Shown here in pieces: positions 1 to 64,000 of a DNA stretch of 64,000 nucleotides (positions are counted from its first letter, which is position 1; each line of letters begins with the position of its first letter). A model generated the notes under the pieces. It ran no database searches, was not told the DNA's origin, and worked only from the letters and a program-made list of their open reading frames with translations. A program made the translations under genes and the position numbers. This DNA is from Nitrospira sp. (GTDB lineage Bacteria; Nitrospirota; Nitrospiria; Nitrospirales; Nitrospiraceae): positions 16,845-80,844 of the forward strand of contig DATIFR010000134.1 in assembly GCA_035455145.1 (NCBI GenBank), in the 5' to 3' direction.

Positions 1-540
1 ATAGTCCGGGCGGCAGTGGAGACCATTGCTGAGAGTACGGCGGATGGTGTGATTGCACCGCTTGTGTATCTGACGCTCGGAGGTGCGCCGCTGGCTTTGG
101 CCTATAAAGCGATCAACACGTTAGATTCGATGATCGGACATCGGGACGAGCGCTATGTGGATTTTGGCTGGGCTTCCGCTCGTCTCGATGATCTTGCCAA
201 TTGGATTCCTGCCCGACTCACTGCGGGCTTTATGGTGATCACCGCTGGATTGGCTACGGGGCAATGGGAGCGGACGATCGAGAGCTGGAGAATTCTTCTC
301 AGAGATGGGGCCAAGCATCCGAGTCCGAACAGCGGGAGGCCGGAAGCAGCGATGGCGGGTGCATTGGACGTTCAACTCGGCGGAACAAATTACTATGACG
401 GGCTCCTGCACGAGCACCCTGTCATGGGTGATGGTACGAGAATGCTCACGCCAGGCCATATCAGGTATGCCTTGCGGATTATGACGATGACGACTCTGCT
501 GGGTCTCGGCTTGGCGGTGGTGTCTTTGTGGCTCGCATGA
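1..540 (+). CDS. cbiB: Adenosylcobinamide-phosphate synthase CbiB (Pfam CobD_Cbib family), 5'-truncated by the window edge
   Basis: The frame is open from base 1. Motifs AESTADGVIAPL, YKAINTLDSMIG, ARLDDLANWIPARL and HPSPNSG..EAAMAGAL are typical. Stop overlaps the next ATG (ATGA). Confidence 0.93.
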   Translation: MVRAAVETIAESTADGVIAPLVYLTLGGAPLALAYKAINTLDSMIGHRDERYVDFGWASARLDDLANWIPARLTAGFMVITAGLATGQWERTIESWRILLRDGAKHPSPNSGRPEAAMAGALDVQLGGTNYYDGLLHEHPVMGDGTRMLTPGHIRYALRIMTMTTLLGLGLAVVSLWLA

Positions 541-1634
541 AGGCCAATGGTCATGGTGGCGATGTGTATTTTGCCTCGCGTGAACTGGGTCGTGATGTCG
601 AAAGGCTGATCGATTTTAGCGCCAGCATCAATCCGCTTGGACCCTCATCGCAAGTCTGGAAGGCGCTGTCCAAAGCTCGTATAGCGTTGCAGCATTATCC
701 GGACCCAGCCTGCAGGGATCTTCGTCAGGTTCTGGCAATGCGGTGGCACTGTTCGCCTGAGGAGATTGTCGTCGGCAACGGATCGACAGAGTTGATTCAT
801 GTGCTGCCATCGGCACTTGATATTCGGAACCTCCTGATCGTCGGTCCGACTTTTTCCGAATATGCCTCGGCCATGTCGCTGGTGGGTGGACGGGTCACGA
901 CGATATGTGCCGAGAGACACCAGGGCTATCGCCCGCCGCTTGAGGGAGTCGTGGCTCTGCTAAGCCGGAGAAAGCGTACATATCGTGATATTGGAGCTGT
1001 CCTCTTGTGTAATCCCAATAGCCCGACCGGACAGGCCTGTGACGCCGAGTCCGTTCTAGACCTGGCTCGCCTTGCGCAGCGAAGGGGCCTATGGCTGGTC
1101 GTGGACGAGACTTTTGCCGATTATTGCGAAGAGCGATCGATCCTTCCCAAGCGATCGCTCTTCTCGCGGGTCGTGGTCTTGCGCAGCTTCACGAAATTTT
1201 ACGGATTGCCGGGTTTGCGAGTTGGCTATGCGGTCGCAGCCCCAGCCGTGGTCGAGAGACTGCGGTCGCGCATGCCTCCCTGGTCTGTGAATGCCATGGG
1301 CCAGGTTGCGGCGGTGGCGGCTCTCAACGATGCAGCCTATGTTGGGAGGAGTCTCTCCTTCATGCGGAATGAACGCGCCAGGTTTATTGCAAGACTAGCC
1401 CGATTGCCGGGATGCAACGTGTTTCCGAGTCAGGCGAATTTCGTGCTTGTGGAGTTGCCGCACCGGTGGGGCGCCAGTGCAGTGGCGGAAAAGCTTCGAC
1501 CAGAAGGGCTGTTGATTCGCGACTGCTCCTCCGTGTCAGGCCTGAACACACATTCCATCAGAGTCGCAGTGCGAACGAGGCGAGAGAATGATCGCTTGGT
1601 GACGGCACTGTCCAAGTTGTTGGTTCATCGGTGA
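537..1634 (+). CDS. cobD: L-threonine-O-3-phosphate decarboxylase (PLP-dependent)
   Basis: HGGD N-terminus, DFSASINPLG, CNPNSPTG, VDETF, RSFTKFYGLPGLRVGY (PLP lysine); cob context. Confidence 0.9.
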   Translation: MKANGHGGDVYFASRELGRDVERLIDFSASINPLGPSSQVWKALSKARIALQHYPDPACRDLRQVLAMRWHCSPEEIVVGNGSTELIHVLPSALDIRNLLIVGPTFSEYASAMSLVGGRVTTICAERHQGYRPPLEGVVALLSRRKRTYRDIGAVLLCNPNSPTGQACDAESVLDLARLAQRRGLWLVVDETFADYCEERSILPKRSLFSRVVVLRSFTKFYGLPGLRVGYAVAAPAVVERLRSRMPPWSVNAMGQVAAVAALNDAAYVGRSLSFMRNERARFIARLARLPGCNVFPSQANFVLVELPHRWGASAVAEKLRPEGLLIRDCSSVSGLNTHSIRVAVRTRRENDRLVTALSKLLVHR

Positions 1635-1638
1635 CCAT

Positions 1639-2385
1639 ATGAGCCCACGCAGCAAGGCGCGCCTTCGCACTCGCTATCGAGTCGTCGAGAAGACACTGGT
1701 GATCGATCTCGGTGGCTTTAAACGGGTACTGTCTTCAGCTTCGCAAGGAGGGGGATTTCAGTCGGCTCGGTACATTCTGAATCATCAAGTCGAAGCTCAT
1801 CCGGTTTCAAGGGCCCATGCTCGATCGAAGCGGTTGATCGACCCGGCGCGGTACATGCGTCGGCTCGCCATGACGCTTGGTGTCGGGGAGAAGCCGATTG
1901 GTCTCATGACTGCAGTTCCGATGAAACAGCTGGTGACTTCATGTAAACGCTTCGGTGACACCTGGGTCGAATGTTTTGCAACAGTCGGGGTGACGAATGC
2001 CGTACGGGCAGGGGAATGGCCTGAGAGAGAGAACGGAGGAAAGCAAGGCACTGATGCCGGAACGATTAATCTGGTGTTGGTCACGAATGCCTGCTTGTCT
2101 GGTGCGGCGTTAGTGGGGGCGGTCCAAGTTGTGACCGAGAGCAAGACTGGAGTCTTGCGAGACCATGCAGTGCCAAGTTGGACTGGGGAATCGGGTGCAA
2201 CCGGGACGGGGACCGATGTGGTTGTGATCGCGTGTGGGCTGCGTGGGCAGGGGCCATGGCATCGCTATAGTGGTACTCATACAATCATCGGAGCCATGAT
2301 CGGGCGAGTGGTCTCTGATTGTGTGAGGCGGGGACTAGCTCGGGAACAACGATGGCGAAGATCTCAAGGATCACTTAAGAAATGA
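1639..2385 (+). CDS. cbiZ: Adenosylcobinamide amidohydrolase CbiZ family
   Basis: GLMTAV, TVGVTNA, GTINL and ATGTGTD motifs; lies between cobD and cobQ. Confidence 0.85.
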   Translation: MSPRSKARLRTRYRVVEKTLVIDLGGFKRVLSSASQGGGFQSARYILNHQVEAHPVSRAHARSKRLIDPARYMRRLAMTLGVGEKPIGLMTAVPMKQLVTSCKRFGDTWVECFATVGVTNAVRAGEWPERENGGKQGTDAGTINLVLVTNACLSGAALVGAVQVVTESKTGVLRDHAVPSWTGESGATGTGTDVVVIACGLRGQGPWHRYSGTHTIIGAMIGRVVSDCVRRGLAREQRWRRSQGSLKK

Positions 2386-3911
2386 AGGCTCAAGCTGTTG
2401 CGATACTTGGAACAGGATCAGATGTCGGAAAGAGCCTGATGGTCGCTGGTCTATGCCGCCTGCTTTATCGAGGTGGTGTACGTGTCGCGCCTTTTAAGGC
2501 ACAAAACATGTCGAACAATTCGTTTGTGACGCCCGACGGAAAAGAAATCGGGCGTGCCCAGGCATTGCAAGCCCACGCTTGCGGTCTCGACGCTCACGTG
2601 GACATGAATCCGATCCTCTTGAAGCCGGAGTCGGATCGGCGTGCCCAAGTGGTGGTGCAGGGGAAGGTGTGGAGCACGTCAGACGCGCAAGATTATTTTC
2701 ATCAGCACAACGAACTGGCCCAACGTGTACGCGAAAGCTATGATCGCCTGGCGGCGCAATATTCCGTGATTGTGATCGAAGGGGCAGGGAGTGCGGCGGA
2801 AATGAATCTCCGTGATCGCGATCTGGCGAACTGGTTTTCGGTCGAACTGGCCGACGCGAAGGTCCTGTTGGTGGCTGACATCGATCGCGGTGGAGTCTTT
2901 GCGCAAGTGATCGGCACGCTGGATCTGCTCTCGCCGCACGAACGGGACCGAGTCTTCGGCATCGTGATCAATAAGTTTCGCGGCGATGCCGCGCTATTTG
3001 CCGATGGGGTCTCCTTCATCGAACAGCGTACCGGGCTGCCTGTCCTGGGGGTGGTGCCGTTTCTGCGCGGTGTGGTCTTGGAACAGGAAGACAGTCTTGA
3101 TATCGAGCGTCGCCGGCACAGACGATTTGCCGCCGATCGCGTGAATATCGGCGTCGTCCTGTTGCCACGTATGAGCAACTTTACGGATTTTGATCCATTG
3201 GCAGCAGAACAGGATGTCATCCTGCGCTATGTCGCCGAACCGCACGAGCTGGCCGGGGCTGATGTCATTCTGATTCCTGGTACCAAAAATACGATCGAGG
3301 ATCTTCGGTATCTTCGGCAGGCCGGCTTCACCGATACACTTCGCGAGCATGTGGCTCAGCGGCGGGAGGTGGTCGGGATTTGTGGAGGGTACCAAATGTT
3401 AGGGCGTAGCATTGCAGATCCCGAAGGAGTTGAGGCTGGCGGGATAGCCGCAGGGATGGGATTTCTGGATGTGACGACCAGACTCCTGAAGAAGAAAATA
3501 ACTCTGCGGATCGAGGCAGCGTCACTTCACCTCAATGACGGGCCAGCTCCTTCTGTTCGAGGTTATTTCATCCACATGGGTGAAACGGAACGCGGGCAGG
3601 AATCCGCCTGTTTTCATATACAGTCTGTGATGGGTGTTTCGGATCACCAGGAGCGAACATTAGGAGATTTGATGGAAGGTGCTGTAAGTGCAGACGGACT
3701 GGTCTGGGGGACGTACATTCACGGAATATTCGATCGGCCTGCCTTTCGCCGTACTTGGCTGAATCGCGTTCGTCAGCGTCGAGGCTTGCCTCCTCTGAGC
3801 GTCGAACAATCCGAAGGAGTTACTCAACGGCTCCTTGCAGAACTCGATCGTTGGGCTGACCACCTCGAACAGCATGTGAACGTGAGTCTCATCTTTAAGG
3901 CCATGGATTAG
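2382..3911 (+). CDS. cobQ: Cobyric acid synthase
   Basis: GTGSDVGKS, PFKAQNMSNNS, EIGRAQ, MNPILLKP, EGAGS, DIDRGG, SNFTDF, GICGGYQMLG, GTYIHG. Confidence 0.96.
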   Translation: MKAQAVAILGTGSDVGKSLMVAGLCRLLYRGGVRVAPFKAQNMSNNSFVTPDGKEIGRAQALQAHACGLDAHVDMNPILLKPESDRRAQVVVQGKVWSTSDAQDYFHQHNELAQRVRESYDRLAAQYSVIVIEGAGSAAEMNLRDRDLANWFSVELADAKVLLVADIDRGGVFAQVIGTLDLLSPHERDRVFGIVINKFRGDAALFADGVSFIEQRTGLPVLGVVPFLRGVVLEQEDSLDIERRRHRRFAADRVNIGVVLLPRMSNFTDFDPLAAEQDVILRYVAEPHELAGADVILIPGTKNTIEDLRYLRQAGFTDTLREHVAQRREVVGICGGYQMLGRSIADPEGVEAGGIAAGMGFLDVTTRLLKKKITLRIEAASLHLNDGPAPSVRGYFIHMGETERGQESACFHIQSVMGVSDHQERTLGDLMEGAVSADGLVWGTYIHGIFDRPAFRRTWLNRVRQRRGLPPLSVEQSEGVTQRLLAELDRWADHLEQHVNVSLIFKAMD

Positions 3912-3954
3912 TTGATGCCCACAGCGATTTCTATTGAGTTGGGCGTTGACAGTG

Positions 3955-3991
3955 AAAGAGGCGCTGCGATGCGACTCTGCGGCGCCTCTTT
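3955..3991 (+). terminator. Probable intrinsic terminator after cobQ
   Basis: Perfect 10-bp inverted repeat AAAGAGGCGC / GCGCCTCTTT, 44 bp after the cobQ stop; only a short T tract. Confidence 0.7.
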
Positions 3992-4832
3992 ATGCGGCGC
4001 AATGAATGCTAGAAAATTCCTCATTTATTTTTGACGTTCACCGAGGATTACCGCCAGGCGATTCAACGTAGCATCCTCCTCCCTGAGTTGCCGCAATTCT
4101 CAGAGTTGGCTGAGAACGATCCCCGTATACTTCCGTTTTCAACATAGAACGTCTCATCGCTGATATCGACCTGCCGATGGGCGTCCACCACGGTCGCCCC
4201 GCCCTCCGACTGCCGCATGGCAGCGAGAACCCGTTCCTCGGTATGTTCACCTTATCGTGCCGTCGTCTGCTCCTCTTTCTTGGTGAATAAGAGGACGCCG
4301 CTGCCTTTCCTTTCGGTTTTTGGGTCGCATCGAAATGAGGAGTAGGCTTTCTTCACTACATCATGAACGAGAATCGCCGCTGGTGACACTTCGGTAGCAC
4401 GTTTCGAGGGAAGCGTTGCCGTCATGGAGTCGAATGAATGTTGTCGGCTACAGAAACATGGAGAAGGTGGTGTGCGGTGGGGAATTCAAACAGAAAACGG
4501 AATGAAAAGGCTGTTGGTCAATTTTTGTCCAAACGCCATCATTTTGTCGCAACTTGAACAATCCTGTGCCGAAGTGTGGCGAATGGTACTGCACAAGAGA
4601 ATGCTTAACTGCCTGATACAAAATGAATTTCCGCCTTGGTTTTCCGAAAAAGGAAAACCCAGCGTCGTTGAGCACGGGCTTTGCAGATTGGCCGGTTGCC
4701 TTACGTGGTCATGAGCGGGTGAATAATCAGGGATCACGCCGGTTTTGCAATAAAACCGATATTGCTAGGCGATTCTGCCAGAGAGTGGGAAAAGAGACGA
4801 TGAATCGGGAGTAAAAGCATCTAATAAGGAGG

Positions 4833-5570
4833 ATGGGTATGAACGCGACACGGTTAAGCTGGCGGATCTTGAGCGGGGTGGCAGCCCTGGCGCTCAGTGC
4901 AACCCCGGTTTTTGCTGGGAACGAAGCCGAAGTAGCGGAGCATTTGATCGATCTGGTGAAGATCGGCCGTGGCGTTATGTCCGAACAAATGGGCAATATC
5001 AATGACGCCTCGAAAGCCGACAAAGGCTTTACCGGCGACTATGTCGCGGGGCAAGTCATCGAGCGATTCAAGAAGAAAACCAAGATCGACTTACGGATTC
5101 CCAACGTCGTCCCCCAGGCAGGCCTCTATCTCGCATTGGTCGAAGCGGAAAAGGAAGTGGTCGACGAAGCCCAGCCGATCATTAATAGGCCTGGTATCGG
5201 ATTCAAGGGTTTTATCCCCGCCGTCTTTGCTCGTAAAACCGGAGAACATTTCTACAAGAAGTCGGGTGTCAGGTTGAAACTCACGGGAATCGACTATCGC
5301 AATATCAACAACCGGCCTGACGATTTCGAGGCGGAAGTGTTGCGGATGTTCAGTGATTCCCGCCATCCCAAGGGGCAGTCCTATGTGCGCAATACGATGG
5401 TCGACGGCAAGCCGGTGCTGCGTATGATGGATCCGGAATATGCCGCGGCATCTTGCTTGGCCTGTCATGGTACGCCAAAGGGGGGAAAGGACATCACGGG
5501 CGGCCACAAGGAGGGATGGAAAGAAGGGGATTTGGCTGGAGCGATCAGCGTGGTGCTTCCGCTCAAGTAA
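4833..5570 (+). CDS. Exported c-type monoheme protein, DUF3365/Tll0287-like
   Basis: Signal peptide ending VFA; RNxNNxPDxFE motif, CLACH heme motif, GxKEGDLAGAISV C-terminus. Confidence 0.8.
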   Translation: MGMNATRLSWRILSGVAALALSATPVFAGNEAEVAEHLIDLVKIGRGVMSEQMGNINDASKADKGFTGDYVAGQVIERFKKKTKIDLRIPNVVPQAGLYLALVEAEKEVVDEAQPIINRPGIGFKGFIPAVFARKTGEHFYKKSGVRLKLTGIDYRNINNRPDDFEAEVLRMFSDSRHPKGQSYVRNTMVDGKPVLRMMDPEYAAASCLACHGTPKGGKDITGGHKEGWKEGDLAGAISVVLPLK

Positions 5571-5633
5571 ACAATCGGAATCAGAACTCTTAAGCAGCCA
5601 GAGGTATCAACCCAGAACCAAGGAGAAGCAACG

Positions 5634-5996
5634 ATGAGCAAGATTGTGGTCGTAGACGATTCCTATGCCGAACTCCAAGTGATTGAAGGTGTGCTGAAGG
5701 GCGCGAGCCATACTGTGGTGTCGTTTCCGAATACTGAGAAGCTCGAAGAAAAGGTTGTCAGCGAAAAGCCCGACTTGATCGTCCTTGACGTCGTCATGCC
5801 TGGCCGCAACGGGTTCCAGGCTTGTCGAGACCTCAAGAACGACGATCGGACGAAGAGCATTCCCATTATTCTCTGTACATCGAAGGGGAACGAAAGCGAC
5901 AAGTTTTGGGGCCAACAGCAGGGTGCCAACGCCCATATCGTCAAGCCGTTCAAGGGCGAGGAACTATTGGCAGCCGTTAAGCGGGTGCTGGGGTAA
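5634..5996 (+). CDS. Single-domain response regulator, PilH-like
   Basis: VVDD, LDVVMPGRNGFQACR, KGNESDKFWGQQQGA, KPF; the DKxWG motif is typical of PilH/PixH. Confidence 0.88.
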   Translation: MSKIVVVDDSYAELQVIEGVLKGASHTVVSFPNTEKLEEKVVSEKPDLIVLDVVMPGRNGFQACRDLKNDDRTKSIPIILCTSKGNESDKFWGQQQGANAHIVKPFKGEELLAAVKRVLG

Positions 5997-6001
5997 CGGT
6001 C

Positions 6002-6526
6002 ATGGCTGCTGCACAGAGCTCCACATCGGTCATGCCGAGCGTATCTGGCACCGTGGTCCCTTCCCCGGGGGGCGGCACTGTGCAAGCAACGGGCGCAGCT
6101 ACCGTGCGGGCTGCGATCGTATCTTTGGGAGGCGAACTCTTTACCATTGATTTGCAAAACGTACGCGAAGTCTTTGTGGTGGAATCCATTACTCCGGTGC
6201 CAGGCATGCCGTCCGGCTTGGTCGGTGTAACAAACTTGCGGGGCTCTGTGGTTCCGCTGCTCGATCTACGACAAATGATCGGCCTCGCTGCCGAGACCAC
6301 GCTTAAGTATGCCGTTGTCGTGAAGCATGGCAACTGGCAAGTCGGTGTCTTGGTGGATACGGTTCCAGAAATTCGCACTCTGACGAAGGATCAGTTCATC
6401 CCAGCTCCGACCGGAACAGGGGATGGGGGAAATCCCTTCGTGTCGACGGTCGTGAAGTTGGAGGACAGGCTACGTGGAGTTCTGGAAACCTCGGTCGTCC
6501 TTTCCCATTTTGAAGGTACAGGATAG
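6002..6526 (+). CDS. cheW: CheW-family scaffold (PilI-like)
   Basis: ITPVPGMP..LVGVTNLRGSVVPLLDL, VGVLVD. Confidence 0.9.
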   Translation: MAAAQSSTSVMPSVSGTVVPSPGGGTVQATGAATVRAAIVSLGGELFTIDLQNVREVFVVESITPVPGMPSGLVGVTNLRGSVVPLLDLRQMIGLAAETTLKYAVVVKHGNWQVGVLVDTVPEIRTLTKDQFIPAPTGTGDGGNPFVSTVVKLEDRLRGVLETSVVLSHFEGTG

Positions 6527-6598
6527 ACAGGAGATCGCAATCACCGGACACCCTACTTACGGGTCGATCGCATCGCTAGCGAGAAGGAGGAGGTTCCC

Positions 6599-8473
6599 AT
6601 GCTGAGGCTCAATGTACTTCAACGGTTCGAAAACCTAAAAACACAGGCGAAACTGCTGACGGTGTTCGCCCTGGTCGGCGTCATTATCGCGGCCATGGCC
6701 GGTGTGGGCATTGTCACGAACAGCCGCCTGGCTGCACAGGCCGAAACCGTGTATGTCGACTACACGGTGCCTCTGACCGAATTCAACACGCTCCTGTTCA
6801 ACGTCAACCGCTTTCACGAAGCCTTGATTGACGTGGCCAGAACGACGCGCGCTTCGGACTTCGAAATCGAAGTGAAAGACCTTGCGCCATACCGTGGTGA
6901 GGTCGAACGGTTAATTGCTAATTATGAAGCGACGACCTTGCGCATATCAAGCACGGGACGAGATGAAGCAAAAGATCTTGCCGAACTCAAGGATGCCATC
7001 AAAAAGTTCTTCGACCAGGGCGAAGCCGCGGTCAATACGATTAAGGATAGCTATGAAAGTAAGTCGTTGACGGCATCCCAGGCCCTCGCCATGCGGGATC
7101 TAGGCCAACTCGCCATTACGGTAAGTTTGTCTCCCGCCTATGAGAAGGTGACGGAGCGCCACGCAGAATCGATTAAGACGATGGCCGAAGTTGCGAAGGA
7201 TCTTTCCGAGCAGTCGAGATCGATGGCGGCAAACGCCACATTGATTCTGATCGGAGGCGGTATCGCCGCCGTGCTTTTAGGGTTGGCGCTCGGTTACTGG
7301 GTCGCGCACAAGCTGTCGCTGGGTATCGGACAAGTCGCCAGCGTCGCGCAGCAAGCGGCGGCCGGCAACTACCAAGCCCGAGCCAAGATTACGTCGAAAG
7401 ACGAGCTCGGTCAGATGGCCAGTTCGTTCAATACCATGTTAGACCGCATTACAGCCCTGGTAACGTCAGAGGGCGAACGCGACGAAATGCAAAAACGGTT
7501 GATGAACTTTCTCGTGCTGGTGTCTGACGTCGGTAAGGGAGACCTGACGAAGCGCGGAGAAGTGACTGCCGACATGTTCGGAAACCTGGCGGACGGGTTC
7601 AACCTCATGATCGCCAGGTTCGGGCAGTTGCTCAAGCAGGTCCGTGAGGCGGCCGAACGCGTCAACAAATCTGCCGGTACGCTGCGAGACAGCGCTGGTC
7701 AGATGGCTGGAACCGCCAAGCACCAAGCGGACGAGTCAGTTAAGACGTTGAGCGCGGTCGAACAGCTGGCCGCTCAAATGCGTAAGGTCGCCGAAACAGC
7801 CGGTGCTTCTTCGGAATCAGCCAAACAGGTGTTGCAAGCAACGGAGCGCGGTCGTGTCGCAGTGCAAGAAACCGTGCAGGACATGCAGAGCATCCGTTCT
7901 GCGGTGCAACGCATGTCGAAGCAGGTGAAGGCGCTCGGTGATCGATCACTGGAAATTTCTCAAATCGTATCGACCATTCGTGATATCGCGAACCAGACCA
8001 ACCTGCTCGCGCTGAACGCCGCCATCGAGGCGGCCGGCGCAGGTGAGGCAGGCGCCCGGTTCGCGGTCGTCGCCGACCAGGTCAGAAAGCTGGCCGAAAG
8101 CTCGACGCAGGCGACGCGTGAAATTGCCGAACTCGTGAAGGTGATTCAGACTGAGACGCAGGATGCCGTGGTCGCGATGGAACAGGAAACGCAGGCGGTG
8201 GAAGCGGGATCAGCTTCCGCGCTGCGTACCGGTGAAGTGTTCAACGAAATTTCAGGCATCGCGCAACGGTCAGCCGAATTGGCACAAACCATCGCCAGTT
8301 CCGCGGCCACGCAGACGGCTTCGACGGACCAGGTCGGTCGCTCGATTAAGGACTTCACGGGCGGTGCCGTGGCGACGCAGAAAGCCACTGATGCCGCACG
8401 CATGACCGTCGAAGACATGGCCAAGCTCGCCGATGGTCTGACGGCCTCGGTTGCACAGTTCAAACTGGCCTAA
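6599..8473 (+). CDS. Methyl-accepting chemotaxis protein (PilJ-like): TM, periplasmic four-helix sensor, TM, HAMP, signalling domain
   Basis: Two hydrophobic segments, HAMP ([11 protein letters not shown]), hairpin-tip motif [37 protein letters not shown]. Confidence 0.93.
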
Positions 8474-8481
8474 GGTCTGGT

Positions 8482-8512
8482 ACCCGGGGGTGTCGCAGCG
8501 ACGCCCCCGGGT
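8482..8512 (+). other. Strong intercistronic hairpin without U-tract
   Basis: ACCCGGGGG-TGTCG-cag-CGACG-CCCCCGGGT forms a 14-bp stem between the MCP stop and the cheA RBS. Confidence 0.65.
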
Positions 8513-8526
8513 GAGAAAGGATAGGG

Positions 8527-11500
8527 ATGAGCTCCGAACTGGACCGGCAGGGCCTTCTCGATATCTTTGTGACTGAAGCCGTGGAAGCCTTGGCCGTGCT
8601 TGCGGCAGCGGTCAATCCTGCCGGCGAAGCATTGCCGAGCGCACAAGAGCTCCAGAACCAATATGTGTGGGCGCACAAAGTGCGTGGTGCCGCCGGAATC
8701 TATGGGTTTTCCGGCCTATCGCTATTGGGAGAGCTGCTCGAAACCGCGCTGGAGAATTCCACGACGATCGATCCGGCGTTGTGGCCGAAGACAGTTGGTG
8801 CATTGCGCGGGATGGTCGAGGCGTTTCAAGCTCAACTCGAGATCGTCAGGCAAGGCGGTCAGGAAGATCCCACTGTCGGTGAACGGTGGAAAGCGGAGAT
8901 GGCGGCGCTTCTGCCAGCCTCGCCCGATACATTGTCTACGGAAGGAGCTACTTCCGACCAGCTTCCTCCAGAGTATTTGGTTCCCACCATTGACGCTGAA
9001 GTCCTGTCGTATTTTTCTCCGGAAGCCGACGAATATCTGCAAACGTTGGAATTGTTGACCAATCGACTCCGAGAGAATCCCGGCGATGCAGAAACGATTC
9101 AGTCCCTTTATCGGACCGCCCATACGTTGAAGGGTTCGGCGCATACGATCGGGTTCAAGGTGATCGGGGATATCGCTCATCCTGTCGAGGCCTGCATGAT
9201 CGCGGTGCGAGACGGGCAAATTCCTGTTTCCACTGCTCTCTTAACGACCATCGGCGAGGCTGTGAACGTAGTTCGGTTGCTGATGCGCCGGGACGATAGC
9301 AAACTCGATCAGCTTCAACAGGATGTGTCGGGGGTTACGCAGACACTGCATCAGATATGCAACGGGGAGCCGGTTGGCGCACCGCCCCCCTCGTCTCCGG
9401 CCATGGCACAAGACAACTCGGCTCCACAGGTCGCGACGGCCGTCTTGGAGCCGCCTGCCGATTCAACTGAGACGAGCGAGGGCTCAACGTCATCTTCTTC
9501 ACCTCTGCAACTGACTGATGAATACCTAATGCCGAAACTGGATCCGGAGGTACTGTCCTATTTCGCACCGGAAGCTCATGAGTATTTGGAGTCGTTGGAG
9601 GCCCAATTGCTCCGGCTGGAGAAAGAATCGGAGAATTCGGAACTCATCAATCAGCTCTTCCGCACCGCTCATACACTCAAGGGGTCGGCTTATACGGTCG
9701 GTTTTCAGGCAATTGGCGACATGACCCATTACGTGGAAGACTTCATGGGAGCAGTGCGCGACGGCCGTGTCAAAGTTCTGTCGGGCCACACTGATGTCTT
9801 GCTTCGGTCGGTAGACGTGGTGCGTCTGCTTATGCGTCGCGACCCGACCTTGATGGGAACATTACGGCAGCGGTTTGTCACCGCCATGCAGGGGCTCAAG
9901 CAACTGGAGCAGCCAGCGGCGGTCGAAACGGTGACCAAGGCGGCAGTCGCTCAGCCGGCCCCAGCGCCGGTCGTCAACGAAGCACCCGACCAGCCGGAAG
10001 CTGATCAGGCGAAAGCTGGCGATGCCAGGGCCAAAGATGCGAGCGGCGAGGATCGTGAAGTCATCCGTGTCAGCCGGGATCGATTGGAACGGCTGCTGAA
10101 TCTCGTCGGCGAATTGGTCATCGGCCGCGGACGGCTTGAACAGCGGTTGCAAGTATTGGAGCAGCTCTCGCAGCAGGTGTTGGCGTGCAAGGGCCGATTG
10201 ATGGATTCGGTGCGGTCTTTCGAGGAGAAACACACCTTCACGCTTCCTTCGTCCGGAGCCAACTCCGCGGATGGAGCGAAGTCTGGTTCGGTAGTCGGAG
10301 CGGCTGGGTTCACGGGATTAAGTGATTTCGGAAGCTTGGAGTTCGACAAGTACGACGACTTTAATATTCTTGCACGGCGAATCAGCGAAGTCACGGCCGA
10401 CATTTCCGAATCGATGACCCAGTTAAGCGGATCGATTCGCCGTTCGCATGAGGACATGAGCCAATTGCAGCAATTGACTCTCGGTATGCGGGACGAGATT
10501 GCCCGCGCACGAATGGTACCGGTCGGCACACCCTTTACGCGATTCCGGCGGGCGACACGAGAGATGGCCCGGACGACGGGCAAAGAGGTGACGCTGGTGA
10601 CGTCCGGTGAACATACGGAAGTCGATACCGGAGTCGTGGAGCGCTTGGTCGATCCCTTGGTACACCTGGTTCGCAATGCGGTCTATCATGGTATCGAGCC
10701 AGCTGCCTTGCGGGTTTCAAAAGGTAAGCCGGCCGCCGGGACGATCTATCTCCATGCCTCGCATCGTGGTAACGCCGTGCTGATCGAAGTTGAAGACGAC
10801 GGGGCCGGTCTGGACATCGACAAGATCAGGGCGAAGGCCGTCGAGCGCGGTCTTGTTAGAGCCGAGGTAGCGAAGAATCTTCCGGAAGCTGAAGTGATTA
10901 AGTTCATTTTCATGCCGGGTTTTTCGACTGCTGAGCAAATCGGTGATCAAGCAGGCCGGGGCGTCGGCATGGATGTCGTCAAACGCGTCATCGAAAGCAT
11001 GAACGGACACATCGACGTGGAATCCATCCGCGGCGTCGGGACCAAATTCACTCTCCACCTCCCGTTGACTCTGCTGATTGCGACGGCGTTAATGGTTCGG
11101 TCCGGCGGCGAGCGGTACGGGATTCCGCTGCCCAGCGTACGGGAAGTGACCATGCTCACAACCGGTTCATTCCAGCAAATGGGCGAACGGTCGATGATTC
11201 AGATCGGGGATGAAGCGATCGATGTCCTGCCGTTGCAACAACTGCTATCCAGGGGCAGCGCCAGCCGGGTCGAAATCGGGAACCCCGTCGTCATCGTGCG
11301 CACCGGCGTAGGACCGGTCGGCCTTGCGGTCGATGAGCTGCTCGGTCGCCAAGAAATCGTCATTAAGCCGATCGGATCGCTCAAGTCGCTGCAGCGTTCG
11401 TGCTTCGGCGGTGCCACCATCGATCCAGAAGGCCGGGTGGTGCTCGTTCTCGATCCTGCGCGATTGCTGTCGGGGAGCGAGAAAACCGCGGGGTCGTTGG

Positions 11501-11961
11501 ATGTCACGACCGAGGGAACCACATCGTCCGATAATGAGACGCCGATTGATGAAGCGCCTGTGCAACCTGCGGTTGAGCAAAAACTGCTGCTGATCGATGA
11601 TTCTTTGAGTATCAGAAAATTCGTCGGGCGCATGTTGGAAACGGCCGGCTATGAAGTCGACACGGCCGTGGATGGCGAGGAAGGGCTCCGCAAGGCTTCT
11701 GCGAAAAACTATCGCCTGATCTTGACGGATCTTGAAATGCCAAAACTCAATGGCTACGAAGTCATTCAAGCATTGCGCAGCCGTCCGCAGACGCAGCAGA
11801 CGCCGATCATTGTCATGACGACTCGGGCAGGAGATAAACACCGACAGATGGCGCTCAATATCGGAGCCAGTTCGTATATCGCCAAGCCTGTGGAAGAGCG
11901 GGCGCTCATTCAAGAGCTTGAACGATGGATTGGGCAGGAGTCTGCCGCACGGAAGGCCTGA
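8527..11961 (+). CDS. cheA: CheA/ChpA-like hybrid kinase: 3 Hpt domains, dimerisation, HATPase, CheW, REC
   Basis: Hpt motifs AHKVRGAA, AHTLKGSA (x2); LVDPLVHLVRNAVYHGIE, DDGAGLD, FMPGFST, GRGVGMDVV; C-terminal REC (IDDS, TDLEMP, KP). Confidence 0.95.
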   Translation: MSSELDRQGLLDIFVTEAVEALAVLAAAVNPAGEALPSAQELQNQYVWAHKVRGAAGIYGFSGLSLLGELLETALENSTTIDPALWPKTVGALRGMVEAFQAQLEIVRQGGQEDPTVGERWKAEMAALLPASPDTLSTEGATSDQLPPEYLVPTIDAEVLSYFSPEADEYLQTLELLTNRLRENPGDAETIQSLYRTAHTLKGSAHTIGFKVIGDIAHPVEACMIAVRDGQIPVSTALLTTIGEAVNVVRLLMRRDDSKLDQLQQDVSGVTQTLHQICNGEPVGAPPPSSPAMAQDNSAPQVATAVLEPPADSTETSEGSTSSSSPLQLTDEYLMPKLDPEVLSYFAPEAHEYLESLEAQLLRLEKESENSELINQLFRTAHTLKGSAYTVGFQAIGDMTHYVEDFMGAVRDGRVKVLSGHTDVLLRSVDVVRLLMRRDPTLMGTLRQRFVTAMQGLKQLEQPAAVETVTKAAVAQPAPAPVVNEAPDQPEADQAKAGDARAKDASGEDREVIRVSRDRLERLLNLVGELVIGRGRLEQRLQVLEQLSQQVLACKGRLMDSVRSFEEKHTFTLPSSGANSADGAKSGSVVGAAGFTGLSDFGSLEFDKYDDFNILARRISEVTADISESMTQLSGSIRRSHEDMSQLQQLTLGMRDEIARARMVPVGTPFTRFRRATREMARTTGKEVTLVTSGEHTEVDTGVVERLVDPLVHLVRNAVYHGIEPAALRVSKGKPAAGTIYLHASHRGNAVLIEVEDDGAGLDIDKIRAKAVERGLVRAEVAKNLPEAEVIKFIFMPGFSTAEQIGDQAGRGVGMDVVKRVIESMNGHIDVESIRGVGTKFTLHLPLTLLIATALMVRSGGERYGIPLPSVREVTMLTTGSFQQMGERSMIQIGDEAIDVLPLQQLLSRGSASRVEIGNPVVIVRTGVGPVGLAVDELLGRQEIVIKPIGSLKSLQRSCFGGATIDPEGRVVLVLDPARLLSGSEKTAGSLDVTTEGTTSSDNETPIDEAPVQPAVEQKLLLIDDSLSIRKFVGRMLETAGYEVDTAVDGEEGLRKASAKNYRLILTDLEMPKLNGYEVIQALRSRPQTQQTPIIVMTTRAGDKHRQMALNIGASSYIAKPVEERALIQELERWIGQESAARKA

Positions 11962-12014
11962 CGGCTGGACTCTCACTGAGTCGCAGGTAGGCTGAATACG
12001 AAACAGAATTCCCT

Positions 12015-12533
12015 ATGAGTTTGCGAGGACATCACAGGGCGACGACTGCCACCGTGCAGACAGCCAGTTTTCTGGTCGTGCGGTTCGGCAAGAACTACTG
12101 CGCGTTGCCGTCGCAGGGAGTGCGCGGTGTGCTCACCATGGAAGAGGCAGGGCGCGCTCAGACGGTCACCGCCGTGGGCGTGATCTACCAGGATGTCGAT
12201 CTTGCCGGGCGTTTCTCGACCGTTGTGGATCTGACTCGCCCGGACACGCGCACGATTCTTTATTCCAACGGTCAGTCCCACGGAGCCATTCGAGTCGAGG
12301 AAGTCATCGGCATGATTGATGTGGAACGGCATCAATGCAAGCCGCTGCCCCCGCATTTTCAACAGGACGAACGGACTTGGATCTCCGGAACGATCTTTTT
12401 TCGCGAGCAGTTGGCGCTAATTCTAAATCCTGAATGGGTATTGGGTGAACTTGGGGAAGAGGTGGCGGTCGGTGGGGATCGAGAGAAGTCTAAGGCGATC
12501 TCTCATGCGACTGGAATCGGTGGACAATGCTAA
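12015..12533 (+). CDS. Divergent CheW-like protein
   Basis: FLVVRFG..YCALP...VRGV, GAIRVEEVIG, LILNPEWV; directly after cheA. Confidence 0.7.
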   Translation: MSLRGHHRATTATVQTASFLVVRFGKNYCALPSQGVRGVLTMEEAGRAQTVTAVGVIYQDVDLAGRFSTVVDLTRPDTRTILYSNGQSHGAIRVEEVIGMIDVERHQCKPLPPHFQQDERTWISGTIFFREQLALILNPEWVLGELGEEVAVGGDREKSKAISHATGIGGQC

Positions 12534-12994
12534 GGGCTGCGCGTCAACAGGACCAGGCCGTCGCGGCAAAGAAATCTTGGAACGTCGTGGTATTTTCTGT
12601 CGGTGGCATGAAACTGGCCGCGAGAACCGAGGATGTCGGCGGGGTGGCAGCCTGGGTTGAACCGGTTTCAGTCCCGAGCCGCACCCCGTTCATCGGTGCG
12701 ATGCTCAAGAGGGAGAAAGACGTGATGCCGGTATACGATCTGGCGACTCGTCTTGAACGCGAACCAGAGGGCGACACATTGTTGTGTCTGGTCGCCCGCC
12801 ATATCGACGGTCCCATGGCCATATGCATTGACTCTGTGATCCCGACGCTCCATACGATTGAGATTAGTCAGATTGTGCCGAGCAAGCGCATGGATCTCGA
12901 AACGCTCGGTAGTTTCACCGAAGATGGGCGAGACATCGACATCCTCGCGCTCCAGAGGCTGGGGCGCAGACGACAAGATAGCATGCGGCCATAA
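12527..12994 (+). CDS. Divergent CheW-like protein
   Basis: VVVFSVGG, VPSRTPFIGAML..VMPVYDL; overlaps the previous CheW. Confidence 0.7.
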   Translation: MLRAARQQDQAVAAKKSWNVVVFSVGGMKLAARTEDVGGVAAWVEPVSVPSRTPFIGAMLKREKDVMPVYDLATRLEREPEGDTLLCLVARHIDGPMAICIDSVIPTLHTIEISQIVPSKRMDLETLGSFTEDGRDIDILALQRLGRRRQDSMRP

Positions 12995-13013
12995 GGTCCA
13001 AGCTGAAAGGAAT

Positions 13014-14336
13014 ATGGACATGCCGAAGGTGTTAGTGGCTGACGATAGCATTGCCGTACGAAAGGTCGCGGAACGGCTGCTGACTGAGGCCGGATTGGGC
13101 GTTACGTTAGCGGCGAACGGTGAAGAGGCATTGGCCAGTCTAGCCAAGGAAGTGCCCGATTTGATCGTGTCAGACGTAATTATGCCGGATAAGAGCGGAT
13201 ACGAAGTCTGTGCATTTGTGCGTGCTCAGAGCGCGTTGGCAAACACACCGGTACTGCTCATCTCAGGGATCGTCAATGACGAAGTTACCAAGCAGGCCGA
13301 GTCCTGCCATGCGGACGGAGTGCTGAAGAAGCCCTTTCAGGGTACGTCGCTTAAGGATCGCGTCCTCGAACTGCTCGCCAAGAAACACGGTCAAAAAACC
13401 GAACCGCCAAAACAGGCGGCGCAGCCGGCTCCTCCGTCGGGGGCGGAGCGAGGTTCGCGTGTCCCGGACGAGCAGATAGCGGCCTCTCAACAAACCCTCG
13501 CCAAGCTGAAGCAGGTTGAGGAGGAACTTCACAAAGAACGGCAGCAATCGGCACAGTTGACTCAGCGCATCGCTCAACTTGAAGGCCAGGTTGGCCGTGT
13601 GAAGGAACTTGACGCCATCGTGGCAAGCGAGAGGGAGCAATCGGCGCAGGCCAAGAAGGCTGCTGAGGAACTGGCGCCGATCGCCCAGCGAGCAAAAGAG
13701 CTTGAGGCGTTGCTGAAGCAGGAGCGGGAACAGGCCGCGCAAGTCAAGAAGCAGGCGGACGATCTCCGAGGTCAAGTGACACGCCTGCATGAACTCGAAG
13801 AATTGCTGAAGCAGGAGCGGGAACAGGTTGCGCAGCTCAAGAAGCAGACGGACGATTTCCGAGGTCAAGTTGCACGCCTGCAGGAATTTGAAGCGGCATT
13901 GCAACAAGAACGGGTTAAAACCGCGCAACTCCAGCAACGCGTCACTGATATGCAGAAGTCCGTGACGCGCGTGCAAGAACTGGAAGCGGCCTTGTATGCC
14001 GAGCGTCAGGCTGCCACGCAGCTCGTTCAGCAAATGACGGCGATGGAAAAAGCCGTGAGCCGCTCGCAAGAGCTGGCACAACAGTTTGCGCGAGAGCAAC
14101 AGCGAGTGGAAGAACTGACTCGTCGGTTAGCCGTAAGCGAAGATGGAAGCGCAAAAGCAAAAGAGGTTGAAAAACTGTTGGAAACGGAGCGGGAGCGGAA
14201 CGCCGTGTTGGCGCATCGAGTGTCGGAAACCGAAGTGGCGGCGCAGCAGGCGACCAAACGATTCGAAGAGATGGCCAAGAAACTCGGAGAAATTGCAGGT
14301 TTGGCTTCCCAGTTAGGGAATGGAGCAAAGCGGTAA
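13014..14336 (+). CDS. Receiver domain fused to a long coiled coil (AglZ/FrzS-like architecture)
   Basis: REC (VADDS, SDVIMPD, KKPF) with intact phosphoacceptor Asp; Q/E/K/A-rich repeat tail. Start at ATG 13014 after GAAAGG. Confidence 0.85.
   Translation: MDMPKVLVADDSIAVRKVAERLLTEAGLGVTLAANGEEALASLAKEVPDLIVSDVIMPDKSGYEVCAFVRAQSALANTPVLLISGIVNDEVTKQAESCHADGVLKKPFQGTSLKDRVLELLAKKHGQKTEPPKQAAQPAPPSGAERGSRVPDEQIAASQQTLAKLKQVEEELHKERQQSAQLTQRIAQLEGQVGRVKELDAIVASEREQSAQAKKAAEELAPIAQRAKELEALLKQEREQAAQVKKQADDLRGQVTRLHELEELLKQEREQVAQLKKQTDDFRGQVARLQEFEAALQQERVKTAQLQQRVTDMQKSVTRVQELEAALYAERQAATQLVQQMTAMEKAVSRSQELAQQFAREQQRVEELTRRLAVSEDGSAKAKEVEKLLETERERNAVLAHRVSETEVAAQQATKRFEEMAKKLGEIAGLASQLGNGAKR
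13512..14255 (+). repeat. Intragenic tandem repeat, 8 x 93 bp (31 aa)
   Basis: Units start at 13512, 13605, 13698, 13791, 13884, 13977, 14070 and 14163 (ELExLLxxERExxAQ...). Units 3 and 4 are highly similar at DNA level (ttgctgaagcaggagcgggaacagg at 13710 and 13803). Confidence 0.9.
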
Positions 14337-14590
14337 TAATGATTCGTGCTCGGGCGCCACGGGCCAGGAGGTTGACGGCGTCCACATGGGTCCATTCTGG
14401 TCTCGCGTTGTTCAAAGACGTTGGCCGGTGGACAGAGTAAAAACGAATCGCTTCCTTGTTGCGATCTCAATTGACGGATTTGTGGATGCCCTTCGCGTTG
14501 CGTGATCGACTGCTCATCGATTCGCGCAATTCATGCATTTCGGTCGCCTCTCGGTGAGCGAACAGCGTGCATGGATGAGGATGTGGATTC

Positions 14591-15523
14591 ATGTCGGGCG
14601 ATACATCAGATGAATTCCAAAAGGAGCTGGTTGACCTCTTTGTTCAAGAAGCCCACGAGTGGTTGCAGAATATTCATGTTGCGCTCGACGAGCTGCAGCA
14701 GGCACCGCCGCCTGAGCGGCACGCGGTGCTTATCCAGACGCTGACTGCCGGCGTGACCAACCTCGGCGGATCCGCCGCCACAATTAATCTCCCCGATGTG
14801 GAACAGGCCAGTTTCGCCGCTCTACCGTTCATCGAAGCGATCAAGGATCCCCAAAAAAACTTGTCGGTCCAGGACTTTCTTTCGCTGTGCAAGCAGTTGG
14901 GACTCATTCATACCGCGTTGACGAATGCCACGGGTGTGGCCTTTGATGCGGAAGCCGAAGTCGAAGTCGTCGAGGCGGCCGCGAGTTTGTCACCGGCAGA
15001 GTTTCTCCAATCGTTGCGAACGCTTCAGCAGAATCAAGGTGCGGCCACACAGGGGGACAGAAATCTCATCAAGACGATGATCGAGCAAATGGAGGGGCAA
15101 GTCCAAGCCGGTGTCCAGCATGTGGGCGTGGACGTGATTCAAGGATTTCTGGACCGCATGTCGGATTCGGAAGACGCCTTCGTACAAAGCGTCGATGCTC
15201 AGATGCCGAACCTGGCAGCCAAACTGTCCGGTCTCGCAGCATCAGCCGATCCCGCGAGTGATGTGATCGAATCCTCGCTCAAAGAGGTTATGCAACTGAG
15301 AACCGAGGCCCAGCAGGTGAATGCCGGAATCGCGATGACCTTTTTAGGAGGATTGCAAAGCCTCTTGTCGGTCGTGGCGCAACATCGTATACGTCTTGCT
15401 TCCGCCAGGGTTGAAGCGGTGACGGCTCGTCTGGGTGTCATGAAGGAACTCATCCATCAGTGGGTGGAACGAGGACGAGCTGAGCGGACGGCGATCGGTC
15501 ATGTGCTGCCGGTGAATCACTGA
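14591..15523 (+). CDS. Hpt-like helical protein lacking the phospho-His
   Basis: ELVDLFVQEAHEWL resembles the Hpt first helix; GVTNLGGSAA aligns with AHTLKGSA but has Thr at the His position. Confidence 0.75.
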   Translation: MSGDTSDEFQKELVDLFVQEAHEWLQNIHVALDELQQAPPPERHAVLIQTLTAGVTNLGGSAATINLPDVEQASFAALPFIEAIKDPQKNLSVQDFLSLCKQLGLIHTALTNATGVAFDAEAEVEVVEAAASLSPAEFLQSLRTLQQNQGAATQGDRNLIKTMIEQMEGQVQAGVQHVGVDVIQGFLDRMSDSEDAFVQSVDAQMPNLAAKLSGLAASADPASDVIESSLKEVMQLRTEAQQVNAGIAMTFLGGLQSLLSVVAQHRIRLASARVEAVTARLGVMKELIHQWVERGRAERTAIGHVLPVNH

Positions 15524-15648
15524 TGATCATCCGACGACCCGCTCCTCTCTCCAGCGTCTCCGCACTTGACTCGTACCACCGTCGATTGCATGCTGAGATC
15601 AAATTGTCCAATAATGATACCGTTCGAGCATTTGTATAGGCATAGGGT

Positions 15649-17742
15649 ATGGAAGAGCGACGCGCATCTGACATCTACCGCAAAGCCGAAGAGCAACTGA
15701 CTGCGGTTGCGACGGCGATTCAACATCAGGATCAGATCGATTTGGACGGCCTGTCGACTTTGGCGGCGGAAATTGCCGACTCGGTCGACCGTGACGATCA
15801 ATTGGTCGTACAGGCGTTAGCCGGTCCGAGTGGCTCCACGTTGGTGACCAATTTGATCAACGTCAGCATTCTGGCCACGAAGGTGGGAATCGGCCTGGGC
15901 TATTATGGGAAAGAGCTTCGCCGTCTGACATTGGCTGGGCTCGTTCATGATGTTGGACTGTTCGCTGTGCCGCAGTCGGTGGTCACAAAGTCCGGCCGGC
16001 TGACGCGTGAGGAGCGGACCCTGATCGAACAGCACCCCGAATTGGGCTATCAGGTGATCCGGAAGCTGGGTGGTGATTGGGAGTGGTTGGCCCGTGCGGT
16101 GCGCCAAGCTCATGAACGATGGAATGGGAAAGGCTATCCTAACCGGCTCAAGAGCCGCGATATCGGAGAGTTTGCGCAGATCATCGGCGCGGTCGACGTC
16201 TTCGATGCCCTTGTCACTCCCAGGCCCTATCGTCGTCGCTTCTTTCCCCATGAGGCGGTGCGTGAATTGTTGGTGGCTGAGCGCACGGCCTTCCCTCGCG
16301 AAGTGATCAAGGCCCTTGTCGAGCAATTGTCGGCCTATCCGCTGGGAACACTGGTCCGACTGACGACCGGCGAGGTAGGCACGGTCGTCAAGATCAACAC
16401 ACGAGTTCCGCTTCGTCCGGTCGTGGAAATTGGAGGGGGAACAGGGCAGGGAGGTAGTCACGAATCCCGGCAACTGGACCTTAGTCTCCTGCCGCTTGTT
16501 GCGATCATTGAAACGATCGAGTCTCCGACAGTTGCGCGGGTGCCATTTCCATCCGGTATCGCAGCTGATCGGCGAACGCAACCTGTCCCATCCGTATCCG
16601 ACCAGTTCGCCTCGTTGCTGGAAAGTTTGGATGCGCTGGCGAGTGCGATCCAAGGGGTCGTCGAGACACGGGCTCCCCTTGCATCGAAGGGCGTGGCCGA
16701 TGCGCAGGAATCGGATCAAGGCTGGGTAACTCCCCGTCCTTCGGGGCGCGATCTGGCAGATGTGAGCTTTGAAAGAGAAGTGGTCGGGCTGTTTGCGCTG
16801 GAAGCGCATGAATGGCTGGCGCAGATCTATTCTGCCCTGAAACGGCTTGGAGAAGGCACGAACGGATCTGTTCGCCCCAAGCTCTATGGCATCATGTTGC
16901 AGGGGCTTACCAATCTGGCCAAGTCCGCGGCGACGGTTCATTTGACATCTATCGAAGATATGGCCTCAAGTCTGTTGCCGATCCTTCACGATGTCGGGCG
17001 ACAAGAACCGCGATCAATGGCTACGGCGCTGGCTTCCCTGCAAGCGGGCCTTGATCGCATCGCGGCAGCCGTGCGTCATGCGGAAGGGGGACCAGAACCT
17101 GAAAAGCAGGAGGAGTCTGTCGCTGGTGAAGGATTCCCCGATCACAAAGCGGAAAGAGATGCGGAAATTCCCATGCCATCGGCGCCAACGCTCTTGGCTC
17201 CGGTGATGGGAACCACGGGCGTGTCATTGTTGAATGCCTTGCGGGAGCTTCAACACGTCCGGTCTCGGTCGGTGCAACCGGCTCGCGACGTGTTGGAGCC
17301 CGTTATTCTTCGAGCCGAACAGCAACCGGGGATTCTTACGGTCGGCGGTGTCCGCCGGATACTGGATGAGCTGGATCGAATGGATGAGCGGTTTCTCGAA
17401 GAGGTCAACCAACGGGTTCCCGCAGTGAGCCAGCTGCTCAACGATCTGCGGAAAGACGGCACCATGGACTTTGTAACGGCTTCGCAGCTCGATCCCGTGG
17501 TGCAACACGTCGAAGAGCTGCAAGCCATTGCGGGATCGGTGCAGGCCGGCATGATGACCATGTTCCTAGAAGGACTCCGATCGTTTCTGCTGGTGGCGGC
17601 CTACCGGAAGGCCGCCACCCTCCCGCAACGATTGGCCACCGTCGAGGCGCGTATCCAGGCGCTGGTTCCAATGGCAGAACAGTGGGTCAGTATCGGCCGT
17701 GTTGAACGTGGAGCCATCGCTGAAATCCTGCCGGCTTCGTAG
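15649..17742 (+). CDS. HD-GYP domain protein with a C-terminal His-less Hpt-like module
   Basis: HDVG, QHP, AHERWNGKGYP, DVFDAL..PRPYR; the C-terminal region is homologous to the 14591 protein. Confidence 0.85.
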   Translation: MEERRASDIYRKAEEQLTAVATAIQHQDQIDLDGLSTLAAEIADSVDRDDQLVVQALAGPSGSTLVTNLINVSILATKVGIGLGYYGKELRRLTLAGLVHDVGLFAVPQSVVTKSGRLTREERTLIEQHPELGYQVIRKLGGDWEWLARAVRQAHERWNGKGYPNRLKSRDIGEFAQIIGAVDVFDALVTPRPYRRRFFPHEAVRELLVAERTAFPREVIKALVEQLSAYPLGTLVRLTTGEVGTVVKINTRVPLRPVVEIGGGTGQGGSHESRQLDLSLLPLVAIIETIESPTVARVPFPSGIAADRRTQPVPSVSDQFASLLESLDALASAIQGVVETRAPLASKGVADAQESDQGWVTPRPSGRDLADVSFEREVVGLFALEAHEWLAQIYSALKRLGEGTNGSVRPKLYGIMLQGLTNLAKSAATVHLTSIEDMASSLLPILHDVGRQEPRSMATALASLQAGLDRIAAAVRHAEGGPEPEKQEESVAGEGFPDHKAERDAEIPMPSAPTLLAPVMGTTGVSLLNALRELQHVRSRSVQPARDVLEPVILRAEQQPGILTVGGVRRILDELDRMDERFLEEVNQRVPAVSQLLNDLRKDGTMDFVTASQLDPVVQHVEELQAIAGSVQAGMMTMFLEGLRSFLLVAAYRKAATLPQRLATVEARIQALVPMAEQWVSIGRVERGAIAEILPAS

Positions 17743-17937
17743 AGGATTCGTTTTATCCTGCCGATCACATTCCCGAGGCATATTCCGTTCCATCCCGTGT
17801 GGCAAGATCTCGCAGCGTTGTTCTTCGGTGCCAAGTTGTTCGAACGAAACCACACATCTTATTGAAAAGTAATATTTTTGATTGCCCAGGACTTAGGCAA
17901 TCTGCGAAGCGCTACGCCGTGAAACGGTATTGAGTTT

Positions 17938-17983
17938 TCATCCACATGGTTATCCACATGCCATGCACACGTTTTGTGGACAG
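17938..17983. promoter_or_regulatory. Cluster of DnaA-box-like 9-mers
   Basis: TCATCCACA (17938), perfect TTATCCACA (17950), CCATGCACA (17961), inverted TGTGGACAG (17975); AT-rich patch at about 17857-17884. Confidence 0.5.
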
Positions 17984-18324
17984 AAAAACTCATGCCACCG
18001 GGGAGCTGAAAAAATTTCGTCAGACTGGTCATGCTGGCACGCAACTAGAACATCGCGAAAGCCTTGGCGGCAAGGGGTTGCGCGAACGGTCCGCCGCTTT
18101 TCTGCGATGGCGTCACAAAACACGATATGTGAGGATGAAACCTCAGAGATCACCGAGGTCGTTGCAAGAGCGCGGATGAAATAGCCATCCAGTCCCCATC
18201 GATTCCAGGTGCAGAAGGTTGGTGCTTCAATCAATGCCTCCAAGAGACCAAGAATGATATGATGCCTGACCCAAGTTCTTGCTGGTGCAGATGTCCTGGC
18301 CATCTGTTTGAAGGGGGAAGTGCA

Positions 18325-18846
18325 GTGCCTAAACTGGTGACCGTATGGCGGGAGCAAGATATCCAAGTACAGGCACGTCAGTATGTCCGATCCTATATTC
18401 TTTTTCCGTCTGGTCTTTTAGGCCTTGTCTGCATGGTCGGTGGTATCGGTTCGTTGGGGTATCAACTGGTCGCATCAAGCACCTATACCTGGACAACATT
18501 CTGGTCGAGTTCCGGACTGTTGGTCCTTGGCGCCTGTTGCGGCTGGGGGCAGACGCGATACCATCGGTACCTTCTTGCCACCTTGCCTGAAGTGTTCGCT
18601 GCGCGCATACGCAGTGCCGTCACACGGAATCAGAAGAAAAGGAAAGGGGAGTCGTCGATTCCCGCGATCGAACATCCTGGTCGTCGTCTCGTGCCGGTTG
18701 CCTATGTCCTTGGAGGCGGGCTGTTGCTGGCAGCATCGGCTTGGGCAATGTTCTACGGAGCCCTGGACATGGTCCCCGCCGTACTGATGCCGTGGGCTGG
18801 ATTTTATTGGGGAAAGCTCTTCTTTTGGCGCGGGGTAGTCAGTTGA
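18325..18846 (+). CDS. Hypothetical membrane protein (about 4 TM)
   Basis: Two pairs of hydrophobic segments; GTG start after a purine-rich RBS; converges on lpxD. Confidence 0.7.
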   Translation: MPKLVTVWREQDIQVQARQYVRSYILFPSGLLGLVCMVGGIGSLGYQLVASSTYTWTTFWSSSGLLVLGACCGWGQTRYHRYLLATLPEVFAARIRSAVTRNQKKRKGESSIPAIEHPGRRLVPVAYVLGGGLLLAASAWAMFYGALDMVPAVLMPWAGFYWGKLFFWRGVVS

Positions 18847-18869
18847 GTCGGAGAAAAGGCCGGTTTCGA

Positions 18870-19964
18870 CTACTTCCGGCGTCGTTTGTTGCGGGCCGGT
18901 GGCGGGGCAGCTGCCTGCGCGAGTTGGGATTCCAATGCAGCCACGCGTTGTTCCAGACTGCGGACGAGCTGCCGCAATTCAGGAAGACGGGGTATGACGG
19001 CCTGAGCTTTCATCCAGGTTTCATGCGGCATTACCGGCGCACCTGAAACGATCTGATTCGGTTCAAGGCTGCGGTTCACGCCCGCCCTGGCCGCAATCAT
19101 GACCTGATCCCCTATAGTGATATGATCGGCCAAGCCTGCTTGCCCTCCGATCATGACGTGGTGGCCGATTGTCGTGCTGCCGGCAATCCCGACCTGGGCC
19201 ACGATGATGTCATGTTCTCCTACCGTCACATTATGGGCGATTTGCACCAGGTTATCGACTTTGGTGCCCCGCTTGATCACAGTTTGACCGAGAGTCGCAC
19301 GGTCGATTGTGACATTCGCGCCGAGTTCAACATCGTCTTCGATCGTCACTCCTCCCAATTGGGGAATTTTGTGGTGCCGCCCTTCATGCTGTACATAGCC
19401 GAAGCCGTCGGCCCCAATGACGGTTCCGCTATGGATGATTACCCTGGCGCCGAGAGAGCAGCCCTCTCGAACGACGACATTCGGGTAGAGCACACAGTCG
19501 TCCCCGACGATCGAGTTGTCGCCGATAAACACTCCCGGGTACAGGGTCACTCTTGCTCCAATCCTGACGCGGTCCCCGATTGTCACAAACGGCCATATCG
19601 AAGGGTTCGTTCCGATGGTGACTTCAGAGCCTTGCGTGATGTTGTCCGACACGCCTCGCGGGGCTACGGTGCGTACGAAAAAGGTTTGGGCAACCTGCGC
19701 AAATGCGAGCAACGGGTTTTGGACCACGATCTGCGGCGTCGCGATCTCGGGAAAATGACGATGGACGAGGAGTGCACCGGCCACAATTGCCTTCGGGTTC
19801 TTGGCGGCTTTGTCGTTGGTAATGAAGGAGAGGGCTTGAGGCGTGGCCTCGTTGAGGCTGGCAAGCGAAAACAGGGGAGTGCCGCCGTTTCCGTGAAGGG
19901 TGCCGCCTACCAATTGTTGGATCTTCGAGAGAGTCAGCGTTGTCGTTGCGGACGGTGATCCCAT
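18870..19964 (-). CDS. lpxD: UDP-3-O-(3-hydroxyacyl)glucosamine N-acyltransferase
   Basis: Hexapeptide repeats; IGADGFGY, KIPQLGGVTIEDDVELGANVTIDRA, KVDNLVQIAHNV. Confidence 0.96.
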   Translation of the reverse strand: MGSPSATTTLTLSKIQQLVGGTLHGNGGTPLFSLASLNEATPQALSFITNDKAAKNPKAIVAGALLVHRHFPEIATPQIVVQNPLLAFAQVAQTFFVRTVAPRGVSDNITQGSEVTIGTNPSIWPFVTIGDRVRIGARVTLYPGVFIGDNSIVGDDCVLYPNVVVREGCSLGARVIIHSGTVIGADGFGYVQHEGRHHKIPQLGGVTIEDDVELGANVTIDRATLGQTVIKRGTKVDNLVQIAHNVTVGEHDIIVAQVGIAGSTTIGHHVMIGGQAGLADHITIGDQVMIAARAGVNRSLEPNQIVSGAPVMPHETWMKAQAVIPRLPELRQLVRSLEQRVAALESQLAQAAAPPPARNKRRRK

Positions 19965-19970
19965 GGCGGG

Positions 19971-20276
19971 CTACTTCTTTTTGTTGCGCTTGGCCGCAGT
20001 CTTTTTACGCGGCGACGATGCGATGTTCTCGGCTGGAGCGAGTCGACCCTGGACATAACCGGCGACGGCTCCCACGGTTGTGAGGCCAGGCAAGTCTTGA
20101 TCCGGAATCTGAAGGTTGAAGGCTTCCTCGATCTTATAGAGCAACTCGATCACTGCCATCGAGTCGAGCCCGAGATCATCCCGCAAGTGGTGTGAAGCCT
20201 TGATTGAGGCGGCATCGCGTTTGAGGTATTCCGCAAGGGCTTGAATTATTCTTCCTAGGATCGCCTGATCAGTCAT
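19971..20276 (-). CDS. acpP: Acyl carrier protein with a basic C-terminal extension
   Basis: DDLGLDSM (phosphopantetheine Ser), IEEAFNLQIPD; tail SPRKKTAAKRNKKK. Confidence 0.88.
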   Translation of the reverse strand: MTDQAILGRIIQALAEYLKRDAASIKASHHLRDDLGLDSMAVIELLYKIEEAFNLQIPDQDLPGLTTVGAVAGYVQGRLAPAENIASSPRKKTAAKRNKKK

Positions 20277-20320
20277 TATCCCGTTTCCTCGTTGCGATGG
20301 GGTCTGTCCGTCCGTAGTCG

Positions 20321-21577
20321 TCAGGCGACATAGCGCTTAAGGACGACAGCAGCATTATTGCTGCCAAATCCGAACGCATTCAGGAGCGCCACTTTGATCT
20401 TGCGCTCTTGAATGGAACGACTGATCCCTTTCAAAGCGCAGGCAGGATCAGGATCATCGTAATTGGCGGTTGGATGGATCTGTCCAGTCTGGATGGCGAG
20501 CACTGACGCAATGCCCCCGATGGCCCCGGCCGCCCCGAGCGTGTGGCCCACCAGCGATTTCGTGGCACTGATGGCAATCTTGTCCGCACGCGATTTGAAC
20601 AGTTGGCGAATAGCCTTGGCCTCGACCGCATCGCCGATCGACGTTGAGGTGGCGTGGGCATTGATGTAATCGACTTGTGCCGGTGTGGCGCCCGCGTCGG
20701 CTAGGGCAAGACGCATCGTCGTCGCTACTTCCTCGCCGTCTTCTCGTGGAATGACCATGTGATAGGCTTCGCTCGTTGCGGCATAGCCAGCCACCTCGGC
20801 ATAGACATGTGCGTGACGTTTCTTGGCGTGCGCGGTAGACTCGAGTATCAGGGCGCCGGCTCCTTCCCCCATCACGAAGCCATCCCGCAGACGATCGAAA
20901 GGCCGCGATGCCTGTTCCGGTCGATCGTTGAATTTCGTGGAAAGCGCCCGGAGCGAACAGAAGCCGGCAAAAACCAGAGGGGTAATGCTAGCGTCGGCCC
21001 CGACCACAATAACTACGTCGGCACGGCCCTCCCGAATACAGTGCAGCCCTTGTCCCACGGCATGCGCGCTGGAGGAGCAGGCGGTTGAAATGGTGAAGTT
21101 CGGTCCCTTTGCCCCGTAGGCCATGGCGACGATGCCGGAGGCAGAGTTCAGCGTAATCACGGGGATGAAATTCGGGTGTACACGGTGGGGGCGTTGCTGC
21201 TGGTAGAGTTGGGTGATCTCTCGTTCACCCATGACCATCCCGCCCATACCAGCGCCGACAATGACTCCGACACGATGCGGGCGCTCCTTAGCCATCTGGA
21301 GTCCGGAATCGACCAGCGCCTCTTTGGCGGCGACAAGGGCAAATTGCGCATAGCGGTCTACTCGTTCGGCTTGGACGCCGTCGATATAACGTTCCGGAGA
21401 GAAGTCATGGATCTGTCCAGCCACCTTGGAGCGGTATCCGTCCATCGAGAAGGGGGCGAAGGTCGTAATGGCAGAAATCCCGGACCGTCCGGCGAGCGCG
21501 GCTTTCCAGAACTCGCTGACCCCGATCCCGATAGGGGAAACCACGCCTAACCCTGTTACGACGACTCGAGCCCGCAT
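20321..21577 (-). CDS. fabF: Beta-ketoacyl-ACP synthase II
   Basis: RVVVTGLG, STACSSS (catalytic Cys), YINAHATST, KSLVGHTLGAAG, LNAFGFG. Confidence 0.92.
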   Translation of the reverse strand: MRARVVVTGLGVVSPIGIGVSEFWKAALAGRSGISAITTFAPFSMDGYRSKVAGQIHDFSPERYIDGVQAERVDRYAQFALVAAKEALVDSGLQMAKERPHRVGVIVGAGMGGMVMGEREITQLYQQQRPHRVHPNFIPVITLNSASGIVAMAYGAKGPNFTISTACSSSAHAVGQGLHCIREGRADVVIVVGADASITPLVFAGFCSLRALSTKFNDRPEQASRPFDRLRDGFVMGEGAGALILESTAHAKKRHAHVYAEVAGYAATSEAYHMVIPREDGEEVATTMRLALADAGATPAQVDYINAHATSTSIGDAVEAKAIRQLFKSRADKIAISATKSLVGHTLGAAGAIGGIASVLAIQTGQIHPTANYDDPDPACALKGISRSIQERKIKVALLNAFGFGSNNAAVVLKRYVA

Positions 21578-21752
21578 CCCGTCTTGTTCTCCAGTAAAGA
21601 CCGCTTTCTTACTTACCGGAAGCGCTGTGATCAGTCAACCAGCCAATACATGGTCGAGGGAAGCGCCTCCGATATTCTCACGTCGACAGACCATAGTTCG
21701 GTCATGCGCAATTGACCTGTGAGAGAGAGAATCTGGGGTCAATGACCATGGA

Positions 21753-22844
21753 TCAGTAGCGAACTTTGAGCATCAGATAGAGAGCATAGCTGAGGAAGAG
21801 GGTGTTCGTGGTCCATCCGGCGACCATCGGAGGGAGTGCCCCGCCGCGGCCGAAGGCGATTGCAATAGAATGCGCAGCCCAATAGAAGAAGCCGACCATG
21901 AGTGCCTGGCCAATGCCGATGGCCATGCTGCCGCCTCTTGTTCCGCTTCGCCGAAGACTGAGAGCGATTCCGACCAGTACCATGATAACGGTGACAAAAG
22001 GAAACGCGATGCGTCCATAATAATCAGTCAGCAGCCGTCTGAATTGTGAGCCGTTCTGGTACAAGCGGCTGGTGTAGCTGAGAATGTCACGAAAGGTCAT
22101 GGACTCGGATTCCCCTGCGAACGCTCCGACAAAGTCGTCGGGAAGCAGGGTCAGGGGAATCGATTGTTGTTCGAAATGCTTGAGTGTCACGGTGCCATCC
22201 GGATTGAAGCGCCGGTGGAAACCCCGATACAACGTCCAGGCGTGATCGGCAAACCGTGCTTCTTCGGCTTCGGCCATCTCGATCATGTGAAACGCGTGGT
22301 CGAAACGGAAGAGTTGCACCCCGCCGAGCGTGCTTCCCCCAATGGCCGCGCTGCTCACATGCAACAAGGTGTCAGCGTCCACCCTGGCCCAGGGCTGGGA
22401 CAATTTCAGCGCAGTGGACGGGGGTTTTTTCTCAATGCGAACGACACGGATCTCTTCAGCCTCGTTCGAGGCCAAAGGAATGACGATCGAGCTAAACAGC
22501 AGGAGCACCAGGGTGATACAGGCAGCGAAGGCCAGAAAGGGAGACGTAATCCAGGGCAGACTGATCCCGCAACTTCGCATGGCGGTGATCTCATGATTGC
22601 GAGAGAGTAAGCCGAGAGTCAGCAGAGTGGCCATCAGGATGGCGAGGGGGGCGATCTGAAAGGCAATGCCCGGCATTTTCAGCACAAAGTAAATGAGGAT
22701 GTCGAGCCACTCGGCATCGTGGCGGAGGAATCGCCGTACCCTCTCGAAAAATTCGATGACGAGGTAAATCGTCATCAATCCCGCAAAACACATGAAAAAG
22801 ATCTTGGCGTATTCGCGAAGCAGGTAGCGAAACAGGATCGGCAT
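21753..22844 (-). CDS. lptG: LPS export ABC permease LptG
   Basis: YjgP/YjgQ family signature (EITAMRSCGIS), 6-TM pattern, downstream of lptF. Confidence 0.88.
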   Translation of the reverse strand: MPILFRYLLREYAKIFFMCFAGLMTIYLVIEFFERVRRFLRHDAEWLDILIYFVLKMPGIAFQIAPLAILMATLLTLGLLSRNHEITAMRSCGISLPWITSPFLAFAACITLVLLLFSSIVIPLASNEAEEIRVVRIEKKPPSTALKLSQPWARVDADTLLHVSSAAIGGSTLGGVQLFRFDHAFHMIEMAEAEEARFADHAWTLYRGFHRRFNPDGTVTLKHFEQQSIPLTLLPDDFVGAFAGESESMTFRDILSYTSRLYQNGSQFRRLLTDYYGRIAFPFVTVIMVLVGIALSLRRSGTRGGSMAIGIGQALMVGFFYWAAHSIAIAFGRGGALPPMVAGWTTNTLFLSYALYLMLKVRY

Positions 22845-22848
22845 GATG

Positions 22849-23940
22849 CTATTGTCGGCTCATGTTGTAAAACCACACCAGCGTGACGATGGCAAACATG
22901 CCATTCGGGACCCAGGCTCCGGCAAACGGAGAGATCATCATGGTCGTCACCAGAAATTCGCAGGCAACGTTGAAGACGTAATAGATGATCACGACGAGCA
23001 CCCCGACGGCAAATCCGCCGATTCTCCCCGAGCGCTTCGAGACAATGCCTATGGGAACGCCGAGGATACAGAAAATCAAGGATGCAGTCGGAAATGCCAG
23101 ATCCTTATAGTACTCCATCAGCCGGCGGCGCGCGCCAGGATCACGCCACTGTGACTGGTTAAGTTGTGCCATCAAGGCGTCGTATGTGGGCCGTTCATCG
23201 GCAGCGGCATACCCGCTTTGATTGAGCGAGAGCCTGAGGTCGTAGCTGGAAAAGGAGGCGAATTGATACTGGTCGATTGCATCGGGGCGGCTGTGGATCA
23301 CGCCATCCTGCAGCCGCAAGGCCACTTGATCGGTCGAGCTATCCATCAGCACTTGGTAGTGCTGTGCCACGATGATGCGGGGATCGTCGGGGTTTCGTTC
23401 ATCAGAGATAAAAATGCCCGCGGCGGACGCCTCCGTACCCTCGTCGGAGACGTAAATCATCATTTTAGGAATCGGCTCAGTGAAGGAACCCCGTTCCAGG
23501 GCCAACACTAACTGATCACGAAGTAAATTGAGAGCCACTCTCTTGAGATTGGTCGAAGTCCAGGGTTGACCATATTGAGCCAGCCATAGCGTCAGTGCGA
23601 AAACCAGCAGGGCAAAGAGGAAGACTGGACGTCCGAGGCGGAACAAACTGAGGCCCGCGGCGCGCATGGCCACAAGTTCCTTGTCGAGAGACAAGCGACC
23701 GAACGCGGTGATCGACGCGATGATCCCGGCGATCGGAAGGGTTAAGACCAGAAATGAAGGGAGGAGATGGACAAAGACTTTCATGACGGCAAAGATCCCG
23801 ACGCCTTTGGAAACAAGCAGTTCCACCAATCGCAGGAGCTCTCTGGTCAACATCACGAAACAGAGAGCGCCTAGGCTAATGCTGAAAGGGGAGAGCAGTT
23901 CGGTAAAGATGTAGCGATCCAGCAGCTTACGGAGCAGCAT
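22849..23940 (-). CDS. lptF: LPS export ABC permease LptF
   Basis: LDRYIF, FGRLSLDKELVAMRAAGLS, YjgP/YjgQ family. Confidence 0.88.
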   Translation of the reverse strand: MLLRKLLDRYIFTELLSPFSISLGALCFVMLTRELLRLVELLVSKGVGIFAVMKVFVHLLPSFLVLTLPIAGIIASITAFGRLSLDKELVAMRAAGLSLFRLGRPVFLFALLVFALTLWLAQYGQPWTSTNLKRVALNLLRDQLVLALERGSFTEPIPKMMIYVSDEGTEASAAGIFISDERNPDDPRIIVAQHYQVLMDSSTDQVALRLQDGVIHSRPDAIDQYQFASFSSYDLRLSLNQSGYAAADERPTYDALMAQLNQSQWRDPGARRRLMEYYKDLAFPTASLIFCILGVPIGIVSKRSGRIGGFAVGVLVVIIYYVFNVACEFLVTTMMISPFAGAWVPNGMFAIVTLVWFYNMSRQ

Positions 23941-24215
23941 GAGGGGCTGTGTTCTCCTGGTTTAGCGCGGCAATATAGCAGGATGGTGAAAAAGTCCGCC
24001 AGCGTCGGTCCCCGCATTGTCCAACAGCACAGGGTGCGCAGCGGGTATATCGATTGCACCGCTGCACCAGCTGCAGCTGACGCCTCTCCTATCAGGCTCC
24101 GTGGTCCATTGTCCGTGCCTGTTTCAATTCGACCGACGATCGATCCGTAACCTTATAGGGGACTGTTCCGGACTTGTCTATAAGTTGATGAATCGTCCGG
24201 ACGCCAAAGTATGGC

Positions 24216-24245
24216 TTGACAAGATTTGAAATCCCATGGTACATG
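24216..24245 (+). promoter_or_regulatory. Possible sigma70 promoter of the csp gene (implies a 5' UTR of about 170 nt)
   Basis: Perfect TTGACA, 18-bp spacer, weak TG-n-TACATG -10. Confidence 0.35.
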
Positions 24246-24424
24246 CTGCGCGATTTGTAACCAAGATGGGTTTCGTGAGCACTTCTTTTTTTCTGCAAAG
24301 AGCCCGCCCATCCGCTCCTGGTCCTCGTTCTATTTTTATTCCTTCTTCATGCAATCGGTGTGCGTCAACTGGGTTGGGCCCGGTCACGTAACGGTGCGTG
24401 ATCGTTGAGGAAAGGAGGGGTTTC

Positions 24425-24643
24425 GTGAAGACAAAAGGTACGGTGAAGTGGTTCAACGATCGGAAGGGATTCGGGTTTATTCGACTGGATAGCGGGGAGG
24501 ATGTCTTCGTACATTACTCTGCGCTTCAAGGCGAAGGATTCAAGTCCTTGAAGGAGGGAGAAAACGTCGAATTCGATATCGTTCAGGGGGCGAAGGGGCC
24601 ACAGGCCGCCAATGTCATGAAGATGTCGATCGCCGCCTCGTAA
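24425..24643 (+). CDS. csp: Cold-shock protein (CspA family)
   Basis: [28 protein letters not shown]; GTG start after AAAGGAGG. Confidence 0.95.
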
Positions 24644-24671
24644 CTCCTTCACCGCTCTTGATCAGTGCAGA

Positions 24672-24710
24672 ACGAAGGCCTGCCGCAGGAAGCGGCAGGC
24701 CTTCGTGTTT
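24672..24710 (+). terminator. Intrinsic terminator after csp
   Basis: 15-bp stem ACGAAGGCCTGCCGC / GCGGCAGGCCTTCGT followed by GTTT. Confidence 0.85.
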
Positions 24711-24757
24711 CTAGCGATCGTCATGCCGTGAGTCGACCACGACGATTGGCCATTTCG

Positions 24758-24786
24758 TTGACAAAAACCATTGATACTGTTAGCGT
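24758..24786 (+). promoter_or_regulatory. Sigma70 promoter of the TPR gene
   Basis: TTGACA, 17 bp, then TAGCGT with an extended -10 TG; GGAGG RBS and TTG start at 24810 follow. Confidence 0.65.
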
Positions 24787-24809
24787 TTGTTGAACATTGG
24801 AGGTCCGCC

Positions 24810-27011
24810 TTGGGCATCGACCGTAGTAAGGTTCTGCACAGCGCCCAGCTCTTTGCCTCAAAGGGTCAATTCGACGCCGCAATCAGTGAATGGAAGAAAC
24901 TTTCGGCTGAGTCTCCCGCCGATGGGAGTATTCACAATTCAATCGGCGAACTGCATCTAAAGCGCAATGCCACCGTGGATGCGGTGAACTCGTTCATTCA
25001 AGCCGCCAATGCCTTCCGTGCCGAGGGGGCGACCCTCAAGGCCATTGCCACCTACAAGAAAGTATTGAAACTCGAACCTTCCCGCTACGATATGTATCGG
25101 CACCTGGGTGATTTGAATGCCGAGCGGGGGCTGCTGAGCAGCGCCGTTCAGGATTACCTGACGCTGGGCAAACATTATCTCAAAGAGCGCAAGACCAAAG
25201 AAGCGCTGGAAATCTACAAACGGATCGTCAGTCAAGACCCATCCAATCTCGATGCGCAGCAGCGCGTGGCCGAACTGTGTCTGCAGGAAAACATGCAGGA
25301 CGAGGCGACCAAAGTCTATCTCCAGCTCGGCCGCGAGCGGTCAGCCCAACAGCGGTATAGCGAGGCGAAAGAGGCCTACCAATCCGTCTTGCGTATCGAT
25401 CCGAATAACAGCGAAGCCCAACAATTCATCGAACACTTCGAAAAAACCGGCGGGGCGCCGGCACGACCTGCCAGGTCAAGCGCCAGCGCCGGAGTCGGTG
25501 CCGGGGAATCGCCGGATTTGCTGGCCGAGGCCAGCCGGCGAATTGAGGACAAGCAGTATGCCGGCGCCGAGGCCATTCTCAATCAATTGTTGACCAAGGA
25601 GCCAGGCAATCCCCAGGTGTGCCAATTGCTGGCGCGATTACATCTGCAACAGGGCCAACTTCAAGTCGCCTTGGGAGAATATCGTTTCCTGGCCGGAGCG
25701 GCCTTGCGGGCGCAGGACTATCAGCAGGCCGAATCGTTAATCGCTGAATTCCTTGCCGTCGAGCCCAACTCCGTCCCGTTGTTGGAGCTGCACGGCGAAC
25801 TCTACGAGGAAAAAGGGGAGATTGAGACGGCTGTTCAGCACTATGGGAAAGCCGTCGAGGTGCTGCTGACCCATCCGGAACCGGGCATGCCGACGCTCCA
25901 CGAAGAAATTTTCGAGAAAATGTGTTCGTTGGCGCCGGACAGCCCAACGGTCAAAAGACTCTCCGGCCTGATGAGCGGAGACACGGCTGCCGTCGAACCG
26001 GCCACTCCGGCACCGGCCCAATCTGCGCCAAAGGCGGAGTTTTCCATCGAAGGCGCGACACCCGACGATGCCTGGAGCAGGACGACGGCCGTCAAGCCGT
26101 TACAGGACCGGCATTCTGTTGAAGCCGGTCTCACGGTAGAGTCGTCTCAGGAGACGCAGGACGACCCCGCAACATTTTCCATCAAAAATGCCGCACCGGA
26201 TGAAGAGTGGAGCACGGTTGCGCAGCCAGCCTGTGCGACAGAACCGGAGAAACCCCCTCTTTCGACGCTGGAACGGTTCAGGGCGTATATGGAAGCAGGA
26301 CAGCTGGTGCAAGCCGAGCAGTGGCTTGGAACTGTGGTGAATGCAGAACCGGACGACGCCGAAGCTCGAGAATTGCTGGGACAGGTGCTTGAGGCGAAGG
26401 GGGATGGAGCCGGTGCAGCCTTGCAATATGCCCGTGCGCTGGAGTTGCGTACGGCCCATTCTGACAGTGCGGATACCAAGCAGCTTTCCGGATTGTACGA
26501 CAAAGTGAAGGAACTGGCTCCAGCCAGTCCGATCGTGGCGAAACTCGCAGGAATGTTTGCGCCGCCGGCACCAGCCGCAGCACCTCCCGCTTCCGAACAG
26601 GCAGCCGATGCACTTGATCCGGAGACGCATTACACGTTAGGGGTTGCCTACAAGAACATGGGGCTCCTCGAAGAGGCAAAAGAGGAATTTGTGTTGTCGA
26701 TGAAAGGCTCGGAAGTGTTCGTGGATTCCTGCCTCATGATGGCGGTCTGTCTCAAAGAACAAGAACAGTTTGAAGCGGCCTGTGCCCAACTCGAGCGGCT
26801 GCTGACCGATCCGCGCAGCCAGGGAGCCAAAGCTCAAGCCATTCGATATGAGTTAGGTCTGCTCTACGAGAAACAGGAGCAATGGCAACTGGCCACGACG
26901 ATGTTTGAAACGATTCCAACTTTCCACGACGTACCGCAACGCCTGTCATCCATTCGCGCAGTGCCTCAATCGCCAGCCGCTTCCGCCAAAGTCTTCCGGT
27001 ACGCGAACTAA
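24810..27011 (+). CDS. Large cytoplasmic TPR protein with an acidic/Pro linker and C-terminal TPRs
   Basis: Repeated TPR-like helices; C-terminal THYTLGVAYKNMGL motif; no signal peptide. Confidence 0.85.
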   Translation: MGIDRSKVLHSAQLFASKGQFDAAISEWKKLSAESPADGSIHNSIGELHLKRNATVDAVNSFIQAANAFRAEGATLKAIATYKKVLKLEPSRYDMYRHLGDLNAERGLLSSAVQDYLTLGKHYLKERKTKEALEIYKRIVSQDPSNLDAQQRVAELCLQENMQDEATKVYLQLGRERSAQQRYSEAKEAYQSVLRIDPNNSEAQQFIEHFEKTGGAPARPARSSASAGVGAGESPDLLAEASRRIEDKQYAGAEAILNQLLTKEPGNPQVCQLLARLHLQQGQLQVALGEYRFLAGAALRAQDYQQAESLIAEFLAVEPNSVPLLELHGELYEEKGEIETAVQHYGKAVEVLLTHPEPGMPTLHEEIFEKMCSLAPDSPTVKRLSGLMSGDTAAVEPATPAPAQSAPKAEFSIEGATPDDAWSRTTAVKPLQDRHSVEAGLTVESSQETQDDPATFSIKNAAPDEEWSTVAQPACATEPEKPPLSTLERFRAYMEAGQLVQAEQWLGTVVNAEPDDAEARELLGQVLEAKGDGAGAALQYARALELRTAHSDSADTKQLSGLYDKVKELAPASPIVAKLAGMFAPPAPAAAPPASEQAADALDPETHYTLGVAYKNMGLLEEAKEEFVLSMKGSEVFVDSCLMMAVCLKEQEQFEAACAQLERLLTDPRSQGAKAQAIRYELGLLYEKQEQWQLATTMFETIPTFHDVPQRLSSIRAVPQSPAASAKVFRYAN

Positions 27012-27991
27012 GCATTCACGTCCACTCGATTGGGTGCGAGGCGTCCGCCGAGCACCGCCTCGATGTTGTTGAGACAGATCATGCCCATCTCAACTCTTGC
27101 CGCCATCGTTGCTGATCCTAAGTGGGGGAGCAACACGACATGCGGTAACGATACCAACTCCGGATGCAGTGCCGGCTCCTTTTCATAGACGTCGAGTCCC
27201 GCTCCTGCGATGCTGCCATTCCGTAACGCCGCTACGAGCGCGCCTTCATCGATAGTCGCGCCGCGAGCCGTGTTGATGACAATTGCACTCCGACGCATCT
27301 GCGCCAGTTCTCGCATGCCGATGAGGTGGTGGGTATCCGCCGTCAAGGGCACGTGGATCGAGACGAAGTCGGATGCGCTGAGCAGTTCCGGGAGTGTTCT
27401 GCGTTCCCACGAGGCGGAAGCGGGCGGAGGGACTGCAGGCCGTCTCGCATGGTAGAGCACCTTCATGCGAAAGCCTGCCGCCCGTTGAGCGACGGCCTGA
27501 CCGATCCGTCCCATCCCGATAATGCCCAACGTTTTACCGGCAACGGCCGCCCCCAATAATTGAGTCGGCGCCCAGCCGGTCCATTGGCCGCTTCGCACAA
27601 GACGATCGCCTTCGACCACGCGTCGTGCCGTGGCAAGGATCAAAGCCCAGGTCAGATCGGCCGTCGCATCGGTCAACACGTCAGGCGTGTTCGTAACAAT
27701 CAGACCACGTCGGTTCGCAGCAGCCAGATCGATGTTGTTATAGCCGACGGCATAGTTCGCCAGGACTTTGAGTCGTGGAGCGGCGTCGATCGTTTCTGCA
27801 TCAATCCGGTCCGTGAGCGTCACGATTGCGGCGTCTGCCTCCATCATTCCGTCCCGAAGCGCAGGGGCGGTAGCGGGAGCATCGCTCGGTTCCTGCGCGA
27901 GCGTGAACTGTTCGCGGATCATCGCCATGACTGGATCGGGGAGCAGACGCGAGACATAGAGCAGAGGCTTCTGAGCGGTCATGGCATTCAC
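27008..27991 (-). CDS. D-isomer-specific 2-hydroxyacid dehydrogenase (glyoxylate/hydroxypyruvate reductase-like)
   Basis: NYAVGYNNID, TNTPDVLTDATAD, GIIGMGRIG, INTARG, GLDVYEKEP, PHLGSAT. Confidence 0.92.
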   Translation of the reverse strand: MNAMTAQKPLLYVSRLLPDPVMAMIREQFTLAQEPSDAPATAPALRDGMMEADAAIVTLTDRIDAETIDAAPRLKVLANYAVGYNNIDLAAANRRGLIVTNTPDVLTDATADLTWALILATARRVVEGDRLVRSGQWTGWAPTQLLGAAVAGKTLGIIGMGRIGQAVAQRAAGFRMKVLYHARRPAVPPPASASWERRTLPELLSASDFVSIHVPLTADTHHLIGMRELAQMRRSAIVINTARGATIDEGALVAALRNGSIAGAGLDVYEKEPALHPELVSLPHVVLLPHLGSATMAARVEMGMICLNNIEAVLGGRLAPNRVDVNA

Positions 27992-28133
27992 ATCTTAGCG
28001 AGTCGCGTGTCGACCCTCAACCATCACCTTCCTCCCCGTCGCCTGTACCTGTTCGCGATGCAAAGGGAATTCGTCGGGCTCACCTCTTCACCTGCTGGCG
28101 GACATTTTCAACATCCTGTTAGAATGCGCCGCC

Positions 28134-30962
28134 ATGCTGATCATGCCCGACATTTCTCGTGCAGTCGCATCCGATCTTCGCCGTCTGCTCGGCAGCGATT
28201 TCGTCAAGGACGACGAGGCGACGAAGACCGCCTACGCCGTGGATGCGAGCATCTACCGGATGACACCGCAGGCCGTCGTCCTGGTGGAGTCGGAAGAGCA
28301 TATCCAAACCGTCATCCGATACGCGGTTTCACGAGGTGTCGGACTCACGGCACGTGCCGCTGGGACGAATCTCACCGGTTCGGCGATCGGTTCCGGGATC
28401 ATTCTCGACGTTTCCCGGCTTCATCGAATCATTGAAGTGAATCGGGAAGAACGGTGGGCTCGGGTGCAGCCGGGGATCGTCTTGGCCGAGTTGAATAAGC
28501 AGCTTGCGCCCCAAGGGTTGATGTTTGGACCAGATCCGTCGAGCGGGGAGATGTGCAAGCTGGGGGGAATGTTAGCGAATAATTCAGCCGGCCCCCACAC
28601 CCTTCGCTATGGTGCGGTAAAGGACAATGTGGAGGCGCTTCGTGTCTGTCTCCACTCCGGCGAGTGGGTGGATGCGCGCGACTATGCAGTCGACGATCCT
28701 CGTCTCTCCGCACTCCTATCCTCTCATGCAGCCCTTCAAGAGACCTGGTCGCTTGTCCATGCACAGCAGGCGTTGCTCGAGCAGAAGCGTCCCACGGTCA
28801 GCAAGAACAGTTGCGGGTACAACCTCTTTGGATTGGCTGAGGGATTGATGCGCGGCCGGTTCGATCTGCCGAAGCTCTTCGTTGGCAGTGAGGGCACCTT
28901 GGGGTTGTTCAGCGAGGCGACCATCAAGCTCGTCGAGAAACCGCGGGCGAGTCTGACGGCGTTGATTCATTTCAAGCGACTGGAAGAGGTTGGCGATGCC
29001 GTGCCGAAGTTGCTGGAGTTGGCGCCCAGCGCACTGGAAGTGATGGACGCCAACACGCTCGATCTTATCGGTCGAGCAAGACACGGCATTCCAACTGACG
29101 CAGCTGCGACGTTGCTGGCTGAGTTGGACACGGGCGGCCTTCAGATCGATTTGCGGGCCCAGGCCGAGCGCATGGCCGCTCTCTGTCGTGGCTACCAGCT
29201 TTCCTCGGAGGTCGTCATCGCCTACGATCAGGAGCAGCGCGATCAGCTTTGGAAAGCCCGCAAAGCGCTTTATCCCACCCTCTATCGATTCGATTCGCGA
29301 AAGAAGCCGATTAATTTCGTCGATGACGTGGTCGTCCGGGCAGAGCGGATCAGCGAGCTCATGCGCTATCTGGAAGACTTCTTCCACGGCCAGCGCGTGC
29401 CGGTCGCGATCTTCGGACACATCGGAAACGGTAACGCCCACATTGTGCCGTTGCTCGATGTGAACAATGAGCAGGATTTCCAGAAGATGGTTCAGGGCTA
29501 CCACGAGATTCATCAGACCGTGTTGGACCGATTCGGCGGATCGATCTGCGGGGAGCATGGCGATGGTCGCGTGCGGGCCGAGTACGTCAGCAAAATGTTC
29601 GGGCCTGAACTCTATGCCCTGTTTGTCCGGGTGAAGCGAAGTTTCGATCCGGCAGGGGTGCTGAATCCCGGCATCAAGATCAGCGACCGTCCCTTCACCG
29701 AGCATATCGACTACACCAGGCTCTCAAAAGCCTGCGCCACCTGTGCCAAATGCAACGCCGTCTGTCCGGTATACGACGTATTCCGCTCCGAGGATATGAG
29801 TTCGCGTGGCTGGTTTGAAATCGTGACCGACAAGAACTACAGCTACCTTCAATCGAAACGAGTCGTCGAGGCCTGTCTCAATTGTAAGTCCTGCCGGACT
29901 GCCTGCCCGGCCGGCGTCGATGTCTCACAACTGATCCTGGATCGGCGCGCGGAGCATCCCAATAAACTCGCAGGTCTGATATTCGCATTTCATGCGCAAT
30001 CAATGCTGTTTGGCATATTCTTAAAGTTATTAGCGATATTTCAACCGATCTGGGATCGCCCGGGCATCAGGCGATTCTTGGATATTGCCACGAAGCCGAT
30101 TCTACGACATTTGGCAGAGACGGCGAGATGGTCTCCTCAACTGGTTATGCCCACGTTGGCTCGAAGGCATCTTCGCGACCGCTATGCGGGGTTGGTGCCA
30201 CAGGTTGGTCTGACTCCTCGGTCCAAGGTCGCCTACTTTCATGGCTGCGCCGCCAATTACTTCGATGACGGCGTCGGAGATGCGGTCATCGCCGTGCTGA
30301 GAAGGCATGGGGTGGAGCCGGATCTGCCGCCGCAGCGCTGCTCCGGCACGCCGATCGAAACCTATGGTCATCGCGAGTTGGCCCGGGAAGGGGCTCGCGT
30401 GAATCTTCAATCGCTCGCCGGGTACGAAACGGTCGTGACCGGCTGTGCCTCCTGCACGCTCGCACTTAGAGATTATCCGGCCCTGTTTGCCGGTGAGCCC
30501 GAGCAACAGGCGGCTCAGGCGCTGGCCACAAAGGTAAAGCATATTTCCGAATTCGTGGCGCAATCGCCAGTGAAGCCCCCGATGGCGGGTGTTGCATCAA
30601 CGACCGGCACGGTCACCTATCATTCTTCTTGCCATTTGCGGGCGGCGGGTGTGACAAAGGAGCCGCGCCAGTTGCTGCAGAGCCTGCCCGGGGTCGAGTA
30701 CGTCGAGATGCCCGATGCAGATCGTTGCGCGGGCGGGGCGGGGACGTACCTCGTGAAGGACTTCGATAGCTCTCAACGAATCGTGGAGCGGAAGCGCCGG
30801 GCGGTGGAACAGAGCGGCGCCGGGATGGTGGCCACGAGTTGCCCGGCCTGCATGATCCAGCTGCGTACGGGACTGCATGGCGCGGCCAGGGTCAAGCACA
30901 TCGCTCAACTGTTACAGGAAGCCTATGATGCTGCGGATCCAAAGAAAGCGATGACCCTATGA
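28134..30962 (+). CDS. FAD-linked oxidase fused to a 4Fe-4S/CCG domain (GlcD-GlcF or D-lactate dehydrogenase type)
   Basis: RAAGTNLTG, GGMLANNSAG, GSEGTLG, GHIGNGNAH, GEHGDG, LNPG; CATCAKC and CLNCKSCRTACP; two CCG-like domains. Confidence 0.92.
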   Translation: MLIMPDISRAVASDLRRLLGSDFVKDDEATKTAYAVDASIYRMTPQAVVLVESEEHIQTVIRYAVSRGVGLTARAAGTNLTGSAIGSGIILDVSRLHRIIEVNREERWARVQPGIVLAELNKQLAPQGLMFGPDPSSGEMCKLGGMLANNSAGPHTLRYGAVKDNVEALRVCLHSGEWVDARDYAVDDPRLSALLSSHAALQETWSLVHAQQALLEQKRPTVSKNSCGYNLFGLAEGLMRGRFDLPKLFVGSEGTLGLFSEATIKLVEKPRASLTALIHFKRLEEVGDAVPKLLELAPSALEVMDANTLDLIGRARHGIPTDAAATLLAELDTGGLQIDLRAQAERMAALCRGYQLSSEVVIAYDQEQRDQLWKARKALYPTLYRFDSRKKPINFVDDVVVRAERISELMRYLEDFFHGQRVPVAIFGHIGNGNAHIVPLLDVNNEQDFQKMVQGYHEIHQTVLDRFGGSICGEHGDGRVRAEYVSKMFGPELYALFVRVKRSFDPAGVLNPGIKISDRPFTEHIDYTRLSKACATCAKCNAVCPVYDVFRSEDMSSRGWFEIVTDKNYSYLQSKRVVEACLNCKSCRTACPAGVDVSQLILDRRAEHPNKLAGLIFAFHAQSMLFGIFLKLLAIFQPIWDRPGIRRFLDIATKPILRHLAETARWSPQLVMPTLARRHLRDRYAGLVPQVGLTPRSKVAYFHGCAANYFDDGVGDAVIAVLRRHGVEPDLPPQRCSGTPIETYGHRELAREGARVNLQSLAGYETVVTGCASCTLALRDYPALFAGEPEQQAAQALATKVKHISEFVAQSPVKPPMAGVASTTGTVTYHSSCHLRAAGVTKEPRQLLQSLPGVEYVEMPDADRCAGGAGTYLVKDFDSSQRIVERKRRAVEQSGAGMVATSCPACMIQLRTGLHGAARVKHIAQLLQEAYDAADPKKAMTL

Positions 30963-31201
30963 AGCTTCGCAAGGCCGATTGGCTGTTTGTATTGTTCGCG
31001 GTCGTCGTCGTGGCGGCGGTGTCCATGTTGCCGACGCCGAAAGACCGGAATCCGATGATTCCGGCAAGCGCCGAGCATCGCGCCATCACAACCGAGAAAG
31101 AGTGCGCGTATTGCCATCAGGCCGATGGTGTGAAACCGGTGCCGGCGCGTCACCCCAAGCGGCAGGATTGTTTCCGCTGCCATGCCCGTGCTTCGACGTG
31201 A
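30959..31201 (+). CDS. Small membrane-anchored diheme cytochrome c
   Basis: N-terminal TM; CAYCH and CFRCH; extra His in AEH and RHP; ATGA overlap with the oxidoreductase stop. Confidence 0.85.
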   Translation: MKLRKADWLFVLFAVVVVAAVSMLPTPKDRNPMIPASAEHRAITTEKECAYCHQADGVKPVPARHPKRQDCFRCHARAST

Positions 31202-31323
31202 GGGGGTACGAGGGCAAATAAGACGTGCCGAGGACTCCCGGAAGTGCTGAGCGCTGGGACGTAACTGTTGAACGAGCAGGTCTGACGGGTGAACGTCGGT
31301 AACTGATAAAGGACGCCAAAACC

Positions 31324-31602
31324 ATGGTCACAGTGCTGATATTCGGGCTGACGCTGCGCAACGCGGTCGGTGAGAGCGAACTTGATGTCGAACTTTCGGG
31401 AGTGACGACGGTGAAGAAACTCGTTGAGGCCAATCAGGACCGGTTAGGCGGGCTCGCACCGTACATGGCAAACAGAGAAGTGTTGATCACCGTGAACAAG
31501 AAAGTCAGCACCGATGATACGGCGGTGAAGTCCGGCGACGTCGTGAAATTCTCGTTCCAATCGCGCACGTCATACGACGGCACGCGTGACATTCCGACCT
31601 AA
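31324..31602 (+). CDS. MoaD/ThiS-like beta-grasp protein lacking a C-terminal Gly-Gly
   Basis: VTVLIFG..LR, ITVN, VKSGDVV pattern; ends SYDGTRDIPT. Confidence 0.75.
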   Translation: MVTVLIFGLTLRNAVGESELDVELSGVTTVKKLVEANQDRLGGLAPYMANREVLITVNKKVSTDDTAVKSGDVVKFSFQSRTSYDGTRDIPT

Positions 31603-31618
31603 GGCAACAGCTCAACTC

Positions 31619-32272
31619 CTACGTCTGCGCACCCTCAACGCGGCTCTTGTATTCCAGGAAGAGCTTGCTATGTCGATTACCGGTGAGTTCCAGCGTCAAG
31701 GTACCTTCCGCCGTCTCCCAAGCGGCATGGTAATGCAGGTGTCCGATCATCACGGCGACACCCCAGTAGTCCGGAACCGGCTGATAGAGATCGTTATCCC
31801 ACACGATACGATCGTGGAGCGGAATGCCATAGGTTTCGATTAACGTGCGTTTCAGCGCTTCGTAGTAGCCGATGAATTCATTTAACCCGTTCAAAGGCCG
31901 TTGCAGGACGATGTACTGGCCTCGCACGAGCGATTCCCGCTTGAACTCATAGCCCTCCAGCACTCCATGGTCTGAAATATTGCGGAGATAAATGAGCGTA
32001 CCCTGTTCGTCTCGCTCGATCTCGCCGGCGACAGTGGTCCGAAGCCTGTCAGGGGTCTCTCCCCAGTGACTATGGAGATTGTCCAAGAAGGCGAGTGCTT
32101 GCTTCGTGACTTCCGCCTGCAGCGTGGCGTCATCAATGTCGTCGAAAGGCACTCCGGCATCGGGAGGTCCGAAGTCAGGCAATTCAGCCAGTCCGATTGC
32201 CGGGATCGTCGCGATGGCCAGGATAAGGAAGGCAGAACGAAGACTGCGCATGGGCAGCACCTTAGATTGCAA
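31619..32272 (-). CDS. Hypothetical exported protein
   Basis: Signal peptide-like N-terminus (MRSLRSAFLILAIATIPAIGLA), globular composition. Confidence 0.7.
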   Translation of the reverse strand: MQSKVLPMRSLRSAFLILAIATIPAIGLAELPDFGPPDAGVPFDDIDDATLQAEVTKQALAFLDNLHSHWGETPDRLRTTVAGEIERDEQGTLIYLRNISDHGVLEGYEFKRESLVRGQYIVLQRPLNGLNEFIGYYEALKRTLIETYGIPLHDRIVWDNDLYQPVPDYWGVAVMIGHLHYHAAWETAEGTLTLELTGNRHSKLFLEYKSRVEGAQT

Positions 32273-32308
32273 CAGGGGGTTCGGTCTACCCTACGAAAGT
32301 GCAGGGGG

Positions 32309-34834
32309 TCAGCGCGAGTGAGACTTGGCCTTCGCGGTCGGTGGAGCCGCGAGAGGATCGTCGGGCCAGTGATGTTTAGGGTAGCGGCCACGGAGTTCTT
32401 TGCGCACACCCTGATAGGCGTTGGCCCAAAAGCTGGCGAGATCCTTGGTCACCTGGACCGGCCGCTTCGCCGGTGATAACAAATGCAGCATGACGGGAAC
32501 CTGTCCGCCCGCCACACGCGGAGTCTCCTTGCAGCCGAACATTTCTTGCAGCCGCACGGCGAGGACCGGCAGGTCCGAAGTATTATATTCGAGGCGGACA
32601 TGCGATCCACTCGGCACGGTGAGATGCGTGGGAGCCTGCCGCTCCAACTGGCGTTGCTGCTCCCACGTCAGGATCGCATGGAGCGGTGTCGAAAGATCGA
32701 GCCGTTTCACGCGGTCCAGGGTGGTGATGCCCTCCAGATAGGGGCCGAGCCATTGGTCGAGGGTCTGCAGCAACGCCTCATCCGACAGATCCGGCCAGGT
32801 TGCAGCATCACCTTCAACCCGCCTGAGAAATTGGACGCGTGCACGCCATTGTTGCAACTCAGGTGTCCATGCCAAAGCGCCAAGCCCTGCTCGACGCACT
32901 CCCTGCAAGAGCGCCGTCGCAATCGATGACGGATCCGGTTTCGAGAGCGCCTGTTCCGACAACACCAGCGCGCCGAGCCGTCGTTGTCTCGAGGCCAACA
33001 CCGCCTTGGCTCGATCGTCCCACGCGACGGCTTCGCTCTGTACGATGTCGCCGGCATACAGCGACTCGATGTCCTTGAGTCCAATCGGTGCGGCCAGATC
33101 GATTCTCGCCCACTGTGTTCCCCCCTCGAGATCGGCAATGACCAGATATGGCTCCGACGCGAGCGGATCCGGGCTGGCGAAGAGCGCGCCGCGTCCGTTC
33201 GTCAGGAGGTAGCGTGCCTCGGTTCCGGCCTGACGTTGGGCAATCCGATCCGGATAGGCCAATGCAAGCAACCGGCCGGTATCATCGACATGGTCATGAG
33301 CAACGGGCTTGGCCGGTTTCATCACTCGACCCAATTGTTGCCGCCAGAGCTTGGCCGTTCGTTTCACGCGCTGGCAGGCCCCGCGATCCACCGTGGCTCC
33401 CGCCGCATGATCCGGCTGCCCATGCAGCACGTCCAGCCGGAGGCGAAGATCGGCGTTTCGCCATCCGGACGGCCCGCGGAGAATGTCTCGCTCGCTCAAC
33501 AGCGCGGCGATGTCGCAAGCCAGAGTCGTCGACTGCGGAGAGCCAGCCTTGAGCAGCATGTGGGAAAGGCGCGGGTGGAGCGGCAGCTCAGCCATTTGTT
33601 TTCCGCGCGGAGTGATGCGGCCTGTCAGATCCAAAGCTCCCAGTCGAGTGAGTAGGTCTCTGGCCTGTGCCACGGAACCGGAGGGAGGTGAGGTGAGCCA
33701 GGACAGTTCCGACGGATCACTCGTTCCCCACAGCGCCAACTCCAACACCAGCGGTGCGAGGTCGGCATCCAGCATCTCAGGAGGCCGGCGCGCCGTGAGC
33801 GACGCCTGTTCCTTTTCCGTCCAGAGGCGGTAACAGATTCCCGGCTCCAGACGACCGGCCCGGCCCCGCCGCTGTTCGGCAGAATCCTGCGTAACGCGGA
33901 TCGTTTCCAGCCTGGTGAGGCCGGACCGTGGATCGAAGCGCGGGACTCGTAGCAGACCCGCATCGATGACGACACGAACGCCGTCGATCGTCAAGCTGGT
34001 TTCGGCGATGGATGTCGCAAGCACGACCTTTCTGGTGCCGGGCGCGGCCGGCGCAATCGCCGCATCCTGCGCAGCTTGCGGCAAGTCACCGTGCAGCGGG
34101 GCGAGGTGAATGGTCGGACTCAGGTTCGCATCGAGAAGCTTCCGTTCGACACGACGGATCTCCGCCATGCCGGGCAGGAAGACGAGCAGGCTGCCTTGAT
34201 CCTGTGCCAGTGACCGTCTGATGATCTGTGTGACAGCGACGTCGAGGTGGCCTGAGAGGGGTTGGTCGAGATAGCGCGTTTCCACCGGGAACATGCGACC
34301 TTCGCAGGTGATCACCGGAGCTCCGCCAAGGAGGTCGCCGACCGGTCCGCAATCCAAGGTGGCCGACATCACGAGGAGGCGAAGCGTCGGCCGAAAGAAC
34401 CGTTGTGTTTCGAGGCAGAGCGCTAAGCCGGTATCCGCTTGGAGGCTCCGTTCATGGAACTCGTCGAAGAGGACGGCGCCGTAGCCGTTGAGCGAAGGAT
34501 CCTGTTGGAGGAGGCGGGTGAGAATGCCCTCCGTTACGACTTCGATGCGCGTTGTTGAACTCACCTTCGTGTCCAGGCGCATCCGATAGCCGACTGTGGC
34601 GCCGACTGGCTCCTGCAGCGTCGAGGCCATACGATGGGCCGCAGCGCGAGCGGCGAGCCGGCGAGGTTCCAGGAGAAGCAGCTTCTTGCCTTCCAGCCAT
34701 GGCGCGTCGAAGAGCGCCAGCGGCACGCGCGTGGTCTTGCCCGCGCCTGGCGGAGCCGTGAGCAGGGCATTGCGGCCGGCCGTCAGCGTGTCGCGGAGTC
34801 GTGGCAGGACATCTTCTATTGGGAGTCGGTTCAT
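32309..34834 (-). CDS. hrpB: ATP-dependent RNA helicase HrpB
   Basis: APPGAGKTT, EPRRLAAR, DEFHERS, MSATL, ATSIAETSLTI, QRRGRAGR; C-terminal ELRGRYPKHHWPDDP. Confidence 0.96.
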   Translation of the reverse strand: MNRLPIEDVLPRLRDTLTAGRNALLTAPPGAGKTTRVPLALFDAPWLEGKKLLLLEPRRLAARAAAHRMASTLQEPVGATVGYRMRLDTKVSSTTRIEVVTEGILTRLLQQDPSLNGYGAVLFDEFHERSLQADTGLALCLETQRFFRPTLRLLVMSATLDCGPVGDLLGGAPVITCEGRMFPVETRYLDQPLSGHLDVAVTQIIRRSLAQDQGSLLVFLPGMAEIRRVERKLLDANLSPTIHLAPLHGDLPQAAQDAAIAPAAPGTRKVVLATSIAETSLTIDGVRVVIDAGLLRVPRFDPRSGLTRLETIRVTQDSAEQRRGRAGRLEPGICYRLWTEKEQASLTARRPPEMLDADLAPLVLELALWGTSDPSELSWLTSPPSGSVAQARDLLTRLGALDLTGRITPRGKQMAELPLHPRLSHMLLKAGSPQSTTLACDIAALLSERDILRGPSGWRNADLRLRLDVLHGQPDHAAGATVDRGACQRVKRTAKLWRQQLGRVMKPAKPVAHDHVDDTGRLLALAYPDRIAQRQAGTEARYLLTNGRGALFASPDPLASEPYLVIADLEGGTQWARIDLAAPIGLKDIESLYAGDIVQSEAVAWDDRAKAVLASRQRRLGALVLSEQALSKPDPSSIATALLQGVRRAGLGALAWTPELQQWRARVQFLRRVEGDAATWPDLSDEALLQTLDQWLGPYLEGITTLDRVKRLDLSTPLHAILTWEQQRQLERQAPTHLTVPSGSHVRLEYNTSDLPVLAVRLQEMFGCKETPRVAGGQVPVMLHLLSPAKRPVQVTKDLASFWANAYQGVRKELRGRYPKHHWPDDPLAAPPTAKAKSHSR

Positions 34835-34887
34835 GCTAGGGTTTGCCGTCACGAGGAGACTGTAGCAGAAGCCGATCTAGAGAAGGA

Positions 34888-35541
34888 ATGGCGAGAGCCA
34901 CTAAGTCGATGGTGGACGTACAACAGGTCATCGAGCACATCCGGAATGCCTTTCGCAACACGGTGCATCCCGGCGACGCGTTTTTGCAGGGCAGCCAGGA
35001 AGGCTGTGAGCCAGGAGAAGCGATTGCCCCCTTCAAGGGTCTCGCCCACTGGATGCAGGTCGATCCTGCGATTCTCGATCCCGCTTACACGGCTCTGAGC
35101 TTTCTATCGGAGGGAGGCTTCCGGCATTTTCTTCCCGCGTTCTTGATTGCCGATCTTGAAGGCCGCTTGCAAACCGCAGATCCGGTCTTCCATCTCACGA
35201 ACGGATTCTCCGACAAGGTCGTGAAGTTGCCGGCCGGGACGAGGGTTTACGAAAAGACGATCGGGAAATCGGCATTTGTGAATCCCAGACGGTACGGGGC
35301 GATGACGTGGCAGGATCATGCGCGCGGCCAGTTGTCCATTTTTGCGCGGGAGGAAGCCTGTGCCATCGTGGCCTACCTGGAATACAAGCGGGATGCCGAT
35401 CCGCACGGACTCAATTGCGACGAGATCAATGCGGCCCTCGACGGCTTTTGGCGGGATCGGGCCAAACAGGCGCCGACGCAGGAAGCGCTGCGGCAGTATT
35501 TGCAGTCGGAAGAGGAGTATTTCAAAAATCTCAGAGTGTAG
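34888..35541 (+). CDS. Hypothetical protein (resembles DUF6714-type proteins)
   Basis: LSFLSEGGFRHFLPAFL motif; AAGGA RBS. Family name recalled, not verified. Confidence 0.65.
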   Translation: MARATKSMVDVQQVIEHIRNAFRNTVHPGDAFLQGSQEGCEPGEAIAPFKGLAHWMQVDPAILDPAYTALSFLSEGGFRHFLPAFLIADLEGRLQTADPVFHLTNGFSDKVVKLPAGTRVYEKTIGKSAFVNPRRYGAMTWQDHARGQLSIFAREEACAIVAYLEYKRDADPHGLNCDEINAALDGFWRDRAKQAPTQEALRQYLQSEEEYFKNLRV

Positions 35542-35568
35542 GGAGCCTGTCCCTGCAGGAAAGAATCG

Positions 35569-35766
35569 ATGGCGATGTATCAATGGACGACGACGAAGCC
35601 CACCGAAGCCGGATGGTATTGGTTTCGGGGCCAGGCACACGAGGCCGATCCCTTTATCGTGCAGGTTGATGAGGTCGGGCAGTTTCAATGGCCGGACGGG
35701 GGATATCAGGAGGTGAAGCTGGCCAAAGGAGAGTGGGCGGGGCCGATTGAGGAGCCGGGCGAGTGA
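35569..35766 (+). CDS. Small Trp-rich hypothetical protein
   Basis: WTTTKPTEAGWYWFR...EWAGPI, a PTxxGWYW motif seen in small phage/accessory proteins. Confidence 0.65.
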   Translation: MAMYQWTTTKPTEAGWYWFRGQAHEADPFIVQVDEVGQFQWPDGGYQEVKLAKGEWAGPIEEPGE

Positions 35767-35769
35767 GTT

Positions 35770-35948
35770 GGTGAGACAGGTGCTCCCTGTGCTCGCGGAA
35801 CGCGACACGCGGGAACAATCGGATGCTTAAATCATGGGCGGTGTTCGTTCGACGCGCGCACGATGGGAGCAACCTGTCTCACCCTACAAGAAGAGCAGCT
35901 CCATTGGCCTAGGAGGAAAAGGAAAGCGAGCAAGCTTGGAAGGAGTGT
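35770..35948 (+). repeat. Structured repeat module X plus conserved 23-nt tail
   Basis: Outer stem GGTGAGACAGGT-GCTCCC / GGGAGC-A-ACCTGTCTCACC; core shared with 43084, 55183 and 57747; tail at 35926-35948. Confidence 0.85.
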
Positions 35949-36015
35949 TTGTGGGCGGAGCCGATTGAGGAGCCAAAAGAATAGGAAGTGGGTCCTGTCG
36001 CTGACCTCACAGGAA

Positions 36016-36199
36016 GCCTTCGGGTTCGGCTCACGTACCTCCCGGAGCGATCCTTTCGGGCTTCGTAGGGTGGAAGCCTTCTGGAATTCCCTCAGCCACG
36101 GTCTTCCGACCGTGGTGCTTTGGTCAGTTCCAGCTTTCCATCCCGCCTTAGCCTCGGTGGATACCTCGCTCCTCCGGTAAAGTTCGCGAGCCCGAAGGC
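36016..36199. repeat. Structured repeat family W, copy 1
   Basis: Closed by a 13-bp stem GCCTTCGGGTTCG / CGAGCCCGAAGGC; its core is homologous to 52600-52730. Confidence 0.75.
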
Positions 36200-36224
36200 G
36201 TTCCGTGAGATGAAAAGGAGTGGG

Positions 36225-36311
36225 TGGAGCGCAGGTCAGCGCCACCCGCGCTGGTGAACTCTCAATCGGCCGAAGGGGAGAAAGAAATACGAGCGAGCGT
36301 GGAGGGAGCAT
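36225..36311 (+). repeat. 3' fragment of module Z plus 23-nt tail
   Basis: GGTCAGCGCCACCCGC as in 40486-40500; tail ACGAGCGAGCGTGGAGGGAGCAT at 36289-36311. Confidence 0.75.
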
Positions 36312-36364
36312 TCAGAAGGGACAGCGGGCAGGAGTCGGTCTTTAGTCATCGAGGAAGATGATTG

Positions 36365-37828
36365 ATGCGGGAACAGCCGGTTGAGCCACATGTGTTTGTC
36401 ATTGTCGGTGGGACAGGCGATCTGACGCACAGGAAACTCTTGCCCGCTCTCTACCATCTGCGCGGTCAGGGTGTGCTGGAAAAACAGAACACGCTGATCG
36501 TCGGAGCGGCGTTGCCAGAGATGAGCGAAGAGGGGTATCGCCTCTGGGCCTACGAAGGTCTGCAGAAGTCTGGCGTGCGCCATGACAAGGAACTCAGGGC
36601 CTGGTGCGAAGCCTGTATCCATTATCAGTCCGTTCACGAGGGGAAGCCCAAGGATTTCGAAGCCTTGGCCGCCTTCATCCGGCGGTTGGAACGGTCGCGC
36701 AGCATGCCGGAAAACCGCATCTTCTACCTGGCCTTGCCGCCAGAAGTAGTCCCGAGCACCATGGAGCGGTTGGATCATACGGGACTTCTGAAGAGCCACG
36801 GCTGGGTCCGCGTCGTATTTGAAAAACCGTTTGGACACGACTTTCATTCGGCGCGGGCATTGAACACCACACTGCACCGCTACCTGGACGAATCCCAGAT
36901 CTATCGCATTGACCATTACCTGGGCAAAGAGACGGTACAGAATCTGTTGGCGTTTCGTTTTGCCAACCCGATTTTCGAGTCGCTCTGGAAGCGTGATGCC
37001 ATTGAGAGCATCGAAATCACCGTCGCGGAAGATCTCGGTGTCGAGCATCGCGGCGCCTATTACCAGCAGGCCGGTGCCCTGCGTGATATGGTGCAGAACC
37101 ATCTCACCCAGCTGATGACGGTTGTGGCCATGGAAGTACCGGTGTCGTTCGATGCGGTGGCCATCCGGAGTGAAAAACTGAAGGTCCTGCATTCTATTGC
37201 GCCGATCAACCCGCACGATGTCGTCTTCGGCCAATACACGGCCTGGAGATCCGGCAGCGTGAATATTCCTGGTTATCTCGAAGAGAAAGGCATTCCGAAG
37301 GATTCGACCACGGAGACGTTTGTGGCCTTGAAGGCGGAAATCCACAATTGGCGATGGAAGGGCGTGATGTTCTATCTGAGGACCGGCAAGCGGCTTCCGC
37401 GCAAGCTGACCCAGATTGCGGTGACGTTTCACGAAGCGCCTACGCAGGTGTTCCGTTCGCTCGATCCCGGGAGCATTCCACCCAACAAGTTGCTGGTCAC
37501 GCTGCAGCCGAGCGAAGGATTCGCGCTCTGTTTCTCCGTGAAGACGCCGGGACGCCCGTTCCGATTTACCGACCACGCACTGCAATTTAGTTATGAGGAG
37601 GCGTTTGGCGAACTGCCGGAAGCCTACGAGACGCTGCTACGCGACGTGATGATCGGTGATCAGACGCTCTTCGTCAGTGCCGAGTTTACTGAAACTGCCT
37701 GGCGTCTCTATGATCCGGTCATTGTTGGTGAACATACGGTGCACAACTATACCGCTGCGACGTGGGGGCCACGCGAAGCGGACATGCTGCTGGAACGGAA
37801 CGGACATCGGTGGCAGCTGGGATGGTAA
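36365..37828 (+). CDS. zwf: Glucose-6-phosphate 1-dehydrogenase
   Basis: GGTGDLTHRKL, EKPFG, YRIDHYLGKE, LRDMVQNH, ETFVA, RTGKRL. Confidence 0.96.
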   Translation: MREQPVEPHVFVIVGGTGDLTHRKLLPALYHLRGQGVLEKQNTLIVGAALPEMSEEGYRLWAYEGLQKSGVRHDKELRAWCEACIHYQSVHEGKPKDFEALAAFIRRLERSRSMPENRIFYLALPPEVVPSTMERLDHTGLLKSHGWVRVVFEKPFGHDFHSARALNTTLHRYLDESQIYRIDHYLGKETVQNLLAFRFANPIFESLWKRDAIESIEITVAEDLGVEHRGAYYQQAGALRDMVQNHLTQLMTVVAMEVPVSFDAVAIRSEKLKVLHSIAPINPHDVVFGQYTAWRSGSVNIPGYLEEKGIPKDSTTETFVALKAEIHNWRWKGVMFYLRTGKRLPRKLTQIAVTFHEAPTQVFRSLDPGSIPPNKLLVTLQPSEGFALCFSVKTPGRPFRFTDHALQFSYEEAFGELPEAYETLLRDVMIGDQTLFVSAEFTETAWRLYDPVIVGEHTVHNYTAATWGPREADMLLERNGHRWQLGW

Positions 37829-37877
37829 GCGTGCGATGTGCAGGGGGTAGGAGTGAAGTCATCAAGAGGAGGTTTGA

Positions 37878-38564
37878 TTGATGGGGCGTTCGATGGGCGA
37901 TCCGATACAGCGATTGATGGGTTTGATGTTCAAAGCGCATCCTTGGCACGGGGTCTCGATTGGAGACAAGGCGCCGGAGGTGGTCACGGCCTATATCGAG
38001 ATCGTGCCGACCGACACGGTAAAGTATGAGGTCGATAAGGACAGCGGCTTCCTTAAGGTCGATCGCCCGCAGCGGTTCTCAAATTTCTGTCCCGTGTATT
38101 ATGGGCTGGTGCCTCAGACCTACTGCGGCGAGAAAGTGGCAGGGCTCTTCTCCAAGCGGGCGAAGCGGAAGGGCATGGTCGGCGACCGCGATCCGCTCGA
38201 TATCTGCGTACTGACAGAAAAGACCATCCCCCACAGCGACATTCTGCTTACGGCGATTCCGATCGGCGGATTCAGCCTGGCCGACGGCGGTGAGGCGGAC
38301 GACAAGATCATTGCCGTGATGAAAGAAGATGCGGCATACGGGGACTTCACCGACATCGGAGACTGTCCGATCACGTTGATCGATCGCCTCCAGCATTATT
38401 TCCTCACCTATAAGCAAGCGCCAGGAGCGGTGCAACACAAAGTAGAAATTACCAGCGTGTACGGCCGCGACGAAGCGTTGAAGGTTATCCGTGCCAGCCA
38501 CGCCGACTATCGAGAGAAGTTCCCTGAGCTGGAATCCCTCTGGCCGAAGCAGATGGCCACCTAA
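37878..38564 (+). CDS. ppa: Family I soluble inorganic pyrophosphatase
   Basis: KAHPWHG, VKYEVDK, YGLVPQT, DRDPLDI, DDKIIAV. Confidence 0.93.
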   Translation: MMGRSMGDPIQRLMGLMFKAHPWHGVSIGDKAPEVVTAYIEIVPTDTVKYEVDKDSGFLKVDRPQRFSNFCPVYYGLVPQTYCGEKVAGLFSKRAKRKGMVGDRDPLDICVLTEKTIPHSDILLTAIPIGGFSLADGGEADDKIIAVMKEDAAYGDFTDIGDCPITLIDRLQHYFLTYKQAPGAVQHKVEITSVYGRDEALKVIRASHADYREKFPELESLWPKQMAT

Positions 38565-38591
38565 TCACAGAAAGGTCACAAATACATCCCG

Positions 38592-40340
38592 ATGAAGCAC
38601 GATCAAAACCATCCGCCCGCTGCAACCGCAATCCATGGATTCTCGCCCGGCTTCGCCGCATTGGGACTCGAAGCGTCGTTACTCACCACGCTCGAAACGC
38701 TTGGATATGAAGAGCCGACACCCATCCAGCGCGAAGCGATCCCGCCGCTTCTGGCCGGGAAGGACCTGCTCGGTCAGGCGGCAACGGGAACCGGAAAGAC
38801 CGCTGCCTTCACGCTGCCGCTCCTTCAACGGATCGCGCACGGGGCCAAGGCCAAACCGGCGGCGCTCATTCTCGTGCCGACCCGCGAGCTCGCCATTCAA
38901 GTCAGTGAGGCCGTCCAACGCTACAGTAAAGAACTGCGTACCAGCGTGTTGGCCATCTATGGCGGCCAAGCCATCGGCCCTCAGTTCCATGCATTGAAAC
39001 GGGGGGTGGATGTCGTAGTGGCGACGCCGGGGCGTGCGCTCGATCACATCAGGCGCCAAACCTTGAAGCTGATTCACGTGCAGATCGTTGTGCTCGACGA
39101 AGCGGACGAGATGCTCGACATGGGGTTCGCCGAAGATCTCGACGCCATTCTGGAGCAGACTCCCGCGACGAAGCAGACCGCCCTGTTTTCCGCAACCATG
39201 CCGACGCGCATCAAATCCATCGCGCACCGGCACCTTAAGCAGGCAGTCGAGATCACTATCGCCAAGGAACCGGTAAAAGCCGGCGCTGCGCCGCGCGTCC
39301 AGCAGACAGCCTATGTGGTCACGAGACAACATCGTGGCGCCGCACTCGTGCGCATTTTAGATATGGCGGGGCCCAAGTCTGCCCTGGTGTTTTGCCGCAC
39401 GCGCGTCGAAGTGGACGATGTCACGGCCATGCTCAATAGCCGCGGGCATCGAGCCGAAGCCATTCACGGCGGCATGAGCCAGCCCCAGCGCGATCGCGTA
39501 ATGAGCGCGTTTCGAAGCGGACAAACGGAACTCCTCGTGGCCACCGACGTGGCCGCGCGCGGTCTCGATATTCCCAGTGTCTCGCACGTCATTAATTACG
39601 ATTTGCCGTCGTCTGCCGAAGTATATGTGCACCGCATCGGGCGGACCGGCCGTGCCGGCCGCGAGGGTGCCGCCATCACGATCCTGGATCCTCGGGAGCA
39701 ACGGCTTCTCCGCAGCATCGAGCAGCACACGAAAGCCAGAGTGACGGTGGCGCCGGTCCCGTCGGTCGCAGACCTCCTCGCGAAACGACTCGAACGAACC
39801 AGGGCACTGGTCCAGGAGGCAATGCAAGCAGACGATCTTGACGGATTTAAGGGCGTCGTGAAAGCGATGGCCGCATCGGGCGATCCCATTACTGTGGCCG
39901 CCGCGGCGATGAAGCTGATCTTTCAAGAGCAGGGTGGAGAGCGGGTCGAACAGGAGATTCCTGCCATGCCGATCCCCCAGCCGGAACCCTATAGGCCGAT
40001 GCAGCGACTAACCGGCCGTCCCGATGACCGGTATCGTGGCGCACAGGCCAGATCCGGCGGGCCTCAGCCGATGGCCAGGCCTGGTCGGGGCGGACGGGAA
40101 CCAGGGATGGCGCGGGTCTATGTTGGTGCGGGACGGGAAGCCGGCATCAGGCCAGGCGATCTGGTCGGCGCCATTGCCAACGAAGCCAAAGTGAATTCGA
40201 GCATGATCGGCGCAATCCAGATCGAAGATCGCTTTTCCGTTGTGGATGTGCCGGAGGCGATGGCGCAACGAATTGTTGAAGTGCTGGGGAGGGCGAGAAT
40301 TAAGGGGCGGAAGGCGGCGGTGCGGTTGTTTAGAGAATAA
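38592..40340 (+). CDS. deaD: DEAD-box RNA helicase with a DbpA-type C-terminal RNA-binding domain (DeaD/CsdA-like)
   Basis: PTPIQ, ATGTGKT, PTRELA, TPGR, DEADEM, SAT, TDVAARGLD, HRIGRTGR; GIRPGDLVGAIANE. Confidence 0.9.
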   Translation: MKHDQNHPPAATAIHGFSPGFAALGLEASLLTTLETLGYEEPTPIQREAIPPLLAGKDLLGQAATGTGKTAAFTLPLLQRIAHGAKAKPAALILVPTRELAIQVSEAVQRYSKELRTSVLAIYGGQAIGPQFHALKRGVDVVVATPGRALDHIRRQTLKLIHVQIVVLDEADEMLDMGFAEDLDAILEQTPATKQTALFSATMPTRIKSIAHRHLKQAVEITIAKEPVKAGAAPRVQQTAYVVTRQHRGAALVRILDMAGPKSALVFCRTRVEVDDVTAMLNSRGHRAEAIHGGMSQPQRDRVMSAFRSGQTELLVATDVAARGLDIPSVSHVINYDLPSSAEVYVHRIGRTGRAGREGAAITILDPREQRLLRSIEQHTKARVTVAPVPSVADLLAKRLERTRALVQEAMQADDLDGFKGVVKAMAASGDPITVAAAAMKLIFQEQGGERVEQEIPAMPIPQPEPYRPMQRLTGRPDDRYRGAQARSGGPQPMARPGRGGREPGMARVYVGAGREAGIRPGDLVGAIANEAKVNSSMIGAIQIEDRFSVVDVPEAMAQRIVEVLGRARIKGRKAAVRLFRE

Positions 40341-40415
40341 GGAAGTGTTGTGGCGGGTCCTGTCGGTGATTGAACCCATTCGTCCTCGCTCCACCCATCC
40401 CCCAGTGGGTCCCTT

Positions 40416-40561
40416 CCGCTGCGGGCACTTGGTGAAAGCCGCGTCTCGGCGCGGCAGGGGTCGGGCGGGTGAGAAAGTTGCCCGGGTCAGCGCCACCCGC
40501 CTGTAGAGGTCGCATTTGCCGCATGAGGAAGAGGACAAACGAGCGAGCTTGGAAGGAGCAT
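40416..40561 (+). repeat. Structured repeat module Z plus 23-nt tail
   Basis: CCGCTGCGGG..CCGCGTCTCGGCGC..GGGCGGGTGAGAAAG..GCGCCACCCG shared with 55461 and 57933; tail at 40539-40561. Confidence 0.85.
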
Positions 40562-40638
40562 GTGTACCGTCAGACACGCGTATGCGAAAGTAGACCCAGC
40601 CGGTTTTGAGAACGTAGAATGTCGCGATACTGTTTCCC

Positions 40639-41373
40639 ATGCCGATCCAAACCTTTACTGCACAAGTCGACGCGATCAAAGATCTCACGCATGACGTGCG
40701 CCAGCTCGACCTGCGCCTGATTGAGCCGAACACCATCAGTTTCAAGCCGGGCCAGTTCGTCTCGTTCGAGATCCCGCAAGCCACGCCAGGCCGCTCGGTG
40801 ACGCGACCCTACTCCATTGTCTCGCAACCCAGCCGATCGGGCGGCATCACGCTGTTATTCAATCTGGTGCCAGGAGGACCTGGTTCCACCTATCTGTTCA
40901 GCCTCAAGGCAGGGGACAGGACACAGTTCAAAGGACCGGCGGGCAACTTTTATCTGCGGGAGGATCCGGGGCGCGAGCTGTTGTTCGTTGCTACCGGTAC
41001 CGGGATCGCGCCCCTCTGGTCCATGCTGCTCGCCAATGCGGAGCGCGCCGACCCAAGACCGGCGACGTTACTCTGGGGACTGCGCAGCCAGCGGGATCTG
41101 TACTACCAGAAGGAACTCGCTGGACTCGTTCGAACGAACAAGACACTGAACGCGATTACGACGCTGTCCCGACCGGAGCCTGGCTGGTCAGGCGAATCAG
41201 GCCGTGTTCTGCGGTTGATCGAATGGCAGGTCTCTTCGGTGAAGAATCTTGCCGTTTACCTCTGCGGGAACAGCGCCATGATCGTCGATGCCACGGCCCT
41301 CCTGCAGAAGAAAGGGCTCTGCCCGATCTATCGTGAGAAGTACTATGATGACAGTGGATCGCCGGAAGATTGA
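40639..41373 (+). CDS. FNR-family FAD/NAD(P)H oxidoreductase without a 2Fe-2S domain
   Basis: FKPGQFV, RPYSI, GGPGS, ATGTGIAP, YLCG. Confidence 0.9.
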   Translation: MPIQTFTAQVDAIKDLTHDVRQLDLRLIEPNTISFKPGQFVSFEIPQATPGRSVTRPYSIVSQPSRSGGITLLFNLVPGGPGSTYLFSLKAGDRTQFKGPAGNFYLREDPGRELLFVATGTGIAPLWSMLLANAERADPRPATLLWGLRSQRDLYYQKELAGLVRTNKTLNAITTLSRPEPGWSGESGRVLRLIEWQVSSVKNLAVYLCGNSAMIVDATALLQKKGLCPIYREKYYDDSGSPED

Positions 41374-41495
41374 GGGAGCCCCCCTAATTCTCCCGTGCCG
41401 CACCTGCGTCGCTATCTCAGTGGAGAGGGGAGCAGCAAGCTCGAAAGTCCACCTGTGTTGTGATGTCGCAGGACAGTCACGCGAGTGAGGTGAAG

Positions 41496-41927
41496 ATGAA
41501 AAAGCAAGCGCGCAAATCGGTCATGGTCGTCACCGGCTCCACGGCAGCCGGCTGGAGAAGGGCGGCCGAGGCGATGGCCGCGGCCTTCGACTGTGAGCTG
41601 CACCGGGTCAATCTGTCCGGGGTCGTGAGTCAGTATGTCGGTGAAACGGAAAAGCAGCTCAACCGCATCTTTGAAAAGGCCGAAGAAAGCGGGGCGATTC
41701 TGCTTTTTGAGGAAGCGGATGCGCTGTTCTGCAGGCGCAGTAAAGTCAAGGATGCGCACGACCGCTATGCGAACGTCGAAACCGCCGCGCTGTTACAGCG
41801 GATAGAAGCCTATGACGGCCTCGCCATCCTCGCGACCAACCGGAGCGCGAAGATCGATCCCGCGTGGCTCCGTCGGGCGAAGGTTGCGAAGCCGAAAGTA
41901 TCAAAGAAGAAGGCTACGGGGAGATGA
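41496..41927 (+). CDS. Isolated, degenerate AAA+ ATPase domain
   Basis: SQYVGETEKQL, FEEADALF, DAHDRYAN, ILATN; Walker A region reads GSTAAGWR, with no GKT. Confidence 0.7.
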   Translation: MKKQARKSVMVVTGSTAAGWRRAAEAMAAAFDCELHRVNLSGVVSQYVGETEKQLNRIFEKAEESGAILLFEEADALFCRRSKVKDAHDRYANVETAALLQRIEAYDGLAILATNRSAKIDPAWLRRAKVAKPKVSKKKATGR

Positions 41928-42002
41928 CGGCGGAAGCGCCTGGCTGGACCACCCCACAAAATTTATCCTGGACGCAGCGTCTCCGATGAAAGGACGAAGA
42001 CT

Positions 42003-43016
42003 ATGGCGACAAGGCAATTGACTCCGGCCGGCATCATGCGACTCGGCCTCGGCTTCTGGGGGTCGAAGACCCTGCTCAGTGCCATCGAGCTCGGTCTGTT
42101 TACGGAGTTGGCGAAGGGTCCGCTCACGCTGCAGGCGCTGACCACCAGGCTGAACCTTCATCCCCGCAGCGCGCAGGACTTCTTCGACGCCCTCGTGGCG
42201 CTCGGCATGCTGAAGCGCACCGGTACCCGCTACGCCAATACGTCGGAGACGGCGCAGTTCCTCGACCGGAATAAACCTTCCTACGTCGGTGGGATGCTGG
42301 AGATGTCCAATGCGCGGCTCTACCGCTTCTGGGGCTCGCTCACCGAAGGGCTCCGCACCGGGAAGCCGCAAAACGAAGCCAAGACGGGTGAAGATTTCTT
42401 CGGCGCGCTCTATGCCGATCCGCAGCAGTTGGAGGGGTTCCTGAAGGCCATGACTGGCCTCAGCATCGGCGCTGGCCGCGCGATTGCGAAGAAGTTTCCC
42501 TGGAAGAAGTACCGCACCTTCGCCGATGTCGGCTGTGCGCAAGGCGGCGTTGCCGTCGAAGTGGCCTTGGCGCACAAGCACCTCACCGGCTTCGGGATGG
42601 ATCTGCCCGTGGTACAGCCGGTGTTCGAAGCTTATACGCAGGACAAGGGAGTGGCGTCACGGGTGAAATTTCATCATGGCGATTTCTTCAAGGACTTGCT
42701 GCCGAAAGTCGATGTCATCATCATGGGCCATATCCTCCACGACTGGAACCTCGACGAAAAGATGATGCTCCTGCGCAAGGCCTACGATGCGCTACCACCC
42801 CACGGAGCGTTGATCGTCCACGAAGCCCTCATCGACGATGCCCGCAAGCAGAATGCGTTCGGCCTGCTTATGAGCCTCAACATGCTGATCGAAACGCATG
42901 GCGGCTTCGACTTCACCGGCGCGGATTGCCGTAAGTGGATGAAGGAAGTGGGGTTCAGGCGGACGCAGGTGGAACGGTTGGTGGGGCCGGATGGGATGGT
43001 CGTGGGCTATAAGTGA
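42003..43016 (+). CDS. SAM-dependent O-methyltransferase family 2 with a dimerisation domain
   Basis: [34 protein letters not shown]. Confidence 0.9.
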
Positions 43017-43083
43017 TGGATATGTGATGTGGTCTGGTCTGGTGAGTCCCTGTGCTTGCGGAGCATCGACAATAGAATGTGAG

Positions 43084-43403
43084 AACAGCGTCCGCATGGT
43101 CCTGTGCTCCCGGAGTGCGCACGCGGGACTCATCGTATTCTCAGATTAGGGGCGGTGCTCCCTCCACGGGCGCAATTGGACCATTGCGGACGCTGTTTTC
43201 CGAGATTAAACCAGACAAGTTCGGTGGGACCATTGATATGGTGGTTGCGCGCGAAACCTTCCATCCGCACCCCTTGAACAGGAGGAGAAACGAGCGAGCT
43301 TGGAAGGAACATTATAAGGGCTCGATCCTTCATGCAAGCCGCTGAGAAAGCCTCCTCCCCCTCACTTGATGGGATAAGGGAAGAGCGAACTTGGAAGGAT
43401 CAT
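43084..43403 (+). repeat. Stacked repeat cluster: module X, then two 3' fragments of module Y, each with a tail
   Basis: X outer stem AACAGCGTCCGCA-TGGTCC / GGACCA-T-TGCGGACGCTGTT; tails at 43211 (degenerate), 43290 and 43381. Confidence 0.8.
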
Positions 43404-43520
43404 TGAGTTCGTGGATGCAATCCAGCCCGCGTGCCACGAGACAATCTTGACATCAACGCTCGGCTCCCAGTACAAAATCATGCTTTGTCTATATGGGAAT
43501 TATTCATAAAGGAATCATTC

Positions 43521-44897
43521 ATGGAGCCTCTTGCCCTCCCTGCATCTTCCAAAGCCATCGTGATGGTCAGTCCCTCGGAGAATTGCGCGCGATGGGTCAA
43601 TGTCGATCTGCGATTCGTGATCGCCACGATCGTCGTTTTCGCCGCCGTAGCGACCACCACGATCCGGTTTTCGCATGAAGTCTTCGACCCGCTGGCCGAT
43701 TCGCTAATGATCCGGGGCTGGGCTGCAGTGATTGCTCGGCCGAGCCTGCTCTGGTTCACCATGGGTATGCTGCTCATCGTGGTCCGGACGTTGCTGTGGC
43801 TTCGCTACCATCCGTTCGCTTCCGTGAGCGCAGAAGAGGCGCCGCGGATGTCCATCATCATTCCGGCGTATAACGAAGGTGCGATGGTCAGAAGGGCCGT
43901 CGATGCCTGTGTCCGGGCCGAGTACCCGCGGGACCGCTTGGAGATCATCGTCGTCAACGACGGCAGCACCGACGACACGGGGGCGCACGTCGACCGGGCC
44001 AGGCGGGACTGCCCCGATCTCGTGCAGGCAGTCCATCTGCCCGTCAACGGGGGAAAACGCGAAGCCTTGGCAGCAGGGTTTGCGCGTGCCACAGGAGAGA
44101 TTCTTGTCACCGTCGATTCCGACAGCTTGATCGAACGGGGCGCGCTGCTCGCCCTCGCCGGTCCATTTCATGATCCGCGCGTCGGCGCCGTGGCCGGCAA
44201 AGTGTCCGTGCTCAACCGGTTCCAGTCGATCCTGCCCCGTATGTTGCACGTACGGTTCATCCTGTCGTTCGATTTTCTCCGCAGCGTCCAATCATCGTAC
44301 GGCACGGTCTACTGTTGTCCCGGTGCCCTCTCCGCCTACCGGACGTCGGTCATCAAACCTCTCATTCCCACGTGGCTTCGCCAACGTTTCCTTGGAAGCG
44401 ACTGCACCATCGGCGAAGACCGGGCGCTGACGAACGACGTGCTCGCCTCCGGCTACCAGGCGGTCTACCAGCGCACTGCCGTTGTCCACACCCTCGTGCC
44501 GGAAAGCTATCAAAAACTCTGCAAAATGTTTCTGCGGTGGGATCGGAGCTACATCCGGGAAGAAATCCGGTTATGGAAGATCATGTGGAAACTGCCGTTT
44601 CCTTCCTTCGTCCTTACGATGCTCGAAACCACCATCACCAACCTTCGCTATCCCGTCGCCTATGCCTCACTCTTCTTGATGGTCTACATGACGATGCAGG
44701 ACCCCTGGACGATCCTGCGCCTGCTGCTCTCGATCGGGCTCGTCTCCCTTTTCTATACGCTGTACTTTCTGCACAGCGAACGTTCGCGCGAGTTTCTCTT
44801 CGGCATCGTCTACGCATACTTCTACTTCGTAAGCCTTCTCTGGATTTTTCCCTATGCGCTGATGACCGTACGAAACCGGCGGTGGCTCACGCGCTAA
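43521..44897 (+). CDS. Processive GT2 glycosyltransferase, hyaluronan synthase/NodC-like
   Basis: IPAYNE, VNDGS, GKREA, TVDSD, CCPGALSAYR, CTIGEDRALTN, LRWDRSYIRE; N- and C-terminal TMs. Confidence 0.85.
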   Translation: MEPLALPASSKAIVMVSPSENCARWVNVDLRFVIATIVVFAAVATTTIRFSHEVFDPLADSLMIRGWAAVIARPSLLWFTMGMLLIVVRTLLWLRYHPFASVSAEEAPRMSIIIPAYNEGAMVRRAVDACVRAEYPRDRLEIIVVNDGSTDDTGAHVDRARRDCPDLVQAVHLPVNGGKREALAAGFARATGEILVTVDSDSLIERGALLALAGPFHDPRVGAVAGKVSVLNRFQSILPRMLHVRFILSFDFLRSVQSSYGTVYCCPGALSAYRTSVIKPLIPTWLRQRFLGSDCTIGEDRALTNDVLASGYQAVYQRTAVVHTLVPESYQKLCKMFLRWDRSYIREEIRLWKIMWKLPFPSFVLTMLETTITNLRYPVAYASLFLMVYMTMQDPWTILRLLLSIGLVSLFYTLYFLHSERSREFLFGIVYAYFYFVSLLWIFPYALMTVRNRRWLTR

Positions 44898-45148
44898 GAC
44901 ACACGTGAGTCACAGCAAGGCCCGCAGGATGAGTATCCTGCGGGCCTTGTGCTATCTGGCATCGACAACTTCAGAGACAGTTATGCCGGACAGCGGCTTC
45001 GGCATCCAATTCTGTGAGCTGCCGGATCGGGTCGCACTACCAAGCATAGGAGGGGTGTCGGGCCGATTCCGATCGTCCACACGTTGACAGCTCTGCCAGG
45101 GGATCGTAGCCTAGATTCCTCCAATCCAGTAAAACGGGAGGAACTTCC

Positions 45149-46210
45149 ATGAAATTCCTCAAACCTGATAAAGATCTCTGGTCCGACAATCTCGATCGGC
45201 GGCAGCTCTTGAAAGCCCTCGGTGTCGCTGGAGCGGTCTTGGCTCTCGGAGGCCGCCAAACGCTCGCAGAGATGGTGGTGCCGGTGTCAGAGGCGGGGGG
45301 TGCTGCGGCCGGAGCGGTTCCGACACGGGCCTTAGGCAAAACGGGTATCCAGGTTTCTGCTCTTTGTTTCGGCGGCGCCCATTGGGGCCGTACCAAAGAT
45401 GACGCCGAGGCCATTCGCATCCTGCACGAAGCGATCGAAGCAGGGATCACGTTCCTCGACAACGCCTGGGAATACAACGGTGGACGATCCGAGGAACTCA
45501 TGGGCAAAGCTCTCCAAGGCCGTCGGCAGCAGGTCGTGCTCATGACCAAACTCTGCTCGCACGGGCGGGACAGGAAAGTCGCGCTGCAACAGCTCGACGA
45601 CTCCCTCCGCCGCCTGAAGACCGACTACCTCGATCTCTGGCAAATTCACGAAGTCATCTATGAAGACGATCCCGACCGGCACTTCGTACCTGAAGGTGCC
45701 GCAGATGCCCTCCTCGAAGCCAAACGGCAGGGCAAGGTGCGGTTCGTGGGGTTCACCGGCCATAAGCATCCGAGCATTCATCTCAAGATGCTGGCGCGCG
45801 ACTTTCCCTTCGACACCTGCCAGATGCCGTTGAACGTCTTCGACGGGACCTACAGCAGTTTCGAACAACAGGTGTTACCCGTTCTGCATCAGCGAGGGAT
45901 TGCACCGCTCGGAATGAAAAGTCTCAGCGGAAATGCCGAAGCCGTCAAGCAAGGCATCGTCACTGTCGAGGAAGCCCTTCGCTATGTCTTGAGTCTGCCG
46001 ATTGCGTCGCTCGTCACTGGCATCGATTCGCGCAAGGTCCTGCAACAGAATCTGGACATAGTGCGCCGATTTAGGCCGATGACGGTTGCCGAGATGGAAA
46101 CGCTGCGTGCGCGTGTGGCCCGCTACGCAAAAGACGGGCGGTTCGAGCGCTTCAAATCGACGAGGGATTACGACGGCCGCGTCGGACGGGACCAACACGG
46201 GTTGTCGTAA
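45149..46210 (+). CDS. Aldo/keto reductase with a twin-arginine signal
   Basis: DRRQLLK followed by a hydrophobic segment; RALGKTG, DNAWEY, LKTDYLDLWQIH, GKVRFVGFTGH. Confidence 0.88.
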   Translation: MKFLKPDKDLWSDNLDRRQLLKALGVAGAVLALGGRQTLAEMVVPVSEAGGAAAGAVPTRALGKTGIQVSALCFGGAHWGRTKDDAEAIRILHEAIEAGITFLDNAWEYNGGRSEELMGKALQGRRQQVVLMTKLCSHGRDRKVALQQLDDSLRRLKTDYLDLWQIHEVIYEDDPDRHFVPEGAADALLEAKRQGKVRFVGFTGHKHPSIHLKMLARDFPFDTCQMPLNVFDGTYSSFEQQVLPVLHQRGIAPLGMKSLSGNAEAVKQGIVTVEEALRYVLSLPIASLVTGIDSRKVLQQNLDIVRRFRPMTVAEMETLRARVARYAKDGRFERFKSTRDYDGRVGRDQHGLS

Positions 46211-46320
46211 CCTTCATCAGCTTGCAGGAGTGGGCAACGCCAAACCATCCTGCTCCTGTTAATTCGGCTTTTGGAGCGGGTTGCTCCAACTGTAACTTGT
46301 GACGATGCTGGTCCCGGATA

Positions 46321-47235
46321 TCAGCCGAGCAGAGCCGAGGCCAGCCGGGGCAGCCAGGGAAGCAGCGCCACGCCGACACAGATCGACAGCGCCACGATCG
46401 AGGCGACGAGATCTTCATCCAGGCCGGTTTCCGTCGCAAAGATCACAGCTGTCACCGCAGACGGCATCCCGGCGATCAGAATCACGATCGCCCGTTCCAT
46501 TCCAGTCAGGTCCAGCAGCCAGGCCGCCATCAATCCCAGCAAGAGGCCGCCGGCCATCCTCACTGACACCCCCAGGCAGGTCAGCTGCCATGTCCGCCGC
46601 AACGCATCAAGACTGATTGAAAGGCCAAGCACGAGGCTCGCGAGTGGCATCGTCGTGAGGTGCACCGGTGTCAGTGCATCGTGGAGCCATGAGGGCAGAT
46701 GCAGGCCCGCAGCCTTCAACGCCAGGGTGATCGTTAAGGCCCAGAGCGGCGGTGCGGAGAGCAGGCGAGCCAGCGATGAGCGTGCCGACGGCGAAGCCGT
46801 GCCGTGCCACACCGCGAGGGCATAGAGGACCGTGAGCGTCAATGTGGTTTGCCCGAGGTCGAAGAGAATCGCCTGTGCGAGTCCTTCCTCGCCGAACGTG
46901 GCCAGCGTGACGGGATAGGCGAAATAGACCGAATTGATGCAGCCGATGGAGAGCAGCAAGCTGCCCTGGGTCGGACGAGAGAGACGCAGCAGGCGGACGA
47001 GCGGCCAGGAGAGCAGCACCACCGGCAGCGTCACAAGACAGGCGGCCAGCGGCAGTTTCCAAGCCGTCGGCGCAAAGCTCACGCGGTCCAGTGACACAAG
47101 AATCGTGGCTGGCAGACTGACAGAAAACACGAAGCTGCCCAGCCGTTCCGCGTGCATCTTGGTGAGCATTGCATAGAAACGAAGCGAGGCGCCGAGGAGG
47201 AAGAGAACGAGGAAGGCGTGGAGGGAAGGGGGCAT
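46321..47235 (-). CDS. AEC (auxin efflux carrier) family transporter
   Basis: VFSVSLPA, NSVYFAYP, GMPSAV; about 10 TMs. Confidence 0.88.
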   Translation of the reverse strand: MPPSLHAFLVLFLLGASLRFYAMLTKMHAERLGSFVFSVSLPATILVSLDRVSFAPTAWKLPLAACLVTLPVVLLSWPLVRLLRLSRPTQGSLLLSIGCINSVYFAYPVTLATFGEEGLAQAILFDLGQTTLTLTVLYALAVWHGTASPSARSSLARLLSAPPLWALTITLALKAAGLHLPSWLHDALTPVHLTTMPLASLVLGLSISLDALRRTWQLTCLGVSVRMAGGLLLGLMAAWLLDLTGMERAIVILIAGMPSAVTAVIFATETGLDEDLVASIVALSICVGVALLPWLPRLASALLG

Positions 47236-47286
47236 GGGACGGGAGAGTATCAGAGAGAGGGGGGAGGCGGCCAGGAGAGCAGGAAG

Positions 47287-47534
47287 AGAGGATGGAGTGC
47301 CCGCACGCTCCAGTGTCTCAGCTCGACCGCACTAAGCTTACCATCTGCTCGGCTGCGGAACTTGTTCCATCCGGGCTGCGCAGGATGGAACGGCGAACAG
47401 TCCTCGCCGTCGCGCAACGCGACCGCATCTGCTCAGCAAGTGCGGGGCCCGAGCTTTGACACAAGTCGCGTACAAAACCCTCCATCCTCTCCGCCCGGCG
47501 AGAGAAGAAAAAAGAGCAACCTTGGAGGGAGCAT
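47287..47534 (+). repeat. Structured repeat module Y plus 23-nt tail
   Basis: Outer stem AGAGGATGGAG / CTCCATCCTCT; high similarity to 51969-52216; tail at 47512-47534. Confidence 0.88.
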
Positions 47535-47684
47535 TGAAATGTGTTTTTGCGGAAGGAGCAGACTGAGCCGATGACGAAGCTTAGGTCAACCTCTTGATCT
47601 CGCCTTCTGAAGAGACGAGCGGAATGAGAGACCCTTCAGCTCACTTGCGAGAAAAGCTCACACACAAGCCTGGAAGCAGCACCA

Positions 47685-47924
47685 TCAGGGTCGGACCTGG
47701 AAGGTCTTTGGCCCCTTTTTGTGGTCCGACAGGTAAATCATGTAGCGACCTCCGGTGCCGCATGTCACCATGATTTCTCCACGCCGGCTCAAGCGATCGA
47801 TTTCGAGAAACACCTGATTCCAGGTGAACTCGGGTAGACGTTCGGCCAATGTATCCAGGTCACAACCATGCGTACGCTTGATCGTTCCGAGGATGCGATC
47901 GGTGACCGGTGTTTGTGGATCCAT
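47685..47924 (-). CDS. Small hypothetical protein, winged-helix-like
   Basis: LDTLAERLPEFTWNQVFLEIDRLSRRGEI; paralogue at 60085-60369. Confidence 0.7.
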   Translation of the reverse strand: MDPQTPVTDRILGTIKRTHGCDLDTLAERLPEFTWNQVFLEIDRLSRRGEIMVTCGTGGRYMIYLSDHKKGPKTFQVRP

Positions 47925-47983
47925 GATATGACCCTCCTGTGATGTTCGAACGCTCACTGCAATCTTCCTCACGCCCCTTCCGG

Positions 47984-48430
47984 TTACGGATCGCTTCCCG
48001 ATCGTGGGTAGACGATGCCGAACTGCTCATCCGGCATGAGCCGTTGAGACAGATCGGCCAGCTCCTCGGCTGCGTCGTCGCCCAACCCGTAGGCGCGACT
48101 AGTCAGCATGCTGAGAAACCGGCCCATTTCCCGTCTGGCCCGCCATCGATCCCCGAGAGTGACCGCGCCGCGGATGCGATCGAGTTCATCGGCATAGGGG
48201 GCGAAATCGTACGTCGGATATTTCTTCGTGAAGTACGTCATGAGCCGGTGCTCGAGGTCATCCACCCACTCGACCGGCGGAGCGAGACGGTCAGTCGGTG
48301 TAGCGACAACGAGCAGAACGGAAGGAGTCACCGTGCCGTGAATGTGCGCAGGTATGAGAAGGAAGAAGACAGCTGACAGGAGAATCAGCGCCAAGAGGGG
48401 AATGACCGTGCGGCGGCTGAAAACTTCCAT
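47984..48430 (-). CDS. Hypothetical membrane-anchored or exported protein
   Basis: N-terminal hydrophobic segment, helical C-terminus, GAGG RBS. Confidence 0.6.
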   Translation of the reverse strand: MEVFSRRTVIPLLALILLSAVFFLLIPAHIHGTVTPSVLLVVATPTDRLAPPVEWVDDLEHRLMTYFTKKYPTYDFAPYADELDRIRGAVTLGDRWRARREMGRFLSMLTSRAYGLGDDAAEELADLSQRLMPDEQFGIVYPRSGSDP

Positions 48431-48679
48431 GAGGACCCTCGTTCCAAAGGATCCGCATCCAAATGGTGATGCCTGACGTTAGTGTGTCCGGTGTGGGAGT
48501 GAAGGGGGCTGCAGCGAAGTCCGTCATGCAGGATGACAGAACGTAGCATGCAGAAGAGGCGGCAGCCACCGCCACTGGAACGTCAGACCAGCATGTTACG
48601 CCGGTGGAGATTCTTGGTCAACCGTCTCTCGATGAGCCAAGGGAGCCAGTTTCCAGGGATTGCTCGGCGCCATGGAGCA

Positions 48680-48702
48680 ACGAGCGGGCTTGGAAAAAGC
48701 AT
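48680..48702 (+). repeat. Isolated 23-nt tail motif
   Basis: ACGAGCGGGCTTGGAAAAAGCAT, without a recognisable X, Y or Z module upstream. Confidence 0.65.
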
Positions 48703-48786
48703 CCGATGCACGCGCCGCACGCAACTCCCTCATGATGTACTCATCGGAGCATATCGTGCTTGAGTCAGCTTCAAGTCGTCTTCATA

Positions 48787-49761
48787 ATGACCGGCATGGA
48801 TAGAGCGGAGCTCTTGTCGTTGTATCGTCAGATGTTGCTGATCCGCCGGTTCGAAGAGAAATCGGCGGAGATGTATGCCCTCGCGAAGATCGCCGGCTTC
48901 CTCCACCTCTATATCGGCGAAGAGGCGATTGCAGTCGGCGCCATGGCCGCCCTTCGACCGAACGATTACGCCATCAGCGCCTACCGCGACCATGGTCATT
49001 GCCTCGCGCGAGGGGCCGATCCAGGCAAGGTGATGGCCGAGCTATTCGGGAAAGCCACCGGCCTCTGCAAAGGCAAGGGCGGATCGATGCATCTTGTGGA
49101 TCTTGCGCACCGGTTCATGGGCGGCTATGCCATTGTCGGAGGCCACATCCCGCTGGCCACCGGCCTGGCCTTCGCGATCAAGTATCAGGCGCTCGACCTG
49201 GTCACGGCCTGCTTTTTCGGAGAGGGGGCGGTGCCGAGCGGGCAGGCGCATGAGGCGTTCAATCTGGCGGCCCTCTGGAAACTTCCAGTGATCTTCGTCT
49301 GCGAGAATAATCGCTACGGTATGGGCACGCCCGTTGAACGGGCCATCGCGCTCTATGCGGACGTGGCGGAGACAGCCCGTTCCTACGGGATCACGGCGGA
49401 GCGTGTGGACGGGATGGATGTGCTCGCGGTGCGCTCGTCGATGGACAAGGCGGTGAAGCAGGTGCGTGCTGGGCGCGGCCCCTGGTTTATCGAGGCGATG
49501 ACCTACCGATATATGGGCCACTCGATGTCCGACCCGGCGCACGGACATTACCGGACGAAAGAGGAAGTGGAGGAGCATCGCAAGCGCGACCCGCTGCTCT
49601 TATTGAAGGAATCGATGGTGAATCAGAACCTGGGTACCGAAGCCGATTTCAAACAGCTCGAGCGGGACGTGGGTGAGGTCGTGGCGGCAGCCGTCAAATT
49701 CGCGGAAGACAGTCCGTTCCCGAGCCCGTCGGACTTATACGACGACGTGCTGCAGGAGTAA
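48787..49761 (+). CDS. pdhA: Pyruvate dehydrogenase E1 alpha
   Basis: GFLHLYIGEEA, YRDHG, GKGGSMH, GEGA..GQ.HEAFN, TYRYMGHSMSDP. Confidence 0.93.
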   Translation: MTGMDRAELLSLYRQMLLIRRFEEKSAEMYALAKIAGFLHLYIGEEAIAVGAMAALRPNDYAISAYRDHGHCLARGADPGKVMAELFGKATGLCKGKGGSMHLVDLAHRFMGGYAIVGGHIPLATGLAFAIKYQALDLVTACFFGEGAVPSGQAHEAFNLAALWKLPVIFVCENNRYGMGTPVERAIALYADVAETARSYGITAERVDGMDVLAVRSSMDKAVKQVRAGRGPWFIEAMTYRYMGHSMSDPAHGHYRTKEEVEEHRKRDPLLLLKESMVNQNLGTEADFKQLERDVGEVVAAAVKFAEDSPFPSPSDLYDDVLQE

Positions 49762-49769
49762 GACGGTTC

Positions 49770-50738
49770 ATGTTGTTGTCCTATCGGGAAGCCCTCAACC
49801 AGGCCATGCGGGAGGAGATGCGCCGGGACCAGCGCATCTTCTTGATCGGCGAAGAAGTCGCCTACTATCAGGGCGCGTTTAAAGTCAGCAAAGGATTCGT
49901 CGAGGAATTCGGCCCCCAGCGGGTGATCGATACGCCGATCACCGAAGCCGGCTTCACCGGCCTGGCCATCGGTGCTGCCATGGCAGGACTCCATCCGATC
50001 GTGGAACTCATGACGATGAACTTCGGCATTCTTGCCCTCGATCAGATCGTCAACAACGCCGCCAAAATCCGCTACATGTCCGGCGGACAACTCTCCGTAC
50101 CGCTCGTCATCCGTGGTCCCGGGAGCGCCGCCCACCAGTTGGGGGCCCAGCACTCGCAAAGTCTCGAAGCGTGGTTCTGCCATGTGCCGGGCTTGAAAGT
50201 GATCGCGCCGGCCACGCCGCACGATGCGAAGGGCCTGCTCAGGAGCGCGATCCGGGATCCCAACCCCGTCATCTTCATCGAAGCGCAGTTGTTGTACGGC
50301 ACGAAGGGCGAAGTCCAAGAGGGCGAGTACACGATCCCCATCGGCGTAGCCGAAGTGAAACGGGTCGGGCGAGATGTGACCATCGTCGCCTATTCGAAGA
50401 TGCTCTTCCTCGCGCTGGAGGCTGCCGATCAACTGAGTCGAGAGGGCATCGAGGCCGAGGTGATCGATCCGCGCACGCTCAAACCGCTGGACCTCCAGAC
50501 GATCGTCTTGTCAGTCAAGAAGACGGGGCGTCTCGTGATCGTTGAGGAAGGCTGGCGCTTTTGCGGGCTGGGGGCGCAGATTGCAGAGAGCGTCTACTCG
50601 GCGGCGTTCGATCATTTGGATGCCCCGATCATGCGCGTCGCGGGCGAAGAAGTGCCGATGCCCTATTGTCGCCCGCTGGAGGATGCCGCCATCCCGGACC
50701 TGCCGCGCGTGATGGAGGCCGTCAAATCGCTTCTGTGA
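49770..50738 (+). CDS. pdhB: Pyruvate dehydrogenase E1 beta
   Basis: DTPITEAGF, GAQHSQ, DPRTLKPLD. Confidence 0.93.
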   Translation: MLLSYREALNQAMREEMRRDQRIFLIGEEVAYYQGAFKVSKGFVEEFGPQRVIDTPITEAGFTGLAIGAAMAGLHPIVELMTMNFGILALDQIVNNAAKIRYMSGGQLSVPLVIRGPGSAAHQLGAQHSQSLEAWFCHVPGLKVIAPATPHDAKGLLRSAIRDPNPVIFIEAQLLYGTKGEVQEGEYTIPIGVAEVKRVGRDVTIVAYSKMLFLALEAADQLSREGIEAEVIDPRTLKPLDLQTIVLSVKKTGRLVIVEEGWRFCGLGAQIAESVYSAAFDHLDAPIMRVAGEEVPMPYCRPLEDAAIPDLPRVMEAVKSLL

Positions 50739-50751
50739 CGAGAGGAGAGCC

Positions 50752-51954
50752 ATGGCGAGTCGCGTTGTGATGCCCAAGCTGACGGACACGATGGAAGAGG
50801 GTGTGCTCGTTGCGTGGAAGAAACGCGAGGGGGATCACGTGCAGTCCGGGGAGGCCCTCGCTGAAATTGAAACTGACAAGGCGATCATGGATCTGGAGGC
50901 CTTTGCCTCAGGCATTCTGCGCAAGATTCTCGTGAATGATGGAGAAACGGTCCAGTCCGGAACGTTGCTGGGCGTGATCGCCGAGGCCGATGAAGATATC
51001 ACCTCGGCCTTGACCGACACAGTCACGGCCGCCCCGTCGACCGGCGGGGGAGGCAAGCCCACCGCCCCAGCACCTGCCGTCACTCCACCCACGTCGCCCA
51101 CGCGCACAGAGGGAGCCCGCCCCATCGCGTCCCCTCGCGCGAAAGCTCTAGCCGCCGAACGAGGGATCGATCTCTCCACCATTACCGGCAGTGGTCCTGG
51201 CGGGCGAATCGTCGAAGAAGACTTGCCGAAGATACCGGCACCCGTGACGGCGGCCCTGCCCGCCGGAACCGATCAGCCCCTGACCCAAATGCGGAAGGCC
51301 ATTGCTCGGGCCACGACCCAGAGCAAAGCACCGGTACCGCACTTCTATCTGACGAGGGAGATCGATATGGAGGCGGCGGAGCAGTTCCGCGAGCAATTCA
51401 AGCAACGCCGTCAGCCCCATCCCTCAATCACCGATCTGCTGATCAAAGCGGCGGCCATAGCGCTGACGAGGCATCCCGCGATCAACGTGTCGTATGTCGG
51501 CGAGGCGATCAGACACTATGCGCATATCGATATCGGTGTGGCGGTCGGCATGGACGACGGGCTGATCACGCCCGTCATTCGCGATTGTGGCGCAAAGACG
51601 CTGGAAGCCATCTCAACGGAATCACGTGCGCTCATCGAACGGGCCAAACAGAAGCGGTTGCAACCGCCTGAATATACGGGTGCCACGTTCTCCGTTTCCA
51701 ACCTCGGCATGTACGGGGTCGACAACTTCATTGCTGTGCTCATCCCGCCACAGGCCGCTTCGCTGGCCGTTGGCGCCATTCGGGAGGTGCCCGTTGTTGC
51801 AGCGGGTAGTGTGAAGATTGGCCGACGAATGCAGGTTACGTTATCCTGCGATCACCGGGCCATCGATGGCGTGATGGGCGCGGAGTTTCTGAAAGAGTTG
51901 ACGCGCATCCTTGAGCACCCGCAAGAACTGGTCATCCCAGTGAGGACATCCTAA
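50752..51954 (+). CDS. pdhC: Dihydrolipoamide acetyltransferase E2
   Basis: Lipoyl domain ETDKA, E3-binding SPRAK..GSGPGGRI, catalytic DHRAIDG. Confidence 0.92.
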   Translation: MASRVVMPKLTDTMEEGVLVAWKKREGDHVQSGEALAEIETDKAIMDLEAFASGILRKILVNDGETVQSGTLLGVIAEADEDITSALTDTVTAAPSTGGGGKPTAPAPAVTPPTSPTRTEGARPIASPRAKALAAERGIDLSTITGSGPGGRIVEEDLPKIPAPVTAALPAGTDQPLTQMRKAIARATTQSKAPVPHFYLTREIDMEAAEQFREQFKQRRQPHPSITDLLIKAAAIALTRHPAINVSYVGEAIRHYAHIDIGVAVGMDDGLITPVIRDCGAKTLEAISTESRALIERAKQKRLQPPEYTGATFSVSNLGMYGVDNFIAVLIPPQAASLAVGAIREVPVVAAGSVKIGRRMQVTLSCDHRAIDGVMGAEFLKELTRILEHPQELVIPVRTS

Positions 51955-51968
51955 GATCCAGGTAGAAA

Positions 51969-52216
51969 GGGCGTGGATGAAACGCCTGCACGCTCCGATG
52001 CCTCAGATCGACCGCACTAAGCTTCGCACCTGCTCGGCTGCGGAACTTGTTCCATCCTTTGCGATGCGGGATGGAACGTCGAACAGTCCTCGCCGTCGCG
52101 GAACGCGACCGCCGCTGCCCGGCAAGTGCGGAGTCCCGAGCTTCGGTACAAGTCGCGCGCAGGACTTTCCATCCCCGCCACTTGGGGAGAAAAACGAGCG
52201 AGCTCTGAGGGATCAT
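51969..52216 (+). repeat. Structured repeat module Y plus 23-nt tail
   Basis: Aligns with 47287-47534 (TCGACCGCACTAAGCTT, CTGCTCGGCTGCGGAACTTGTTCCATCC, GAACAGTCCTCGCCGTCGCG); tail at 52194-52216. Confidence 0.88.
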
Positions 52217-52277
52217 TCTAGTTGGATGAGGTGTGCGGTAAAGATGGTGATCATCAGATGAGAAAGGAGGGCAGGCC

Positions 52278-52592
52278 ATGGCGTGGGGACCTGATGCGAA
52301 TACAGAAGATGAACTGGAAAAGCTGGCAGCTGTGCGTGCGTATCTTCACGAACAGTTCCCGGGTGCCTCGATTCGTGATTCGTACGATGCCGGCAGGATA
52401 GCGGAGGTGTTTCGGATCGAAACCGACGGCGTCGAGGGGCTGCGCGATGCGGTCGTCTCGACCGAATTTCTCGACGAGTATCCGCCTGAAAAAATGGGAA
52501 AGGCGTTGACCGGCTTGCGGGTTGCGGAACACCTCCGCTCAGCGAAGGGCAAGGAGGTGCTGGTCACAAGTTGGGGTGTAGAAGAAAAGTAG
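52278..52592 (+). CDS. Hypothetical protein
   Basis: Strong RBS (AAGGAGG), 104-aa acidic globular ORF. Confidence 0.65.
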   Translation: MAWGPDANTEDELEKLAAVRAYLHEQFPGASIRDSYDAGRIAEVFRIETDGVEGLRDAVVSTEFLDEYPPEKMGKALTGLRVAEHLRSAKGKEVLVTSWGVEEK

Positions 52593-52599
52593 GGTTGAA

Positions 52600-52730
52600 T
52601 CCGTTCGGCCTTCGCTTATCGACCTCTGGGCGCGATCCTTCCGGATGCGACCGGGCGGAAGTCCTTCTGGAATTCCCGCAGCCACGGTTGTGCCAACCGT
52701 GGCTGCGTCTGTCAGTTCCACCTTTCCTTC
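52600..52730. repeat. Structured repeat family W, copy 2
   Basis: GCGATCCTT..CCTTCTGGAATTCCC.CAGCCACGGT..ACCGTGG..GTCAGTTCCA.CTTTCC shared with 36050-36150. Confidence 0.75.
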
Positions 52731-52910
52731 CCGTTCACACCCCGCTTCTTGTTCAGGTCCATGAGCGCATAACTTTTGTGCCGGCCCCCGAGCAGCAAGT
52801 CAACGTGCACATTCACCTCATCGTCGTCTCTCCCATCTTTTCCTGTGCGCAGGCGAGCCGGCCTGTTAGGATGCGCTCGCGCGGGTGAATCGTCGAGCCC
52901 GCATGATCGC

Positions 52911-54152
52911 ATGACACTCTCACAGCCATCAGCCAGACCGCGACAAGCCGCGGTCCTCTTCATTCTCATCACGGTCATGCTCGACGTCCTGTCGTTCGGA
53001 ATCATTATTCCCGTCCTCCCGAAGCTCGTCGAAAACTTCATGTCCGGCGACACGGCGCAGGCGGCGGCGATCTATGGCTTCATGGGCATGGCCTGGGCGT
53101 TGATGCAGCTGCTCTGCTCGCCGATCCAGGGTGCACTCTCCGACCGGTTCGGGCGAAGACCGGTCGTGCTGCTCTCCAACTTCGGCCTCGGCCTCGATTA
53201 CATCCTCATGGCGCTCGCGCCGGACATCACCTGGCTCTTTGCGGGCCGGGTCATTTCGGGTATCGCCTCGTCGAGCTTCAGCACTGCTGGCGCCTATATC
53301 GCCGACGTCACCCCGCCGGAGGAACGGGCCGCCGGTTTCGGCATGATCGGCGCAGCGTTCGGCTTAGGGTTTGTGCTCGGTCCGGCGGTAGGCGGACTGT
53401 TAGGGGCGAGCGATCCGCACCTGCCGTTCTGGGGCGCAGCCGCGACGAGTCTCGTGAACGCCTGTTACGGTTACTTTGTCCTGCCGGAATCGCTTCCGCG
53501 CGAGAAACGGATGAACTTTTCCTGGAAGCGCGCGAACGCGGTCGGTTCGCTCGTGCTGCTGCGCTCGCATCATGAACTGTTCGGCCTCTCTGCCGTGGCG
53601 TTTCTCAACTATCTCGCCCATGCGGTGTTACCCAGCACCGCGGTGCTCTATGTCGGCTATCGCTACGGATGGGGATCGACGGCCGTCGGCTTCATGCTCG
53701 CCGCTGCCGGCATCAACGCCATGATCGTGCAGGGACTGTTGATGAAACCGCTCACCGCGCGGTTCGGGGAACGAAAGACCTTGCTCGCGGGCTTGTGCTG
53801 CGGGGCGATCGGGTTTTGCGTCTACGGCGTCGCCACCGACGGATGGATCTATTGCGCCGGCATTCCCATCATGGCCTTCTGGGGGCTCGCCGGTCCGTCG
53901 GCGCAGGGGCTCATGACCAACCGCGTGAGTGCCTCTGAACAAGGGCAACTCCAAGGAGCCATCGCGGGGTTGTCCGGCATCGCCGGTCTGATCGGGCCCG
54001 GTCTCTTCACGCAAACATTTGCGCTGTTCATCGGGCCCCGCGCCGGTTGGCATCTCCCGGGCGCGCCGTTTCTCCTTGCGTCATTCTTATTACTGCTGGG
54101 AATGGCGTTAGCCTGGCGGGCGACGAGGGGAGGGCATGAGAAGACGGGATGA
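52911..54152 (+). CDS. TCR/Tet-family MFS efflux transporter
   Basis: LDVLSFGIIIPVLP, GALSDRFGRRPV (motif A), GFVLGPAVGG, QGQLQG. Confidence 0.9.
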   Translation: MTLSQPSARPRQAAVLFILITVMLDVLSFGIIIPVLPKLVENFMSGDTAQAAAIYGFMGMAWALMQLLCSPIQGALSDRFGRRPVVLLSNFGLGLDYILMALAPDITWLFAGRVISGIASSSFSTAGAYIADVTPPEERAAGFGMIGAAFGLGFVLGPAVGGLLGASDPHLPFWGAAATSLVNACYGYFVLPESLPREKRMNFSWKRANAVGSLVLLRSHHELFGLSAVAFLNYLAHAVLPSTAVLYVGYRYGWGSTAVGFMLAAAGINAMIVQGLLMKPLTARFGERKTLLAGLCCGAIGFCVYGVATDGWIYCAGIPIMAFWGLAGPSAQGLMTNRVSASEQGQLQGAIAGLSGIAGLIGPGLFTQTFALFIGPRAGWHLPGAPFLLASFLLLLGMALAWRATRGGHEKTG

Positions 54153-54215
54153 ATTGCTCCGCGGGCTTCCGCAAGGATATTGAGCCTGCACGCAAGGCGT
54201 GATCGCTGATCGTGG

Positions 54216-55106
54216 TCAGCGTGGACTGACGAGCCTGGGCTGTTTGCCGCCTGATGCCAGTTGGGCGAACTGCTGCTTCATCGCATTGACCCGGATTAGA
54301 TAGGCGCGCACGTCGTGGTCGCCGCACCGCTGGTGGGGGCTCAGCCTGAAGCGGCGCGCGGCATAGGCCTGGCCGGCCCCGGCACCGCAAAGGTGAATGA
54401 CCGCGGCCAGATCCTGTTTGTTCCGGAGCGTGACAGTGCCGCTCCGTCTCTGTCCGACCGCACTCACAACTTGGCGATCGAGCAGTGCCGAAGTCAATTC
54501 GATGGCATGGCTCGGGAGGACGCGCTGGTAGAGGTTGTTGAACCAGCAGGATTGCATGTCGTGCCATGGGCCGTCCTCGACCACGACATGGTCGTGGATG
54601 CAGTAGCGTTTGGCTTCCTGAAAGGTACCATCGGTAATCTGGTACATGCCGACCGCACTCGACGCCGGTCGGTACCACTCCAAAGGATTCCACGACGGCT
54701 GCCATCTCCAGTAAGTTCGCGCCACCGGGTTTCCCGCGCCCTCGACCTGCGCCAGCGCCGCCAATAACTCAGGCGTGATGACCGCTGTCGCATGTTCGCG
54801 GAAGAGCAATCCATATTCTTTCCACGTTTCGGCCGGGCTCTTGTTCAGTGTACGGTCCAAGGGAAAGAGGATTTCGCTCGGCTTGTAGTACGCGTGATAG
54901 GTCCAGTTGACGCCGAGCCAGAACAGGAGGATCGCCGATAAAATCACGACGGCACGCACCGACGGCGGCGAGGCCAGCACGGCCTTCAGAATTCTACGGG
55001 ATGTTTTCCAGCGGGCGCGCAGGTAACGCCAGAAGGTTTTGAGGGTGCGGCGACGGCGGCGGGAGGGACGGCGACGGGAGGAGCGGAGGTTAGGGCGAGA
55101 GGACAT
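54216..55106 (-). CDS. Membrane-anchored lytic transglycosylase-like (SLT/lysozyme-fold) protein
   Basis: Arg-rich N-terminus plus TM; ALAQVEG (catalytic Glu) and SSAVGMYQI motifs. Confidence 0.75.
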   Translation of the reverse strand: MSSRPNLRSSRRRPSRRRRRTLKTFWRYLRARWKTSRRILKAVLASPPSVRAVVILSAILLFWLGVNWTYHAYYKPSEILFPLDRTLNKSPAETWKEYGLLFREHATAVITPELLAALAQVEGAGNPVARTYWRWQPSWNPLEWYRPASSAVGMYQITDGTFQEAKRYCIHDHVVVEDGPWHDMQSCWFNNLYQRVLPSHAIELTSALLDRQVVSAVGQRRSGTVTLRNKQDLAAVIHLCGAGAGQAYAARRFRLSPHQRCGDHDVRAYLIRVNAMKQQFAQLASGGKQPRLVSPR

Positions 55107-55130
55107 GGGGACAATATATATGAAAATGGT

Positions 55131-55850
55131 GGGAGGGTGGCCTGATCGGTCCCTGTGCTCGCCGAACGCGACACATTGAGAAGGAAGGAGGTCCGTTGGT
55201 CGCCTGTGCTCGCGCAACGCGGCACGCGGGATCTATCGAATTATCACGTAAAGGGCGGTGCTCGTTGGACGCGCGCACTGGGAGACCAATCGGCCCACCT
55301 TCCGAGAAGAGAGGGCAAGCGAGCTTGGAAGGACCATTGTATATTTCACGCGCGCACAATGGAACCGATTCAGGCCACCTCGAAGCCCGAGTCCCCATGA
55401 GGGTGAAAGAGGGAAACGAGCAAGCTTGGGGGGACCATTTTATTTAATAGTGGGGCCCTCCCGCTGCGGGCGCTTGGGAAAGACCGCGTCTCGGCGCAGT
55501 AGGGATTGGGCGGGTGAGAAAGTCGCTCGGGTCGGCGCCACCCGTGAGAATGAGGATTCGCAACTCAGGGGGTGGGGGAGGAACGACGAGCGAGCTTGGG
55601 AGGAACACGAGGATGGTGAGCCTGCTCGCTCCGGCGAGTGGTTAAGCCGCATGGCCCTATCGCTGCTTGGCTGCGCAACTTGTTCCGTCCTGGACTTCGT
55701 TCGAACGGAACTTCGGACAATGCTCGCCATCGCTTTCAGCGACCGCATCGACTCGACCATGCAACCCCTCGCAAGTCGCAGCCAGCCCCACCATCCTCAG
55801 TAGGCGAATAGGGAATGTCACGCGCACAATGGGACCGATTCAAATCTCAA
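55131..55850 (+). repeat. Largest stacked/nested repeat cluster (X split around X, then Z, Y and an X fragment)
   Basis: Tails at 55315, 55416 and 55586; modules identified by alignment to the other copies. Confidence 0.85.
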
Positions 55851-55953
55851 CCTTGAGAGGAGAAGAAAGAATCCGCCGGTGGAAGCTCTGCCGGCTACCA
55901 TCTGCAGTGGAAGAAGCCGGCGCGACTGCCGAATGGATGATCCTATGGTCGTC

Positions 55954-56100
55954 TTAGCGGAAAGATTTGCGTCGGCTCACCTGGCGACGCGCATCTCGGT
56001 TTACGGCTTTGTCTCGAATAAATGCACCGATGAGCAGGGCGGGGATTGAAAGAAGCCAGAGATACCATGGGGCCCACAATGTCGCGTCGTGCATGATCAT
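55954..56100 (-). CDS. Small membrane peptide
   Basis: AAAGGAG RBS; single TM followed by a basic tail. Confidence 0.45.
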   Translation of the reverse strand: MIMHDATLWAPWYLWLLSIPALLIGAFIRDKAVNRDARRQVSRRKSFR

Positions 56101-56426
56101 TCTCCTTTCGTGATACCAGTCGACTACGCAATCACCGTACCAACGTGAGAACACGCCCCATTCCCCGTTTATTCACCTTGATATGCGATTAGGACAACGA
56201 TCCGGAGCCCGGATCTTGTGGTGGGCGATGAGGCACACAACGCACAACGGCGTTGCACAAACAACACGGATCATGACGATCCACCACACTGCCTCCACTG
56301 CGGTGCATTTTTCTGCAGTGCATTCGTTCACAGGCTTCAACCGGACCGGTTGACTCCATGGGGGAAAGCTGAGTAGCGTGGCATTGCCTACAGGGGACTC
56401 GTCCCATCCAACGACTAGAGTTTCCC

Positions 56427-57110
56427 ATGCCACAGAATCGCTGCGCCATGATCGTCGTGGTCGGATTGCTTGTACTCACCGCCTCCTGGTCGGCCGCGCA
56501 GCAGCCTGCCTCACAAGCAGAATCGAGTCTCGAACCGGAGTTCCGGCAACTGCGTTCGAAACTCAGCGCCATGCCGGAATTCAGCGGGACCGATGCCGAA
56601 TCAAAGTTTCGTCTGGCTGAAGAACTCGCCCATCGCGGAGACGTGCAGGGTGCCGTGGAAACCTATCGCGCCGCGATTCATCTCAAACCCGACTGGCCGG
56701 ATCCCTACCGGGGACTCGGTCAGGTGCTACTCGACCATCACGACTATGCCGAGGCGATCCAGGCGTTGCAGACCAGCATTCGCTTAGGTCGCGACGATCA
56801 TCACGCTTTCTATTGGCTGGGACGCGCCTATATGGGGAAGCACGATCTGGCTGCGGCGGCAGTCGCCCTCGAGCGCGCGACGGAACTCAAGCCCGACGAT
56901 GCCGAAACTTTTGCGGACCTCGGCCTTGTTCGAATGACGCAGGGCGATGATGTCGCCGCGGAACAGGCGCTCAAGCGGTCCATTCAGTTGAAGCCGGATT
57001 ACGCCGAGGCCCACCAGCTGCGCGAACAACTGGCCAAGGCCAAAGGCAACAGGGAGACAGTCAAAGAAGCGGGCATGGCGCGACTCAGGAGTGTATTTGA
57101 TCGGGAATAA
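56427..57110 (+). CDS. Exported TPR protein
   Basis: Signal peptide and four TPR-like repeats (AIHLKPDWPDPYRGLG, ATELKPDDAETFADLG). Confidence 0.85.
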   Translation: MPQNRCAMIVVVGLLVLTASWSAAQQPASQAESSLEPEFRQLRSKLSAMPEFSGTDAESKFRLAEELAHRGDVQGAVETYRAAIHLKPDWPDPYRGLGQVLLDHHDYAEAIQALQTSIRLGRDDHHAFYWLGRAYMGKHDLAAAAVALERATELKPDDAETFADLGLVRMTQGDDVAAEQALKRSIQLKPDYAEAHQLREQLAKAKGNRETVKEAGMARLRSVFDRE

Positions 57111-57111
57111 A

Positions 57112-57681
57112 TTAGGGACGCCAGTCCGGCTGGGCATTGGAGGTCGATAATACGATCGCATGTATGGCCAACTGATGGCCGTCCGGCTGTTCCCAGGTCT
57201 TGAGCAGGAGTTGATGCATCTCCCGCACCTCGATGGCGCCGAGCGAGACCCAACCGGGTGTGGACGGCAGTTCCCCCTTCACACAAGTCTTCGCGCAGAG
57301 ATTGATCCAGGGATGGCCGGGATCTCCGCTGCCATAGGCCCATGCCGCATAGGCTCCCGCAGGCAACTGTGAGGTCGTCCGAATCGGCGAGACGCCCGGA
57401 AGAGGCTGGCGAAACATCACCACACGATCCGCGTTCTCGCGCGGCACACCGCAACGGTCCCCCTTCGCATAGACCCACAACGTGTATTCGCCGGAATTGG
57501 CCTTGCAGCCTTCGAAGGCTACGTCCGTTCCACCCTTCCAATCGGAAGCGCGAAAGATTTGCGTGGAGGGAGGTGCTGGCACATCAGCGGCGAGAAGTGG
57601 TGAGGGCCAGAATGAAAGCACAAGGGCGAGGTATGTCGTGACAAGAGTCAGAGTGGCGGTGCGGAAGTGAAAGGAAGGCAT
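57112..57681 (-). CDS. Hypothetical exported protein with paired cysteines
   Basis: Signal peptide (MPSFHFRTATLTLVTTYLALVLSFWPSPLLA), beta-rich composition. Confidence 0.6.
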   Translation of the reverse strand: MPSFHFRTATLTLVTTYLALVLSFWPSPLLAADVPAPPSTQIFRASDWKGGTDVAFEGCKANSGEYTLWVYAKGDRCGVPRENADRVVMFRQPLPGVSPIRTTSQLPAGAYAAWAYGSGDPGHPWINLCAKTCVKGELPSTPGWVSLGAIEVREMHQLLLKTWEQPDGHQLAIHAIVLSTSNAQPDWRP

Positions 57682-57740
57682 GAAGAGTTGTAGCGAAGTA
57701 GAGAAGAAAAGGTCAATGCGGGGAGTGTGGCGAGTGAGGT

Positions 57741-58110
57741 GGGAGGGTGGCCTGATCGGTCCCTGTGCTCGCGGAACGCGACACACGGGAACAAACAGAT
57801 TGATAAATTATTGGCGGTGTTCGTTCGACGCGCGCACGATGGGACCGATTCAGGCCACTTTGAAGCCCGTCTCCGCATGAGGGGGAGAGATAACGAGCAA
57901 GCTTGGAAGGACCATTTTATAGTGGATCAATTCCGCTGCGGGTGCTTGGTGAAAACCGCGTCCCGGCGCGGGTGGGCTGGGTGGGTGAGAAAGCCGCCCG
58001 AGTCGGCGCCACCCGCTAAGAGAGAGTCAACCCTTGCCCAGGGGGAGGAGCGGAACGAGCAAGCTTGGAGGGATCATCAAAAGTTCGACGCGCGCACGTT
58101 TGAGGCCAAT
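57741..58110 (+). repeat. Stacked repeat cluster: X plus tail, Z plus tail, X 3' fragment
   Basis: X stem GTGGCCTGA-TCGGTCCC / GGGACCGA-T-TCAGGCCAC; tails at 57893 and 58055. Confidence 0.88.
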
Positions 58111-58346
58111 CGGGCCACCCCACGCCATGGAGGAGATGCTCTAGTGAACGAAGTTGGATTCCCGGTGAGCGCTATCCGTGAAGAAAGTCACAACACCCGT
58201 ATCCGATAACTGGCGACATTGAAATGCACGTATTTCCTCACTCCCCCAAGCTATCTCTCTTGCGCGATCTCTCTCGTGCTCTTACAATTCGCTCCGTGAT
58301 ACTAAAAAATCTTCTTCAGCCCGGATCGGTGTTAGGTTTCGGGGCA

Positions 58347-59645
58347 GTGAAACTTCGCATCAGCGTATGGGTGCTGTGCCTGCTCGTGGTGATCGGAGGA
58401 TGCCAGATTCTGCCAGGCCACTGGCGGCCAGGGTGGAATCAACGATTGCCCGCCGGCGCGCCCGTGCCTGACACAGCCGGCTCGTGGAAATTGACCGAAC
58501 TCGAACAGAAGGATGGTAGATTTGTCGCCCTCGCCATCTCAGGCGGCGGGAGTCGAGCGGCCAACTTCGGTGCCGCCGTCATGCTGGAACTCCAACAGCG
58601 GGGTCTGTTGGAACAAGTCGATGTGATTTCAGGCGTGTCCGGTGGGACACTTCCGGCCGTGTACTATGGACTCGGGGACAAGGCCGGTGCGTTTACGGAG
58701 CCGGCGGTGCGCCAGGCGTTGGGCTACGATTTTCAGAGCAGTTGGATTCGCCGGTGGTTTCTCCCTCAGAACATCTTTCGCTATTGGCTCTCCGACTTCA
58801 CCCGTTCGGATATTATGGTGCAGGTCTTCAACAACCGTCTTTACCACAAGGCTACCTTTGCAGAGCTTCGGTTGCATCCCAAAATTCTATTGAATTCCAC
58901 CGTCCATAACGACCATACCCGCTTCACCTTCACGGACGAACGTTTCGCAGCGCTCCATTCTGTGCTCGCCAGGTATCACGTGGCCAACGCGGTGAATGCG
59001 TCGTCCGCCTTTCCCGGTGCTTTCCAGGACGTGACCCTGCAAGGGTACGTGGAACCGCCGCTGTACCTTCATCTCTACGACGGCGGTCCCATCGATAATC
59101 TTGGCGTCCAGGCCATCCTCGAATACGTGAATCGGAACATCTTGGGCACCTCGCTCGATCGTCTGTTTCCGAACGGCTGTCTGATTATCGTCGTGGATGC
59201 CACGCCTGCGAGTGAGCATCCTGAACTTAGCACGCATGAGTCTAGTCGCAAATTCATCGACTATTTCGTTGACGACAATGCCCTGGACGCGATGGATGCG
59301 ATGTTGATGGAATCTCGCAGAACCCTCTTGGCGAGGATGGGCATTTCGGTCGAGAAGCAGGACCAGGATATGCGGGGTCGGCTCCCGGTGAATGATCCCG
59401 GTCAATGCGGCTGCGAAGTACGCCATGTCGCACTTCGCCATCTGATGTATGCGGGGAACTCAGGTGATACGGGATTGGCCGAGCGCGTGACGCAGATCAA
59501 AACGAAGTTTTGGGTTTCCGAGGAGGAACAGAACGATCTCTTTCAATCCGCCAAGATCATCATGAAGCTGCTAGACGATCAAAAACTCCTGTCGGACCCC
59601 TCATTTAAGGTTCCATGCACAGTTGTCCCACCGTCCAAGCAGTGA
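58347..59645 (+). CDS. Patatin-like phospholipase, probable lipoprotein
   Basis: Lipobox-like VIGGC; SGGGSRAA, GVSGG (catalytic Ser), YDGG. Confidence 0.88.
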   Translation: MKLRISVWVLCLLVVIGGCQILPGHWRPGWNQRLPAGAPVPDTAGSWKLTELEQKDGRFVALAISGGGSRAANFGAAVMLELQQRGLLEQVDVISGVSGGTLPAVYYGLGDKAGAFTEPAVRQALGYDFQSSWIRRWFLPQNIFRYWLSDFTRSDIMVQVFNNRLYHKATFAELRLHPKILLNSTVHNDHTRFTFTDERFAALHSVLARYHVANAVNASSAFPGAFQDVTLQGYVEPPLYLHLYDGGPIDNLGVQAILEYVNRNILGTSLDRLFPNGCLIIVVDATPASEHPELSTHESSRKFIDYFVDDNALDAMDAMLMESRRTLLARMGISVEKQDQDMRGRLPVNDPGQCGCEVRHVALRHLMYAGNSGDTGLAERVTQIKTKFWVSEEEQNDLFQSAKIIMKLLDDQKLLSDPSFKVPCTVVPPSKQ

Positions 59646-59708
59646 GGGCGGGTCCCATCGCCAACGCCGCTCATTCATCCTTGTCCACGCATCCCCAATG
59701 GGTCCCTT

Positions 59709-60113
59709 TCACTCGAGGAAATCTACTCCATTATGATCGGTCAGGGGAAAGTTTTGCTCGCAGATTTGTCTCAGTTGGCTCGCATCGACCGGCTTCAAGA
59801 TGTATTGCCTGGCTCCCAGGCTTAGCGCCTCTTCACGTATCACGCGATCTTGCTCAGCGGTCATCATCACGATCGGCACATGCGGATGCTGAACCCGTAG
59901 CTCCCTGAGCACTTCAATGCCGTCCATGATGGGCATTTGCAGGTCCAGCAGCACACCTCTGATCGGAGACTGCTTCGCCTCAAGGGCCATGAGCGCCAAC
60001 CCTGTCCTTCCGTCGTGAGCCACGATGACGGTATAGCCCATGGCCTCAAGACGATCTTTTAAGGCTTCACAGATCATGGGATTGTCATCGATGATCAGAA
60101 GCCGTCGTCCCAT
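59709..60113 (-). CDS. Single-domain response regulator
   Basis: IIDDN, LLDLQMP, MMTA, KP. Confidence 0.88.
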   Translation of the reverse strand: MGRRLLIIDDNPMICEALKDRLEAMGYTVIVAHDGRTGLALMALEAKQSPIRGVLLDLQMPIMDGIEVLRELRVQHPHVPIVMMTAEQDRVIREEALSLGARQYILKPVDASQLRQICEQNFPLTDHNGVDFLE

Positions 60114-60369
60114 ATGACGCTGTCTCCAGAACCGGAGCCGGATTCGCCGCCTCCAGGGTATATGTGAAACCCTCTCGCCAAAGAATGATCTCCCCGGTGC
60201 GACTCAGCACGTCCATGGCAAGAAAGAGCTGACTCCAACTGAGGTCCGGCATCTGTTGCACAATTTCCTCAACCGTCAATTTTCCTGATGCACGAAGGAG
60301 ATCCATGATCGCGGATTCCCGTTGTGCATACTCGACGTGGTGATTCCCGGGGCGGGCCTCGCTCGGCAT
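60085..60369 (-). CDS. Small hypothetical protein, winged-helix-like
   Basis: AAAGGAGG RBS; MPDLSWSQLFLAMDVLSRTGEI parallels the 47685 protein. Confidence 0.7.
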   Translation of the reverse strand: MPSEARPGNHHVEYAQRESAIMDLLRASGKLTVEEIVQQMPDLSWSQLFLAMDVLSRTGEIILWREGFTYTLEAANPAPVLETASYGTTASDHR

Positions 60370-60416
60370 GGGATCCTCCTTTCTTCTCTCAGACGCTCGG
60401 ATCGGAGGTGAAACGG

Positions 60417-60665
60417 TTATCGATCAACGTGCGCGCTCACGGTCTGCGTCCTGTAGCTGCGGCGATTCGCCAGGATGACGGGATCGATGATCCCGCCACA
60501 TTGCACGCAACTCCATGCGTGGGCTGTTTGTGTCCCTGTAATCCTGCCCCATTCTCCATACCTGACCGGAATGAGGAACCCCTGACAGCGCGGGCAGTGA
60601 GCAGGCCGCACAGCCGGTTCACTCTCCGTCGGTGGCATTGAGGCCGGCTGTTCGTTCAGCACCAT
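60417..60665 (-). CDS. Small zinc-ribbon protein
   Basis: CPRCQG...WSCVQCG..DPVILANR. Confidence 0.75.
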   Translation of the reverse strand: MVLNEQPASMPPTESEPAVRPAHCPRCQGFLIPVRYGEWGRITGTQTAHAWSCVQCGGIIDPVILANRRSYRTQTVSAHVDR

Positions 60666-60668
60666 CGT

Positions 60669-61097
60669 TCACCTGGTTGGTTCCGGGGCCGAGATCATCC
60701 TGTCGCCCCGCGCGAGCGGAACCAGGACGACGAGCGTGCCCCGCATGACGGGATGCAACTCGCAGTGATAGCCGTAGCGACCAGGCGGCAGGGGGGCGAT
60801 GAGGAAACTGCTATCCGGCGGGACCGCGATGGATTGAAAAGCGCAGTGGTCATCCGTCAGACATCCATCGTGGCGGACGCTATGAGGAGATCCCGTTGCA
60901 TTGTTCCACCGAACAGGAGTGCCTGCCGACACGACCGCAACCTGAGGGTGGTAGTAGGGTGACGTCGTTTCGAACGCGATCTCGACGGGATCGGGTGAGG
61001 CAAAGGCAGCTACTGCGCTGCCGGTCAAAAGCATGCACGAACAGAGCAGAACGAAGACAACCGGGAATCGATTGTTGGATGGATTGGATTGGCTCAT
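60669..61097 (-). CDS. Exported cupredoxin (plastocyanin/azurin-like, type 1 Cu)
   Basis: Signal peptide; PHSV and YHCELHPVMRG supply the His/Cys/His/Met ligands. Confidence 0.88.
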   Translation of the reverse strand: MSQSNPSNNRFPVVFVLLCSCMLLTGSAVAAFASPDPVEIAFETTSPYYHPQVAVVSAGTPVRWNNATGSPHSVRHDGCLTDDHCAFQSIAVPPDSSFLIAPLPPGRYGYHCELHPVMRGTLVVLVPLARGDRMISAPEPTR

Positions 61098-61195
61098 GGT
61101 GCCGCTCCTTTCCGCGAGAGGGCCGTCTCGATCTATCGCGCCGACAGCATACAGCCAGAGGGAATAAGGACTCGATATGGAGATGGGTGGAATCG

Positions 61196-61212
61196 CATAA
61201 AGAATGTATAAA
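61196..61212 (-). promoter_or_regulatory. KdpE-type binding site upstream of the cupredoxin gene
   Basis: Minus strand reads TTTATA-CATTC-TTTATG, matching the TTTATA-N5-TTTACA layout of the E. coli KdpE site; candidate -10 TATGCT at 61151-61146. Confidence 0.6.
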
Positions 61213-61278
61213 GATCAGCCGCGGGGGGGCACACGAATTGGAGAGAGAAGGGATGGGGAATTGGATGCGGAACGGCGC

Positions 61279-61989
61279 CTAGGCAGCCGATGGGGCATTG
61301 CCTTCCAGACTGAAGCGATACCCGACACCGGAATCGGTCAGGATGAACCTTGGGCGAGTGGGATCCTTTTCGAGTTTTTTCCTCAGTTGCCCGATGAACA
61401 CCCGCAGATACTGGGCCTGGTCCACATAGGCCTGTCCCCAAACCTCCTGCAGCAGCATGCGATGCGTGAGCACTTTTCCGGCATGTTCGATCATGTATTT
61501 GAGCAGGTCATACTCAGTCGGCGTCAGTTTGACCGGCTTCTGATCCAGCGTGACCTCGCGCCGGTCAAAATTCACGCAGAGGCCGCCCGCGATGAACACC
61601 GGTTGCGAACTATGAGCACCGGCGGCTCTCCGCAACAAGGAGCGGATGCGGGCCAGCAATTCATCCATGCCGAAGGGTTTTGTCATGTAATCGTCCGCTC
61701 CGAGTTCGAGGGCTTCGACTTTGCGGGCCTCCTCGCCCATCGCCGAGAGCACGATGATCGGCACCGTGGAGGATTCGCGAATCCGGCGCACCACTTCCAC
61801 TCCGTCTATCCCCGGCATGATAAGATCCAGGACAACCACGTCGGGACGCCGGTTGAGAAAGGAACGGAGCGCGCCTTCCCCGGTCTCCACCGTCTCGACT
61901 GCATAGCCGCTTTGCTCGAGATTCACCTGAAGCGACCGCCGGATCTGGGGTTCATCGTCCACGACGAGAATGCGCGCGCCCTGTGTCAC
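61279..61989 (-). CDS. OmpR-family response regulator, KdpE-like
   Basis: DDEPQIRR, LGADDYMTKPFG, LTPTEY, YLRVFIGQLRKKLEKDPTRPRFI. Confidence 0.92.
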   Translation of the reverse strand: MTQGARILVVDDEPQIRRSLQVNLEQSGYAVETVETGEGALRSFLNRRPDVVVLDLIMPGIDGVEVVRRIRESSTVPIIVLSAMGEEARKVEALELGADDYMTKPFGMDELLARIRSLLRRAAGAHSSQPVFIAGGLCVNFDRREVTLDQKPVKLTPTEYDLLKYMIEHAGKVLTHRMLLQEVWGQAYVDQAQYLRVFIGQLRKKLEKDPTRPRFILTDSGVGYRFSLEGNAPSAA

Positions 61990-63413
61990 GACGCCCCCTG
62001 CACAGTGGCGGGTTCGGATGCACTCCGGTCACTGGCGAGTAACGAGGCGGCCAGCGGAATCTGAAACAGGATCGTGGTCTCGTGACCGGGAACCGACTCA
62101 GCGAAGATGGAACCGCCATGGGCCTCGACGATGCCCTTGCAGATCGCCAACCCGAGACCGGTGCCGGGGCTGCCGGACGACCCGCCAGATTGCACGCGAT
62201 AGAATCGCTCGAAGATCCGGTCCAGCTCGCCGGGAGGCACTCCTTCGCCGGTATTGGAGATGCGTACTTCGAGGAAGTTTTCTGCGAGCGCCGCGGTGAG
62301 CCGGATCGGGGATTCTGGTGGCGAAAACTTGATGGCGTTGTCGAGAAGATTTACGAGCACCTGTTGGATTTGCACCCCGTCGACAGAGACCGGCGGAAGA
62401 TCCGGATCCACCAGCACGTAAAGAGGCCGGCCGGCCAGCAACGGCTCGACCCGTCGGATCGCCCCTTCCACCAGTTCATCGACGATCTGCCACTCCAGGT
62501 GAGGCGTCAGCGTCCCGGCCTCGAGGCGTGACATGTCCAGCAGATTGCCGACCAGACCGTTCAAATAATCCAGTTCCCGTTCAATGCCTGTAAGAAATTC
62601 GTGGCGTACGGCTGGCGGCAGCGACGCGCCGTTGCGGCGAAGGCTGAACAGCATCGTTTTGATCGTGGTCAACGGCGTGCGGAGTTCATGAGAGACGGAA
62701 GACAACAACGAGGACTTGATCGCGTCACGCTGATGCAGAGCCTGGACGGTCATCGCCTGGCTCTGTTTCAACGCCTGCTCCGCCCGCAGAAACCGCCAGG
62801 TGCCCAACGTCGCCACCGCCACCACCATGAGCACCACCACAACTTCCCAGCCAATGAGCGTCTGGACGTTCTGTTCCGAATGTTGGGTCAAGAGCGTCAC
62901 GGCGTCATTCGCAATGGTCAGGAGTGCAGCATGGTCCCTGAGCAGTGCATCCCTCGCAACGCCGTTCTGGGTACCGGTCTGTGCAGTCTGGAGGAACGCA
63001 TCGGCGTTGGTAAACAATGCCTCCATGAGGGTCCACTGTTCGAGCAGTTTCACTCGAATCTCGTCGGTTGGAGCGGCGGGAACCACCGCAGTTCCACTAC
63101 GACCCACCTGGACAACAGTCGTGCCCCCGTGGATCAACGCCTGCACCCGCTCTTTCAGCGCGGCGCGAGTGACCTTGTACTGCGCATCCACACCCTGGGA
63201 GGCCAGCAGCACCTCTTTTATATGACGCTCCAGCAACATGCGTTGTCGGCCCGCCAGGTCAATGACGAGGGCATCGGACTCGCGGCTGTGAATGATGGTC
63301 AGGGTGAGTGGAACGATGGCGAGTGCAGTGATGATCAGGAGGCCGATGATGCCCACGACGGTCCAGTTGACATCGTGCGACTTCACAGCAGGTGGAGACG
63401 CGGCGGCAGCCAT
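61986..63413 (-). CDS. Sensor histidine kinase: NarX/PilJ-like periplasmic domain plus a KdpD-like kinase core
   Basis: TM-IDLAGRQRML (P-box-like)-TM; SVSHELRTPL, QVLVNLLDNAIKFSP, GTGLGLAICKGIVEAHGG. Confidence 0.88.
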   Translation of the reverse strand: MAAAASPPAVKSHDVNWTVVGIIGLLIITALAIVPLTLTIIHSRESDALVIDLAGRQRMLLERHIKEVLLASQGVDAQYKVTRAALKERVQALIHGGTTVVQVGRSGTAVVPAAPTDEIRVKLLEQWTLMEALFTNADAFLQTAQTGTQNGVARDALLRDHAALLTIANDAVTLLTQHSEQNVQTLIGWEVVVVLMVVAVATLGTWRFLRAEQALKQSQAMTVQALHQRDAIKSSLLSSVSHELRTPLTTIKTMLFSLRRNGASLPPAVRHEFLTGIERELDYLNGLVGNLLDMSRLEAGTLTPHLEWQIVDELVEGAIRRVEPLLAGRPLYVLVDPDLPPVSVDGVQIQQVLVNLLDNAIKFSPPESPIRLTAALAENFLEVRISNTGEGVPPGELDRIFERFYRVQSGGSSGSPGTGLGLAICKGIVEAHGGSIFAESVPGHETTILFQIPLAASLLASDRSASEPATVQGAS

Positions 63414-63542
63414 AGCGACCTCCAGTCGTCCCCATCATATCAATGAGACGATGGGAAACTCCAGGAGGGAGAATAAAAGGCTGGCGGCAATTGCTCCTGT
63501 AAGAACGGTGAGGGAAAAGAGGGAGAGGATTCGCTCGAACGT

Positions 63543-64000
63543 CTAGCGGCCCCCATGTCCGCCACCGCCACGACCACCGCCACCGCGACCGCCTCCACCG
63601 GAATGACCTCCTCCACGCCCGCCAAAATGTTGGGGACTCGTGGACGGGCTTTGGCGTGGTACCGAGAAGGGCGCGCGAAGCACAGGAGGATTCGGTTGGG
63701 CGACATGGGGTGGATGGACCTGTTGCAGTGTGGGTGGCAGAGGGCGTGAGAACTGTTGCGGCGGCGCCGGCGTCCGTAAGGCATTGGCACCGGTTCCGGC
63801 ATTGGCCGATCCCGGCAACAGAGTCTGTGGAGGTGCTGGTGCCGGCGTCCGTAATGCATTGGCACTCGTCGCGGCATTTGCCGATCCCGGGAGCAGAGTC
63901 TGCGGTGGCGGTGCAGTGACGCGCCCAGAGGCTGGCGGCGAGACCAGCAAAGAAGAATGCGGCGATGCCTGCACGGAAACTCCCGGCGATGAGGGTGGCA
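63543..64000 (-). CDS. C-terminal end of a Pro/Gly-rich protein, 5' part beyond the window
   Basis: Frame stays open to base 64000; 2 x 25-aa repeat and a GGR/RGG-rich tail. Confidence 0.55.
   Translation of the reverse strand, partial: PPSSPGVSVQASPHSSLLVSPPASGRVTAPPPQTLLPGSANAATSANALRTPAPAPPQTLLPGSANAGTGANALRTPAPPQQFSRPLPPTLQQVHPPHVAQPNPPVLRAPFSVPRQSPSTSPQHFGGRGGGHSGGGGRGGGGRGGGGHGGR

Follow-up and report, generated by a model that had tools for sequence, protein, structure and literature searches.

The DNA analyzed here (the window), a stretch of 64,000 nucleotides from a soil Nitrospira, encodes on its minus strand a sensor histidine kinase with a predicted PilJ-type periplasmic domain, a response regulator of the KdpE lineage, and a cupredoxin operon preceded by a conserved direct repeat. 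The locus is a real, so far undescribed combination of known modules that is specific to the Nitrospirales. Comparison of orthologous loci makes it quite probable that the regulator controls the cupredoxin operon via this repeat, and we consider the chances about even that the complete system couples a nitrate/nitrite-type sensor to expression of the operon. An earlier sequence-only reading had proposed such a rewired system with a cupredoxin-operon target; its sequence features were each found where it had placed them, and comparative evidence strongly supports the rewiring and the target. The locus comprises the following genes:

61986..63413, minus strand, sensor histidine kinase of 475 aa (ORF, Pfam, AF2 model)
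61279..61989, minus strand, OmpR-family response regulator of 236 aa (Pfam Response_reg and Trans_reg_C)
60669..61097, minus strand, amicyanin-like type-1 cupredoxin, periplasmic, 142 aa, with a Sec signal peptide (Pfam Cupredoxin_1)
60417..60665, minus strand, small Zn-ribbon protein of 82 aa, CPRCxGF...WxCxxCGxxIDPVI (conserved ORF)
60085..60369, minus strand, probable winged-helix protein of 94 aa (sub-threshold Pfam matches)
59709..60113, minus strand, stand-alone receiver protein of 134 aa, last gene of the operon (Pfam Response_reg, 96.5 bits)

The gene order kinase, regulator, cupredoxin, (Zn-ribbon), winged helix, receiver shows family-wide synteny across Nitrospirales, holding from 99% to ~44% kinase identity, and the kinase-regulator pair is almost never parted from the cupredoxin gene among the orthologous loci. 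The cupredoxin, a presumed electron carrier, has the copper ligands His72, Cys112, His115, and Met118, and an unusual, invariant extra Cys pair (Cys79/Cys85). The Zn-ribbon protein (CPRC...CVQC) matched no Pfam family; its ORF recurs in many of the orthologous loci, though not in every one, and in two of them (L155 and L161) it is fused to the winged-helix protein. The 94-aa ORF is conserved in about 58 loci and its Pfam matches, all sub-threshold, are mostly to winged-helix families (Penicillinase_R, HTH_DeoR, HTH_9, Rpc34, GntR); it is translationally coupled to the receiver gene through a conserved 29-nt overlap. The receiver gene is present in most orthologous loci, and its DD, Asp57, Thr, and Lys residues are intact. 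Of the four downstream genes named in the earlier reading, the cupredoxin, Zn-ribbon, and receiver assignments stand, and the winged-helix assignment is probable.

The kinase consists of TM1 (residues ~17-42), a periplasmic PilJ four-helix bundle (~43-186), TM2 (~187-207), a HAMP-less linker of ~35 residues, the HisKA domain with His242 within SHELRTPL, and HATPase_c. The HMM search of the sensor domain for a PilJ/NarX-like family, proposed earlier as a check, placed Pfam PilJ above its cut-off (residues 41-152, 32.2 bits vs. 26.6); HisKA and HATPase_c were also matched. No Pfam match to KdpD, Usp, DUF4118, GAF, or HAMP was found in the kinase, in agreement with the claim that it lacks the KdpD N-terminal and USP domains. 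The AF2 model (pLDDT 79.7) contains helices 13-72, 79-95, 117-145, and 151-214, and a β-hairpin insertion (residues 97-111) is predicted to separate helices 2 and 3. Among the 120 matches listed, relatives of the kinase are 57-99% identical and mostly metagenome proteins, the few named ones being mostly from Nitrospira. As for the transmitter, all six sampled nearest non-Nitrospira relatives have DUF4118, the KdpD membrane domain; the NCBIfam scores of the kinase core (PnpS 167, WalK 165, and KdpD 149 bits) are not KdpD-specific, and neither are the PDB scores. Judged by sequence, the kinase is therefore "KdpD-type" solely by the lineage of its transmitter, and the proposed KdpD/KdpE-type output holds for that lineage and for the regulator, but not for the kinase scores. 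The kinase-regulator pair has a candidate promoter of its own:

63434..63442, minus strand, extended -10 element TGATATGAT, probable constitutive promoter of the kinase-regulator operon (conservation)

This element lies 20 nt ahead of the kinase ATG, and a TTGNTATGAT-like element is kept in the non-identical kinase upstream regions among 35 loci. No KdpE-like repeat was found upstream of the kinase-regulator operon.

The predicted oxyanion-binding site of the sensor lies on helix 1, beside TM1:

63228..63263, minus strand, N-box/P-box-like motif IDLAGRQRMLLE, kinase residues 51-62 (read from sequence; family conservation)

Across 109 homologues the motif hardly varies; Arg58 precedes Met59, and Gly55 together with Arg58 forms the GxxR core, known as the nitrate-binding core (PMC8199190). 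The sequence-only reading had likened it to the NarX P-box; the motif is indeed present with its Arg before Met, however it matches the P-box at 6 of 14 positions, as compared with 10 of 12 for the N-box of the nitrate receptor McpN, [IVL][ND]xAGxQRML[ST]Q (PMC6381276), with the contact residues Gly, Arg, and Met among them. The final two positions depart from the strict N-box pattern, being LE instead of [ST]Q. McpN-LBD (6gcv) is also the best Foldseek match of the AF2 model (target-normalised TM 0.80, 20% identity), followed by NarQ fragments, with marginal E-values (3.7e-3) that are usual for helical bundles; phmmer and profile searches of PDB with the sensor sequence reached none of NarX, NarQ, and McpN. 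On sequence and structural-model evidence the sensor is thus assigned to the PilJ/NarX/McpN type. The AGRQRML module itself occurs in 699 clusters at 50% identity, on PAS or GAF kinases and chemoreceptors, with three relatives only (McpN, NarX, and NarQ) having a known ligand; being so widespread, the motif may mark the fold and not the ligand. By analogy with these three receptors we tentatively propose nitrate or nitrite as the kinase signal, at slightly less than an even chance.

There is a 4-nt overlap between the regulator ORF and the kinase stop, and the phospho-acceptor of the regulator is Asp55. Its closest characterized relative is KdpE (45.5% identity), which is also the best NCBIfam match (231.8 bits, below the cut-off of 325) and, as E. 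coli KdpE 4kny, the best PDB match (1.4e-60; next family 9.6e-47). The recognition helix YLRVFIGQLRKKL (residues 194-206; 61410..61372) is invariant in 70 orthologues; the earlier description of the regulator as KdpE-like, including the helix YLRVFIGQLRKK, is borne out by these matches and by the presence of the helix. The KdpE residues D52, K101, Y191, R193, R200, and T215 are all conserved in the regulator; R193, which is specific to KdpE orthologues, R200, and T215 are needed for DNA binding (PMC3264566).

The upstream region of the cupredoxin operon contains the following elements:

61196..61214, minus strand, predicted operator, direct repeat TC-TTTATA-cat-TC-TTTATG (pattern search; orthologue conservation)
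61163..61176, minus strand, ATCGAG-TCCTTATT element, a weak -35-like region and third TCYTTAT copy (conservation)
61146..61151, minus strand, predicted -10 hexamer TATGCT (fixed spacing from the box)

The TTTATA-N5-TTTATG box reported earlier downstream of the regulator gene was recovered at 61212..61196 (TTTATAcattcTTTATG) as the sole match in the 64 kb even when one mismatch is allowed, with 0.06 expected. It comprises two 6-bp half-sites, each with TC in front, whose starts are spaced by 11 bp. Its conservation in orthologous promoters, a check suggested in the sequence-only reading, is extensive: the consensus TC-TTTAYR-N3-TC-YTTATR is present in 72 of 76, with about 3 further distinct matches of the pattern in 872 kb. 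The flanking TC bases are conserved though outside the search pattern, and the 11-bp register is kept too. Where the upstream regulator gene is missing, in four cupredoxin loci, there is no box either. Of 57 unique promoters, 52 have a TAnnnT hexamer at a constant spacing from the box (offset 61, +/-1), whereas the interval between box and start codon ranges from 73 to 238 nt. The box lies 61 nt ahead of this hexamer (here TATGCT, 61151..61146), so that it spans roughly -73 to -57 if transcription starts, as we assume, 7 nt past the hexamer, near 61139; this agrees with the position given in the earlier reading (57-73 nt ahead of the start) and with that of E. coli KdpE, whose half-sites TTTATA/TTTACA with a 5-bp spacer are located at -72..-50 (PMC3264566). 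The third TCYTTAT copy (here TCCTTAT, in the promoter spacer) begins 33 nt past half-site 2; ATCG is found at offset 36 (+/-1) in 46/57 unique promoters and TCYTTR at offset 42 (+/-1) in 38/57. As a point against a KdpE-specific reading, TTTA-type 11-bp repeats are also similar to the boxes of PhoP and PmrA.

The proposed mechanism can be outlined as follows. The kinase dimer would display its PilJ-type four-helix bundle in the periplasm, where the membrane-proximal N-box is most likely the site for a single small oxyanion (nitrate and/or nitrite), which the two Arg58 side chains would hold between them on the dimer axis, as known for McpN, NarX, and NarQ. Since the kinase is HAMP-less, the signal would pass directly from TM2 via a short coiled coil to the HisKA/HATPase transmitter of KdpD ancestry, which would phosphorylate Asp55 of the regulator. 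The phosphorylated regulator may then bind, as a tandem dimer, the TC-flanked repeat, whose centre lies ~65 bp ahead of a weak sigma-70-type promoter, and presumably activates rather than represses the operon for the secreted amicyanin-like blue copper protein, the Zn-ribbon/winged-helix pair, and the lone receiver, the latter being probably a feedback phosphate sink or one component of a split, second-tier regulator. Expression of the kinase and regulator themselves would start from their own box-less, probably constitutive promoter. Thus, a nitrate-receptor-like sensor and a KdpE-like regulator with a conserved site, combined in a widely conserved two-component switch, suggest a plausible route for nitrate/nitrite sensing in a nitrite oxidizer.

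The same wiring could serve another signal, such as a different small anion or metabolite (sulfite, cyanate, bicarbonate, or chlorite) or periplasmic redox or copper status; in the redox/copper variant the co-encoded cupredoxin would be the accessory partner of the sensor, as in TorT-TorS, XylFII-LytS, and QseG-QseE. We regard this as less likely, although the AGRQRML module serves hundreds of unrelated receptors beyond McpN, NarX, and NarQ, sulfite is also bound by NarX, PilJ and NIT domains predicted to sense nitrate failed to bind it, and the N-box is incompletely matched; in addition, the structural neighbours LytS (5xsj) and QseE (9m08) are bundle sensors working via accessory proteins, and the cupredoxin is tied to the kinase-regulator pair and carries the unusual Cys pair. 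On the other hand, all three relatives with solved ligand complexes bind nitrate exactly at the motif, the contact residues are invariant here, and the two best structural neighbours are nitrate sensors, which favours the nitrate/nitrite reading.

A different factor might bind the repeat, for instance the operon's own Zn-ribbon/winged-helix protein through autoregulation, or the repeat might be an AT-rich UP-like element. The third repeat copy suggests a more complex operator, a probable DNA-binding protein is encoded in the operon, and contig L091 retains the box and operon with no neighbouring kinase-regulator pair; however, tandem direct repeats in an 11-bp register are the hallmark of OmpR/PhoB-family dimers, the half-sites coincide with the KdpE half-site published as TTTA(T/C)A, the KdpE specificity residue R193 is retained in the regulator, the box occurs in lineages lacking the Zn-ribbon and/or winged-helix genes (L087, L119-L125), and it is missing from the regulator-less loci, so that this explanation is improbable. 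Least probable is the reading that the pair is a degenerate KdpD/KdpE paralog, still responsive to K+ or osmotic stress, with a distant kdpFABC operon as its target and the nearby box incidental. The closeness of the regulator to KdpE and the KdpD label that JGI pipelines attach to kinase homologues speak for it; against it, every KdpD input module (KdpD N-terminal domain, Usp, DUF4118, GAF) is replaced by PilJ, and 72 loci retain the box together with the cupredoxin operon. Moreover, neither KdpA nor KdpB was found among the window's ORFs of at least 450 aa and no kdp gene within 8 kb in any orthologous locus examined, as the sequence-only reading had stated for the vicinity, and N. marina reportedly has no kdp genes (PMC7231039).

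Compared with known systems, the target protein resembles amicyanin and plastocyanin as a secreted single-domain cupredoxin with a His...Cys-x2-His-x2-Met type-1 copper site, and its best PDB matches are amicyanins (1id2, 1.1e-7, ligand motifs aligned). However, it scores far under the NCBIfam amicyanin and plastocyanin equivalog cut-offs, has an invariant RHDGC-x5-C motif and a C-terminal extension, and is encoded outside the methylamine dehydrogenase context of amicyanin. The regulator shares with E. coli KdpE its key residues and, in the predicted operator, TTTAYR half-sites with a 5-bp spacer at a similar promoter position, and the nearest outside relatives of the transmitter are DUF4118 kinases, as in KdpD; in contrast to KdpD/KdpE, the kinase has no KdpD sensing module, the regulator is under the KdpE equivalog cut-off, the target is a cupredoxin operon with no kdpFABC nearby, and the site has a C/T-rich (cattc) rather than AT-rich spacer and a conserved TC ahead of each half-site.

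With NarX/NarQ and NarL/NarP of E. coli the system has in common a periplasmic PilJ-type sensor with a membrane-proximal GxxR-core motif, NarQ fragments being the second-best structural neighbours, and a logic in which a kinase sensing a nitrogen oxyanion, here a putative one, controls respiratory components. We rejected the kinase as a NarX/NarQ family member, given its lower P-box match, the absence of HAMP, S-helix, and GAF-like modules, and HisKA (PF00512) in place of HisKA_3; its partner is of the OmpR/KdpE winged-helix type instead of the NarL/FixJ type, the site is a direct repeat instead of NarL heptamers, and the host is an aerobic nitrite oxidizer. McpN (PA2788, Pseudomonas aeruginosa, PDB 6GCV) differs in its output, an MCP signalling domain instead of a histidine kinase, in the last two N-box positions ([ST]-Q vs. 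L-E here), in the HAMP-less arrangement and modelled β-hairpin found here, and in an overall identity to the sensor of only ~20%; yet both proteins have a TM-flanked periplasmic four-helix bundle, and the shared N-box positions include the Gly, Arg, and Met that touch nitrate on the McpN dimer axis.

The locus consists of genes for a sensor histidine kinase (HK), a KdpE-like response regulator (RR) and a cupredoxin operon, all encoded on the minus strand, with the four genes of the operon tightly packed:

63413..61986, minus strand: HK, 475 aa
61989..61279, minus strand: RR, 236 aa; its start overlaps the HK stop by 4 nt
61278..61098: spacer between the RR and cupredoxin genes, 181 nt
61097..60669, minus strand: cupredoxin (Pfam Cupredoxin_1)
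60665..60417, minus strand: Zn-ribbon protein
60369..60085, minus strand: 94-aa protein, probable winged helix-turn-helix protein (wHTH), with sub-threshold Pfam matches
60113..59709, minus strand: stand-alone receiver (REC; Pfam Response_reg), overlapping the preceding gene by 29 nt
58224..59645, plus strand: convergent patatin gene, which closes the unit

The gene order HK-RR-cupredoxin-(Zn-ribbon)-wHTH-REC is found wherever sequence is available, down to approximately 44% HK identity, and the module is conserved in more than 70 Nitrospirales contigs. The orthologous loci were collected from three sources, namely HK homologue proteins, a scan of genome contigs, and a metagenome scan with the cupredoxin alignment; the patterns used for the genome-contig scan represented the catalytic core, so Chloroflexi DUF4118 kinases dominated its output, which contained only 7 Nitrospirales loci. 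Two loci depart from the common order: L091 (3500-5424) has the KdpE-type box described below and the cupredoxin operon, with no HK or RR gene within 4 kb upstream, and L005 (3532-4335) has HK, RR and the box, with a 56-aa membrane ORF and an IS3-like transposase in the place of the cupredoxin gene. An exact-protein look-up found no record of HK. The homologues with a named source are mostly labelled Nitrospira and the DNA runs containing the stretch are soil metagenomes, thus the host is a soil Nitrospira. There is no Rfam match in the 55-64 kb part of the window. RNA-run searches with the window returned four runs with stray contigs (one over the Zn-ribbon gene, one over the promoter) that gave no transcript ends, and those with the orthologous loci L085 and L170 returned no runs.

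Several other features were observed in the window. The Pro/Ala-rich ORF adjoining HK upstream (63543-63974, minus strand) has no family assignment, and carries a 75-nt tandem duplication (63763-63837 and 63838-63912, 83% identity) and a Gly/Arg-rich C-terminus (GGRGGGH...); its true start may precede the first listed start codon. The 440-nt gap ahead of the patatin gene contains direct-repeat pairs in 57823-58118 (plus strand) without an Rfam match, namely a 36-nt pair at 57823 and 58083 (78% identity) and a 24-nt pair at 57892 and 58054 (92%). A chemotaxis-type cluster at 6599-14336 (plus strand) encodes a 4HB_MCP chemoreceptor, a 492-aa receiver protein, and a 1144-aa CheA with two Hpt domains, CheW and a C-terminal receiver.

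The HMM search suggested by the sequence-only reading identifies HK residues 41-152 as a PilJ domain (32.2 bits; cut-off 26.6), in addition to the HisKA and HATPase_c domains (Pfam). The AlphaFold (AF2) model of the sensor, built from a 20-sequence alignment (mean pLDDT 79.7), comprises two long helices continuous with the transmembrane (TM) segments, two shorter ones, and, distally, a beta-hairpin that forms part of the tip. In the Foldseek comparison with the PDB, the ligand-binding domain of the nitrate chemoreceptor McpN (McpN-LBD; 6gcv) ranks first and NarQ sensor fragments come next; the 6gcv match has a probability of 1.00, a target-normalised TM of 0.80 and an rmsd of 3.8 over 133 columns at 20% identity, with an E-value of 3.7e-3, a measure that is weak for helical bundles. 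Searches of the PDB with phmmer and with the 20-sequence profile reached none of NarX, NarQ and McpN, and only Pfam and the comparison of the modelled fold tie the sensor to these proteins.

The sensor motif IDLAGRQRMLLE (HK residues 51-62; 63263..63228) lies approximately 10 residues past TM1. Its initially proposed likeness to the NarX/NarQ P-box is right in kind; however, VIDLAGRQRMLLERH matches only 6 of the 14 specified positions of the consensus A-I-N-x-A-G-S-L-R-M-Q-S-Y-R-L (PMC8199190), keeping the GxxR(M) core plus I, A, and R. The better match, by sequence, is the N-box [IVL][ND]xAGxQRML[ST]Q, which was defined around the nitrate site of McpN (Martin-Mora et al., PMC6381276): the first 10 of the 12 positions of IDLAGRQRMLLE fit, among them G, R, and M, which contact nitrate in McpN, with the arginine before methionine noted earlier, whereas the last two (L, E) do not. 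In McpN, one nitrate ion sits on the dimer axis, in contact with G58, A59, R61, and M62 from each of the two monomers; McpN binds nitrate only, whereas nitrite and sulfite, besides nitrate, are ligands of NarX and NarQ (PMC6381276). Family-wide, the sensor has the form AGRQRMLLER[HY], and the longer form SDAxVIDxAG[RQ]QRMLLER[HY] is almost invariant. An exhaustive search revealed 699 50%-identity clusters that contain a TM-PilJ-TM module with AGRQRML[NL][QE]R[HY], fused to histidine kinases with PAS or GAF domains as well as to MCPs, sometimes in two or three tandem copies; kinases combining PilJ and HisKA are also present in the databases. Given this number of clusters and the variety of their outputs, the sensor module is a common cassette.

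As claimed from sequence, HK lacks the KdpD N-terminal and Usp domains; DUF4118, GAF, and HAMP are likewise absent from its Pfam matches, and only about 35 residues separate TM2 from His242. The NCBIfam KdpD model aligns at profile positions 654-882 only and scores 149 bits against a cut-off of 1123, next to PnpS (167), WalK (165), and PhoR (150), while HK853 ranks above the S. aureus-type KdpD in the PDB. We nevertheless consider it likely that the transmitter belongs to the KdpD lineage, because the membrane and linker architecture of KdpD, DUF4118 alone or together with GAF, occurs in 6 out of 6 nearest non-Nitrospirales relatives sampled (Chloroflexi, 40-50% identity; drawn from the genome scan by two peptide patterns), the translation of a Streptomyces hit on the same list (L080) reads as a full-length KdpD, and the JGI pipeline places the HK family in the KdpD orthologue group. 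The KdpD/KdpE-type output proposed initially therefore stands for the regulator and likely for the transmitter, whereas HK as a whole is not a KdpD; the fact that pipelines name these PilJ kinases "KdpD" calls for caution with annotations. The H-E-x-x-T motif suggests that HK is a bifunctional kinase/phosphatase.

RR consists of Response_reg and Trans_reg_C domains (Pfam). Its best NCBIfam model is KdpE (231.8 bits, with an equivalog cut-off of 325), followed by RpaB (218.4) and MtrA (211.7), and its best solved structure is E. coli KdpE (1.4e-60, compared with 9.6e-47 for RegX3), with which it shares 45.5% identity when gaps are left out. The alignment shows that D52, K101, Y191, R193, R200, and T215 of E. 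coli KdpE are all kept, the last three as R196, R203, and T218 of RR, and 70 orthologues have essentially the same recognition helix, QYLRVF[VI]GQLRKK. R193, R200, and T215 are needed for DNA binding by E. coli KdpE, and R193 is kept only among KdpE orthologues (Narayanan et al., PMC3264566). Judged by these matches, RR is of the KdpE lineage, its recognition helix included, as had been recognized at the outset. The pairing of HK with RR is supported by their overlapping genes and universal synteny.

The sequence-only reading also placed a KdpE box about 57-73 nt before a start site of the cupredoxin operon, which agrees with the predicted regulatory elements of the locus:

61212..61196, minus strand: box TTTATAcattcTTTATG, the predicted operator
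61176..61163, minus strand: ATCGAG-TCCTTAT element, conserved between repeat and hexamer
61151..61146, minus strand: predicted -10 hexamer TATGCT, at a fixed offset from the repeat
63442..63434, minus strand: conserved extended -10 TGATATGAT of the HK gene, 20 nt before the ATG

This box is the sole match in the 64-kb window at no more than one mismatch (0.06 expected from shuffles). Its conservation, proposed as a check, was confirmed: among the 76 loci whose sequence extends 150 nt or more upstream of the cupredoxin gene, 72 have YTTAYV-N5-YTTAYV in the RR-cupredoxin spacer, and the four box-less loci are those without an RR gene upstream. Outside the orthologous promoters, the pattern occurs at about three distinct places in 872 kb on both strands; these scattered matches are all that a search for further regulon members in the window and flanks gave. 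A chance origin of the box was rejected in view of its conservation. The 57 non-identical promoters yield the consensus aTC-TTTAYR-c.t-TC-YTTATR, where the TC before the half-sites is outside the search pattern and thus provides independent evidence for an 11-bp direct repeat. TAnnnT lies 61 (+/-1) nt after the repeat start in 52 of these 57 promoters, whereas anything from 73 to 238 nt separates the repeat from the start codon, thus the repeat is positioned relative to a promoter and not to the coding sequence. Assuming a transcription start about 7 nt past TATGCT, the repeat spans approximately -73 to -57. The E. coli KdpE site, with 6-bp half-sites TTTATA and TTTACA set 5 bp apart, lies between -72 and -50 (PMC3264566), and the geometry read from the sequence is the same; from it we infer activation and not repression.

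The conserved element between repeat and hexamer contains a poor -35 and then a third half-site copy, TCCTTAT (61163-61170, minus strand), located 33 nt (three helical turns) past the second half-site, inside the -35/-10 spacer. This copy is conserved in 38 of the 57 unique promoters and could be a low-affinity or repressing site. The terminator-like stem at 61236-61219 is weak. Autoregulation was rejected, as none of 35 loci has a box upstream of the HK gene; the conserved extended -10 and the absence of a KdpE-like repeat suggest constitutive expression of the HK-RR operon.

Cupredoxin, zinc-ribbon, and REC genes were correctly named in the first reading, and the wHTH assignment is probable: the Pfam matches of the 94-aa protein, all sub-threshold, are mostly to winged-helix families, and its profile search against the PDB was uninformative. 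The cupredoxin (Cupredoxin_1, 33.1 bits; cut-off 27) aligns best with amicyanins (1id2, 1.1e-7), with PHSV...YHCELHPVM matching the amicyanin ligand motifs, and has a signal peptide of the Sec type, as judged by eye. The copper ligands His72, Cys112, His115, and Met118, with an amicyanin-like C-x2-H-x2-M loop, are invariant in seven orthologues. The protein scores far below the NCBIfam amicyanin equivalog cut-off, and an invariant RHDGC-x5-C motif (residues 75-87) beside the first copper ligand may form a disulfide, or an additional site for a metal or for redox chemistry. These features make it a distinct kind of blue copper protein, which presumably carries electrons in the periplasm. The Zn-ribbon ORF, although conserved, is missing from some lineages; in metagenome contigs L155 and L161 it is fused to the 94-aa protein in a single 190-aa ORF, which argues for joint action of both proteins. 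The overlap between wHTH stop and receiver start is kept in all lineages examined, and the receiver retains all catalytic residues. The Zn-ribbon, wHTH, and receiver proteins look like a second, split regulatory module, in which the same HK could also phosphorylate the receiver, as a second substrate that would act as a phosphate sink and thus feed back negatively.

In about three lineages, hypF-hypC-hypD(-hypE) genes follow the receiver gene by 28-46 nt on the same strand (L085 12562-17381, L086, L146, L170 8791-11407, L171, and L089 12200-12730, the latter with a hypF fragment only), and may be co-transcribed there with the box-controlled operon. In the window lineage, the convergent patatin gene occupies the hyp position. 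A general linkage between the cluster and hyp genes was rejected, since it is limited to these lineages. Nitrospira moscoviensis oxidises H2 and reduces nitrate with H2 or formate, thus a nitrate input would be sensible in the hyp-linked lineages, which we regard as a lead only.

We propose that nitrate and/or nitrite would bind at the periplasmic N-box site across the dimer axis, that the signal would reach the HisKA core via TM2 and then a short coiled coil, as the architecture suggests, and that RR would be phosphorylated at Asp55 in the standard step. A tandem RR dimer on the repeat at about -65 would then activate the poor--35 promoter, and the cupredoxin and the Zn-ribbon/wHTH/REC module would be produced.

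The link between regulator and operator is probable, given the essentially invariant recognition helix and the conserved repeat. That another factor binds the repeat is very unlikely; the box is missing from the four loci where RR is missing upstream. That the pair still governs a distant kdp operon in response to K+ could be envisaged from the KdpE ancestry of RR, and is most improbable. All window ORFs of at least 450 aa were identified and none is KdpA or KdpB, in line with the original remark that no kdpFABC genes are nearby; the flanks of the cluster in six long orthologous contigs contain no kdp gene over a distance of 8 kb, and N. marina has been reported without kdp genes (PMC7231039). 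The ligand is the more tentative part of the proposal. Binding of nitrate and/or nitrite to the sensor site, predicted from the motif, falls slightly short of probable, and the choice between the two cannot come from sequence. Ligands are known for only three members of the module, and we know of no member with a known ligand among the proteins listed from the search for the AGRQRML module (P0121-P0269). A different ligand, or the cupredoxin as a co-sensor, is somewhat unlikely; two N-box positions differ in HK, and three nitrate contacts are kept.

On the nitrogen-oxyanion reading, the system would be the first sensor dedicated to nitrate/nitrite in nitrite-oxidising Nitrospira, with an N-box receptor grafted on a KdpD/KdpE core that has kept the ancestral TTTAYA repeat specificity at about -65 and swapped its regulon from a K+ pump to a periplasmic blue-copper carrier and a second-tier split regulator (Zn-ribbon/wHTH plus REC). 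As a whole, we hold this to be possible rather than probable. To our knowledge, it is not known how nitrite oxidisers perceive nitrite, their substrate, or nitrate, their product. If the proposal is true, the cell could adjust its periplasmic electron-transfer chain to the level of substrate or product, or could alternate accordingly between oxidising nitrite and reducing nitrate with H2 or formate. A literature search found no description of this conserved Nitrospirales system. Each part is of a known kind and domain shuffling is common in two-component systems; what that search did not find described is the combination of an N-box sensor on a KdpD/KdpE core, a KdpE-type operator before a new regulon, and a candidate nitrogen-oxyanion sensor. 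The hypothesis is compact and fully specified: the sensor domain measures about 145 aa and has a single key arginine, one regulator is involved, the operator is 19 bp long, and the target comprises four genes. The occurrence of the module in so many contigs makes the hypothesis testable by ordinary biochemistry and in cultured Nitrospira. Support for the regulatory link is unusually strong, and this link can be tested directly; the ligand is what we infer. The locus offers a clean natural example of two-component rewiring, in which both input and regulon would have been exchanged and the KdpE regulator-operator recognition code retained; as such it can help to explain how a DNA specificity outlasts the replacement of its regulon.

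Like NarX and NarQ, HK has a periplasmic four-helix PilJ bundle between two TM helices, but its motif departs from the P-box consensus. NarX and NarQ contain HAMP, a signalling helix, and a GAF-like region, with a HisKA_3-type DHp and a NarL/FixJ-type partner, whereas HK has no HAMP or GAF match, a HisKA domain of PF00512, and an OmpR-type partner. The sensor model is superimposable on McpN-LBD. In contrast to KdpD, the N-terminal domain, Usp, the four-TM DUF4118, and GAF are all missing. RR shares with KdpE the DNA-binding residues equivalent to R193, R200, and T215, and, on the sequence level only, its predicted operator YTTAYR-N5-YTTATR resembles the KdpE operator TTTA(T/C)A-N5-TTTA(T/C)A located about 50-72 bp upstream of the start site; however, KdpE controls kdpFABC, and no kdp genes are found in the window or orthologous flanks. 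The cupredoxin differs from amicyanins and plastocyanins in its RHDGC-x5-C motif, and resembles type-1 cupredoxins in its His, Cys, His, and Met ligands and its secretion signal.
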